Source: Ophelia neglecta (taxonomy: Eukaryota). From it: a DNA stretch of 64,000 bases. Every line of letters begins with the position of its first letter. The stretch's first letter is position 1. The translations under genes were made by a program, and so were the position numbers. The stretch covers positions 45,136,001-45,200,000 of the forward strand of contig OZ260667.1 in assembly GCA_965285935.1 (NCBI GenBank). The letters run 5' to 3'. The notes beneath the pieces were generated by a model that saw nothing but the letters and a program-made list of their open reading frames with translations, was not told where the DNA came from and ran no database searches. This document shows, piece after piece, positions 1-64,000 of this stretch.

Positions 1-3000
1 GGTGCCCTGATACTGCGAGAGCCACTCAAAACACGCCTGGCGTTGGAGGGAGCTGCGGCGGCTGTTGGCATTGTGGGTGTCCTCCACCAGGGAGCTGCTG
101 CGTTTGAAGACCGTCTGCTTCTCATCCTCTTGTGGGTCGCTGGAGCTGGTGGTGCGAGTCATTCTCTTTGTCTTGTTGATCATGCTATTCATGAACATTG
201 TACTTGAGACCATCGCCGGCAGTGACATATGGGCCTTTTCCATGGCTAGGAGAGATGCATTTCTGTTATATTCATGGGCCTGAGAAATTAAAGGATCAGA
301 CGAAGACTCAGAACTTACAGTAGTATGAACGCTCTCATCACTCGACGTCTCTTGATCGACATGATTTGACCAAGAACCAACAATATTTGCCAAGCCTCTT
401 GCCTTTAGTTTTTTAGTCTTGTCATTCAGTCTGTTGATAGTTGCGTCTAGTGCTCTGCGGCCTACATAAGGTAATGAAGTTTTTCTAGGCACAGTGTCTG
501 CCGCTGTCTTGTCTTTGACTGGTATGTCCATATTAGGAATACTAACATCCTGGCTGATGCTGCGATCGAAGTTAACACTACTCTGTTCACTTAGGGATCT
601 CATTGTCATCTTACACTTCTGACACAGGAATTTGTACGAGTCTACAAACGGCTGAAATAGGACTGTGAGCTTTGAGGCAGTAGAGTCAGTGTGATCGGAG
701 TCAGCATGGCTGCCATCAGTTTGGCAACCTTCGCTGAGATAATATAACATAGGCTCAAAGTCGGTAGTGCTCTGACTATCCAGCGCCATATAGGTCTGTG
801 TAGACATATCTTGACTGTCCGTCTGGTGCCTGGGTGTGCCATAAGGATTGGCTGGTCCTGCAGCCCCCATGGGAGGGTCATACTGAGTACCACAGTCACT
901 CACCACACACATGTGATCAGGCAGCGAGGCCAGGCAATGGTCAATGTCAGCAGGTTGAAACATGAGAGGAGAGAGCCTACCGTCGTCAGCCTGTACCTCC
1001 TCAGTGTGGACACTGGCCGCCGTCCTGTCGCTCGCCCTCCAGTCGCTCGCCCTCTCCTCCCCTGAGGAGCCCGAGGCAGTCTCACTACCTGACCTGGACA
1101 CCCTATCCAGACCATTCCCATCATCTACAATCATCACTAGCGGACTCGGGCAGAGTTCATTCGTACACATCACAGGATCCTCTTTTAGCTCTGTCTCATC
1201 AGGTGTCGCCTCTGGTATACAGTCTACAAATGAATCATCATTATCTATGGTGGGTGTATTTAAAACAACAGACCCTACGTTCAGATCTCCATCAGTGTTC
1301 GTTGTGGACATGCTGTCCTCTGATATTAAACGAAGCATGGCAGTGGGGCAGTGTTCACTCTTTTTGTCCTCGCTGCTGCTATTCTCAGCAGAGCTCTGAC
1401 TTGACTCTAAGCTATCATTTGTGTTATCCAGCTGCTCCATCTCAATGACTGTGACAGGAGAGACTGGCACAGGAGAGTTGGCAATGGGCAAGCCAAGGGA
1501 AATGGGAGGTGGAACACACAGACTGTCTCCATCCCCGGAGGGCCTGGGAGAAGGGGAGCGGGACACACTATCATCACAATCACTGAGCACCACAGACATG
1601 AGGGCAGGTTCTGGAGCTCTAGACTGCATGGACTCAAACCCATTGTCATCACTCCCAAAATAACTGACATCGTCAACTAAGCTGGAATCCTGGTGGTTCA
1701 CTTCGGGAGCTGTCATTATTTCGGCGACCTCTAAACTAGCAGAGGACCGAGAATCGAGTGCTGCTCTGCCGTTGTTGCTCACTACAATCATGGGTATGGG
1801 TACCACTGGGGAAGTTATAGATGTCACATGCTCTTCACCCACTTTTCCATCTAACATGCGATGAAGATCGTCTATATCCTGACTTCTCCTGTACAGCAAT
1901 TTGAAACATTCGGTAGACTCGATATCACTGTCCCCCTCTGAGATATCACTGACCACACTTGACCTGGAGCTGAACGGCCCACTATCAGAGCTGGTACAGG
2001 AGTGGTGACCATTTCTTTTGCTTCGCCTATCGCTGCTATGCTCTGACTTGGAGTCACTGTTCTGAGAAGAGCCACAAGATAGCCTCTCCTCTTCTTCCAG
2101 AAAAGCTTTGAGCTTTCCTCCTTTGCCCTTCTCTTCCTGATTGGGCAAGCATGCCAATTTCCCCTCCTCTTCTTCACTCAAAGTTTCAAGGCAAATTGGC
2201 AAAGATTTCTGGCGTGAGTTTGCAAATTGTTTGCGTTTCTTGAGAGACATTGCATCCACTTGGCCTGATCCATTTAAGATGCTTGCCTGTCTCTCAAGCA
2301 CATACTTTAATTGTTCTATGCTATCCTGACTTTCATAGCTTTCTCTTTTATTAAAGCTACTGTCTTTCTGAAAAAATGTTTTGGCATCCTGTTTCTTCTG
2401 GTCTTGGTGATATGAGAGTATGGTTGCCGAGCGTTTGAGCTTGGCACGTCTAGAAGGAGCTGAAGCTCTGCTGTTCACGTCTAACTTGTGTAAGAACTCA
2501 GACATATGATGACTCTTTCGCCTATACAGGGGAGTGGCTGGGCCTGAGGGGGGTCTTGAGCCAGAACCTGCATCAAAACTACTATAAATATCGGACACCT
2601 CCTCTGGCTCATAGCCACTCAGCCTGTCGCTTTGGGCCGTGATGACCTTTGAGAACCAATCTCTGGCAAATCTCTCTGGTAAGAAGCTATCATTGGCGCA
2701 GAAACCAAGATTCATCAGCATTTCTTCTGCAGTGACCATGCTCGGGAGTACAAAGGGTGCCTGCCCAAGCTTGTCTGAGTGAGAGGCGCTGGACATGCTA
2801 CTGGTATTGCTGTCCATGCTGGCTGTCCGGGTCATTCCAGCGATGCTGGAGTGTCGTCTGCCAATTGGATTGCTTATCCTGTCAGCTGCATGATGAGAAC
2901 CCATTGGCATTCTGGGAGGATGACTGTTCATCATGGCTGACATGGAGCTTCCTGTCGATTCTGTAGACGTTGTGATCGAACAGGATCTACCACGTCTCCT
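1..3000 (-). CDS. Giant internal exon (1000 codons, open to window edge) of a large spliced gene; Ser/acidic-rich, likely disordered protein with partial KRAP/ITPRID/TESPA1-like motif
   Basis: Acceptor ttattttgcag at 3001-3002. Hand translation from 3000 to 1 is stop-free (RRRGRSCSITTSTES...VTAEEMLMNLGFCANDSFLPERFARDW...RRSSLQRQACFEWLSQYQGT). Absent from the ORF track because there is no stop inside the window. Family assignment is weak. Confidence 0.9.
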
Positions 3001-3121
3001 CTGCAAAATAATTTGTGAATGGTTGAATTGAACTAAATAATGTCTTAAGTGTGATGGTCAGTACAATGAATGTATCTAATTTAACTGCATGCACAATACA
3101 CTAACAATCATGCCTATTTAC

Positions 3122-3917
3122 CTTATATTCCATGAGTTGGTCAAAGATGGTTCTATGTTCTGGGCTATAGAAGTCAGACGGCCTTCTGGAAGAAGAGTTA
3201 GTAGAACCACCATCATTGCTGTACTGACTGTGAGGAGTCTTGTGCCTAGAATGTACAAATGGCAAGTCCTCCTCACCCTCAGGAGCTATCAGATCACGAC
3301 CACGGCGAGAGGCCTTAGCCTTCATGTCTTTCCCACTAATGGAGGAGTCCATGGTGCTGCCACTTCTGGTAGACTGACCGTCAGATCCCTGCTCTCTGCC
3401 GCCATGATGGCTGTAATCATACTTGTTTCGCATTCTGACTTTCTCCCCTTGGAGTTTGTCAAACTCTTGCAGGTCATGATATGAGAGACCTCCAAACCCA
3501 GGCAGGTGGATTTCTTGCTCTAAATCATGGTGGCCTCCTAAATCCAAAGATTCCACCTCCTCAAAAGTCTCGTTGGACTGGCTAATGGAATGAGAGCCAG
3601 TGGACAAGGAGGACTTATCTGACTGGAAGGAAGGCTGGCTCTGTATGCGCCAGGAGGCTCGATGGCCCCGGCCAACAAATTGTCTCTCCATACTGTCCGC
3701 GCTGTATTCTTTAGAAGGATAGGGGTAGCTAGCCCCCACACTGCCGCTGAAGCTACTCGAGTCGGTGGTTGACAGAGAATGGTTGAGAGACTCAACCTCT
3801 TCAAATGTGGAGGCAGATGACGCACTAGAATGTTTTCTGCTAGGAACTTGTCTGCGTGCCATTTCTTCTTTCTCCCAAATTGCCGGAGGGAAATCAGAGT
3901 GTTGCATCCGGCGATGG
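3122..3917 (-). CDS. Coding exon (796 nt) of the large gene
   Basis: Matches ORF 3101-3907. Acceptor ttttgttctatgcag (3918-3919); donor AAG|gtaaat (3120-3121); phase 0 into the 3000 exon across a 121-nt intron. Confidence 0.9.
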
Positions 3918-5809
3918 CTGCATAGAACAAAATAAGATTAGCTAATGCAATATTTATACCATTATATAGTAGAAACAATGGTCTACCACTGTCATTGCAA
4001 CACCTGGCCCGGGTGTTAACCATATATTAACTCTTTGGTAATTAAAATACAAAACAACCAATGACCAACTGGGACTGAACTGACTGTGTATCTAGCTGAC
4101 TTAATAAGTCTTCTTTGTTGTGGGATGATGTTGGATATACCCTGGGATTTGGAAATGAAACTACAGGTAACCTGTCACATTGAATGCCTTTCAACAATAT
4201 CACTTCTTTTAAGCGCATAAAATGTTGGAAAAATCTGCTACAATAATTTCTAATAAGCGAGAATTTAACACTAACTATTAGTAATTTAGAGATAGTCATT
4301 TTGACCTTTAAGTAAATGTAAACTTATTAAGTAAAGTTATTTTAGGGGAGTCACTGTAAACATTGTATACCTATATCTAATTAAACTGTCATGGTAATTC
4401 TTTGTTAATAATCAAATCAATTTCAAGACGCCCTAGCCAGTTCGTAACTGTATGAAACAGTGATTAGGCCAACAAATTATAGTGATATTTTCCCTAGTGC
4501 AAAAGTCAGCATAAAAAATAGATTTAAATTCCAAAGGACGCACTTTCTACTAATTCCTGGCCCAGAAGTAAAATTCGATATACCGGTACATGTATATTAT
4601 CAAATTAATACTTGTTTCTGGACAAAATGAGCTTTGTTGTATCCATACTCAATATTCCCCCAAAAGATCTTCAATTAGAATTCTAACCGCATAAATCAAT
4701 ACTTATTGTCAAAATGTAGTTTCTAGACCCAATACCAGTGACATAACCTGGGTTTGTACATACTAGTATCTACAGGTGTGATCCCACCTGACAACATATC
4801 ATAAACACAATGGACATGAGTGTATCTAGAAACTTGTCACTGTCACCTGAACTTGAATCTCCTCACCAGCGTATAAAGCCACAACAATAAAAGGATGAGC
4901 TGCCTATAGTGTCAATCAATGAACTGATGCTGTCGGCCTACCATCAAGGTGTGTCCCAAACAATTCACAGCAGACATCCTTTTTTTATACACAAATGCCA
5001 ATCTTTTGACAAACTGTTCCATCCTTACTGATGAGAACTGTTTTTCCTGCAGTGTTTGCCAGGCCAGGCTATCAGTGTGATAACCAGCATGAGGCTGGCA
5101 CTCCACACTGTTAAGGTACAAGGACCACTGGGAGCTGACATGTGATAGAGTGCTACACACGCTTGCTGTGGTGTGCCACAGTAGCTGACAGCAGCTGTGT
5201 AGGGTGGGGCTGCTACCTTCTCTTATCCTCAGGTAGATCCAGGCTTATCACTTAAAAACACTGCAGCTACAAACTTGATAGGCATCTCAACCGTCATACA
5301 TCAATGACTGCCTCACAAATGTAAACAGCAACATTTATCAGATATCAATACAACACAATTTGCATATCTGACAAAAACCTGTTTAGATGTTTTCCAGGTG
5401 TTCTTGTCTTTACATGGTTTTACCTGAAGCACTGACTCGAGCTGTCGATCTGATCTCAGGATTAATAATACCTCTCTGTCACATCGCTATAAGCCATCTA
5501 TTATCAATCTACCTATTTCAATTAGAAGTCATAGCTTGTTAACAAATGTATCTATATTTCCACAAACACTTTGTAACAGTACCAAGAAGCAGGTTTGTCA
5601 TACCTTTCATATCCCTTTACTAACAGAGTGGTAATTTAATACAGGAATATAATATTTAACTTCACAGGGGTGAGCAGGAGTATGTCCTTGACAAGAGAGT
5701 TGATTATTTTTTGTTTCCCGTGACATTGAAGCCCACACCTCATACGTACAAGATTTCATTCCAATTATTTCATGAGCATCATGTCTTACATCTATGGGTT
5801 TGCCCGTGT

Positions 5810-6480
5810 CAACTAATAATTGACTGTATCTACTAACTATATCCACTAACCACTGACTATATGCACTAACCATTGACTGTATCCACTAATTATTTTGACT
5901 GCATCCACTAATCATTGACTGTATCCACTAAGTATTGACTACATTAACAAACCATTGACTGTATTCACTTACCACTGACTGTATTCACTAACTATGGACT
6001 GTGTCCACTAACTATTGACTACATCCACAAACCATTGACTGTATCCACAAACCGTTGACTGTATCCACTAATTATTTTGAATGTATCCACTAATCATTGA
6101 CTGTATCCACTAATCATGGACTATATCTACTAATCATTGATCACATCCTCAAACCATTGGATGTTTCCACTGATTTTAGACTGTATCCACTGATTAAAGA
6201 CTGTATCCACTAACCACTGATTGTGTCCACTAAACATTGACTGTATCCACTAACCATGGACTGTGTCCACTAACTATTGACTACATCCAAAAACCATTGA
6301 CTGTATTCACTAACCATTGACTGTATTCACTAAACATTGACTGTGTCCACTAACTATTGACTACATCCACACACCATTGAATGTATCCACAAATAACTGA
6401 CTATATTTAGTAACCATTGACTGTGTCCACTAACTATTGACTGTGCCCACTAATCATCAACTCTGCCCACTAATCATTGT
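5810..6480. repeat. Degenerate ~20-bp minisatellite (ACTAACCATTGACTGTATCC), ~33 units
   Basis: Direct reading of tandem units. Confidence 0.95.
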
Positions 6481-9400
6481 CTTTGTCATCAGCCTGTCAT
6501 CATTAATTTTAATCAAGCAATTTTCAGTCTAACTATATATTATGCCCTTATTAAAGTTTTAAACATACAACAATTAGTTGCAGGTCAATTGATGGCAATT
6601 GTGGCTTATTAAAAACTTTCCATGTAAAGAGAATAATAAAATATATCCAGTAAGTCAGATGATAACAAAACTTTTCAATGATTTGATGTTGACTTGCTGT
6701 AGAGCTGGACCCAGGGGTGTAGACTTTATGAGTTTTTACCAGGCCCAGCCCCCCATACTGCTCAGGAAACGCTATCTTACCCATGTAAGGCATACACGTG
6801 TACTGTGTGCGGGGTACCAGGCATCTTATATGACAGATTAGAATTTATCATATATTACAATTTCAAATAAATGTACTAACAATCCTTATGAACCATCACA
6901 TGTTCATGTTCATACAATCTTGCTTGATCTGTTGATATGATCACAGAGAGAAACAATTCTAGTCCCATATATATTGTATTAATATATTCTGTAATTTCCC
7001 TGATTGTTTCTGATTTAAAAGCTATTTCCAGATAGCGGTGATAATGCCTTCTAGATATCAGGCTAGTCATTAGTTGACTGCTCTTGCTATAATGTTTGAC
7101 AATCATAGCAATCTAGAGATCTATTCTATTTGTATTCATGCTAGTGGTGCTTTTTGCAATAAAAAAAAAAAAAATCTGTATGAAGAAAAATTAAACATGA
7201 AAAGCAGGTAATAAGAGCTACCAGCCCTTCATAAACAAGACAAGTTTCCCTGTACTGGCAAAGCAAAGCATTCTACCTGTGCAAAGCATTCTACCTCGCG
7301 GGTTGGGGAGGGATAGAAAAACCCACCAAACCATAACAATCCACCACTTGCGATAAACCAAATGAAAAACTCCAGCCTTTTTTTAATTCAAGATATTAAG
7401 GGTGCCCATATAAAAATGGAGGTTTGCAGGTTAATATGAATTTATGTTTATCTGGTAGAGGGAATGGGGGTGGGGGGGGGGGGGTAAAAGAATCAAAGGG
7501 GTCTTTGATAACAGGGGTCATAAAATTGACACAGTTTCTGTCAAGGGTGGAGGAGGGTAGTAAAATGTTCCCTGCCACTGCAGCAAGGATTTGAACCCCC
7601 CCCCCTCCCCTCCCCTCCACTCCCACACACACTTAACAATTACAACCTATTTAGCATATGATAAACCATCTGTTACAAATAGCTTTGTTTCTATGTAATT
7701 TCTGCTTGTTGATTTAGGTATTCTGATACTGTTGTTATATTGGGCTCAAAGTCTATTGATCAGCGTCAGTAAAGCCAGGGCATATCATGTGACAGAGACA
7801 CACTAATACCGGTAGTTCTGGCCACAGTGCTCCTTATATACAATGTCATTGATTCTTATTGACAGACTGTACTGTGTTTCTATCTAATGTTCTTCTGATA
7901 TTGTACATGTATGTGATAGATGTCTGGGAAGTATCACCCGGTGAGGACAGCTCACCTGATACAGAAATACAGTGGAAAATAAAACTAAGTCCTTCAGTAA
8001 TCATCATAAGAATAATTATTAACTGGGTGAAAAAAATAAAATGGCATGGAAATAAATGACCATGTAGAAAATGTAATATAATCAGCTTTAAGTACAAAAT
8101 AATCATTTTGTACTTTTAATTTCAATTATGCTGATTTATTAAAACACTGCTGAATGTAATATTTTTTTGGAAGATGTCATCTTCTGAATATTATTTTAGA
8201 CACCAACCCTTGGTATTCAATCATCAGATCATTGTTTGAGTCTAGTAAGGCAGTTATGAAGACAGTCCGCCATGTTTTATCAGATTACTCTGATTGCCAT
8301 GTTCATTAAATCAATACTCCATTGTCAGTGTACAACAATAAAACTATGGGTGTACGGACTATAATGTACAGGGTGGGGTCAGATCCACTACCTGACCTCC
8401 TGGATCATACCGGTAGACATAGTTCATGGCTGCTACAACATCCAGAGGCAGGTCTCTATAGTCACATAGTCTTATTGTTGTGAACAAATTTATTTTCTAA
8501 CGGGCAATATGTAACTCCTTCATATTACTTATATATGTGCCATGTTTTCTCTGCTGGTTAGCTGGTTAATTATGTGTTCAATCTGTGTCTAGTAGGTCTG
8601 GCATCGATAACAGTAATCACTTTAGCTGTGCTTTATAATACCGGGTTATTATTATCAAATACATTTTGTTTTCTCACTCAGATCATACTCGTACCTTAAA
8701 GATGGCTTTGACATTAGGCCAAAACTTAAATAAATTATAAAAAATTGTAATTGTAATTTAAATATGAATTTAACTTGTCGTGAAGGGGAGAAGAGGCCTA
8801 TAGTAACAGCAGGGATTCTACATGATAACTAATTTCAGGTGGCATTCCAGCCGATCTCGTTATCTGACTGCTACCAGTCGAACACATGGAATCACAGGCA
8901 ATACATGTAGTTATTCAACTGTTGTTATTACATCGTATAATATGTGCCCATGGGTTACTAGTTAGTTGTCAGTATTTTGCAAATAGATGGCTAAATTGAT
9001 AATCTATACTAATTTTCATTGTACAATATACCACCAAACCAGTAACAGCAACAACCAATAAAATTGGTTGGAAAATAACAGCATTTGGGTTCATTTTCTT
9101 TAAAGCTTGCTTCTCAAGTCAAATCATATAGCACTGGTCAGTTTCATTGCAAGCATTTTAACTTATGAAAGGTTCTTTACACATTGACTGGTATGTGAGA
9201 GAGAAGGACTCGCAACAACCCTAATGACTTGGGTGCACAGTCCAGTGGATCTGAATACACGAAGTCCAGCATTATGGAATATCTGGCCAGGAGAACTTAG
9301 TGTAGTAGTTAAAAATGATTTCAATACTGAGTCAAAGAGAGGTGATGAAGGCTCAGACCAGTACTAGCTGTTGGTATACTACTGGGCTAAGAAATAGTAG

Positions 9401-12400
9401 TATTTGTATGCCAGCGACCACACTCAGCTCTCAAGAGATGGAATAGTGAAAGACCCATGCATATATACATCTTTCTATTCTTTTAAGTCTGATGCAAAAC
9501 AAAGCTTATTATTAATACTCTCCTTTCACCAAAAAAATCATTTATGACAATCAAACCAGTTTTTAAATGAATTAACACACCAACATCTCAACTGGCCTTA
9601 AATTTGGACAACAACATAGGAACAGACTACCAAATACCATTTATAGACATTAAACATGTAAATAATGCAGATAACAAGACATTCTCTTCAATGGAGACAT
9701 ATGATATTACTGTGGAGCATAGTACTCCATGGAGTTTATTTTCCAATTTGTACTTGACAGCCTCCAGCACAATTGTTTTCAGGTGCCTTAAAAATTTAAA
9801 TGACATTGACTTTTCACCACAAAGGGGTATTTAATAAATGTGGAACACCCATATCCATATGTGGCTACCCAGTGAGCAGGAAAACAGCCACACTGTCTTA
9901 GTACTTGTATTAATACACAACCACTGGTCTAGAAGTATCCAGCTCAAGGCTATTGAGGGATATTTGAGCAGTTTGCAAAATGATCCTGGAAATATTTTTC
10001 TGACATTTCTGAAACAAGGACAACAAGGTAATGCACATGGACATATTTTGCAAACATTTCTATCATGTTTTTTCTGAGCCCTGATATAGACTCCCTGATA
10101 ACTAACCAAGATAACACTCAATGTTCAGCCCATTATCAGACAATGTGCCCTATAGAATCACAAAGGCTAGAGTTTTTCCTACTTTGTCATTAAATAACTT
10201 CTGATTGAATGTAACAACCATTTGATGTAAAACTAGGGACATGATAAAAATATCGCCCCCAGGCTAGCTGGGTAATGTAACTAAATGTGCAAGGCTTCCT
10301 TGAGATTAGCTGAAAATAATCAATCAAGACCCTAAGCCAAAGCTACCTTTGTAGGGCACAATACCTGGTCAGCGACCACACCCATCAGCATGGACATACT
10401 ACACAATGCTGAGGATTCTATCTGTCCTTTATTGACCATTTTATGACATACACATTCAGATGTCCTGAGCTCTGACCTCTTGTTTCAATCATTCACCTGT
10501 TTTCCTATCTCTCTTGATCTGCTTGGTCCTTGCACACTCAAGGCTACCTGTTCGTTACACATAATTCAGGTGACCGACCGCCAAGCTACCAAGTCGCTGA
10601 CCACACCCTTCAGCCGGTCAATGCTCTCTAGACAATGATAGGTCATTGTACATAATACTCTGTGTTTTGGGTATACCTACTTAGTCAATAAATCACTATT
10701 TTATCTAAATTTGTATTTATTAAACACTGTACATTGAGTTGCTCTAGTAGTGTCCCTGCTTAATAGTCATGCCATACTGCTCTATTAGAGCTGTATATAA
10801 TGATGTCATATTTTAATTTTAAATGTACCCCATTCATATACATCTACAACCATCTACAATATAATTCTACATGACATCCTTCCATGAGTAATCATGGCAC
10901 ATTTGAAATATAGCTTAACAGTCTTTTTAATGTGGCGTCATTTCATTCACTTTATTCATGAGGAATACACGACCATGGAACCATTTATTCTTGATGTCAA
11001 TCATTCTAAATCTTGAGTTGAGACTCATATTTTAAATTTAAAAAAAGTTCTGTATCCTCAATAATAGAGAATATATTACATTATATACATTTTTTAATAA
11101 AGCCCTTAATTTAATGCAGAACTGCATCCATCCATCAAAATAAACCTTTTTTTGTCCTTTTTTTGTATGTGATTAAAGTTAATTTCAATGCCAGAGCGTA
11201 ATACATGTACATTCCTTCATGTTATCACCTGTCTCTACCCCCCCCCCCTCCCCATCACAGCCAGAGAGCACTATTACATGTGCAATTCTTCCAAGTTATT
11301 AGCCATCACTCACCATTACAGCTCATACCTCCTATCAAAAGCCAGCTCTTTATCACCCTTGTTTTTTACCTAACCCCTCCTAATGTTGTTTCTTCTTCCC
11401 ACCCTCTAAGTCCACTGTTTTTGGGTCCCTTTTTCTGCTGGGAGGTCCCTCTATTCTTGGGTCCCATTTCCAGCTCTCAGGTAGAGCATACCTACCCCAA
11501 TGAGGGCACAGTACCCCCCTCCCACACCCCTCCAGGACCCAATCCCTCCACCCCTGCCAAATCCATGTCCCTAACCCTATATTCGTCACCCACCTGTCAT
11601 TATAATTAACCACATAAACGTAAGCCTACAACCTCCGCCCCTGACACAACCTGCTCTCTAAGCCACACACTTGAGAGTTGGGAAGGATGTGTCTGACATT
11701 TCACTATACATGAGATGTTAGGTTTATATATAATATACCTGTATTGGCTATTTAACCAGAGTTAACATACACAATATATACTACCACTATATAAAAACCA
11801 CACAGCCATCCTGCCACTTTCCACACAGTCACAGATTGATACCAGTCTCTCTGGTCTGGCTCAGACAGCATATCATTCAATTTGTGCTGCTATCAGATTT
11901 CACACTGGATTCCCTCTTATTATTTCATAGCTTTCTGCCGCCTACACTAGCATTATCTCTGTTTACAAAAAAAAAAAACATACATACTACGTATGCCAGG
12001 AGGAGTAGGAGGGGAGGGGGTCACTTCTATCATGGTTGTGGTGACTATCGTGAGCAATGGCGGCTCCTGACTCCAGTTAATGCTCAAGCAGCGGCCAAGT
12101 GATAGCAAGATATGTCAACATTTGTTTGCCTGACTATAGTTTGTTTTGTACAGGTAAATTTGGTCTGTATTGAATTATGACTGTCAGATACATGTGAGTG
12201 TTCACATGACTGTAACCAAAGGTATGTTTATGTTGTTTAAGTGGCTTTGGGCCTTTAATCTGTGGTGCCTGACTAGGGTGTTCACCAAACCCATATTTGA
12301 TTAGTAGGTCTGCAGCCAGGCGTTGCTATCTGTCCACATCTACATGTTCACCTGTAATACCCATCAATGTTATAATATAAACAGGCAAAAGGTCAGTGTA

Positions 12401-13341
12401 TTGACAGAAACATCAGACTATTGGCAGAAATAAAGCTTTCAGCTTTAAAACCATGGGGTTGTACTTCCTTATATATGGTAGGTGTACTTATTTCCTGTAA
12501 ACAGAAACCTCTATTTTGCTAACAAGACATAGCACAAAGGCCTTTTATTATCCGGCTCCAGCTCTGTATTTAGTTGAGTGTATGCTATAGTTTTCCTGGT
12601 TATCTTGCTGGTGTTTAGTAGTTAGCAACTTCTTTGTCCCTGATTTTCACTTTAATGGCTAACTTTCTATTGTTAATGTTTTGCTTTGTTCTAAAAGTCC
12701 AATGTAGGTACTTAGTGTTTTTTTCCATAGCAAATACCACTTCCATGCCCTTTCTTAGACATGTTTGCAAAATATCTGCTACCCTCTGCACCTTGTCCCA
12801 GAATCCCTCACAATTTGAAATGGGAGTGACCTCGTTATGTATATCCTGCCCCCCTCCCCCCCCCCCCCCCCCCATCAAAGATTTACCAATAATCATAAAC
12901 ACAAAAACTACTTTAGAAGTGAAGGCTCCCTTGTGCATACTACATCAGGTTTATAGATATTCCACTGATTAGCTGCTATAACTCAAGGTAAGGACTCAAA
13001 CCTGTTCATGTACCTGTAGTCACAAGCCAGCAATATCACAGTTTTAACAATTCATCACAATTTAACGGCCAGTCGGCACTCATGGCACGGCACGTAGGAT
13101 GAAGAGCTATACAAATAAAGGTATTTAGATACATCCAATCTGCCTAATACCATAGCAGCCATCGATAGAGCTGCCATAATTTTCCATATTATTACTGTTT
13201 CTGGTCAGTATGGATACTCATTACTAGCGCTAACCAGCTGATAACAACCTGGCAAATTGTTCCTTAATTTCTATTGCTGCTATGTATCAGTTATAAGTTT
13301 ACGTCACATACCACTGAATTGCAACAAGCTCACCTGTTCAG

Positions 13342-13522
13342 TACAAAAAAACTGCCATAATGACCACCTCTATATTTAGACCAACTGCAATTCAGACCAC
13401 TAATATAAAGAATATACTATAAACTGTAAGTGTAAAATAACCTGGCTAAACAGACCACCATCCAAAATCAGACCAGGATTTTCCAGTGCCTTTGGCGGTC
13501 TCTATTCACAGATGTCACAGTA
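13342..13522 (+). mobile_element. Degenerate ~180-bp MITE (Tc1/mariner-pogo-like non-autonomous family)
   Basis: Repeated GACCAC motifs; homologous in reverse orientation to 48379-48556 (shared aattcagaccact, agtgtaaaat.acct, ggtctc.a.tcacag). Confidence 0.6.
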
Positions 13523-14376
13523 GAATTAAATATAGAATAAATTATAAATGAGTGGTGAAGGATTTAACAATTTGATCACTTTTCTATCCCTTTTCCAAAT
13601 GAAGCTTTGCAATCATCAAAACACTCTTAGTGCCCTTTGATAACTAGTTCGCTAGGAAAGTAACATTTTAAGGATAGAAGGTATTTTCACACCTATTAAA
13701 CCTACCGGTAAACCTATATTTTTCCTAAATGTGAATTGAACTTGTTTACAGCAGAGATGTATAATCAAATATGCTTATACATATCAACTTTGTATGTACA
13801 TATTTGGTTACAGCAAATAAATAGCCTTGATATTAAATTGAATAGCACATTGGATTGACAGTGGTGACTTTTCTATTGTCTGATGGTGTGCACTAAGTGC
13901 CTCAAGTTTAAAATATAACTGATAATTTATATTAGTATATTCAAGTATCATGGCACAGAACAGGGCATAAAAACAGCTAGACCAATATCTTTTTTTTTTT
14001 TGGCATCACACCTGAAAGAATGTTTTTTAGAGTAGCATGCAAGGATCTCTAGGACCACAACAAAGCTCTTGACTTTTCCTGACAATTGCCATGGAAACAT
14101 AAGTCATTACTAGTGCTGGCCACTTATCATTATTCTAAGAAATTACAGGTAGCATGACTAGCAACTTTACAGAGGACCCTGCTGGTAATTTGTATACTGT
14201 TCCTTAGTGACTGACTATCACTTCTAGGAATAAATTGAGTTATAAATTTATGCTTATCCTTAGTTATCATCTTTTCTGACATGTATGAGGATGTAATAAC
14301 AATCAGTTATCATCAGTACTTGACAATTATTCCCATGCTGAATTTACTTGAATTGGTAATAAATTGGTGTACTCAC

Positions 14377-14492
14377 CGCTTGTATGCATAGGCATATCGT
14401 CGTTGTTTTGATGGTGGCAGGACATAATGTCCAGCGGTTTGGCCTCGATTGGCATAGAAGGCGACAGCATCCTGAAGCTGGGTGCTGAACAT
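14377..14492 (-). CDS. Candidate alternative first coding exon C
   Basis: atcATG after an in-frame stop; MFSTQLQDAVAFYANRGQTAGHYVLPPSKQRRYAYAYK then cg|gtgagt, phase 2, exactly the phase needed by the 3917 acceptor. Different frame from listed ORF 14327-14524. Confidence 0.65.
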
Positions 14493-14525
14493 GATTTGGT
14501 ATCTTCCTGCCCCGCTAGGGTCATA

Positions 14526-14820
14526 TGATTCCCTCTAATGCAAGCAGTCGGTAATCTACTCTGGTCCTGGTAGGGTGATTCCCTCCAATGCTAGTGGTCA
14601 GAGATCTTGCTCCGGTCCTCCATAGATCCACTAATTCCCTCAGAGCCTAGCAGTCAAAGGTCTCATTCGGGCCCTCAGGCTGGAAGGGTAGAGAGATTCC
14701 CTCTTTTGCTAGCGGTCAGTGATCTCATCTGGTCCGGTTACAGTCCAGTAAGTTTCTCTGTCACTAGTGATCAGTGATCTAACCCAGTCTTTGAGGGGTC
14801 TAGTAATTCCCTCCAATGGT
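14526..14820. repeat. Old degenerate ~50-60-bp tandem repeat (ATTCCCTC..ATGCTAG.GGTCAG.GATCT), ~5-6 units
   Basis: attccctc recurs at ~14528, 14578, 14634, 14696 and 14806, with a degenerate unit near 14750. Confidence 0.7.
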
Positions 14821-17800
14821 GGAAGTCATTTTGTTATCAATCCTTTCCTCGGATAAATTTAAAGTGAAAAACTTCACTTGTTTAATGTCGATATTATGAG
14901 ACTGGTAACTGCGTTACCTGCTGCACTGGTCACCGACATGACTGTACAGAGATCTCCTAGCTTTATGATTACAATGGACAAGCTCGTAAACAGAGGGACT
15001 TCACCCAACCATCCGATATTAGTACAAATGTCAAAAGTCCAAGCTTTAAATAAAAATGTGATCCAAAACCATACAGTACCAGTTCAGAGGAAGAAAGCTA
15101 TTTTTAATATGAATCAGAGCAATGTTCACATCTTAGGCATAAATTGCACCAGCTAGGGCTTGTTAAGTTCAATCATCATTCTAAAAGCATAAATTTGTTA
15201 TCTACTCTATAAATACATGTATAAATGTATAGTGGAAAGAATGATAAAAACCCTGGAACTCAGTGCTCCCACTAAGTGTAAAGCCAAGACAACAAGGAGT
15301 GATGTTTTTCTTCACTAGAACAGACAATATGATAAACCCTTCTGCTACATCCACCAAGCATCACAAATTCGAAGCTTTCTACCCTGAGGAAGGTAGTTTG
15401 TATCAAAAAATTGGAATATAATACATCCTATTTACACCTATTGATAACATTTTAGTGGTGTTTTCTGTCACAAATGATGCAGGCGGCTTGAGCCGCAGAC
15501 AAATGGCAGAGAAAAAGCTGAGCTTTAAGTCACTCCTGAAAGGGATCCTAACTTCCATGATCACCGTGCTCACATTTAAAGTTACTGCACATATCCATTG
15601 TCTCCTGACTCTAACTCACATGTGCCAGAACAAATGGAGACAAGTTGTGCATGCAAGTGTGCCAAACCTGCCACAGGTGCCGGCTAGCTGCGGACTCCGG
15701 CAGCAATGAGCCCAGCCAGCCAACAGGCATACCTGGAATACAGGCCAGATCACAGGTGGTATTATCTTAAAGGGAAGGCAATAACAAATACCACCTTGCC
15801 CTAATGATGAAGTAAAAATCTTACTGAATCCATAAAACATCTATTGGAAGATGACAATTGTTCACAGCTACTTTCAAATGTATATAAAATGTGTTGCGCC
15901 AGAAACTCGCCTGATAAAAACACAGCAGGTAAAAGAGATCTCGAGTACACAAAACTTCGCCCCCTGAAAAAGATGGCTCCTTGATTGGTGATTGTTATTA
16001 TCAACAAGCAGGCAGGTATAATCCATGCTTGTAGGTAGGTCTTGTAAGTGGGTGGTTTGTCTGCTATTGAGCCACTCAAGCCAATTGGTTGCTGTTGATC
16101 TGAACTAAGTACAGGGACTTGATATATGGACAATGAGCAGTTTGTCTCAGAGCGAGCCTGAAATTATCTATCCTTCTAGGGGCCCCTGTATAGCATTGTA
16201 TTCCAGTGATGAATTTTATAAAAAAGCAGTTATTATATATGGACAATGGAGAGATGACCTTTAATCTGGCATACTTGTGTCATTAAACCAAGGCATGGCC
16301 GACAAGGACACTATAACTCAAATTTCATGAAATGACTGATGATCTTGATTAGCGGTCAGAGGTCGCATCTATTTTGATTCATTCATTCCACTGTAATTGG
16401 CAACTTGGTTGTGGTTCAGGTGTGATACATACACAACTTACATAATAGGTCAAACTAAGAAAATTGCAGCCCGTCTGTGACCTTGCCATGCCAGTTGTCT
16501 GCCTGCGGTCTGTCTCCCAGACCATTCTCCCCACAGGCTGCATCCCTGACCTGTGTGCCAATATCCTTTAGAATCCCTTCTAAGATGAAATGGACATTAT
16601 CCCCAGACAACATGGTGCTTCTAAAGATGCAAGGACAAGAAAAACAGGCATACAAGTAAATACCAGTTGGTATTTACCAAGGACAAGATAAACATAAACT
16701 CTCACAGTTTTAAGTATACAGGAGGCGGGGAACAGGTCTGAGAGAGCTAGCTTGTAAAAAAAGAGTCTTTCTGATGACAATCCAGGCAGCCTGACATGTC
16801 CAAGCTTAAGACAGAATCTGTGATGAGATTTATTCTGCAATCACTGGTTCAACTAGGAGAAAAGCCATTTTTTGGATTGTGTGCATGGAGAAAAACCTGA
16901 AATTAGTGTTGTATTATATATACATAATTATCATGTAGCATCTTACTCATGTATATTTTGATGGTACAGATTGATTTAAAGTACCTGCAACTATAATTGT
17001 CAGAAGTTTGAATTATGAAAAATAAAGACAAGCACAAATATGATTTATTGTTTTCTGGATGGTGGTATATAACAGTATGATACATTAATGCATGTCAAAG
17101 GTGATATATGAATAACTGTTAGCCACTAAATTAATTTATTATCAAGCATAATATATAACTTAACAAAAGTACTGTATTGACCCTGTACAGGTACCTTCAT
17201 AAAATGACATTTAAAAAATAACTACAAAAACTGTCACTGACACAGATTTCATTAACACAATTAAATTTTCAGTCTGGTACAATAATTGTGGCAGACAAGT
17301 CATGTAAGAGAGAACTTCATACACTGAAAACAAGGTGTTACAAATCAAGATAATGTTATAAGTGAGTTCAAGGGTATCAGAAAGACAAAAGGCAAGCTGG
17401 GGAAGACAGCTAATGGAGTGATAAAAGCTTTGTATATGTTATGTTCCTGTAAGATTTACACCTGTAAATTCATCTAAGACTAGAAAATAAATTAGGGTCT
17501 GTTTACACCTTTACAAGTACAGTTACATTCAAAGAGAATCAAAATGGGATGAATAGCAAGAACACTTTTAACAACTGGTAGATGGTGATTAATAAAGTCC
17601 ACCTCAATGAGAAGAACTAGGATGAAACATTAGGTGATGAGTGAAGTTATCATATCAAAACATGGCATTTGATATGTATTGCACATAATCAAGGCTGAGC
17701 TGTCAAACTGGTGAAAAGAAAAACCTGGTGTAAAATATCACAGATCAAGATCAAAGACAATGCCATTCTCTGTAGATCAAGGTCTATTTAGGTTTCTCAT

Positions 17801-17844
17801 GAACAACAGAAAAAGACGTAAGGTGTCCTGGTAACCTAGCCTAC

Positions 17845-17989
17845 CTGTAATCAGGAGATTTGCGAGCTCTTCGTGACGGCTTACTGCGAGGCCAGGTGTT
17901 TTGTAGAGCCTCCTCTCTCTCACTGCTTCCATTCATCACCACCTTTCGACCTTTACCGGTCGTGTCAGTCCCAGATGACTCAATTCCAC
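17845..17989 (-). CDS. Coding exon (145 nt) of the large gene
   Basis: ttttcag|...ag|gtaggc; encodes GIESSGTDTTGKGRKVVMNGSSEREEALQNTWPRSKPSRRARKSPDY. Its phase-2 end joins the single leading nt of the 3917 exon (AGC, Ser). Confidence 0.85.
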
Positions 17990-18225
17990 CTGAAAACCAT
18001 ACAACATGAGTCAACATTTGTTTTTTGAATGATTATCAAAGAAGTTATCTAAATCACTTTAATGTGCTTGAGTTGCAAAATGAAAGAAGTCGGCAATTCC
18101 TTAGTCAAGAAATACCCAAGTTATTTTTTTTCCACAGAGGGAATGCAAAACAAAGCATTTATAAATGCATACCCCTGCCCCATTAAAAGGTGTAGTAGAT
18201 AGGTTTGTATATCACAGAAGGTAGT

Positions 18226-19330
18226 CTGAGCTCCACAGAGAAAAGCCTGAGCACTGCCTCCCTTCAAAAGCATTAAGCCTGGGCTCCATAGGGAGCAGAC
18301 CTAGCTCCCTACAGAGGAGCCTCAATCTGCTCAAAAGAGAGGGGCCTGGGGTCCATAGGGAGGATCCTGCGGTCCACAGGGAGGAGCCTGGCGTCCATAC
18401 GGAGGAGCCTGGGGTCCACAGGGAGGAGCCTGGGGTCCATAGGGAGGAGGAGCCTGCAGTCCATAGGGAGGAACCTGGGGTCCATAGGGAGGAGCCTGGG
18501 GTCCACAGGGAGGAGCCTGGGGTCCATGGGGAGGAGCCTGGGGTCCATATGGAGGAACCTGGGGTCCAAAGGGAGGAGCCTGGGGTCCACAGGGACGAGC
18601 CTGGCGTCCATAGGGAGGAGCCTGGGGTCCTTAGGGAGGAGCCTGGGGTCCACAGGGAGGAGCCTTGGGTCCATAGGTAGGAACCTGGGGTCCATAGGGA
18701 GGAGCCTGGGGTCCACAGGGAGGAGCCTGGGGTCCATAGGGATGAGCCTGGGGTCCATAGGGAGGAGCCTGGGGTCCATAGGGAGGAGCCTGGGGTCCAC
18801 AGGGAGGAGCCTGGGGTCCATAGAGAGCAGACCTAGCTCCCATCTGATCAAAAGAGAGGGGCCTGGGGTCCATAGGAGGAGCCTGCAGTCCATAGGGAGG
18901 AGCCTGGGGTCCATAGGGAGGAGCCTGGGGTCCATAGGGAGGAGCCTGGGGTCCACAGGGAGGAGCCTGGGGTCCATAGGGAGGAGCCTGTGGTCTACAG
19001 GGAGGAGCCTGGGGTCCATAGGGAGGAGCCTGGGGTCTACAGGGAGGAGCCTGGGGTCCATAGGGAGGAGCCTGGGGTCCATAGGGAGAAGCCTGGGGTC
19101 CATAGAGAGCAGACCTAGCTCCCTACAGAGGTGCCTCAATCTGATCAAAAGAGAGGGGCCTGGGGTCCACAGGGAGGGGCCTGGGGTCCATAGGGAGGAG
19201 CCTGCAGTCCATAGGGAGGAACCCTGGCTACATATAGAGGAGCCTTGGGTCAAATGAAAGGAGCTTCAGAGTGAAGGATAAGCCTGAGCTACAAAGAGAG
19301 TCTCCACTCCATAGAGAGGTGCCTCATTCC
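18226..19330. repeat. 21-bp G-rich minisatellite (CATAGGGAGGAGCCTGGGGTC) with higher-order spacer
   Basis: Direct reading; explains the MDPRLLP / SIGRSLG ORFs. Confidence 0.95.
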
Positions 19331-19524
19331 ACAGAGCCAGCCACCAATTTTAATTCTAGGTAGCATTTTTCTTCAACTGACAAATTACTGAATGGTTCTT
19401 TATAACCATAGAACTAGTTCTTATAAAATGGCTGCCATATTATTGAATTTTGTGTGTAGAAGCTCCCTAAAAATATTGGCTGCCACACTAATAATCAGAC
19501 CAATTGAATATATATGGTACAAAC

Positions 19525-19644
19525 CGGCAATCTGTAGTTGGGTCTTCCTGATAATCTCTTGGAACTTCTTTTCAATGAGTGCCTCCATGTTGGAAGATTC
19601 ACCATCGCTGCTTGCACCGTCACTATCTGAACACAGCGATTTGC
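19525..19644 (-). CDS. Symmetric phase 1-1 coding exon (120 nt)
   Basis: tgttttcag|...g|gtttgt; KSLCSDSDGASSDGESSNMEALIEKKFQEIIRKTQLQIA (within ORF 19421-19684). Confidence 0.8.
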
Positions 19645-20735
19645 CTGAAAACAATACCCAAACTTTCTGAAATGGCATCGTCACAGGAAGATATTTAATG
19701 TATCCACCTCATAATACACAGTACCAGTCAACTTGCACAAACACACTACATGATTCAAAAACAGACAGGAATGTATAACCAAATCAATAGGCAGAAATGA
19801 ACTATCTACATGTACATGTATGTTCCCTTCACCACTATATATTTCTAAAGATCATACCAATGAACCTGTTCAAAAATTTAGTATGTAAAGCTCTACAACC
19901 AATTTGACATAATGAAAAAGCCCTACAGTCAGATATGAAAGGTCGTTTGTATGTGCTGACAAATATACTTGTGAGTCAAATACTGTTGGGTGATCAACAA
20001 ACCAAGTCGGTTTTATTAGAGAGAGCCCAGTTGATTTGGGTTAGTATACAGTGAATCAATATTCACTTTCCTGAATTCAGTGTGCGTGTTGGTAAAAACA
20101 TTATACCTCTTGTACCTGTTAGACAAACATGATTCTATATGACTTAGAGGAATGAACATGTAAACTGTGTATCCTCTGACAAAAGACTAGTCTGTCCCCT
20201 CTTAAGCCTGCAGATGGCTGTATTTATGTATATAACACACCACACTGCAGTACTGACAGGTACTGGATAACTAGACAAAACCCCACAGAAATTCACTTCA
20301 AAGGGGTGGAGGATGATTTTTTCTTTGTGTGATAGGAGAAAACAATCTTTTACAATATACAAATTGTTTTTTTTTTACTTTATAGCTTTTTCAATTTTAC
20401 TTTATATTCATCCCCAATCACACTCCATGTTTTAACAGCTAAAGTCTTTCAATATTGATATAAACTGAGGTGAAACTTGAGTCAATTGTAAGCATGAACC
20501 ATTTTGTATTCTACTCAAATGCTAGGCAGAAACAACTTAGCTGTCTGAGACATGCCAATTTAGTCATTTTAAATCGCCCTCCTCTGCTATCATTCAGACT
20601 GCCTTGGTCTTTACGTTCTTAGAAAAGGCTCACCCCATATTTTCCTTAAGTAAATACTCAGCTTCTGCTGAACAGACAGAATAACAGCAGATTTTATAGC
20701 AACATATTAATTTTTCAAAGATGACCCTGACTTAC

Positions 20736-20999
20736 TGAGTGCTGCATGAAATCTTTCCCTTATGTATTGAGATTGCACTGTGTCAACATCGCTGTCCACG
20801 ATGAATTTGTCAAAGGTCATGATAGGAACGTTTGCCACTTGCTTTACCATCACGTTGTGGAACTGATTCTCAAAGTCTTCAGTCATGACGGACTCCATGT
20901 CGCTGTGGCCCCCACCGCCAAGCATGTGACGCGACTTTTTGCTGCCTGCAGGTTTAAAGGAAGGTCTGGTTTTCATTTTTGGCACCGGTTTACCACTAT
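20736..20999 (-). CDS. Symmetric phase 1-1 coding exon (264 nt)
   Basis: cttgtag|...a|gtaagt; within ORF 20707-20985; carries two copies of the acidic helical repeat. Confidence 0.85.
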
Positions 21000-22934
21000 C
21001 TACAAGCAGATGAGAAAGAAAGCAAAAGGGAGGTTAATAAAGGCCACACCATTAGCTATTAATAGTCCCTCCTCCTCTGACCAGTACAAGCAAAATACTA
21101 ACGTGAAAAGTATGAGAGGAAAGTCACTACAAGATAGACTTCTAATCATTATGAAACTGACAAGGATTGGTTTTTATAGTCTTACGCTGTGGAAAACAGT
21201 TTAAGTTGAATAAGCTATACACAGGTAATTATCTTGTTTATCATAAGTGGTATAAATAGTGTCAATGTACCAATCTCTTATAGAGTAACATAGTGTAAAC
21301 CAGAATATGGCTGCGAGAAAGTTTGCTCTTTTGGTATTGAGACATATTTGGCACATTAATGTTTATGGATAAGCACTACCAGTGAACTCAAATGGTTGAG
21401 CTTCACAATTTTTAATATTCTAGCAGCCTTCGGGAATAGTTGATGAATTTTGTGGCAGTCCTAAACATCATTAAAGTATTCTGCTAGCCACTAATTCCTG
21501 GGTTACAGTTATGTTATTTATTGGGGTTGATCACTTATATTATAAACAAGACAAGTACCAGTGGAGTTGAAAACTTAGTATTCATAATCCAACATTTTTA
21601 TGACAGCAATATAAAGATATTGTATATAATTTGATTGTTTAACTGATACCAATATCTACATAGTATCTACACACAGTATATTATACTACGGACATCTTAC
21701 TACCATGTACCCAAGCAAGCAAAGCCAAAATATAATATGAATTAATAACATAAAGATAATGAAGTAGGGAAGGATGAATGTTGAGACAACTGTACAGAGA
21801 ATATCTGAGGAATAATCAGCGACCTTTACATTCATCATGCACACCCCCTGATCTGATAGGCTTGTTACGGGCATGCAATGCTTCCCTATTTATCAATTAA
21901 TCAGACTTATTATAAACTCTCCCCCAGCTAACAATATCTCTAATGTTATGTAGTAGCCCAGTCAACTCTATCCCTACATTATAATTTTGAGATTTATGTT
22001 TTATTATTTACTGCAGCTAGATGGATTATATATCTTAAATATCCATACAAATTGTATAAATTTTATTCTAACACTGACACCGGGTCAGGCCAGGCTCATT
22101 ATCTTGTTTAATGCAGCTCAAACATTTAAGATCCTAGATTATTTTAAATTTGTTTAAATTTCTTGTGTTTTAAGTTAATAACATCACTACATTTTAGATA
22201 TAACATAGCTTACTGTTCATTACATAGTCACAAAGTTGTCATTTTATTAATCCAGGTACAAGAAACTATTGTTTTCTATTATAAGTAGTACAAAACCAGA
22301 CATGCCTACTACTGTTGTTTCATTGAACTTGCACCTACAAGCTGTAGGATTAACAGTGAGGTGCATGTTTGAGCATGTGGGGAAATTTGGCTCCCTACAA
22401 TATACATAAGATGTTAATCTAGACCACAAACAGGAACTGATTTTAAACTTTACGATGAACATTGATATATGAATGAAATGTACAATAAACATGTTGATCG
22501 CAGGTCACTTCATATGATTCAATGACTCTTGCCTAAATTACTGGACTTCAGTATGAGAATTGAATATGAACTTAATCCTGTTAGGGTTGTGCCTAAATAT
22601 ATACAGTCAACATTCATTGATGGGTTATCAAAACATTAAACTCCTTTATAATATATTAATGGCTAAATAAATAAGAGATTTTTGCTAGCTACCTAAAATG
22701 AGGCCTAACTTACATAGCCACTGTGGCTGTCATGTTTTTCCTTGATAGTGTATTTTCCTGATATTAGGCCCAGTGAAGCATGTCAAACATGAGCATGATG
22801 TATTATTCAGTGTTATAAACAGCACATATCTGTTAGTAAAATAACTAGTAAACTGAATTCACTGTGAACATGTGTAAAAAGCAAATCCCTAGCTGCCACC
22901 ACTAGAAATCATCTTGTTGATGATTTTCACTTAC

Positions 22935-22997
22935 CCGACTTTTTAAAAACCCTTTTGGGTTTCTGGGACATGTTTTTTAATTTGTATTTACTCTTTC
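22935..22997 (-). CDS. Small symmetric phase 1-1 coding exon (63 nt), lysine-rich
   Basis: tattgcag|...g|gtaagt; KSKYKLKNMSQKPKRVFKKS; length divisible by 3. Confidence 0.7.
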
Positions 22998-23380
22998 CTG
23001 CAATATACAAGGGATTTTGATACACAAATACTTTGAAGGTTTTAAAAGTATGATATCTTAGACCTGTTCAAAATCATCAGTGGGCACATATCATATAATT
23101 AATTTTATAAAATACAATAATGCATCTGTGTACCATGTGAAAATTGACCATGCAATAAGAGTTGTTTTTAATCATAATTATTTTACTTGGAAAAGATAAT
23201 GGCACAACCATTCTTAAATAATTAAATACCACACTTTTCTCTATTTACAAATGAATATTTATATATTCAATCTTGGTTTTTGATTTGAATGAAACATTAA
23301 AGTTTCATAAATCACACTCTCTATAGGCAAACCAACTAGTAAGCTAACATCAAACATTAACAACAAAAGCTTGTCTTTAC

Positions 23381-23500
23381 CTGAGGTATTAGAGGTAGTA
23401 ACTACTATAGATTTTTTATATTCCTTTTCTATGTCTTCAGTTTTTACGGAATCGTGGTCCGTCAAACTATCTTTCCGAGACAAGTTGAGCAGTGGCACAT
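23381..23500 (-). CDS. Symmetric phase 1-1 coding exon (120 nt)
   Basis: catatag|...g|gtaaag; VPLLNLSRKDSLTDHDSVKTEDIEKEYKKSIVVTTSNTS. Confidence 0.85.
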
Positions 23501-24286
23501 CTATATGCAGCGCAAAAAGTACACGAAAGGCAATTAGTAAATAAAAGCACTACTTTCTATTTATTCATGTAACCCACAAACTTTTTGCCAGTTCAAAGTT
23601 TTATAAATCTTACACATACACAATAAGGGGTGCCAAAATAATCAAAAGAATATTGTGCTCATTGTGAAACATAATATTTAATGAACTTAATCAGAAACAG
23701 CACAAAATTACTGTAAATAAACATGGCATAAATTGAATATCACTTCCAATTCAACGGCAATAATTGTCTGGGCTACAATCACATCTGGCAAATTAGAGTA
23801 TCTTAATTAATATCAAGCAACAGCACTCCAGACAGTATTAGTGGTTAAAATTACTGTGTTTAGAGTTGAATCCCAACATGCACACCCCTTCCCCCCCCCC
23901 AGCCCCCCTGCCTTTATAATCAGGTCTACAGGCTGTATTCATAATTTACATGTATGTACTCATGATTAAATTGTACAGTATTATGAAAAGCAATTGTACA
24001 AGCAGAAGTAATGTTTGATTGAGCCTCTATAACCATTACTAACAGTTCTACGCTTAAGATAATCAGAATATCAATGAGCAAAAATAACAAGTCAATCAAT
24101 TTCACTGGCTTTGGTAAACATTGTAAGCAAACTGGTAATCATTACATAAAAGCCAAACTATGTAGCATTCAACCAACACCACAATTCGCACTAATTTACA
24201 GGTACAACATTTATTTGCAGGTAATGGCAAGCCAGTCTATACCAACAGGCTACATACAAATGTTACAAGACACAGGCACAAGTTAC

Positions 24287-24391
24287 CTGGCCTGTAGGAA
24301 GGCACTCGGGGTGGCACCATGGCTTTAAGAAAAGCCTTCTCGTAATCCTCAGTTTTAATAGAATCGCGGTCACTGGGGCACTTGTGACGTC
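24287..24391 (-). CDS. Symmetric phase 1-1 coding exon (105 nt)
   Basis: cccacag|...g|gtaact; RHKCPSDRDSIKTEDYEKAFLKAMVPPRVPSYRP. Confidence 0.85.
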
Positions 24392-24786
24392 CTGTGGGAT
24401 GGCATATAATTAAATAATACTTTGTCATCAAGTAAAAATCACTTTTTTCCATTAAAAACCCATCCAAATTACTAACAAATACTGGTGATATTCTCAAACG
24501 CACTTGTTTAAGGTATAACATATAAATAAAAAGCATGGCTTATACATAGGCACAGCAACATGCTTTGCATTACATAGCACACATAAAATGCAGATGCTTT
24601 GAACTTTCCCATAACACATAGAAAGCAATGATTAAAATAACAAAATGTATCAAATAGTCACCATATCATATTTTTAGTAATTAGGTAAAAGGATTTTCTA
24701 TTTGATAAAAATTGTTTCCTAATGACTAAAGACTATGTGTTAAGCAAATGCGGTGCAGGAAATTCTGTCATTATAGAGCGGCCTAC

Positions 24787-24894
24787 CTTTATTTTGACTT
24801 GTGAGTATATGGTGGTATTTCTCATCAAACTGTTTGGCCATGTCCGAGTCTAGAGCTTCGTATCGTGGCGTGCCTTTCTGGGTTGTGTCTTCAT
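24787..24894 (-). CDS. Symmetric phase 1-1 coding exon (108 nt)
   Basis: cttacag|...g|gtaggc; EDTTQKGTPRYEALDSDMAKQFDEKYHHILTSQNK. Confidence 0.85.
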
Positions 24895-26006
24895 CTGTAA
24901 GGGTGTAAGTCAGAATGTATCTGGACATTCTGTCCTGTACATACAAGAGAGCCAAACACCCTCAGCTTTACAGGATTGTTATTTTAACCACTGCAGGAAG
25001 AAATGTTCCAGGAGACTTTTGATCTTGATCATGAGCCTAGTGCCATTAAGGAAACCAACTGCATGTGTTTTCAATTGTATACATTCACATTAGAAGAAAG
25101 GGGTCCTAAGTTTTAACCTGTGTTACAACATGTACTGTACAGGTAAATCAGCAGGACAGCCAGCATTCCACTGTGTATAGAGCTCCAAACAACTTGCATA
25201 ACATGTTATATTAATATACATGTACACGGGGGCCTGCCTATACACATTTGGGTTTATTAATCATATAAATAATTTCCACTGTTAATATATTTTCTGTACC
25301 AATAATTGTTCATACATGAGGGCATGTATAGAATATGGTATTAAATCTGTACATTTGGCATACAGAATCTCAATAGAATGATTAAAATATATATTTATTC
25401 TAAATGTAAAGAGGGCATATTCTAAATATAAACAAAAAATAACATTCCACTGTTGATTGACTTCCTATAGAATACCAGGATATCTGATATATTCTTTATC
25501 ATATCAGATTGAGATATCCCCTAAACAGCAGCAAGATTGAGTTTTAGCTGATCAGAGTTATGAAGTCCAGAGCAATCATAAAAATATAATATCTGGTGAC
25601 CACTGTACACATTTGTGCATTCCCTGGGCCAGAATTATAGTGTGAGGAATGCATCCTCTCCAGAACACCATCTCATATAATATTGGCTTAAACATTTAAC
25701 TACTTTAAAACTCATTTTTTGCAGTTTTAACACTATTTTGCAGCACTAAATTGTACAAAATTGTCATCTGGAAAAATTAAGATTGAAAATTATTCACATG
25801 CACTTTAATTTTGCCAATATATGACCTTGCAAAAAAAAATAATAATAAAGGCATGTCAAAACTTGTGACTTTAATAAGACTATCTTACATTTGATTATGA
25901 GGCTGTCCACTAATTAGGTCACAATAAAATCATGGCATGGTAGAGAGTTAGGAGAGGATGTTTCTCTTATCATCTTATTTACAATGCATTAAAAAAAGCA
26001 GCGTAC

Positions 26007-26153
26007 CTTCTGAAGATTCTGAGGCATAGATACCAGCCTTGCCTACGATGTGTGGGTCCTGGTCAGAATCACCGTCCACACTGCCCGTCCCCAGGCCGGT
26101 GTCTCCCTCATCCTTCTCAGCTAAATGACTCCGATGTACCTTACCTAACGAAT
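26007..26153 (-). CDS. Symmetric phase 1-1 coding exon (147 nt)
   Basis: ttcttacag|...g|gtacgc; SLGKVHRSHLAEKDEGDTGLGTGSVDGDSDQDPHIVGKAGIYASESSE. Confidence 0.8.
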
Positions 26154-26837
26154 CTGTAAGAATAGAAAAAATATCTCTTGTACAGCTAAAGGTATCATAA
26201 ATTTGAGATAAAACTATGGACATTTTTGTTTGTTCTATATGTAAGTATATTTACTAGTCAAAGGTAAACTGGGAAAACACATTGTACCAAGCAGCTAGTG
26301 TGTAATCAATGTTGCTTTAATCATGTTGATTACAGGAAAATGAAAGTAAACTAATACACAAATCTATACATGTGTGCTTCAGTACAATAATAAAGACAAA
26401 ATGAGGTAATAGAAATTATAGAAAATAACATTTTTCAAAGCAAAATATTATTTTACTTCAATCCTTCAATAGATCCAATGTATAACTAGTGAAAATATAA
26501 AAAAAAAATAGTTGGGCGGTGTCAATCGTTGAATAAACACAAACATGACATGTTTGAATTGGTTATTTATTCACAAATTTAACCTTTTAACATTTTTCCT
26601 ATGATGCCATGTTTTATATGTTCCCCAGTATTGTGGTTTTAGAGAGCATGGTTGACTAAACACCAACATAGTATGAAAGAAAATTGCCCAACATATCATA
26701 GCCAAAGAAACAGTAAATATGCCAACCCCTGAATGTCCACAACCCTTCAAAGAAAAGGTAAAATCTATTTGAGGACAGCATGGAATCCAATGCACACCGC
26801 TGAATTTAAGTAAATAATAAACAGGAGCAAATTCAGT

Positions 26838-26995
26838 TTAATGCTGATAAGAATGATTAAAGTCATGTTTGTCCTTGTTCTTAACAAGGGCCGCCGGCAG
26901 TGTAGAAGTGTAGAGAGCCGCTGTTGTACGGGCTGTGATTGTCTGGTGTGACCGATCACACCCGCCCATGGAGCTTGTAACTGTCACTAACCGAT
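26838..26995 (-). CDS. Possible alternative terminal exon
   Basis: ccttcaag| phase-1 entry, open for 51 codons to TAA (RLVTVTSSMGGCDRSH...HSYQH); CpG-rich; minus-strand AATAAA at 26566-26571. The acceptor is weak. Confidence 0.3.
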
Positions 26996-27329
26996 CTTGA
27001 AGGTCAATCACATACTTATTGCCTATACAGCCTATCTCATTCAATTCACAGACCCTCTAAGATTAACTTGTCAAGCTGGGTCACGATGGACCATCAACTG
27101 TGTGCAAAGGTGTCAGATAATTTGTTCAGCACAGTCAGATAAAAGATCAACAAAAACAACAGTATTTAACATTAAAGGGAGAAGATTAATAGCAGTCTCT
27201 TATAAATAATTAACCAAGTCAATCAAGTTTGTTAGTGTTAATTAAAATTGCCTTGGGCTAAACTACACTGAGTTAAACCAGTCAATGAATCAATGGGAGT
27301 GACAAAACTATCAACGCATAAATACTTAC

Positions 27330-27399
27330 ATGGGCCGGGGTGGCTGGAAGGAGTACAGGATCTTTTTAATAGCCACATCTTCACATCCATATCTGCCAT
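27330..27399 (-). CDS. Candidate alternative first coding exon B
   Basis: gtcATGg (strong Kozak); MADMDVKMWLLKRSCTPSSHPGP then t|gtaagt, phase 1, compatible with the 26153 exon. Confidence 0.55.
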
Positions 27400-29774
27400 G
27401 ACGATTTGGAACAAGCGCTTCCAACTAATTAAGCTGAACTAATATTTTTGCATCAATACCATTTATACCTACTAATTTATACCAGTGACAAACTCAATTT
27501 AAGCCAGCTTCTCAGATTTTTTCTAAATGAAAAAACTTTTAACAATATGACCTACAACTGAGCTCGGTCATTTCAGGAGATGTTTATTTTCTGATCTATA
27601 GCTGTATCTTGATCTTCTGGTAATCCTGATAAAGCTTGGTAGACAACACTAGTCACAGGGTAAAGTAATATTTGTTAACTGCTATCCTCTATCACTGTAT
27701 TATCATTCTATATCTTCCATTGAGGTTGCTACTGTCTTGACAAACTTAATCCAGGACTTCGATTTGCGCATGAATTACTAGATGATCTGAAATGTGTGTA
27801 AATAGCTAGTCAGACGTGTACAGCGTACAGATTCTTTGATCTATGGATTCTTATCACATATGATCCAATGTTTAAGAACTGAAGCCTTTAAAACAGACAG
27901 AAGTGTAGTCAAGTCAAACCAATGGCATGTACACGTACTAAATGTGGGATCAGTGCTCACAAAACCTAAATATACAAGGCACTAGCTTTGTCCTGTATAT
28001 TGTATATCCTGACTGTTTATAATCCTCTAAAGTTTAAATTACAACTGCGCCAATCAAGCCTCGTCTTCAGCAGAGGGCTCGATCCCACCTCCACCAAAAC
28101 CAGTAACCTACACAGCACAGTGTAAAATAGTTGTACACTATACTGTAGGCTCATTGAAGAATACAACAAACTACACTTTAACCTGTGATGAGAGGTGTCA
28201 AGGGAAGTCTTTGGCAAGGAGCTAAGCCGCTTTTATGTTTAGTGTGTATCACTAGACCCATGCGGACTGCCAGGATTAAAGTCATTATAATACCTACATG
28301 GTCAGGTAAGGAGTGGAGGGGGGGAGGAGGGGGGGGGGGGGACTGAACGAATCTTAAGTATGTTGTACATTCTGTGGTAAAACTGACTAAATGAAAACAG
28401 TAAGAAATGTACGAGATGTCTACTATTATCTACTTTTGAACTGTTTTAACTATAAAAGCCCATCAAACAGTCACAGATCAATCAAAGCATCAAGAGATCA
28501 CTGATCAATCAAACAAAGCCACTGATTAGACAAAACCCCATGGCTTACAATTAATTGTTACATTATAATATTAATATATTCACCAATATTAAGGCAGAAC
28601 GAAGTGATACATTTGGTGTTAAAAGAAATGAGCCACAATGATTTGTTGGGTAATGCTGAACATCCCTGATAATCTAACCTAACTCCTATTCCCCCAGGTG
28701 TTTATAACAACCTTTACAAATTAAAGGTGCCCTGTCAACTGTGCAGATTTTATTGTTTACCTGTTTGGATTAAGTGTAAGACTTCTGCTCTATGTTGAAT
28801 ACCGTTCTTAGGGATTTAAATTACACTAAGCGCCTAAAGAACATATAAGGTTTCTTTAGCAGCACAATGGCTGGGTCAGAGGCCCTGCTCTCAGGCTTGG
28901 CACTAGTGTATAAAATCACAATTTGGTTTGGCCCTGTGGTTTAAATGAACAAATTACTATAACTGAATACCATTAATACACTTGGTGAATATCTTTCATT
29001 GATATGTGGCATTTGGCACTGCGCATGTGATTCCGCTATTATAAGTCGGTTCTTTTACAAAATTGATTAACAAAAATTTCCAAAACTGATTAACAATATG
29101 CCACAGAAACTTTGCAATGAACAGCACTAAAGGCCTTAACTCTAGAAATAATGATTATTGCCAGCAACAATCATTATAAATGAGTTCCTGCAATCTTCTA
29201 AATGGATCTTGCAAAGTTTGATAGAGCATATCAAACCTGGTGTACCAGGTTTTCAACTGAATAGAACCAAGCTTATCAACACAAAAATACATTTAAATGG
29301 GACATGGCAGAATAATGAGCAGTATAATTCATCAAAATACTTGGAGGTTTGCTACAAGACCAAATTTTAATTTAAATCTCAAATATATCATATTATGGAT
29401 AGATTCAGTTTGGAGTCACCCCAGTAACATGATTGTGGAAGGCAGATTTAAGCTTTTCCATGAAATCACACTAAAAGGAAGGCAAGAATAGAAGGAGACT
29501 GGTAATTAATGCCACAAGCTGACATCAGGATAATCAAGTGGTCCGTAATAAATCATTAGCCACCCAAATGCTAAAAAAAAAGTTATGCTCTATGTATGAA
29601 ATTGATAGTTCTATGAATATCATAATACATCATGCAATGACTATTAATTCCACATTTCACATATATATAAAAGCAATGGTGTGGTCACTTGCGTTGTTTA
29701 AAACTAAGTAATGGCCCCTCATTAATAGATTGTTTGTTAGTCTTTCATTATGTCCTGTTCTGCCTTTAATCACC

Positions 29775-30102
29775 TCGTTTAGCAGACCTCTTGTCTTGCG
29801 GCCAGTGTCTCCCTTGGCTGCGCCCGTAGCACGCGGGTGAACTCCTCACGGCAACCGAGCTGCTCAGGCCGCCTCGGCCGGCCCCCTTCCGAGCTGGTGT
29901 CACAAGTCTACAGCATGCCAATTCCGAGATGCTCGGCCATCCCTGGCCGTCCCATCCTAGCCTGGCTGGCCGGCGCTCGACAACTGAGAAAGTTCGGTCG
30001 GCAGTTCATCAACGGCGTGCCCGGTGGCCAGTTCAGAGTCCACTGGTCGGAAGTATTTTCACCCGGCCCACCACACCCCGGTTAAATTCTCCATTTATAT
30101 AA
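29775..30102 (-). other. GC-rich, self-complementary block downstream of a TATA box: candidate structured ncRNA or CpG-island first exon
   Basis: About 64% GC over 29821-30060 by hand count in AT-rich surroundings; TTATATAAA at 30094-30102; long-range pair 29834-29841 / 30058-30065; several local hairpins. No RNA family recognised. Confidence 0.4.
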
Positions 30103-31203
30103 TGACAAAGAACACACAACGTTTGTCCGCTGTAAGAAATGCGGTTCAGGCCAAACTAGTTATCGACGTGCCTATATTGTATATATTGTAGCCCGCAGTG
30201 GCCTCTTGTCTTTTATAATACATAATAAATTGTACGCCATTTGAAATTTTATGCGCCAAACTAATAACGAATCTCTGTCATTTTGTTATCACTTAATACT
30301 TTTTTGTCGCCTAATCGGCAGAAACTTTAGTTACAATTTTTACTACCTTCAGCTTATTGTTACTCGCTACGCATAACTTAACCTTAGTGAATATTATGGT
30401 ATTGATACGTCCAAAACCCTATCCCCGCTTAGACGAGGACTAGTATATGTAATGATGTTGCATTAGCTTAAAGCTATCTTAATGAAGAGGAATTTTATTG
30501 TAAAGGACATATACCATTAGATATTAAACCTGACTTGTCAAAGCTCCATATTGATTCTCAGTAAGATCTCTTATTCCTAACAAGACCACTCTGTTCTGGT
30601 AATGACAAAGATCAATCATAGCTAGTTTATGTAGATGATTAGCTTGTATAACACCATCCACCATGACAACTCTTGTCATTTATAATGTCTGGGGTCCAAG
30701 TCCTTCTAAACTAAGTCTCTTCGTTACATAGGAGACTGGGGGTATTTAAAATGGAAAAATGTAAATCCTTGGTTTTTGTTACAAACAAGTGCTTTGGTAG
30801 CTCAACAATATATCTGGCAATGAAAACAGACATGACCTGTGGCAGACAGGTATGACCTTTTAACAGTGTAACCTTTCACATACATTCTTCTGAGAGATGG
30901 AGGTTGATCACTGCTAAGTTATGTATGACCTACAGTTATCAGAAGGATAAACGTTGCTCTTTTCAAGATGGAAGCTTTATTAACTTTTTAACTTTTCAAC
31001 AGTGGGGTGGTGACCCCTGAAGTCCTTATGTTCTATTTAATATGCAATGTTAACTCAAGAAAATCCAATAAACCGACCATAATGATGATAAATATAACAT
31101 AATTTGAGTGGGTGCCCCAATATCAAAGGCATTCTTGTCCATGCTTTACAAGTCCTTTGTTGCTAACTGTCCTGGTCAATATATGAATACAGTACAGCTG
31201 AAT

Positions 31204-31882
31204 TGACCATACCTGCAATACCATACGCCGCCTGGTGGTGACTGCAGAACTACGGTTTTCGTACTTCCCGGTCGACCACTTTTCGCGAGCCACTGCGCAT
31301 CCCACTGCGCATGTTATGCAGGTCACCCAGGGACATGCGAACAGCTGATCAAGATGGCTTGACAGGCTGTCCCCAGTTGTTCCACGCGAAGTATTTCGGA
31401 TCTCCAATCGCGACTCCTCGTTTATTATCCAATTGTTCTGGGTCGAAATGTCTAGAACACAGCCTAGATCGTTTGTTCACGTTCAATTTGTCAACGATCG
31501 TGCAGTTTTCCTCCGAAGGTTTGCCCCGCTCTTCGTAGGCTACAAGGCGCCGCCATAATGCAACCGATGCCGGGTTGTCACGGGGCCATTTAACCCAAGA
31601 TATTTGTTCCATCCAAGGATATTTGTCCAAGTGTTTCATCTTCCTGCTATGCGAGAAGCATTCTGCTGCCTCGCAGATAAACACCATCGTCCCTTCTTTC
31701 GTTTTAAAGCTCAAAATAACGGTTGTACGACGCAGACCTCAGAATGCCATGAAAACGCCATGAAATGTTTATGACAGCTTGGGTACGCCTACTGGAGTGG
31801 TCGACTTTTTTCCCACAATGCATTACGTTATCGTAGTTCTGCGGTTTCCACCAGGCGGCGTATGGTATTGCAGGTATGGTCA
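31204..31882 (-). mobile_element. 679-bp internally deleted DNA transposon with 51-bp TIRs carrying a THAP ORF (ISL2EU/PIF-Harbinger-like; superfamily tentative)
   Basis: TIRs 31204-31254 and 31832-31882 (outer 35 bp perfect, 48/51 overall); AT on both flanks; extra inverted 10-mer GTCGACCACT (31271-31280 / 31796-31805); CpG-rich. Confidence 0.85.
31349..31687 (-). CDS. Stand-alone THAP (C2CH) zinc-finger ORF, 112 aa
   Basis: acgATGg; MVFICEAAEC...KWP...LWRRLV...LCSRHF...DPKYF has the C-x4-C, P, W, CxxHF and terminal P-x-x-F hallmarks of THAP. Confidence 0.75.
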   Translation of the reverse strand: MVFICEAAECFSHSRKMKHLDKYPWMEQISWVKWPRDNPASVALWRRLVAYEERGKPSEENCTIVDKLNVNKRSRLCSRHFDPEQLDNKRGVAIGDPKYFAWNNWGQPVKPS

Positions 31883-34800
31883 ATTATGATAAGCTCTACA
31901 TACTGGGTAGTTGGGTTAATAGATACCCGTGTGCTATGTGGCTGGCTTTCAAGAGAGTGGAAAGCGTTTGCACTAGATATTTGAATAATGGGATTCGAAA
32001 GTCTATTTTCATGAAAATGAGGAGTCCAAGTACAAACAGGGACCAATTATTTTGGATCCCAACTAATTTTCATGCATTAAAAAATATGGCATAAATGCAA
32101 ACCTTGATATTCATTCAATTTTGAATTCATTTGTTTTAAATCAAAATTGATTACATCTCTTACAACAGAGTGGTTTTTTTTATTTCACATGATTATTGCA
32201 ATCATTATTATATTGGATACACTATTTCAGTATATAAAAAGCTCTTTTGAACATGTTACTTTTATCAGAAAACATGCTTTATAAATAGGAAATTTATTTA
32301 ATATTCATATGTAAATAGATTTTCCTGGGAGAGGGCAATTTTTGACTTTCTTATGTCAGGCCCTGCTGCACATGTACATGTACACGTGCATGCCCGCTGA
32401 GACTTTCTTTCATACAGAGATAACAACACTCTTCAGCAAGTTTCAATCAAAATCTGTAAATCAAAATGTTGGATTAAAAAATGGACAAGTTCACATCCTC
32501 AATATTGGATTGCAATTTGCAATCAATACAATCTATATATGCCTGGCCAAAATCATAATAATGTATACATACACAGGCATACATACATGTAATTTAACAG
32601 AACACAGTATGAGACCTTGTACCACACACTTGTCTTTGTATGCAAAAGTGTAAACAAAAGAGATTTAGTCCATATATTACCAATGTGTCAGCTATAAATC
32701 CAAAGCATAGTTGATTAGCCAGTGATTAACTTTTAAACACATACCCATTGGCCTCATTGACACATCTTAAATAGATCCTACTATATACATGTTATCTTCA
32801 CGATAATCTTCTTTATAATTCTTTTTTAATCAGTCTCAAGGGGCATTCAACAATAAAGAGGTGAACACCCCTGAAAGTGGATTCTGAAGTGGACTGCCTT
32901 CCCTCCATAACCTGTCCATAAGTCTGGGCTTGAAGAAACTCAACAGATCTAAGGCTTATTGTTACATGCACACAATCTGGTTTGGCTAGAGAATAAATGG
33001 TACAGATTCTTCAGTAAATAAAAAAAATTGTGTATGTCTCTTATACGCATGCAGTCATTAAGCTTATACCTTGCGAGTACCAGTATATTCAGAGCAAAAG
33101 GCAACTTTGCTAGATATACAGAATGCCTACAAGTTCCCAGTGTGCCAATATGGTCTTAGCCAATCTTAGAGTTTATTTGATGATTGCCTAGTTTAGAATA
33201 GCCTAGTATACAATTTAACCAGTCTCCAATAACAAAAACAAGTTGATATGAGCAGGATATTTTGTTAGTGGAACATGTACGTGTAGGTTTTTTTGTACTG
33301 CTGTATCTATATGTACTCAAATTTGTATTTCCTGTAGGGTGGAACTTATGTCACATTTTCATTTTTTTGATTTAAATGTTAATTTTTGCCCGTTTCCATA
33401 TACAGACTGTACATACAGTGGGATCGAACATTCTACCACATTGTTATCAATTAATCTACAGAGTTAAAAGTTAAATTTCAGGTTTTGTTGCCTTTGAAGC
33501 GTGCAAAATCGGATTTTATATTCTCCTAAACAAAACTCAATAAATTTATTGATAAAATGAAGGAATGTGAAGGGGGTCTGTATCGGGCACTTCATTGGAT
33601 ACAAGTGGGCTTCTTTTTTGCCAGAAGTCTAAAGGATAACTGGTCCCAGTATCTCACAAACAAATAACTATTACCTTTGACAAAACTACTGCTTCAACTG
33701 TTCCTGTTACACTTTGGCCTGTGAGCGCGGGGGGGGGGGGGGGGGGGGACATTTAGACCATAAAATGGGTAAGGCTAGGGTTTTGTTAGGGTTAGAGGGG
33801 TAGGGGAGGGGGAGGGGTTGGTAATCTATAATAATCTAATGAATGAGGATCTAAATCATCACAACAAAATCTGTTCAATACCACACAAAACTGTCACTTC
33901 TGAAAATTACCCTCTAAACTGGTTGAACACTATTTGTTCCCTGGTCATGATTTATATTACAGTATGTTTTTTCCCCATACCTCCCAGAAATCACCCCTAT
34001 TCTACTGAGTTAGTGTCCTGCAAGTCATTGCCATGAGTGGATCAATCAAAAGCCAGGAACATTGTTAACAAGCCTTCACAAGGGGCGTTTGTTATGGAAG
34101 CACCTATACCATTGAAAGGACAGGAATTTTGCCACAATTTGTCGAGCATGTCAAGACACGAGTAAGGTATAGCATTTATAGTGTCTGAAATCAACCCCAG
34201 ATAATGTTAAACAAAGTAGTATACACCAGCTTACATGTCAAACTTAACAGGTTGCTTTGCAATAAATCTATGTCTTTGTTTGAACACTACTTTCGCCTGT
34301 CTATCTGAAATAGGATATATGATTGGAGTGTGGATACCACACAGGAACCATGCAAGCAATTCATCTCCTTGAGCACTCTCTGATCAACATCTTGGATAGT
34401 ATATAACACATTTTATAGTTATATCTACTCCTTCTGTCTAGCATCTTCCTTAATATTTAATAGCCTGATTAAGTCTAGCTATATATGTACTTGTATCCTT
34501 TAACTTCATGCAAAAGAAAAATTAGCAACAACCCTGCAGGAGGTAAAATAACCTCATATAAAGTCAAATGCTCTATTTAAACTTGAAAAGAACTTCACAC
34601 CTTACAAAATTTGCATGCTACTGTCTAGACTACTACAAGGAAAGTAGTTTTGATCTATAGGTAATAAGGCCAGTCGGGGATGATGTAATAATTCTAGTTC
34701 AGCCTGCCAGCAAGGAGGTGACAGCACTGCATACCAATAGTCTGCACTTGAGTGTGGGGCTAGACTACAGATTTGCAGCGGTTCCATGTTCATTGCGAAA

Positions 34801-37800
34801 CCTGTAGCTATCACACAAATGTGAAATTTACCTGAATGGAAAGCCCTCTAAAATGTTAATCATCCCTGAAAGTTTTGTTTTGATTACTTCAACAAGCACT
34901 AAGTAAGGGCTTTTAAAACATCATTCCCATGTTAAATTGCCATATGAACAGCTGAAAGTAGCCCCACTAATCCCAGCCTTACCACTGCCTTTTAATTGCA
35001 ATCAGCTTTGGAGGTAAGAAAAGTGGTTGTTGTCAGCAGTAAGAAACATATCCGACTGGCCCTATTGATATGAGCATGTTCAGGATTGGGCAGCATTTCT
35101 TCATGCTGGGTGTCTGCCTTAGGACACCAATATTAAGTACAGTTTGCTGTAGGCAAGAATCCTTATAGGCTAACTGGTGAACTCCCTGAATTTATAGAAA
35201 TTAATCTAACGAAATTAACAAAGCTTTGCTGCAGGCATGCATTTTTAAAAATCTGGCAAAGATGGATTGGGCAAAGATGAAGGACAAATAATACAGTATT
35301 CCCCTCATATGGGGAGTGGGCAAGACAAAAGAGAACTAAAATGAAACAAACTGAAATAAATTAAATATGAAGATGACCCATTATCACCGTGGTCTGGGTA
35401 TCCTTGTTATGGATCATATCTTTAATTGACTGATTGTCCCAAACATGGGAGTGGTGGGTAAGTGTTTCCAGAACTCTATCCCCTGCCATCTTTTGGTATC
35501 AAAAGGCTCGCTAATAACTTCATGATCTTGCCAGGTGGCTCCCCAGGTAAACTTCCATTGGTTTCAGGCAGTGCCTCATTAAATAGGCAAGAATGGCTGC
35601 AAGCATCATACCCCGTTATCATTCTGCAGGATCCCAAAAAAATGGACTTGGGGTTTTTGACATAACAGCAAAAACTTACATCAAACAACAATCAAAGAAG
35701 TTAAAACAATGAAATAAAATGAATGCCATTGAATCTACCTTCCAAGACACTCCTAATGCTAAACTTTCTATTTTCTATATATAATTAAAGGGATAAGAGT
35801 AGAGATAAACTTTATACAATCAGTGAACCACCTCTCCTGTATCAGTGGCCAGTCATGCAGCCAAATTTTGCACCACCTAAACATGATTATTCAACTTCTG
35901 AACAGATATAAAAATTTAAACAAACCTTCATGATTAAAAGATTTGCTGCAATCATTCCTTCACATATGAAACAATCAATTGCCTCCAATATCAGTATTAA
36001 AAGTTTGACATTGAACAGCTTACAAGAGACTATTATCACCAAAAAAAAACAAATATTCTGAAACCACATGCTTCAACTCAAGTATAAAGACTTGTAGACC
36101 AAGAGCCGTGCTCAGGAATTTTATCTTTTAAGGGAAGATTATTTATAATAAAACCATTTGCATAAGATAACTTAGGATTATATAACATATTAATATAATG
36201 GTTGAGATGAAAGTGGCCAGGTTAACAAGTCCAAGCCTCCTATAATCTCTGTTTGGCTTCAGTTGGTTCTTTTCTCTTGCATATTTGACATGCTAAAACT
36301 GTAGCTCAACACTCCCCATGGGTTATTATGTGGACGTAACAGAGCAAAATACCTCCTGGGAAGAAAACAAAAAACACTACTAGAACGAAATAACGACTTT
36401 GATCTTAAGAATAAGACTTCAAAGCAAGCATGTAATGAATCAATCGATGAAAAAAATCCTTTTTAAAACTTCTTCTTGAGCCAACAGCACTACATTTACA
36501 GTAATGTGCTAATTGGGTTGACCCCTTTGTTCAGAATGCTTAGATATCACCATTTTCATGAAAAAGATCTACCTGGTTTTAGGATTTATCCTGACCGTGG
36601 GAACATGCAAGACTGTCTGTTATAAGTAGTAGTCTGTGTTCCAACAGAGAACTAGTTCTTCATTTATCAACTCCAGAGTAATGCTAGTAAAATCAGCAGA
36701 GTTGGATTACAACAATATTAATCTTATGAAATTAGTAGCTTATTTATAACTTCTAGGAAGTACTTAATGGAATGTTTACTCTGAGAGATCAAGTTATGTT
36801 AAAAATGAGAATAATTTTTTTGAAAGTCCATTTGGGGGTGCAGTGGGGGGGGGGGGTGCAGGGTCGAGAGGGGGGGGGGGTTGTTGGTGGTGAAGTATGT
36901 ACATGTTCAATCTAACCCAGCCCATATGCTGTACACTCATTGCATGCAAATAGCACTTCTTAACTAACTTAATAGTATTAATTAAATTTCTGGGTGAGTA
37001 TTGTTTCATCACAACCCAATCAGTTAAATTAAGCAATCAGCTTTGTTAGATTTCCATGACCATGGTAAGTCTGAACTCAGCTGGGGTGGGATTTCAGCTT
37101 ATCCAATCAGGTCTTATTGTTTATCAAAGATAAAATGAACTTACATCACAATACCAACTCTACTAACTAATCTTGTACAAGTAAGCCCCTCAGCCACTAG
37201 GCTTATCAGCTCCTGGGGAGAAATTAATTCAATATTGGTTAACTTTAAAGAATGAATGCCTATTTGTAATTACTGCATAATGCCAGGCGTGCAATATCTC
37301 ACCTAGAAACAATTAGGCCAAATAAAAGTAATCTTTTGTTTCCTGTATCAGTCCTCAAAGGTCAAGGCAATTTATTTCAATTTATCTTATTATTTATTTC
37401 TGGAAGTAAATTTGTAGTTTCTTTCACAGGAAAATTTTTCATACCAGTAAGTTGTATTTCATAAAGAACTTGACACTGATATAATACCGGTTTATAGAAT
37501 CCTAGCATGATAAACCTGGCCTTCAGAGCATGTGGTCATTCAGATCAAACCGATAAAAACCATTGTGATAAAACCCAATGTGAAACAATATCTTCCCTGG
37601 CTAAAGACCTGAAAAAAGTCTTTTTTGGTAAAATAAAATGAAAAAAAGTTATCCATTTTGGAAAATCATGGGTAGGTAGGATTAAAGGAAACAAAGTTTT
37701 ATTCCGGGGCCTCAACATTAATTTTTTTAAACATTGAGGAGCTAGTCTGCAAACACTTTATATAATCATCTTAATGGGCTTTCCCTCAAAATTTGTCAAT

Positions 37801-39893
37801 GAGTAAACACCCACACATTGCCTTGACTTCCCTAAGTTTTCAACATATTTCAATGATACAGTTGCCAATTAAAAAACATAAACATAATGCCAATAAATGG
37901 CAAAGCATTTTAGGCAAAAAAATAGCTTTTTTTTAAATCAGATGAAACTAAGAAAAAATATAGGACTGGAGTTCTTAGAAACTTTCACATATAGTTGGCT
38001 CAGATGATACAGTAACCTGGATTTCTGTCCAAATTATTTGTTCCCTGACTTTTCCACTTTGCTCTTAAAAACAATTCTTGATTTGTGATAATCTCTCTGA
38101 TGTATCTCTTACTAAATCTATACTTTCACCAGCATGCACATCATTTTATGTATCTACATGCATATGACATTGAAATGGGTGACTTTATATAAACTTAAAT
38201 CTTGGGCGTTTTGAATATCATTACAAATAAGAGCCTCCTTAACTTGCTATGAAAAAATGTTAAATAAGGTGTTTAAGTTAGTTTGTTTTATGGGAATGCA
38301 TGGTATTGACTTAATGCATGATGTAATACATGAACTCACAAGGAGCTGAAACAATTCTACAGCAAGGAATTTGTAAGTTCATGACAGCTGAGAGATGGAA
38401 TATCTAAAAATAGTACAAAACAGGGAAAAAGTTATTTGTTGTTTTGAAATCAAACGTAAGCTAATCTATGATAAAAATTTCATGATATTGTCCTATCTTA
38501 CTAAATACAGACTTCAAGATTGTACTGAGGTAACACCTCAATAGCAATAATATTGGTAACCTGATCTCTGGACCCTTCCTCTCCAAATTAGACAATAAAT
38601 TAGTCAACTCACTGGTGTCAGACAGTTCATGTAAGCAAGTGGCGTACAAATACCTAAATCCAATACCGACACAATGTGCATATATGACGTATGCTATTTA
38701 TCAGATGCACAGTAGCTTTTAATAGCAGATAAATAAGTTTAAAGTATGCTTTTAATGCCCTTCACTCATGGAACTGGCCCTACCCAGTATAGTATACTAA
38801 TTTAGCATTTATTGAAAGCATTCACCCTAAATAATTAATTTCCAATATACAAATAAACTGACTATTTGCAGAGTGTAAAGACAAGACAAGACAGCCTTGT
38901 ATAACTGTATCTGTATAAAACATTCATGACATGCCTGTACTGGTCTAATACCAAAATGGATTAGAAACAGTCAGCCTGGTCTGATCAATACATTAAACCT
39001 GCCATCTAAAAACAAATATCTAGCTCAAAACAGGACATAGTTCTTACCAAAACAGGGTAGGAGCTAAAATAAAAGGGGGTTTTACCAGATCAATTGTCAA
39101 GGAATCGAGCAATTTCACACAACAATTCGTCTTTACAATGTTCTTCTTAAGAAACTGAAACAGTTATTTTTCCAGCCACATCTGCTCCCAACACAAATAT
39201 TGACCCAATCCTATCATGTTATCATGGCATTAAGCTTTGATCTATTGTACTATAGTGATATCAAAATAAAAACAGGGAGAACAGTTGATTCCTACAATCT
39301 CCACTGACTGTAAAGACAAGGTGACTATGGATTTGTCTACAGAAATGCACCCTGTGTTTAACCACTTGGTACATTAGCCACAGTGATACATGCTGCCTGA
39401 TATAACAGGCTTGGTGCTCATTTTACATGGAGACAATTGATAACAGCCTGACATTCACCTGAGTGGCAGTGGTTAGGCTCTGTGCCCTATCACTCATTCT
39501 CATTTCTCAGGATTTAACAAGTGAGAGAAAATGTCAGACTATCACTCTGCCAAGACCAAGTCACACTAGACTTATTAACTCTATAAATGCACTTCTCTTT
39601 ATATTGTTTGTTTGTTAGGCTTAAATCACTTTCATCTGTGAATATCTTTGCAATACAAATTTATTCACAGAAGGCTGTAGAAAATTATTTCATTATCCAG
39701 TGTAGGGTCACCCTTTTCAAACACTACCCCTTTAAGGAACTGGCAAAGTGGCCACTCATTGCAAGAACTGTAAAAACCTTAATACTATCAGTATGTGATA
39801 TTGGTCAAGCCCTGCACATGGTTGCTGGGGACAGGTTGACTCCGCTGGGGCAGGGTGTGGCTGGGGGGATGTTGGGGTGAAATGTAAACTTAC

Positions 39894-40011
39894 CTGGTCT
39901 GACTCTGGTGCTGTCTTGGTTTGTTTCATCCCCAGTGTCAAACTCCACGCCCTGGTCCTTTAAGTCTCTTCTCTGCTGTTTGCTGGGTCTAGTCTTAGAC
40001 ATTCTAGCCAC
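39894..40011 (-). CDS. Coding exon (118 nt, phase 0-1)
   Basis: gataaag|...g|gtaagt; VARMSKTRPSKQQRRDLKDQGVEFDTGDETNQDSTRVRP; phases match both neighbours. Confidence 0.8.
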
Positions 40012-40557
40012 CTTTATCAATGAGAAATCATATGTAATCGACAAGAAGAAATATGCATAGTATTTTACTACTCAGGACAATGAGCTGTACTACAGGCCTA
40101 TACTCGAGGTTGCCAGGATATAGATTGCTGATAATGCTTTTAACTTTTAACCTCCAAAAGGCAATTGTGTTGAATGTAAACACCCTTGTTACACCTGTTC
40201 ATACCACTTCAATGAAGCCATGAAATTTCAATATTTTATTGAGCTAATGCAGCAAGGACATTGTAGCAAGAAGCAAGATTCATATAGGAGAAAAATGAAC
40301 AGGGCATGAAATGAATAGGGCCTAAAATGAGCCTTGTGGGCCTTTTTCAAGGTCAATACTGTACTACTGTACTAACAGGAATATAATTATAATATATTTC
40401 TTATTATTATAAATACACTAAATACACACTTACATACAATACCTTTTTTTATTGAGTTGGTCTAGAAACCTTTTTCTATTGGTATTCTACATAAATGTCC
40501 AGTATGAGGTAAAGATTAAAAGAAAGAGCAGATCAAACACAATAGAATGAAACTTAC

Positions 40558-40772
40558 CTCTACTCCTGTCATATTGTACAGCTCGGTGTCTATTTTATCC
40601 ATTATGAAGTCCACTGCATCAAATTTAGCTTGCTTAGACCACTTTTTCCCCTGAAAGTTATGTCCACTCGACTGGCCCTTTCTGCCTTTGGGTGTTCTCA
40701 TACTATCTGCTATTTCCAAACGAGGCGTTTTCTCGATTTCAGATTCACAGTCCTCATCTAGCAGAGACCGAG
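40558..40772 (-). CDS. Coding exon (215 nt, phase 1-0)
   Basis: tgttttcag|...gag|gtaagt; within ORF 40516-40782 (RSLLDEDCESEIEKTPR...IDTELYNMTGVE). Confidence 0.85.
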
Positions 40773-43700
40773 CTGAAAACAAAAACCGGCAGGCACACGT
40801 TCTGAGATTACTGACTGAATAAAATAACAGTGTATGTGCTAAGTTACCTACTTATCATGGTAACAGGCGTATTATCAGTGTGAAAGGGGACTCTATGGAG
40901 ATTATAAATCTCAAGTGTTTAGCAATAAAACTGGTATGCTGGGTTATTGGACTAATACTCTTTTCATACATAAAGGCCAAGGTAATAATCAACACATTGA
41001 AGATATCAGTGAGTGGAATGAGACAAAATGATGATAGTAAAGCCATAGTGGGAGAGCCAGTCATGTTATATTATAGGTATTGACAGTATAAGGTCACCCC
41101 CTTATCTGAGATACACTGAATTAGTTCAATCAGATCACAGTAGACATATCTGAGACACTATGTTTTAAAACATTATGACAGTGTTGGCATGCCACTTAAT
41201 CGTATTGCCATTGACTATATTGGCCATAGTTAACCCAAATTATATTACAATGTCCAATTTGTAAGTGCTGGGTTACAGACATAATGTACTTCAGTGGCCC
41301 AGGCCAACTCCTTCAAAGTTGGCAAACAACACTGTGTCCCAAGCCTGCCATCGCCGTAATTCAATGCAGTTACAGATGAAAAATGAAGTGCCCAGCAATC
41401 ATCATTTCTCTATTGAACTAAATAAAAAATAACCTAGCTCTTTCATATCTGATGTCTTATGTCTTTTTATGACACATGGCTTGAGAGACAATGAAGTGCT
41501 CAAAGCTCAGAATTACATACATGTAACTACTATAGCACATGGACTTTGAAAGGGCTTACCATTACTTGAATATAAGTATTCATGAGTTAGATGTTTCTGC
41601 AAATGACATATATGTTATTCAATCTTTGAAACACTTTACCCTATATTTTATTTGAATATTATATATTGGCACTTTAAATTCTAAACTTGATCTGCCTTTT
41701 TTTTATATAGGCCCCACATCAGACAAATGCTGTGTATAGCATTCATAGAAAACAGATCCTAGAGTTTACACACATATATTTAAATCAGATTAAGCCAACA
41801 AAATACTAGCCAATAAAACATCCTTATATGTACAAAGGAAGTGAAACCAACTGTCATGAGGAATGGTTATGTCACAAATGGGCGGTAATATATCATCATG
41901 AATCTAAATCTAACTTACAATTCAGGCTACATGTACATATCCATGTGTGTCCAGCATGTTCAATGGATAGCTAACAATGAAAGAAACCGTACCAGACCTG
42001 TCTAATAGTAGAGCCTCTTTAAATAAATCTGAGAGGTGCCTGGCCATTCAACGGAAGGCTGCTTATAGCAAGCTTGCCTAGTACAGGTAAAAATCCTACC
42101 TTAATTTCTACAAATCCTACCAGGTCTTCACAGGCCCGAGTTTACCTCAGTGTCCATGTAAGATAATCTCTTAGCGCTCTACACTCAAGCCACTTTACAT
42201 GCTAACTCCCTGCTCTCCATACTATGAAGAGCCACATGTGTACACAATTTAAACCCTCAACCGAACAACAAATTTACAGTAGAATAGGCAGGTAAATATA
42301 CAATGTCATTGATATATGCAAAGTGTAATGAACACATTTATAAATCTACCGGTAATCAATGATATCAGAGAATTAAACCAAGCTTTATGATTGGAGACTT
42401 CTAGACAATTGATACCTCTAAATCATTTAAACTAACCAGTCAAAAGCTAATCTAAGAGATTTAAAAAAAAGGAACTTTTTTCTTAAGCAATTAGTTCTGG
42501 TATTGGATAGAAGGGGCTCTTTCAGGAATATGACTTAGTTTTTATCCACCCACTGTAATGTCTGTTTTCTTTAAAACAAATATTACATATTTCTTTAAGG
42601 CATAAAATATTCCTTTCATTGAGTATGTTGAATAGTGAACATAAACTGAAGGACTGAGGTAGATATACAACAACACACTGTGTTCACACACAGAATTACC
42701 ATAATATTTGATCGAGGACATGGCCCTAACATTTGCCATGGCAGGGATTAAATAAGCCTATTGTGCCATGTGTTGAAGTCAAGCGTCTTTCAGAATCGCG
42801 GTCAAACCTGACGTGCCCCTGCTGGCTTTCCACGTCCTTAAACTCCCATACCAGGGTAGTCAAGCATGGATAAATCATAAAAATAGACAAGTTCAGACTT
42901 CAATACAATGGAAGTCAAAGTCATTGGCTGTTAACATGTTTTTAGTCTGGGGTGAAACTTGGGGAAAAAAAAAGAATCAATACACTTAGTATTATCAATG
43001 GAGGCACATGGGCGTTTGTCTTTTATCATTTGGCACTGCAAAAACTGACATTTCCCAAACGAATACACTGCCAGGCGTTTGAATAGGCAAGGCACTCTGG
43101 ACTGCTACATAAATGTATGTATGTATATATAAATACATGAACACTAGGGCAAAAGTACAAATCAGAGAACCTAATACTGGTCAGCTGAGAAACTGCAGGA
43201 GTTCAAACCTGTCTTGTAATATGTTATATGATCTCTAATATTGCAGTTCAAATTGTTTTCAATGGATGACATTACATGTATACATATAACAAAAATAAAC
43301 TTCATAAACACACTTGTTGTCCACTTAAATCCTTTAGTCAAACTTTAAAGACTTCTATATTTGGAATGTTTCAATCCCAGAACCTTATGTCTCAAATTGA
43401 TTGTTGTGTCAAACTTACTTTCAGTGTTTATTATTCATGGTCAGTAAAATATTTCTGGTTGTTTAAGATTTGCATAAACTAATTTTTCTCCATTTTAACC
43501 CCTAAGAACTGTTTAGTATGTCTCAGGTGGTCAGCAACCAATGGTAATCCTTGAAACATAAAGTCTAACTTTTCTGGATCAACATTTTGTTTTCTTGTAT
43601 TAACATGACTAGTCTTGTATAAAAAGAAAAGAAAGTCAATATGTTAAACCTAATTTGTGGAAGCCAGAAAATGCTATTCTATTCAGAGGTACATATTGTA

Positions 43701-44075
43701 CTTAAGCCTAATATAATCCCCTCTTAGCTATCTTTGTGTACAATAAATACCTAATATAATTATAATACATAAACATGTTCTTGTAATACTTGGAGAATTA
43801 TTAAATACAATTTTTTTATTCAATCCAATTTAAAATTCAAAGATGATACTATGAGTGATTAATAACTTGTGTGTAATTAAATGGTATTTTTTCCATATTT
43901 ATACATAAATAAGTCTGGGCACTTAACATAATGTTATGTGTTTTATCATGATGAGAAGTGTAAGCCACAGAAAGGGGCAAATAGGCCGTTGAATGTAGAA
44001 ATCCACTGCGCACAAGTTAAAGAAAAAAGTCAACAAAAAAACTCACTACAACTCAACATCTACAGACTGCCTTAC

Positions 44076-44142
44076 CAAAATGGAGCCAAAGTCGCAGTAA
44101 CTGAGTTCGGAACAATCGGTACGAATAGCATCTACGATCCAT
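44076..44142 (-). CDS. Candidate alternative first coding exon A
   Basis: cgaATGg; MDRRCYSYRLFRTQLLRLWLHF then g|gtaagg, phase 1, compatible with the 40772 exon. Lies in a CpG-rich patch (~44090-44450). Confidence 0.5.
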
Positions 44143-45132
44143 TCGAACTGGGCAAAAGTCACTATCACAATGATCATAGATCTAGTCAGATTTGTCAATT
44201 TGGTTCACACTTTTAGTCATAGTATGTAAAGTTTTGAACCCGTTTCTGATCAGTATATATCAGGTGATTTAACACTGCGCCGTGCCGTATGACTGACAAA
44301 CATTGACACGACACACTAAGTGCTCTTTTGCAAGGCAAACAAGAATTAAACGGTGCTTTCCTTATGATTCGGTGCTTTCCCTATGATTCGAATGTTATTC
44401 CGTTTCCCGGAGGAGACCTTGAACGTGTTGCCAGCTTACGACAGAACACTGAGCAAACTAATGATAAATCCATAATGAGTAAACTCCAGACAAATAATCT
44501 GACAGAAAGCTACACATGCTAATCTGTATGCCATAATGTATGGCAAACCCTACACTATTGGACTTTCCCTAACAATGTCACCTTCACATTCATGACATAC
44601 ATTCTTTGGGATGACCAATGATTTGATCCCAATAGAGGTAACCTCATAAACTCCACGGAATCTGATACTAAGGTCAATTCTGGTCCATTGAATATGCGTT
44701 AAAATGCCACATTGGGTGAATAATTGATTGTAACAGTCAACTAGCAGGCTTGGGAGTGTGGGGGACGGGTGGCTTAACATCTAATTGATCAGTGTAATTG
44801 GGGGCAAAATTAATCTTACTACATGCGGTGGTGGCACTAATAATCAAATCTGTGGCCTTGCACACCAGATGTGGTAACAGTTAATTAAAAAATAATACCA
44901 AATTGTTGGTAATTACATTGACCTCTGCTTTGATCATTAATCAACTAAGGTAATCTCTCATTGATTTCAATGTGAGAATCATTTTTGGTTCATGACTGGT
45001 ATCATCAATGTATAGCATTAGTCATTTTCAGCCGTACTTTGACTTGCATAGAGGACAATGCCTATTTAAAGGAAGTAATAAATTCATAAAATACAGTTTT
45101 ATTTTTGTTATCCCAATCAAGGATGTGCCCAC

Positions 45133-45265
45133 CTGAGGTGACCGACTCCTGGTCAGCGTTGTCCCGGGGTGTGTGGTCACCCTGCTGGTCAGACAGCCGC
45201 TGGTCAGGCTCCTGGTCACTCCACTCTGTGTCTGCCTCACTGCCCACATCTAACATCACCTCCCT
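45133..45265 (-). CDS. Coding exon (133 nt, phase 0-1)
   Basis: gtgttttag|...g|gtgggc; REVMLDVGSEADTEWSDQEPDQRLSDQQGDHTPRDNADQESVTS. Confidence 0.8.
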
Positions 45266-45659
45266 CTAAAACACATATTACAGGGTGATCAATGTCAGGG
45301 CTGTAAACTACATACCAGGACATATATATTAAGATAAATGGACTTATTTATACAGCATTGGATTTAATTAAGTTGATTAGTCACTTACAAAAAAGTAAAA
45401 CCTACATGATATTAATTGCCGAATATTTTGATTGGTTTTGACGTCTGCTTTGTCAATGGAGGTGATCTCAATTTGAATTTTAAGCGATGAAGATGGATTG
45501 TCTTCCTAAATTTTGCCTTAACATTTAGTTTTTATTGCATACATTCTATTACTTCATTTATATGGCTGATATTTTTATTTAAGTTTTTATTTGTATATAT
45601 CAGGATATATCCCTATTTACACAATGTCAAATTATGAGCAAAGGGTCTTTTTAACTTAC

Positions 45660-45706
45660 CAACAGGTCCTGATGGGCATTGTCTTTAGTAGGCTCCTCTA
45701 AATCTC
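45660..45706 (-). CDS. Small coding exon (47 nt, phase 1-0)
   Basis: tatttttag|...ttg|gtaagt; DLEEPTKDNAHQDLL; phase matches the 45265 exon. Confidence 0.7.
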
Positions 45707-48378
45707 CTAAAAATAATTTAAAAAAAATAAAATGATCAAACATGACACCATTACAACATTATATTTCATCTACATCTTCCTGATTCCCCCACTAGGGCCT
45801 GCTGGTTAATTCCCCCCCCCCCCCCCCTTCCCCCCTCTCCACCTGACATCATGTGTTAATTGATGACAATACAATGGTTGTTTGTTTACAAAGTCACAGG
45901 TGATACACTGTTGTCTAAATGACTGAAGGTTGTATGCCTACCACACAATGGAACCATCAGCAATATCATCTGACACACAACAGTTCAATATCCGATTAGC
46001 ATTCCCTACACAAACATTATTGAATGACATCGGAATTCAACACAACTGCCACAACTGAATGTGGTCCTCATTGATTTGAATAAATCATGGATCTTACCGG
46101 TACTAAAAACGATCGCTACACTGTTGATCCTGCCTGTGTAACATATTCTCCTAATTATTATGAAGCTGCAGCTACACTGTGCTGAAAACCAACCGTAGGA
46201 ATCAAGCAGTTATTTGAATGTGGGTTTCTGCCGAGCCTGAGAAAGGTAGTCCTACTTCAGCACCAAGTATGCCTTCAAGTGCCATGCAAAACTATGTATT
46301 CCCAGAAACAATTGGAAATTTGTTCCCTTTTAGTAGTTTTCTCTTTTTATGTAGACCTAGCACAAATTTATGAGTCACTGAAATTGTGGGTGTGCCATAA
46401 AATATTTAAGCCATTAATACTTAACACTCGGATACAATATCTCATTGTTCAGGACTCTTCCCTGAACACAAATCACTTGATATAACAAGCAACTGCCTCA
46501 GAGAACAGCGACAGACTGGCATGGTCCTCAGAAGGGGATGTGACAATATCAAATGAATTACTGGCACAATTCTAGGGATAAACTCATAGTCAGATCAATA
46601 ATTCATTTTGTTACAACAATTTGATGTTTCTCCGGTAACAGAAAGTGAAGGAAATATTCTTCCTGCAGTACGTCGCTTTGTTTCACCCTGACAAACAATA
46701 CTTTTTCATTGGTTTAATCACTCTCGGGTATGCCATATTGGCAGAGAAACTTAGGTAAAACAATATTTATACTCCAGTCAGCAGTTTAACAGCAACAAGA
46801 AAGATATCTGTGTACAAGAAATTAGATATAAATTTAATTGGGTTGCCGTTTCTAAAGAAAGGAAATTATGTTGATGGCTCCAACCTAGGTAGTTAACTAC
46901 TGTAGAGAAATGTACAAGTTTTAAACTATTGAAAGGACTTTAAATTGTTATTCAGTCTGAGTCGTAGTATGATGATTGTAGTTGCTTATGAAAGATCAAC
47001 TCAGGGATCATTGTCCATTCATTATCAGGATCCTGTACCTACCATTGTACTTAGGAATAATACAGTGTAATGATGCATGCTTTCTGAATAGCAAATTAAT
47101 GTGAAATGAATAAAAGTTTTCAGAAAAAAGTTACAATTTTACCATCTGTGCAGGCCTATAAGAAATGACTTGATCAGTCTTACCATGATACTTTTCAGAA
47201 CTGCTGTGCAGAGTGTATCCTCCAGGGCTTTCAAGGGCTAAGTGTATCATATTCCATTAGTTAAATGTTAAGAAAATGAAAGACTATTCCAAGCCTGGTA
47301 CTGAACATTCATGACTAGTTCAATAGTGCTTGGTCATGCATGAATGACTTTGTCATCAGACAAGACAAAAAATGGACTCAACCCACCAAAGACGATCATT
47401 GATACAGTGCGCGCCGCACATCATTTGCAGCGGCACAAGATACTGTCCCTACCAGAAGACATGCCTGCACTGTTTATCACTGAGGCAATGAACATTTGAT
47501 CGTTTTCAATGCACAATACAAGGTTATACCATAAAGATATACAATCAATTTGATTGATTTTGTTCTGCAGACAAAAATGCAGCAAGCAATACATTTTATG
47601 TCTTATAGCAAGACTAATCTTAAGAAACTGCACACTATGTCATAGTTGAATGCCTGGTATACGCGGACACTGGTCATTGAACTACCGGTAGTTCATTTTC
47701 CCTTTATTGTAGTGGCAGGTGACCATTGAATTCATTTTGGGTGTGAAATTGGCCAATAAATATAAGGATGCATCACCTATATGACACATACATAGCACTG
47801 GCTATGCTTCTGACAGGCTCTTAACATTCATTAAGGATACTTGTAATAATCCCGATGCAAATACAAGTGGACAATTCGACCAAATGACACCATAAATCCA
47901 TATCCATGTACAAATCATTGATAATTTGATTATTGATAATCATTTGAAAGGGCCATATCGGGAATCATAATTGATTAAACTCCAATAAAGTACATTTATC
48001 TTCATTTCAAACAAGGCGTATACTGCATGTCCTTCATTTTTTATCATATTACTGATCTTAGTATGCTTGGCTTAATTATTTCAAAGCTGCCAGTTACATA
48101 AAACAATGAAAATACTGCTGACAGATGACCACGACTACTGCAGGATGTTTCTGCCCTAAAAGGAGTGTTAGAGTCCAGTTGAATCTTATATCAAACACAA
48201 ATTGTATTGCAGAAATAATAAATACTATTTTGAAAGTTTGAAACACAAAGATGAAAACATTTAAAAATGATAAAAATAAGAAGCCATGCTAGTGGAGTGC
48301 TGAAAATAGTAATTTGACTTTAAAGTTACCCGAAGAGCCAGTTTACCTTCACATACATGTACATCTCTATATAGCAAC

Positions 48379-48556
48379 CACAGGGGAAACTGTGATTTGA
48401 GACCACTCAAGGGAAATGTCAGGCCTGATTATGGAGGTACACTGTTAAGACAGGTCATTTTACACTGAATGTGTAGAGTATGGTTTTCAACCGGAGTGGT
48501 CTGAATTGACAGGTGATCTAACTTTACAGGTGGTTTTTAATTCAGATTTTACTGTA
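48379..48556 (-). mobile_element. Second copy of the same ~180-bp MITE family
   Basis: CAG...CTG termini, TA on the right flank; homology to 13342-13522. Confidence 0.6.
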
Positions 48557-49091
48557 TAGAGATGAGCATGAAAAAGAACTTGCAATGGCTCTTTTGATCA
48601 GTCAAAAAGCAAGTGAATGAACTTTAAGTATGTTAAATCTACTACCACCCCTGTACCATGTACATTGTACATGTACCTGTTCCTGGTGATCTGCATGCCA
48701 TGTCATGCAGAAGGATCAAGGCTAATTATTAAGATTATGGTATTTCCTTATAACATGGCTGAGATTAATGTCATTGCCAACAGATATTGTATCTTAAACC
48801 CTAGCATACTGATAAACATTGGAACTGGCAAAATAATATGTACGCACTTATAACCAATCAAAACCTTGTCCAATACATATAATGACAAACTGTAGGACAA
48901 TCAACTCAAAACGGAGATATATTTACCCATGGGTAAATACATCTCTGCTCCAAACCAGTTCAAACTCTTCATGATAATCAACCTTCATACTCATATCAAA
49001 TAATTGGAAATAACATCTTAATCATAATTCTAAAAATCATTCTTCCATATCATTAAAATCAAAAAGTTGAATATTTAATAAACACAAATAC

Positions 49092-49140
49092 CTGAAGGCT
49101 GCACTGCCGTACGAAAAGTTAGAGTCTTGTTGCTATACAT
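49092..49140 (-). CDS. Candidate most-upstream start-codon exon of the large gene
   Basis: ATG after an in-frame stop; MYSNKTLTFRTAVQPS then g|gtattt, phase 1, compatible with the 45706 exon. Weak Kozak context. Confidence 0.45.
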
Positions 49141-51899
49141 ACAGCCATTGAACTATGCCCTGTCGATTTTTACAAACTACTTGACTTAAAACAGCTTATA
49201 AGCTGAAGATTAGGATGCCATGATAATGAGCAAAATATAGTGACTTGGGTTACTAGCTATGAATGCATGACAAAGCTTGAATGCATTTATACAAACTGCT
49301 TCTTAATGCTTCTTGAAGCAGTTTATTATGACTTTTTTTCCTTATCTCCATGGCAAAAACGCACATTATTGATTTGTAATGATATTTTCTGGCCACTTAT
49401 TACTAGAAAAGTGTTCTTCATATTTGTTTTATCAGAAAATATTGTTTTGCAGTTGCATTATGATCATGCTGAGTGTTCTCTTTGTGCGACACTTAGTCTC
49501 AGCAAGTTAGGGCCTCCATGTAACAGAAAATACTCTATTTTTCAGTCAAATATGCTGAGACATGATATAAATCATATTGCTATGGTTTCACCATGAATTC
49601 ATACATGCACGTTTGTTTGACCGATGCAGTGGAGTGGTCCGACTCACGTTCTTATCATTATGAACACAGACTGAGACTTATTTGGTTACAAACATCTAAT
49701 CTGAAATGAACAGTAAGATGACAAACAAACTCTAACAACTGGCTATTGTTCAGTAAAACTAATATCTTAATTATATATGTCTTCAGGCTGTTTAATTATG
49801 ATCTTAATTACACATAATCAGACCTCTTCAGGTGAGAAATACATTCGTACAGAGCTAGAAGTAGCTCTTCATGCTTGCCAACTTGTAATAATTAAAGGTA
49901 AGCTGTTCAGTAATTAGGACCAGTTGGGAAGTGTGCTGTGAGGAGTTTTGTCAAAGTTTCTTCACAAGATCTATTAGGATTCCTGCCTGTATATAGAGTA
50001 TTGTATTGGTACATGTAGCTTTCAATTTTTTTCTTTTTACATTTTTAAGACTTGTTGTTAAACAGCAGATATTTTATCAAATGCATCCACATAAAATTAA
50101 TAATTTTGCCACTAATCTGCATACTTGCAAGTCAATTTCTTATAGACAACTTTTGAGTATTGTCTGGAGATGTAACGTGTAACCGACTTATTTCAGTGTT
50201 TACAGCATACAGTATTCAATATAAAGCCTCTTAAAAGTTGATAAAATTTTAAAAGGATTTTTTTTTGTCTGAAGTTCAAGTAATATAATAACACAATCTT
50301 TTAGCACATTAGGCTTGCATGTCTATCGGCCCTGGTGGCCCTATACATTATACAGTGTCATCTGGCCAGCTTACTTCATTGAAAAGAAAAACACCCAACT
50401 TTGGCTTTTAAAAATTTCAATGTGCAATCACTTAGTTTGTCCACCAAACATCAGAAGGTAAACTGTTTATTTGCAAACAATTACCCAGGATATTCAGTAC
50501 AATTTTGATTGGCAAATAAATCAATTAGTTTCATTACTGTATGCAAAGAGAAATTTTAATTCAGGTTCTATAATTAATGTGTGCAATAAAAAGAAAAGTA
50601 ATTAACAGTTGACTTACTAGGCATGATTGCACTTGACTTGTTATCGTTATATGTTATCCAATTCCGGTTTTTTATGACATTACTAAGTAGACATGTGGTG
50701 AACAGTAGGCCAGTGTCCTTTAACCCTTTATCACTCTCTCTGAAATGTACAACTGTTAATCTCTCAATGAATGTCCGACCTGACCCGTGACTTTGGGGGG
50801 AACCTCACAATCTCACTGATCAGGGAATTGTCTACATAATAAGGCTGTTGCTACCTAACAAGATTATCGGTTTCACAGCAGCTGACTTAAGGCCAAATAT
50901 CACAAGACCCTTCAAGTACTGTTCTGTACATGATATGTAAAGTAGTTATTTCACAAACTTTTTATATTCAAATTGTTATGAAAACAGTTGTTTTTATTAA
51001 TTTAATTTATACTTTTATTAACAGAAAAAAGATAAATTGAGTAGAAAAAACAAAACAAAAATACACACCTTTCCAAGTCCTCCCTACACATATTGGTTAT
51101 TCATTTCTTCCACAATTATAACCTGGTAGAATATAAAAAATAATGAATGTATCTCTTAAAATAAAATGTACGCTATTCACAGTCTGAGACTTCCACTTGT
51201 GGTACTGAAAGAATGCACAGCAACTTTGTTACACTTGCAGATATTACTTGCCTTGGCCTATTAAAGTCCAGGGCAAACAGGCATTGACATGTACACATGT
51301 TAAGGCCCACTAATAAAGCTCTAACTTCCCCAGTTTATGGTATTTTCCTATTTACATAGTAAACTAAGCAGGATTTAAAAGATACAAGAAACTTTTGCAT
51401 GAATGTACTTTATTTGTACTGTTACAGGGCTACATGTATTAACCCATTCAACTTGGAATATCTACAACTAAAACTACAACTAAAAGGTATCTGCACTCTG
51501 CAGAGGGTTGTAGTGTTCAAAGAGTTAACCTTGATGTTGTAAACCAGGAAATATCTTAATAACATGACTGACTAGTCTGCTCAGTTATTATATGTAGTTT
51601 GCTACTTTATTGTGTAGTGAACTTTTGTCCTTTTCATTTTTTTTCTTTTCAGATTTTAAAGAGAAACAAATTTGGGGGGGGGGGGGGAGACGAATTATGG
51701 AAGAAGAAACACTACATTCCCTGGCAAGTTAGAATTAGAGAAAAATCCCTGAGTGGGTACAATGAAAGAATCATTCTGCTCATTGCTGTATTACCGGTAC
51801 ATATTGATTTGAACATGGCTTTGTGTAATTGTCTTTATACAACATGGTATGTAAACAATACACTAGACCATTCAAAAATCAAGATCCATCCATTCATAT

Positions 51900-52530
51900 G
51901 CCATGCTCATTTTTGACACAGCCTTTCACTGTGCTTCCTTGATGCACACAATTGCGTGGGCAACAGACGAATAACAGAGTGTTGTCAGCGTACAGATTGA
52001 AATGCATGTGCTTGTTTCTAATAGTAACATCTAGACTGAGTTTGTAAATTGAAAAATAAGATAGGCCCAAGAACTGAGCCTTGTGGTACACCAATGGTCA
52101 AGGGAGCAGACCTTGAGTGCTCATCTGATATCACAACACACTGAGTTTGGTTTGACAAATATAACTCAACCACCGCAGGGCAGGGCCAGTCATTCCTAGT
52201 TGGTCTCATTTTAAATAACACCTGGGCCCATTTTTGGAAGCAGTCTTATCTTTTTATTTGGATTAAAATCAGGATTAAAGTGCTTAATCTGTTTTAACAT
52301 GTTAATCTAGGTTTCTGGTAGGTAGCTGGATTTGGTCTTGAGCTTAGCCATTTTGTTCTTAAACTTAATCCTGGTCAATGGAAACAACAGACACAATGTG
52401 CCACTTACATTGATAATAGGTTAATCTAATTACTTAACTTAAACCACTTCCAGAACCCGGGCCCTCAAGATCAGCTGAGTTGAATGCTGCAGACAGGTAT
52501 AGGACAACTGGTATAGCTACATTACAGCTC
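51900..52530 (-). mobile_element. Degenerate L2/CR1-clade LINE reverse-transcriptase fragment
   Basis: Frameshifted motifs VLYLSAAFNSADL (cf. LDLSAAFDTVDH), YLSNQTQCV, GVPQGSVLGPILF and LYADNT (cf. YADDT). Confidence 0.85.
52225..52463. mobile_element. MITE (Harbinger-like) inserted into the LINE RT fragment
   Basis: Imperfect TIRs GGCCC...TGGAAG / CTTCCA...GGGCC; 3-bp flanks ctg/ctc. Removing it restores the in-frame RT sequence D-L-E-V-L-F. Confidence 0.65.
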
Positions 52531-53879
52531 TTTCTACAAATAATAATTTGTGTTTATGGTTTTAAGACCGTAAGCCATATTTTGTACTTGGAATAAGTAA
52601 CCGTTCCTGTCTGAATATCTAGCTGGGTTTTATTTGCAACAGTCAATTTCTAAAAGCATAACAGTATTTATTAATAATTTACTAGTGAGGTGATTTGGCA
52701 GGATCTTAAACCAAAGAATGTTCTTGTTTATTTTTCAATATACATGTATATTATATACCAGAATTTTAAAGTGTGCCTATGTGTGCTAGTATTTGTGAGA
52801 GAATAAGTTTGCCTCTTTTTATAGACTTCATACCTTAAACCTGAAGAGTTAATATTAGTCATGGATGAAACATCAGTGCACACTACTTGAAAGTTGCATA
52901 GCCTGAGTGTTGTTTTCAAATTTGGACATCACATGTCTGACTGGATTCACCTATTATAAACAATGGCTTGCACAAAGCTGCGGATGTAAAAGTAAGCTCT
53001 TTTCGCAGTCAATTAATATGGCAAATAGGTTGAAGTCACTTAAATAGCCTGGACCAAGTTAAATTGTGTGTTAGCTGAACATACACCTCCACAAAAGCAG
53101 TACATATCTAAAAAGAATACCATATTCCAGTTAAACAAAGAGTGTATGCCTTTTAACATTGTATACAGGTACCATAATCAAAGAATCCTATTGACTAGTG
53201 GTCATTTTAAGGAACATCAATAAACTAACCTTGTCTGCCTGGACTTTGTTTGAACATTTTTAATAATTAAGCCAATGAGATTTTCCTAATTTATTTTTAT
53301 GTGATGTCACCACACAGGATAAACATTTTATTACTTAAGCATGGCAATGAGAGTATAATTGGCCAGCCTCTTTCACATGTCAAGCCCAATAAAGAGTACT
53401 ACCTGGTAGTAGTATATATGTACCATATTGCCTTACTTTTATTGATTTTACATATAATGCTCGGTCTGCGGCTTACTGATTTGTGTTATTATATTGGTTT
53501 CGGATGTTAGAAGGGGATTACCCACTTTATTGATTTATTCTAACACATTCTAACTCGGTTGTATATTTGCCCAAATTCTCGCCACAACTCGTGTGGAAAG
53601 TAGTAGCACAAACGCTCTTTAGTAGGGCATTAACTTATCAATTTGGACATTATCTTGATACACTTAATACTTAATAAACATTAATATGCACATTTGACGT
53701 TCTTTTCAAATGTACCAAAGCATGGAAAAGCATTTTATTTACTGGATTAGTATGGCATTCTCATCGCAGTGTTTAATGGTGTATGTTACACAAAACATGG
53801 CCGAGATGCACAGTGTGCCCAAGATCCACATACACGTACATGTATAAAGGGTATTATCCAATATATCAAACAAAAAAAA

Positions 53880-54015
53880 TATTGGCTTGCTTTATAGAAG
53901 CTATATGAGCTATATAGGCCTTCAGCAAATGACATTTTCCTTGGGTAACATCCTCGCAAAATATCACTAGCTTCAGGCCAATATAGCTCCCTATTGCTTT
54001 AACAGCAAGCCAATA
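53880..54015. repeat. ~136-bp imperfect palindrome (fold-back element)
   Basis: TATTGGCTTGCT (53880-53891) / AGCAAGCCAATA (54004-54015); GAGCTATAT (53907-53915) / ATATAGCTC (53981-53989); GGCCT/AGGCC inside. Confidence 0.8.
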
Positions 54016-54111
54016 CTTGTAAATGTATAATGAATCCTACTTGACATTACCAAGGCATGGCAGCAGTTTCATTTAAATGGAAAACACAAACACTAAATTT
54101 CAATTTAAATA

Positions 54112-54117
54112 TTTATT
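54112..54117 (-). terminator. Polyadenylation signal, FoxQ2 paralog 1
   Basis: AATAAA ~310 nt after the stop, followed by GT/T-rich sequence; conserved in paralog 2. Confidence 0.65.
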
Positions 54118-54426
54118 CACAAATGAATGAGATACATACAGATGATTTGTACAAAAAATGACATCACTATGTACAGAGATATGATAAAGCACCTTAATAG
54201 GTAATACCTTGATACACAGAGAAGACAAGCTGTGTTATATGGACTTGCTGTCATGATTATCTCCACTGTCTTTTCACTGATAAAACAAGAGTTCACCATA
54301 ACTTGAATGTCACTGTCATTAGAACACAAGGTATTGGTAATTCTTCAGTGTCACTATCACTGGTAATGTTTTTATAAATTTCACAATGTATCACAATATA
54401 CAGTCTTGGTGTTAAGGTTCCGTGGG

Positions 54427-55566
54427 TTACTGGTAGTGTCCTACGGGGAGACCCTGTGTCTGCCAACCCGGGGTAGATAGACCATAAGCCATTCCTGTAT
54501 GGCTGCTGCTCACAAGGGTAGTGGAGGGGCTGGCTGCAGGTGTGTACTGGTTCTTCAGGGTGACAGAGTGCTCTACTTGCCGACGTGCCAGTCTTCTGTC
54601 AAAGTCTCCGGCTTGGAAGGCCTCCAGACAAGCTGCGTGGATGCCCCAGAAGTAGCCCTTGCCGTTGCGTGCTCGTCCACACTTGATGAAGCAGCTGTTG
54701 GTGGAGAGGTTGTGTCTGATGGAGTTCCTCCAGGAATGTTTGGCAGTGTGGTAGTAGGGGTAGTTGTCCAAGATGTACTTGTAGATGTCTCCAAGCAGCA
54801 GACGGCCTTCTCTGGAGGTCATGATGGCCTTGGCTATCATGCAGGTATACGAGTCCTCTGGCTTCTCCAACTCACTGGAGGCAGTGTTCTGGGCAGGCAT
54901 ACACTGGATTGGCTGATGGCTGACAGGAAGTCTGGGGGCTGGTCGCTGGTAGTAACCCTGGCTCCTCACCGGATGGGGTGAACTGAAGTCTGGCTGTGGC
55001 ATTGAAGACAGGCATTGCTCCAGCATACTGAGAACAGAACTGTCTGGAGATTCTGTACTAGTACTAGAGTATCCAGAGTCTGGGGAGTCACAATATCTAG
55101 CAGTGTAGCCACTTTCTTGAGAAATCATAGATTCTGGAGAACTGAGCAACAGGTCCACATCTTGAGCACTGAGGAAGGGTAGAGGACCAGATGATAGGAG
55201 GTCTAGGTGATCATCCAAGTGCTCAGGTACAGCTATGGTTGTGGTGGGACTCACTGTGACTGGGGACCGGTAGATGTCATCTGGCATCTCACCACACATC
55301 TGAATCAAGTCAGCAAACAGATCTGTTGATGGTATACAGTCCTCTGTCAGGCTGCTAGTCGGATAACTCTCCGGGGTCTGCTCCTCAACATCAACAATGT
55401 CCTCCAGGCAGAAGTTGGCAATGTAATTGTCTATTGCAGGGTCAGTAGTATAGGTTGGCTCATTAAGCTGTTCTTTCATGGATTCGTTGATGTCATTAAG
55501 ACAGGAGAACAGCTCAGCGTAGATGTCTGACTGGCTGGTGGACTGGGATGTGACAACTGGCTCCAT
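54427..55566 (-). CDS. foxQ2: Forkhead-box transcription factor, FoxQ2-type, intronless (paralog 1, 379 aa)
   Basis: Forkhead domain KPEDSYTCMIAKAI...LGDIYKYILDNYPYY...WRNSIRHNLS..CFIK. The wing region GRARNGKGYFWGIH...FQAGDFDRRLARRQV matches the FoxQ2 signature (NGKGHYWAIHP...GDFRRR). Confidence 0.9.
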   Translation of the reverse strand: MEPVVTSQSTSQSDIYAELFSCLNDINESMKEQLNEPTYTTDPAIDNYIANFCLEDIVDVEEQTPESYPTSSLTEDCIPSTDLFADLIQMCGEMPDDIYRSPVTVSPTTTIAVPEHLDDHLDLLSSGPLPFLSAQDVDLLLSSPESMISQESGYTARYCDSPDSGYSSTSTESPDSSVLSMLEQCLSSMPQPDFSSPHPVRSQGYYQRPAPRLPVSHQPIQCMPAQNTASSELEKPEDSYTCMIAKAIMTSREGRLLLGDIYKYILDNYPYYHTAKHSWRNSIRHNLSTNSCFIKCGRARNGKGYFWGIHAACLEAFQAGDFDRRLARRQVEHSVTLKNQYTPAASPSTTLVSSSHTGMAYGLSTPGWQTQGLPVGHYQ

Positions 55567-55656
55567 CTGGCTGGTAGTAGTATAAATCTTGTTGAGAGGC
55601 TGCGTAGATTATCAGAAGTGCTGAGTAGATCTGAGGAACTACTGGAGTACATCATC

Positions 55657-55663
55657 TTTTATA
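55657..55663 (-). promoter_or_regulatory. TATA box of FoxQ2 paralog 1
   Basis: TATAAAA ~90 nt upstream of the ATG; conserved at the equivalent position in paralog 2. Confidence 0.7.
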
Positions 55664-55961
55664 CAAAGTATGTGACAAGTGACAAGCCAGGTGAATTATG
55701 CTAATTGTGTTAGTAGTGACACTGTCTCTGTGAGTAGTGGCCCTGACTTTGTGAATAGTGCCTTATTGTTCTACACTGATTTTAATTGCACTCTGGCAGG
55801 CTTTGGGCAGCACAATTGTGATTCAGTTGCTTGTTGATTTCTGGCCAGTCAGAGATGATAATCAGAGCACTGCTCTCAGGTGTGAATTGCAGTCAGCTGA
55901 TTGGGTTATAACAGATGTGTGATTTGAGATCATTTGTGGCATTTGCTGAAATGTGAGAATA

Positions 55962-56125
55962 TCCCAGTAAGGTGTGTAGTGATTGGCCTGTTCAGAGGTG
56001 TGACTAGCCCTGTAAGGTGTGTAGTGATTGGACTGTTTACAAGTGTGACTAGCCCTGTAAGGTGTGTAGTGATTGGACTGTTCACAAGTGTGACTAGCCC
56101 TGTAAGATGTGTAGTGATTGGACTG
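55962..56125. repeat. 45-bp tandem repeat (~3.6 units) in the FoxQ2 paralog 1 promoter
   Basis: Unit ccctgtaaggtgtgtagtgattggactgttcacaagtgtgactag. Confidence 0.95.
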
Positions 56126-56519
56126 CTTGTCCTGTGGTATATGACTTCTCTGAAAAACTGTTAATATGTCTATTGCTGTGATACATACTTACTAAGGGAT
56201 GAGGAAAGTATTACAATTCAGAAATAATGTCTGACAATCTAAAGGAATAATCTGCATGCAAGATTTAAGAAAGGGTCTAGATGGCTATATGTTGCTTATT
56301 TTTTTATCTTTATTCTGTCTGAGGCTCTCTGATGGAAATATCAAGTATCCTTCCATATAAATTTGGGCCAAACTGGAAAATGTATTAAAGCGGTGAGGCT
56401 GAAATTGATGTTTCTGAGGAGAAACTAATTCACTTTTGGGGTTAATCTGCATTTATTAGGGTTGCAAGAGCAACACCAAATAAAAAAGAGGGATTCTTCA
56501 TCCCTCATATAATTTCTTT

Positions 56520-57090
56520 AGTTGTTCAGCTAGGCCTTTAAAATGTATTGGAACCATATAGAAAAGTTATACATTATGATTCTGATTGCATTTGCTTTGA
56601 TCTAGTTTCAAGGTCAAATTGATAAAATCCTGATTTCTGCCTTTATTTTAGCAGGTAAAGCCTACAAATAAATTGGGAACCTATAAAAGAAGACCACATT
56701 TTTGCATCTTATGGAGTTCTCAGATATAACCTTGTCTCCATTTTCATGGTCAAATTACAAAAATGATGAATTCAGCTTGTTTTTGTGCAGCAAAGACCTA
56801 GAACGACAGTGGAAACCTATAGAAAACCACATTTTTTTATATCTTTTTGAGTTCTTAAATTTGATATTGTTGACCATTTTCAAGCCAGTTTAAAAAAATA
56901 ATTAATTCAGCTTTTCCATTAGCAGTTAGAGCTTAGAACTACATTATGAACCTATATAAAACTACTTTTTTCGCGCCTTACTGATTCTCAGATTTGTCCT
57001 TGGTGTGGTTTTTTAAGGGTAAATTACAAAATTATAAATTCAGCCTTTATTATAGCAGTTAGAGCCTAGAAGTACATGAGGGTCTTACAA
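56520..57090. repeat. Degenerate ~135-bp tandem repeat (~4 units), probably the subterminal array of a DNA transposon
   Basis: aacctata at ~56678, 56814 and 56949; aattcagc and agcagttagagc recur with the same period; followed by a CpG-rich block (57100-57720). Confidence 0.7.
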
Positions 57091-60085
57091 TAAGTATTTA
57101 TAAGTGCGTTTTGAAATGTCAGCGCGGCCATCCGACAGCTCTCAGGGCCTCCAAGTGCCTGAATAGTGCCAATTTGGATGCTGAGAATAATTGCCTGCTA
57201 TACTTATACACACATATATTCTTATATATACGCTTCATCATAACACACGCACCGAGTGACTGCAATCTTTAAGGACATTTTCAATCTAGCCATTAGGTAT
57301 ATCAGTGACTTCATACATACATGCCTTGCTTGAAAAAAGGTGGCGATAGGAAACCTTGTCAAAAGCATTAGCAAATTCCATCACAACGAGGTCAGTTTGT
57401 TTTCACGTCGTCAGTTTGTTTGCCTGGTCCTGAATGAAGTCTGCTAAATGAGTCTCGCATGCGAGAAACCATGTTAGCCAAGGTGAGCATCGCAGAGTAC
57501 ACTCTGCACTGTGACTGTAAGAATAGGGTGTTGAGACACATCGGACCACAGACCGGGCTGACAGCGTGCAGTGTGACATGCCTGGTGACTTTGCCGGCGA
57601 GTATATCACAGATGTGGCACATGGGTGATACACTACCCCAAGGACGCCATATAGCTACTGGTTTTATATGGCTTCGTGAACCCATAATACATAGTCTTTC
57701 GTTGTGACATAAGTAGACTTGCAAAATTCACCAGTATTTATTTTGTTCAGCATTGTCCAAAAGAGTTTTTTTTTGGATGTAATATTTAGTTCTCTTCATT
57801 TATAAAAGTTAACCAATTTCATATGATTGGGTGTTTTCTTGAACAAAGCGTTATCTTTCACGAGTGCCTAGACTCCACACACAACCTGTTTAATCCCTGT
57901 TGGTGCTTTTTTAAATTAAAATAATATATATGCGTGTTTAGATTAGTGTCTATATATTGTTTTTTACAATTTGTCAATCAGAAGATAGTTATTTGTACAA
58001 TATCCTTATGGGATAAATACTCGGGAGTATTGTAAAATATATAAGATTGTGACCGGAGGAAAACAGCATTCGAGTGTGCATCACCGCAGCAACGTTCCTC
58101 TAGACTTCATGTTCAAGGTATTTTTAAGTAATATTTTTAGTATACTGCCAGATGCACAAGGGGACAAGGAAGGAACTTTTTTTACATGTTATGTCTACAG
58201 ACAATATTAGTTTAATAAATGTGCTATTAAAATATGTAGATGACCTATTTAAATCTGGAGAGTACTCCCTTGCTCAACAACCTTGATATTGTTTTATCAT
58301 GTTATTGCTTTCTAACACAGTTGCTTATATATATTTCTTTTCAGTCGTGATATTCACAAGGTTTGTTTTGGCTTTAATTGTAATGTTATAAGAGTACTAA
58401 TTTTATCATTTTGGTGTAATCTAGTCAATCATATTTTAAAAACTCTTGCATGCTTTAATTTTATGGATTGGGTGTACCAGGGGTAACTAATTTATTATCA
58501 TCAAGTTAAAATACTTTTTATATCTGATATGTTGCATTTGCATTTTATTGTTTTGCATGTTTCTTTTCGCCTACCTTTAATGCAACCTTTCGGGTAGAAA
58601 TAAAAAAGGGGTGTTTGGGTCTGAGCAAGAAAAAAATAGTATCATTATACAAAAAAAAATTGTTGTTAGAACCTGAGAAAATAAACTAAGTTTATATTGT
58701 AAACATAAAATTTCTTATAAAGACTAATAAGACTTCTTCTTATTTTTGTACTACAGTAAAGATGATACGATATAGTCATGTCATATATGGATTGAAAGAG
58801 GCCAGTTAGTAGGTGCTCGTTCAACTAAAAATATTTACTATTTACCAACTATATTAAACAGAGTAGAGATAAAAGGTCAAATTAGGACCTAGAGTAAAAA
58901 TATTTCTTCAAAGACCTGAAGGTTTACGGTCACCTACCTAAATTGAACATTTTTGTTACAGTTACCTAATACACATTGTAATAGACAACCTTTACTTTCC
59001 AATAAATTAGCCTGAGCCTATACAAATTCCCTTATCTGCGATTAATACATCATAATAAAAACTTAACATATGCTGATTTAATTCACAAATGGTTCCTGTA
59101 GATAGTGATAGTGAACATATTTATTTTGCTCTTAATACAATAACATAAAAAGATTAAACATACACAAAAGGAAAAGTACATTTCAAATCAGCCACAGTGA
59201 GCAGAGGAGACCCCCACTAGTAGAACCACAAAGCACCTGCATGTGTCACAAGGTCAAATAGCCATGCATAAGAAAACTTGTTTTGTCTGACAAGGGCTTA
59301 GCAATATGTTTTTCCACAATCTCGTATATAAACGTTTTCTACATTCCAAGCCCATGTTCCACATGTCACTCTGGCTTTTATTCAGTGCATCATGCATTTG
59401 TCTCATGAAGTAGGAGGGGGTGGGTTTGTTTCTGATCCTTAGGGTGGCCCTTTTTGAATAACCGCAAACGAGGAATTTACGCTTTAATTAATCTTGAATC
59501 AGGATTTGACATTTTTCTTTCATTCAGAATCAAATATTTTTGTTTTCTGTTACCTGGGAATGTTCTGTTTAATCTCCCATGGCTACTGGTCCTATTCCCA
59601 AATATCGGGATACGGGAAATAAATTATTCCTTTTTATATGAATACTTCAGATTTTTCATGTCTGTTAGTTGGGATGTGCTGATTTTTCAAACTTGGAACT
59701 AAGAATAAGGAATGGGCATTTTAAAGATCAAATCATTAAAATCAAGAATTCTTGGTTTATTTAAACAGTAACGGGTCTCGCAAAAAGAGGATCCTGATCC
59801 CATTAAGATGAAACAGGTAATTATTAGCCAATCAGTGGTCAGGTCAGGTGTGAATATACTTTTATTAAGGAATATCAGTAATAAACAAAGATTGTTTCAC
59901 TGGAAATATTGTTAGAACTTTTGTCAAAATTAAGCTACAAAAATTGTCCCTCATTTATTTTCTTGTGGTTTTAAGCCACAGGAACCACAATTACGTGTAT
60001 ATCACTAATTTGCTCTTAACGAGAGATGGAAGCAGCTTGATTCAATTTCAAATGGAAACACAAACACTAAATTTCAATTTAAATA

Positions 60086-60091
60086 TTTATT
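60086..60091 (-). terminator. Polyadenylation signal, FoxQ2 paralog 2
   Basis: AATAAA in a block nearly identical to that of paralog 1. Confidence 0.65.
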
Positions 60092-60376
60092 TACAAATGA
60101 ATGAAATACATACAGATGATTCGATTTGATAGCACTATGTACATGGATACGATAAAGCACCTTAATAAGTTATATCTTGACACACAGAACACACACGATG
60201 TGTTACATGGAGTAGCTCTCAAGACTATCTGGAAAAACAGAGTTCACTTTCACTTGAATGTCACTGTCATTAGAACACAAGGTATTGGTATTTCTTTAGT
60301 GTCACTATCACTGGTAATATTTTCATAAATATCACAATGTATCACAATATACAGTCTTGGTGTTGAGTTCCGTGGG

Positions 60377-61519
60377 TTACTGGTAGTGTCCTACGGGGAG
60401 ACCCTGTGTCTGCCAACCCGGGGTAGATAGACCGTAAGCCATTCCTGTATGGCTGCTGCTCACAAGGGTAGTGGAGGGGCTGGCTGCAGGAGTGAAGTGG
60501 TTTTTCAGGGTGACCGAGTGCTGTACTTGACGACGAGCCAGTCTTCTGTCAAAGTCTCCAGCTTGGAAGGCCTCTAGACAAGCTGCGTGGATGCCCCAGA
60601 AGTAGCCCTTGCCGTTACGTGCACGTCCACACTTGATGAAGCAGCCGTTGGTGGAGAGGTTGTGTCTGATGGAGTTCCTCCAGGAATGTTTGGCAGTGTG
60701 GTAGTAGGGGTAGTTGTCTAAGATGTACTTGTAGATGTCTCCAAGCAGCAGACGGCCTTCTCTGGAGGTCATGATGGCCTTGGCTATCATGCAGATGTAC
60801 GAGTCCTCTGGCTTCTCCAACTCACTGGAGGCAGTGTTCTGGGCAGGCATACACTGGATTGGCTGATGGCTGACAGGAAGTCTGGGGGCCAGTCGCTGGT
60901 AGTAACCCTGGCTCCTCACTGGATGGGGTGAACTGAAGTCTGGCTGTGGCATTGAAGACAGGCATCTCTCCAGCATACTGAAAACAGAACTGTCTGGAGA
61001 TTCTCTAGTACTAGTACTAGAGTATCCAGAGTCTGGGGAGTCACAATATCTAGTAGTGTAGCCACATCCTTGAGAAGTTATGGACTCCGGAGAACTCAAC
61101 AACAGATCAACATCTTGAGGGCTGAGGAAAGGTAGAGGACCAGATGACAGGACGCCTAGGTTTTCATCCAAGTGGTCAGGTACAGCAATGGTTGTGGTGG
61201 GACTCACTGGGACTGGGGACTGGTAGGGGTCATCTGGCATCTCACCACACATCTGGACCAGGTCAGCAAATAGCTCTGTAGATGGCTGTCTGTCCTCTGT
61301 CAGGCTGCTAGTGTGATAACTCTCCTGGGTCTGCTCCTCAACATCAGCAAAGTGCTCCAGGCAGAAATTGGCAATGTAGATGTCTATTGCAGAGTCAGTA
61401 GTATAGGTTGGTTCATTAAGCTGTTCTCTCATGGAGTCATTGATGTCATCAAGACAGGAGAAGAGCTCTGTGTATATGTCAGACTGGCTGGTGGACTGGG
61501 ATGTGACAACTGGCTCCAT
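60377..61519 (-). CDS. foxQ2: Forkhead-box transcription factor, FoxQ2-type, intronless (paralog 2, 380 aa)
   Basis: Same domain; collinear, highly similar tandem copy of 54427-55566 with an intact ORF. Confidence 0.9.
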   Translation of the reverse strand: MEPVVTSQSTSQSDIYTELFSCLDDINDSMREQLNEPTYTTDSAIDIYIANFCLEHFADVEEQTQESYHTSSLTEDRQPSTELFADLVQMCGEMPDDPYQSPVPVSPTTTIAVPDHLDENLGVLSSGPLPFLSPQDVDLLLSSPESITSQGCGYTTRYCDSPDSGYSSTSTRESPDSSVFSMLERCLSSMPQPDFSSPHPVRSQGYYQRLAPRLPVSHQPIQCMPAQNTASSELEKPEDSYICMIAKAIMTSREGRLLLGDIYKYILDNYPYYHTAKHSWRNSIRHNLSTNGCFIKCGRARNGKGYFWGIHAACLEAFQAGDFDRRLARRQVQHSVTLKNHFTPAASPSTTLVSSSHTGMAYGLSTPGWQTQGLPVGHYQ

Positions 61520-61611
61520 CTGGCTGGTAGTAGTATAACTCTTTCTTGTAGAGGCTGTGTTGACTACCAGAAGAGCTGAGTAGATCTGAGGAACTACTGG
61601 AGTACATCATC

Positions 61612-61618
61612 ATTTATA
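61612..61618 (-). promoter_or_regulatory. TATA box of FoxQ2 paralog 2
   Basis: TATAAAT at the homologous position. Confidence 0.7.
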
Positions 61619-62938
61619 CCATATATTTGACAAGTGTCAAGCCAAGTGAAGGACAGTCACTCTATGAATAGTGACACTGTCTCTGTGAGTAGTGGCACTG
61701 ATTCTGTGAGTAGTGCCCCATTGTTTACGACTGATTTCAATTGCAATCTAGTAGGCTACTGGCAACACAATTGGGTTTCCATTGCTTATTGATTTCTGGA
61801 CAGTCAAAAGTGAGAATCAGAGCACTGCTCTCAGGTGTGAATTTGCAGTCAGTTGATTGGGTTATAACAGAGGTGTGATATGTGATACATGATGATATAC
61901 ATGTATGTTGAATGTAACTCTAGAGGTGAGAATACCCCGCTATGATGTGTAGTGATTAGACTGTGTGTCCTGTGGTTAATGTCTAGTCTGACAACCTGCT
62001 AAGTGTGTTTATTGCTGAGTTACAGACTCACTCAGATCAGACTTCTACATCTTCATCATAATTTAGGATACATTCATGAGAATATTGCCCCAATGTGTGT
62101 GTATGATGAGGGAATTATCTGACATAATAAACGTCATAATATTTATCATCAGCTGACAATCTAAATGAATTACCAGCATGTAGTTATTAAAGATATACTT
62201 AGGCATCTTTTGTATGATTTCTTGACATTTCAAACAGGGGTCAGTGTGATGAAGCTGTCGGGTCATTGACCTGAGACCCGTCTGCTATCTAGAACCGTCT
62301 ATTAATCCTATATCTCTGATCAACTTGTATCTTTCTTTATTGTGAGGTATTCGGATTTGTTTTGACCAATGGCATTTTATATTTTTTTCAGTAACTGAAA
62401 ATTAGAAGAAATGTTTGAACCAAACATTAAGCAAGCATTTCATTTCCTAACACATTGAAAACAGCTGTTTAACACTGAATTGCAATTATTACCATTTCAG
62501 TATCAAACTTTTACTTGTGATATTTCATTGAATTTATAATAATAAATTTCTGGAAGAACAGTGTCATCATTTGCAAAAAAAAACAAGGGTGTTTCTTCAA
62601 GTAATTATGTATGTGTTAAGTGATGATATCTGGCCAGTAGTACAAGCTGTGAATTAAGTTCAATTAACAGGTGGCATACATAACCCATTACTCACACATA
62701 TCTATATCTAACTAACAGGCCATTTCACACAGGCCTGGATATCTACTGACATTCCATATTTATAATGCTATTGGGTTTTAATTGAGGGCATGGTTAACAT
62801 GTCCATTTGAAATTGTGTACCATCAGAAAAGCACTAGGAAGAATTTAAAAGGTTTAATTTTTTACCCAAACCATCGATGATCCTTGGAAAATGCCCATTT
62901 GCCATTGGCTTCACTTATAACAGGAAAAAACATGAGCA

Positions 62939-63026
62939 TGGGCATGTAGGCCCAGGGCCTATCATTTTAGCGGGGGGGGGGGGGGGCTGGGCATGTAGGC
63001 CCAGGGCCTATCATTTTAGCGGGGGG
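62939..63026. repeat. Perfect 39-bp direct duplication joined at a poly-G tract
   Basis: tgggcatgtaggcccagggcctatcattttagcgggggg at 62939-62977 and 62988-63026. Confidence 0.9.
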
Positions 63027-63558
63027 CCTATTTAAATGCAACCCTCCCGGCCTAGCTGGCCAGTACACATTTTGGCATGCCATTTGTGCCAGGCCCTTCT
63101 GAATTAAAACTGTGCCTTCTGATTTAAAGTTACTGACCATGTGGGCCAGAAGAAATGTTGTTCTTATTTCTTTCCCTTCTTATAACATTTAATTTTCTAC
63201 CCGAAACCTTGGAATTTGCCTATTTGCCATTGGCTAATGATTCTGGAGTTTGGCTCATAGGTCCCAAGAAACATTAGCCCATGTTGCAATTTGCTTTTGT
63301 GAGACAGGATGCAAGTTAGAAAACTTTGGCTTTGTGTCAAACATAAATAGTATGCTTTCTGCTCTTTGCAATGTTAGCAATTAAACAGTAAATTATTTAC
63401 AATTATATTAATCATAGTGGTTCTGTAGCATACATCCAAAACAGCCACATGTGCTGGGGCTCATTTTTGGTAGGAAATAAAATTATCTCAATTGCAAGAT
63501 TAACACTAATGACTGATCGGTTTATTTTTTATTCCAGTTTTAGTGTACTGGCAATATA

Positions 63559-64000
63559 CTGTAAACCCCTTAAATTTCGCGAGCCTTTAAGTTCGCGAGT
63601 TTCGCGAATACCTAAAAAACGCTAAAATTAAAGGTCGCGAAAATTCTAACAATTTACCGGCCTATAAGTAGGCCTACCATAGCGGTAATCAGGTAACGAC
63701 TTGGTGCCTGTTTTGAACTGTTGAACAACTCGCCAACACACCATATTGGAGCAGTCGGGCTTACGTCACCACCGCTGATTTGAGACTACTTCACTAGGTG
63801 AAAACACCACAGGCTCAGCACTAGTTACATGCTAAATTCGGCATTTTAAACGCTCGATTGTCAATTAACTATCTGATATAAAGAGGGAATGTTATGGGAT
63901 TCTGATTCTTTATGATAAAACGAACATGACAGATGAAAACCGTATATGATTTTGGTCGAGTTTAAAGCTTACAGGGCAATTCTTATTTGACTCTTTTAAC
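63559..64000. mobile_element. Left end of a young CpG-rich non-autonomous DNA element (TA|CTGTAAA..., TTCGCGA repeats); right end not seen
   Basis: tactgtaaa start followed by repeated (T)TCGCGA palindromes and CpG-rich sequence, unlike the CpG-poor flank. Confidence 0.5.

What the first reader, a model, noticed from the sequence alone, without database searches (positions are those of the whole stretch)
19525..24894. Unrecognised acidic-helix repeat encoded module-by-module in symmetric phase 1-1 exons
Five exons carry six copies of one motif: ALDSDMAKQFDEKYHHIL, SDRDSIKTEDYEKAFLKAM, TDHDSVKTEDIEKEYKKSI, SDMESVMTEDFENQFHNVM, SDVDTVQSQYIRERFHAAL and GESSNMEALIEKKFQEII. The consensus is about [ST]D.[DE]S[VI].TED[FYI]E..[FY]...h. 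All seven exons from 26153 to 19525 are phase 1-1 and divisible by 3 (seen), so any subset can be skipped in frame. Inference: an exon-duplicated multivalent binding module (acidic lead-in plus amphipathic helix with i/i+4/i+8 hydrophobics) whose valency is tunable by splicing. I do not recognise it as a named domain. Two copies contain psi-K-x-E SUMO consensus sites (IKTE, VKTE).
Basis: partly seen in the sequence, partly recalled or inferred. Interest (0 to 1): 0.75.

Follow-up and report, generated by a model that had tools for sequence, protein, structure and literature searches.

The report
Conserved acidic motif array, cassette exons
These exons encode repeated copies of a short acidic motif in the disordered part of a large, unnamed coiled-coil protein found from worms to fish, and relatives' annotated isoforms include or skip single copies.

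Summary
On the minus strand I read six AG/GT-bounded exons (26153-19525), all phase 1-1 and divisible by 3; I found six, not seven. Five carry the six motif copies. Three copies (C, D, E1) are canonical SDx[DE]S[VI]xTED[FY]Exx[FY] units, highly significant against an HMM built only from other species. E2 is conserved by orthology, F is moderately significant and B is weak.

The exons belong to a single-copy gene of over 65 kb. It encodes a disordered N-terminal half and a roughly 900-residue C-terminal coiled coil lying beyond the window. The family reaches annelids, brachiopods, nemerteans, a flatworm, echinoderms, hemichordates, amphioxus, a tunicate, fishes, amphibians and turtles. All names are automatic; Pfam and PDB sequence searches are blank.

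Annotated isoforms in relatives differ by in-frame cassettes carrying single units: Lingula has 4, 2 or 1 units, and Owenia has 5 or 4. This supports splice-tunable copy number there.

A binding function, the partner and splicing in this organism are untested, because no RNA runs exist. The SUMO lysine is not conserved (14 of 69). Best reading: an undescribed short-linear-motif array in an uncharacterised protein family.

The parts
26007..26153 (-). Exon A, 147 nt, phase 1-1. Acidic 'DTGLGTGS' segment with no motif copy.
   Evidence: Splice sites read. Aligns to Patiria P0018 residues 195-243.
24787..24894 (-). Exon B, 108 nt, phase 1-1. Variant (type II-like) unit EALDSDMAKQFDEKYHHIL; the weakest copy.
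   Evidence: tblastn to Lingula P0003 residues 306-343, E 0.92, colinear. Type II HMM i-E 2.1.
24287..24391 (-). Exon C, 105 nt, phase 1-1. Canonical unit SDRDSIKTEDYEKAFLKAM.
   Evidence: Unit HMM 25.6 bits, i-E 1.7e-9.
23381..23500 (-). Exon D, 120 nt, phase 1-1. Canonical unit TDHDSVKTEDIEKEYKKSI.
   Evidence: Unit HMM 16.1 bits, i-E 1.8e-6.
20736..20999 (-). Exon E, 264 nt, phase 1-1. It holds a basic lead, canonical unit E1 (SDMESVMTEDFENQFHNVM), the conserved block VKQVANVPIMTFD, and unit E2 (SDVDTVQSQYIRERFHAAL).
   Evidence: Unit HMM 36.3 bits. phmmer found 50 relatives at E<=1e-3. Conservation profile. Single copy in the genome.
19525..19644 (-). Exon F, 120 nt, phase 1-1. Type II unit DGESSNMEALIEKKFQEIIRK.
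   Evidence: Top six-frame hit of the type II HMM, i-E 1.5e-4.
39894..40011 (-). Upstream exon of the same gene (KDQGVEFDTGDE). It ends in phase 1. The acceptor is putative.
   Evidence: tblastn to Lingula, Owenia, Ptychodera and Branchiostoma.
40558..40626 (-). Part of an upstream exon (KFDAVDFIMDKIDTELY). Boundaries not determined.
   Evidence: tblastn to Branchiostoma P0024 residues 49-71.
45146..45244 (-). Part of the N-terminal acidic exon (GSEADTEWSD). Boundaries not determined.
   Evidence: tblastn to Ptychodera P0011 residues 71-107, E 0.53, colinear.
3122..3917 (-). Downstream exon with two [ST]FEEVESL motifs. It starts in phase 2 and ends in phase 0, and is likely specific to the long isoform.
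   Evidence: tblastn to Lingula P0003 residues 635-825, E 3e-8.
1..3057 (-). Open frame of 1019 codons: a giant exon that runs off the window, with the conserved LGF..FLPERFxxDW segment. The acceptor was not located.
   Evidence: tblastn to P0003 residues 826-1747, E 2.5e-30. Pfam blank.

Best explanation
The exons encode part of the intrinsically disordered N-terminal half of a single-copy gene of over 65 kb on the minus strand. The gene codes for a large coiled-coil protein of an unnamed family spread across bilaterians.

Each exon carries one copy of a 19-23 residue unit, and exon E carries two. The unit has a phosphorylatable acidic lead-in (S-D-x-[DE]-S-[VI]-x-T-E-D), followed by hydrophobic or aromatic residues at i, i+4 and i+7/8 ([FY]-E-x-x-[FY]-x-x-Phi-Phi).

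Inferred: each unit is a short linear motif that folds into a short helix when it docks on a still unknown partner. Several copies on a dimeric coiled-coil scaffold would give avidity.

Shown in relatives only: single-unit exons are cassette exons, so isoforms carry different numbers of units. The last unit, fused to the VKQVAGVP..SFD..DSDLDTV block, is always kept.

Inferred from the CK1 and CK2 consensus sites as I recall them: the invariant S and T of the lead-in make binding phospho-regulated.
For: Exon anatomy and phases were read from the sequence.

The unit is significant and confined to these exons within the 64 kb.

In 69 non-redundant units from other species, the positions not fixed by my selection regex are still conserved: S 46, D 56, E/D 61, S 64 and V/I 62 of 69.

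In the exon-E alignment, whose rows were found by phmmer and not by regex, D33 is kept in 30/32, S36 in 31/32, T39 in 30/31, E40 in 30/31 and F46 in 29/32. The flank is not conserved (0.22 against 0.55-0.62).

70 of 90 vertebrate and other relatives retrieved through the C-terminal coiled coil alone carry S[VI].TE[DE][FY]...[FY].

Isoform cassettes:
- Lingula: 84 aa with 2 units, and 36 aa with 1 unit, giving 4, 2 or 1 units.
- Owenia: 39 aa or 44 aa, each with 1 unit.
- Anneissia: 28 aa, and Branchiostoma: 34 aa, each with a degenerate unit.

Disorder with local helices:
- AlphaFold2 on exon E gives mean pLDDT 60.7 and a helix at 70-86.
- A sea-urchin N-terminal protein gives mean pLDDT 36.5, with helices at units 1 and 3 and at E2.

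The C-terminal coiled-coil exons lie 14-22 kb beyond the window on the same strand.
Against: - No partner, binding or phosphorylation was tested.
- No RNA run holds the region, so neither splicing nor skipping is shown in this organism.
- The isoforms of relatives are annotation models whose RNA support I could not inspect.
- Amphipathicity is modest. The hydrophobic moment is 0.30-0.52, and it is at or above the shuffled value only weakly: p 0.014-0.066 for four units, and 0.28 and 0.57 for F and E2.
- AlphaFold2 gave only a 4-residue helix for E1 and none for sea-urchin unit 2.
- Copy B is not significant on its own.
Confidence: 0.6

Rival explanations
1. The units act mainly as phospho-acidic patches. 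Constitutive phosphorylation of the S/T in the SDxES..TED lead-in by an acidophilic kinase would create multivalent phospho-epitopes for a phospho-binding domain, as in the MDC1 SDT repeats. The aromatic residues would be secondary.
For: The near-invariant S, D, S, T, E and D of the lead-in. S at -7 has an acid at +3, which fits the CK2 consensus as I recall it. The precedent is the MDC1 SDT repeats, phosphorylated by CK2 and bound by NBS1 (PMC2315670 and PMC2442910; search listing and abstract starts only).
Against: The aromatic positions are as conserved as the lead-in. F/Y at +7 is in 69 of 69 units by selection, and F46 is in 29/32 rows of the independent alignment. No SDT(D) core is present. 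Nothing was tested biochemically.
Confidence: 0.2
2. The units are not docking sites for another protein. They would fold back on the protein's own coiled coil or on each other, for auto-inhibition or as a structural element, and unit number would only tune linker length.
For: The last unit is fused to a longer conserved block of about 57 residues (VKQVAGVP..SFD..DSDLDTV..F..AL) that looks larger than a typical linear motif. The family always pairs the units with the conserved C-terminal coiled coil.
Against: AlphaFold2 finds no packed fold in exon E (pTM 0.21) or in an 839-residue N-terminal protein (pTM 0.20). Units vary in number from 1 to 5 canonical copies across species and isoforms, which is unusual for a fixed intramolecular interface.
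Confidence: 0.12
3. The resemblance among the six copies is chance or compositional similarity in an acidic low-complexity region, with no repeat.
For: Copy B fails significance alone. E2, B and F are not hit by the canonical-unit HMM.
Against: Three copies score 16-36 bits against an HMM built without the window. The strict pattern occurs 3 times against 0.005 expected. The same units recur in orthologues from about ten phyla or classes.
Confidence: 0.03

Closest known systems
Tissue-regulated cassette exons that encode disordered segments with embedded binding motifs (general principle; PMC3437557, seen as search listing and abstract start)
   Same: Short symmetric exons encoding disordered sequence with a conserved linear motif. 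Inclusion or skipping changes the motif content of the isoform.
   Different: That work is a general statistical principle in mammals. Here the same motif is repeated on successive exons of one gene, so splicing changes copy number rather than presence or absence. Regulation by tissue is unknown.
MDC1 SDT repeats (PMC2315670, PMC2315671, PMC2442910; listing and abstract starts)
   Same: Several copies of a short acidic S/D/T-rich motif in a disordered region of a scaffold protein, acting multivalently. Acidophilic-kinase consensus sites.
   Different: There is no S-D-T-D core here, and the unit has an extra conserved aromatic i/i+4 part. The protein is a different family: a coiled-coil protein, not a BRCT/FHA damage mediator. 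Phosphorylation and binding are untested.
FAM21 (WASH complex) LFa repeat elements binding retromer (PMC3374753, PMC11010949; listing and abstract starts)
   Same: Many copies of a short acidic motif with aromatic or hydrophobic anchors in a long disordered tail. Multivalency is needed for function.
   Different: The consensus is different (L-F plus an acidic run, as I recall it). Those copies are not arranged one per exon, as far as I know. The protein family is unrelated.
Acidic amphipathic-helix motifs of the p53 transactivation type, F-x3-W-x2-L (recalled, from no call)
   Same: An acidic context with hydrophobic residues at i, i+4 and i+7, and a disorder-to-helix transition on binding.
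   Different: Those are single copies in transcription factors. No sequence relationship was tested or is expected.

Membership tests
Unnamed bilaterian 'TEDFE' coiled-coil protein family (Lingula XP_013384246, Owenia CAH1801742, Ptychodera XP_070572042, Polyodon XP_041078596 and others) | Canonical units SDx[DE]S[VI]xTED[FY]Exx[FY] in the N-terminal half | tested here: met
   Three window units score 16-36 bits against an HMM of 69 units from other species.
Unnamed bilaterian 'TEDFE' coiled-coil protein family | Last unit fused to the VKQVAGVP..SFD..DSDLDTV block | tested here: met
   Exon E matches 50 relatives at E<=1e-3, the best at 8e-35. Alignment.
Unnamed bilaterian 'TEDFE' coiled-coil protein family | Colinear N-terminal landmarks (acidic D.EWS, IDxEL, GVEFDTGD, DTGLGTGS) and, in long isoforms, FEEVESL and LGF..FLPERF..W | tested here: met
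   tblastn of six orthologues gives colinear hits from 45244 down to 7.
Unnamed bilaterian 'TEDFE' coiled-coil protein family | Conserved C-terminal coiled coil of about 900 residues | tested here: met
   Matches to Lingula P0015 residues 1110-1500 at G000:C12:45114411-45122192 on the minus strand, 14-22 kb left of the window.
Any Pfam-A family | Score above the gathering threshold | tested here: not met
   No family for the 6 exon peptides at E<=10. The 8 full-length relatives give only sub-threshold coiled-coil hits.
SUMO consensus site psi-K-x-E | Lysine conserved at the position before T-E | tested here: not met
   K in 14 of 69 units; R 19, Q 12, M 8. The site is present in window units C and D only.
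LIR / Atg8-interacting motif | [WFY]-x-x-[LIV] core | tested here: not met
   The residue three after the first aromatic is Q, R, K or H in most units (column +6). The consensus is recalled from memory. The separate FEEVESL motifs (about 3800 and 3570) do fit F-x-x-V but were not tested.
FFAT motif | Small residue at core position 5 after the aromatic at position 2 | tested here: not met
   The corresponding column is Q, R, K or H. The consensus is recalled from memory.
MDC1-type SDT repeats | S-D-T-D core, CK2 phosphorylation and NBS1 binding | tested here: not met
   No S-D-T-D in the window units. Phosphorylation and binding are not testable with these tools.

The most novel reading that the evidence does not exclude
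The unit is a previously undescribed, bilaterian-wide short linear motif. It would be the phospho-regulated docking site of a conserved partner on an uncharacterised dimeric coiled-coil scaffold. Its valency would be set exon by exon through alternative splicing, from 1 to 5 canonical copies. The whole system seems absent from mammals, birds and ecdysozoans, since none appeared among the named hits, which would explain why it has no name.
Probability: 0.35. Interest if true: 0.6.

Novelty: new member of a known kind. Interest (0 to 1): 0.45.

Why it matters
If the reading holds, this is a sharply conserved and still unnamed linear motif in a protein family that has escaped study, apparently because model mammals, flies and nematodes lack it.

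One unit per symmetric exon, together with isoforms carrying 4, 2 or 1 units in a relative, makes it a clean natural case of valency set by splicing. A motif profile could enter ELM or Pfam, and the unit peptides are an obvious bait for finding the partner and hence the function of the family.

It does not bear on a long-standing open question, so the interest is moderate.

Tried and rejected
- Pfam on exon peptides, on the large downstream frames, on 8 full-length relatives and on the antisense ORFs gave nothing above threshold.
- PDB sequence searches with exon E and with its 33-row profile gave nothing except one chance scFv hit at E 1.3.
- The ESM Atlas gave no usable hit.
- AlphaFold2 on exon E and on a sea-urchin N-terminal protein gave low-confidence, mostly coil models. 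I therefore ran no fold search.
- RNA evidence: no RNA run holds the region, only 3 DNA runs of one study. Read laying was not used, because DNA contigs cannot show splicing.
- Literature: 'ch211-102c2.8', the only clone-style name in the family, gave 0 papers. 'TEDFE' gave 563 papers, and the 15 listed were all irrelevant word fragments. So I found no description in print with these two searches. Supplements were not consulted.
- A recalled likeness of the LGF..FLPERF segment to KRAP/ITPRID-type domains was not borne out by Pfam.
- Calpastatin-like, nebulin-like, gamma-ear or AP-2 appendage, B56 LxxIxE, beta-TrCP degron, LC8 TQT and kinesin light-chain Y-acidic motifs were considered from memory. 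I dropped them because spacing or key residues do not fit the column frequencies. None of these was tested against a curated motif library, since ELM is not available here.
- A seventh phase 1-1 exon was sought and not found.
- Earlier findings of this scan gave nothing on this gene.
Full report
**What is in the sequence.**
From the minus strand I delimited six exons, each with an AG acceptor and a GT donor:
- A 26153-26007 (147 nt)
- B 24894-24787 (108 nt)
- C 24391-24287 (105 nt)
- D 23500-23381 (120 nt)
- E 20999-20736 (264 nt)
- F 19644-19525 (120 nt)

Every exon starts with two bases that complete a codon and ends with one base that starts the next. All six are therefore phase 1-1 and divisible by three. 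The last bases are G or A and the first two are AT, GA or GC, so every possible skip gives D, G, N, R or S at the junction and never a stop.

I found six exons, not the seven stated. A scan for further open phase 1-1 AG..GT segments with reasonable splice signals returned only A-D. Six orthologous proteins added no further exon in the interval.

**Is the repeat more than chance?**
From proteins of other species I collected 69 non-redundant units and built an HMM that contains nothing from the window. Against the six-frame translation of all 64 kb it hits only three places:
- E1: 36.3 bits, i-E 8e-13
- C: 25.6 bits, 2e-9
- D: 16.1 bits, 2e-6

The next hit is at -4.6 bits. A strict pattern occurs 3 times against 0.005 expected from 200 block shuffles. 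A loose one occurs 5 times (four real, one at 6712) against 0.705.

The other three copies are a different flavour. E2 (SDVDTVQSQYIRERFHAAL) is part of the most conserved block of the family. F and B resemble a second unit type seen in relatives (SDLDS..IExKFQxIxxKK). An HMM of eight such units puts F first in the six frames (i-E 1.5e-4), E2 second (0.059) and B fourth (2.1, not significant).

All six align without gaps on the spacing SDxD[ST]-x5-Phi-x3-[FY]-x3-Phi. So there are three strong copies, one strong by orthology, one moderate and one weak. Third-codon identity between units is about a quarter, as for unrelated DNA, so the duplications are old.

**Which gene.**
phmmer with exon E against 1.84 billion representatives gave 50 proteins at E<=1e-3, 19 at E<=1e-10 and 1 at E<=1e-30. 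Many are about 100-residue fragments from short contigs. The long ones come from these species:
- Lingula
- Owenia
- Ptychodera
- Patiria
- Acanthaster
- Anneissia
- Antedon
- two sea urchins
- Branchiostoma
- Tubulanus
- Macrostomum
- Polyodon

Their names are all automatic: trichohyalin-like, cingulin-like, myosin-11, CEP250-like, restin homolog, or uncharacterized.

They share one architecture:
- an acidic N-terminus
- IDxEL and GVEFDTGD landmarks
- DTGLGTGS
- the unit array
- in long isoforms, a giant middle part with [ST][FY]EEVESL and LGF..FLPERF..W
- a C-terminal coiled coil of about 900 residues

tblastn of six of them puts colinear matches on the window from 45244 down to 7. In the window's own genome, the coiled-coil exons lie at C12:45114411-45122192 on the same strand, 14-22 kb beyond the window's left end. 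Exon E is single copy in the 762-Mb assembly.

The spliced model was searched exon by exon only.

**Conservation.**
- In the exon-E alignment (33 rows, found by phmmer and not by my regex), the basic flank has a mean top-residue share of 0.22. E1, the VKQVAGVP..SFD block and E2 have 0.62, 0.61 and 0.55. D33, S36, T39, E40 and F46 are kept in 29-31 of the 31-32 rows with a residue in that column.
- In the 69 units, the positions that my selection pattern did not fix are still conserved: S 46, D 56, E/D 61, S 64 and V/I 62 of 69.
- A search with only the C-terminal 230 residues of the paddlefish protein found 90 relatives in fishes, sharks, amphibians and turtles, plus a nemertean, a tunicate and crinoids. 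Of these, 70 carry S[VI].TE[DE][FY]...[FY] near the N-terminus, typically as one ESVCTEDFxxKF unit.
- A search with words from the Lingula repeat region returned 20 proteins, all long and automatically named. Thirteen had been seen before; the seven new ones are Lingula and Owenia isoforms or fish proteins.

No mammal, bird, arthropod, nematode, mollusc or cnidarian was named. Given the word-based and length-limited searches, this suggests absence but does not prove it.

**Splicing.**
No RNA run holds the region; only three DNA runs of one study do. Splicing in this organism is therefore untested.

In relatives, annotated isoforms differ by in-frame cassettes that contain units:
- Lingula X3, X7 and X8 carry 4, 2 and 1 canonical units. 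The differences are an 84-residue cassette with two units and a 36-residue cassette with one.
- Owenia isoforms lack either a 39-residue cassette (unit 4) or a 44-residue cassette (unit 2).
- Anneissia has a 28-residue cassette and Branchiostoma a 34-residue cassette, each holding a degenerate unit.
- Larger skips remove 276, 501 and 452 residues in Acanthaster, Branchiostoma and Polyodon.

Lingula's cassette starts with G and the next segment with D, the same junction residues as at the window's B/C and C/D boundaries. This fits conserved phase-1 introns.

The last unit, with its VKQVAGVP block, is present in the Lingula and Owenia isoforms compared.

Several short-contig fragments diverge right after MVKQV. 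This suggests that other species have an intron inside what is exon E here.

**Structure and mechanism.**
- AlphaFold2 on exon E with 33 sequences gives mean pLDDT 60.7 and pTM 0.21. It shows a helix over E2 (70-86) and four helical residues in E1.
- On an 839-residue sea-urchin N-terminal protein it gives mean pLDDT 36.5. The few helices fall on the IDxEL landmark, a type II-like segment, units 1 and 3, and E2.
- The hydrophobic moment of the helical part is 0.30-0.52. It is at or above the shuffled value with p 0.014-0.066 in four units, but not in E2 or F.

The region is thus disordered with local helical propensity at the units, which is the signature of short linear motifs.

I infer docking of an unknown partner by an induced short helix, avidity from several copies on a dimeric coiled coil, and likely control by phosphorylation of the invariant S/T in the acidic lead-in. 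The CK1 and CK2 consensus sites behind that last point are recalled from memory. None of this was tested.

The SUMO reading is not a conserved feature: K precedes T-E in only 14 of 69 units.

**Comparison with what is known.**
- Pfam has no model for the exons or for eight full-length relatives.
- PDB sequences give nothing, and the ESM Atlas gives nothing.
- Two literature searches found no description.

The general principle, cassette exons encoding disordered segments with binding motifs, is established (PMC3437557, listing and abstract start). Multivalent acidic repeat motifs have precedents in the MDC1 SDT repeats (PMC2315670, PMC2442910) and the FAM21 LFa repeats (PMC3374753). I saw only listings and abstract starts of these. 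The unit does not meet the sequence definitions of those motifs, nor of LIR or FFAT motifs as I recall them.

I therefore file it as a new member of a known kind: an undescribed linear-motif array in an uncharacterised protein family.

**Both strands and surroundings.**
The plus-strand ORFs over exons E and F have no Pfam match and look like mirror frames. A 21-bp minisatellite lies in the intron below exon F. The FEEVESL exon starts in phase 2, so at least one unrecognised exon must lie between 19525 and 3917.

**Verdict.**
- The SUMO detail is not supported.
- Interest is moderate.

Noticed in passing
window 54427-55566 (-) and 60377-61519 (-): Two intronless ORFs of 379 and 380 aa, each with a Forkhead domain (PF00250, E about 1e-29). 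They are 342/380 identical, so this is a recent tandem duplicate about 6 kb apart.
   Followed up: partly
window 3122-3917 (-): An exon with two copies of [ST]FEEVESL, a motif also present in Lingula and Patiria long isoforms. It fits an F-x-x-V LIR-like core by recall. The exon starts in phase 2, so it cannot follow exon F directly, and unrecognised exons must lie between 19525 and 3917.
   Followed up: partly
window 1-3057 (-): An open frame of 1019 codons that runs off the window. It is a giant serine-rich exon with a conserved LGF..FLPERFxxDW segment shared with Lingula and Patiria. Lingula isoform X7 skips the whole middle part (1668 aa). Pfam is blank.
   Followed up: partly
window 18339-19251: A 21-bp minisatellite with 42.7 copies and 82% matches, in the intron just downstream of exon F. 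It creates long spurious ORFs on both strands.
   Followed up: no
window 31352-31738 (-): An ORF with a weak THAP-domain match (E 0.005, 18 bits, below the 23.9 cut-off), inside an intron of the gene.
   Followed up: partly
alignment A1 (fragments P0039, P0045-P0049): Several exon-E homologues from short contigs diverge immediately after MVKQV. This suggests that in those species an intron splits the canonical unit from the VPxxSFD/DSDLDTV block, so the window's exon E may be a fusion of two ancestral exons.
   Followed up: no
relatives P0078-P0167: Vertebrate members (fishes, sharks, amphibians, turtles) keep a single canonical unit with a conserved Cys (ESVCTEDFxxKF), whereas invertebrates have 1-5 canonical units. 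No mammal or bird appeared among 90 hits.
   Followed up: partly
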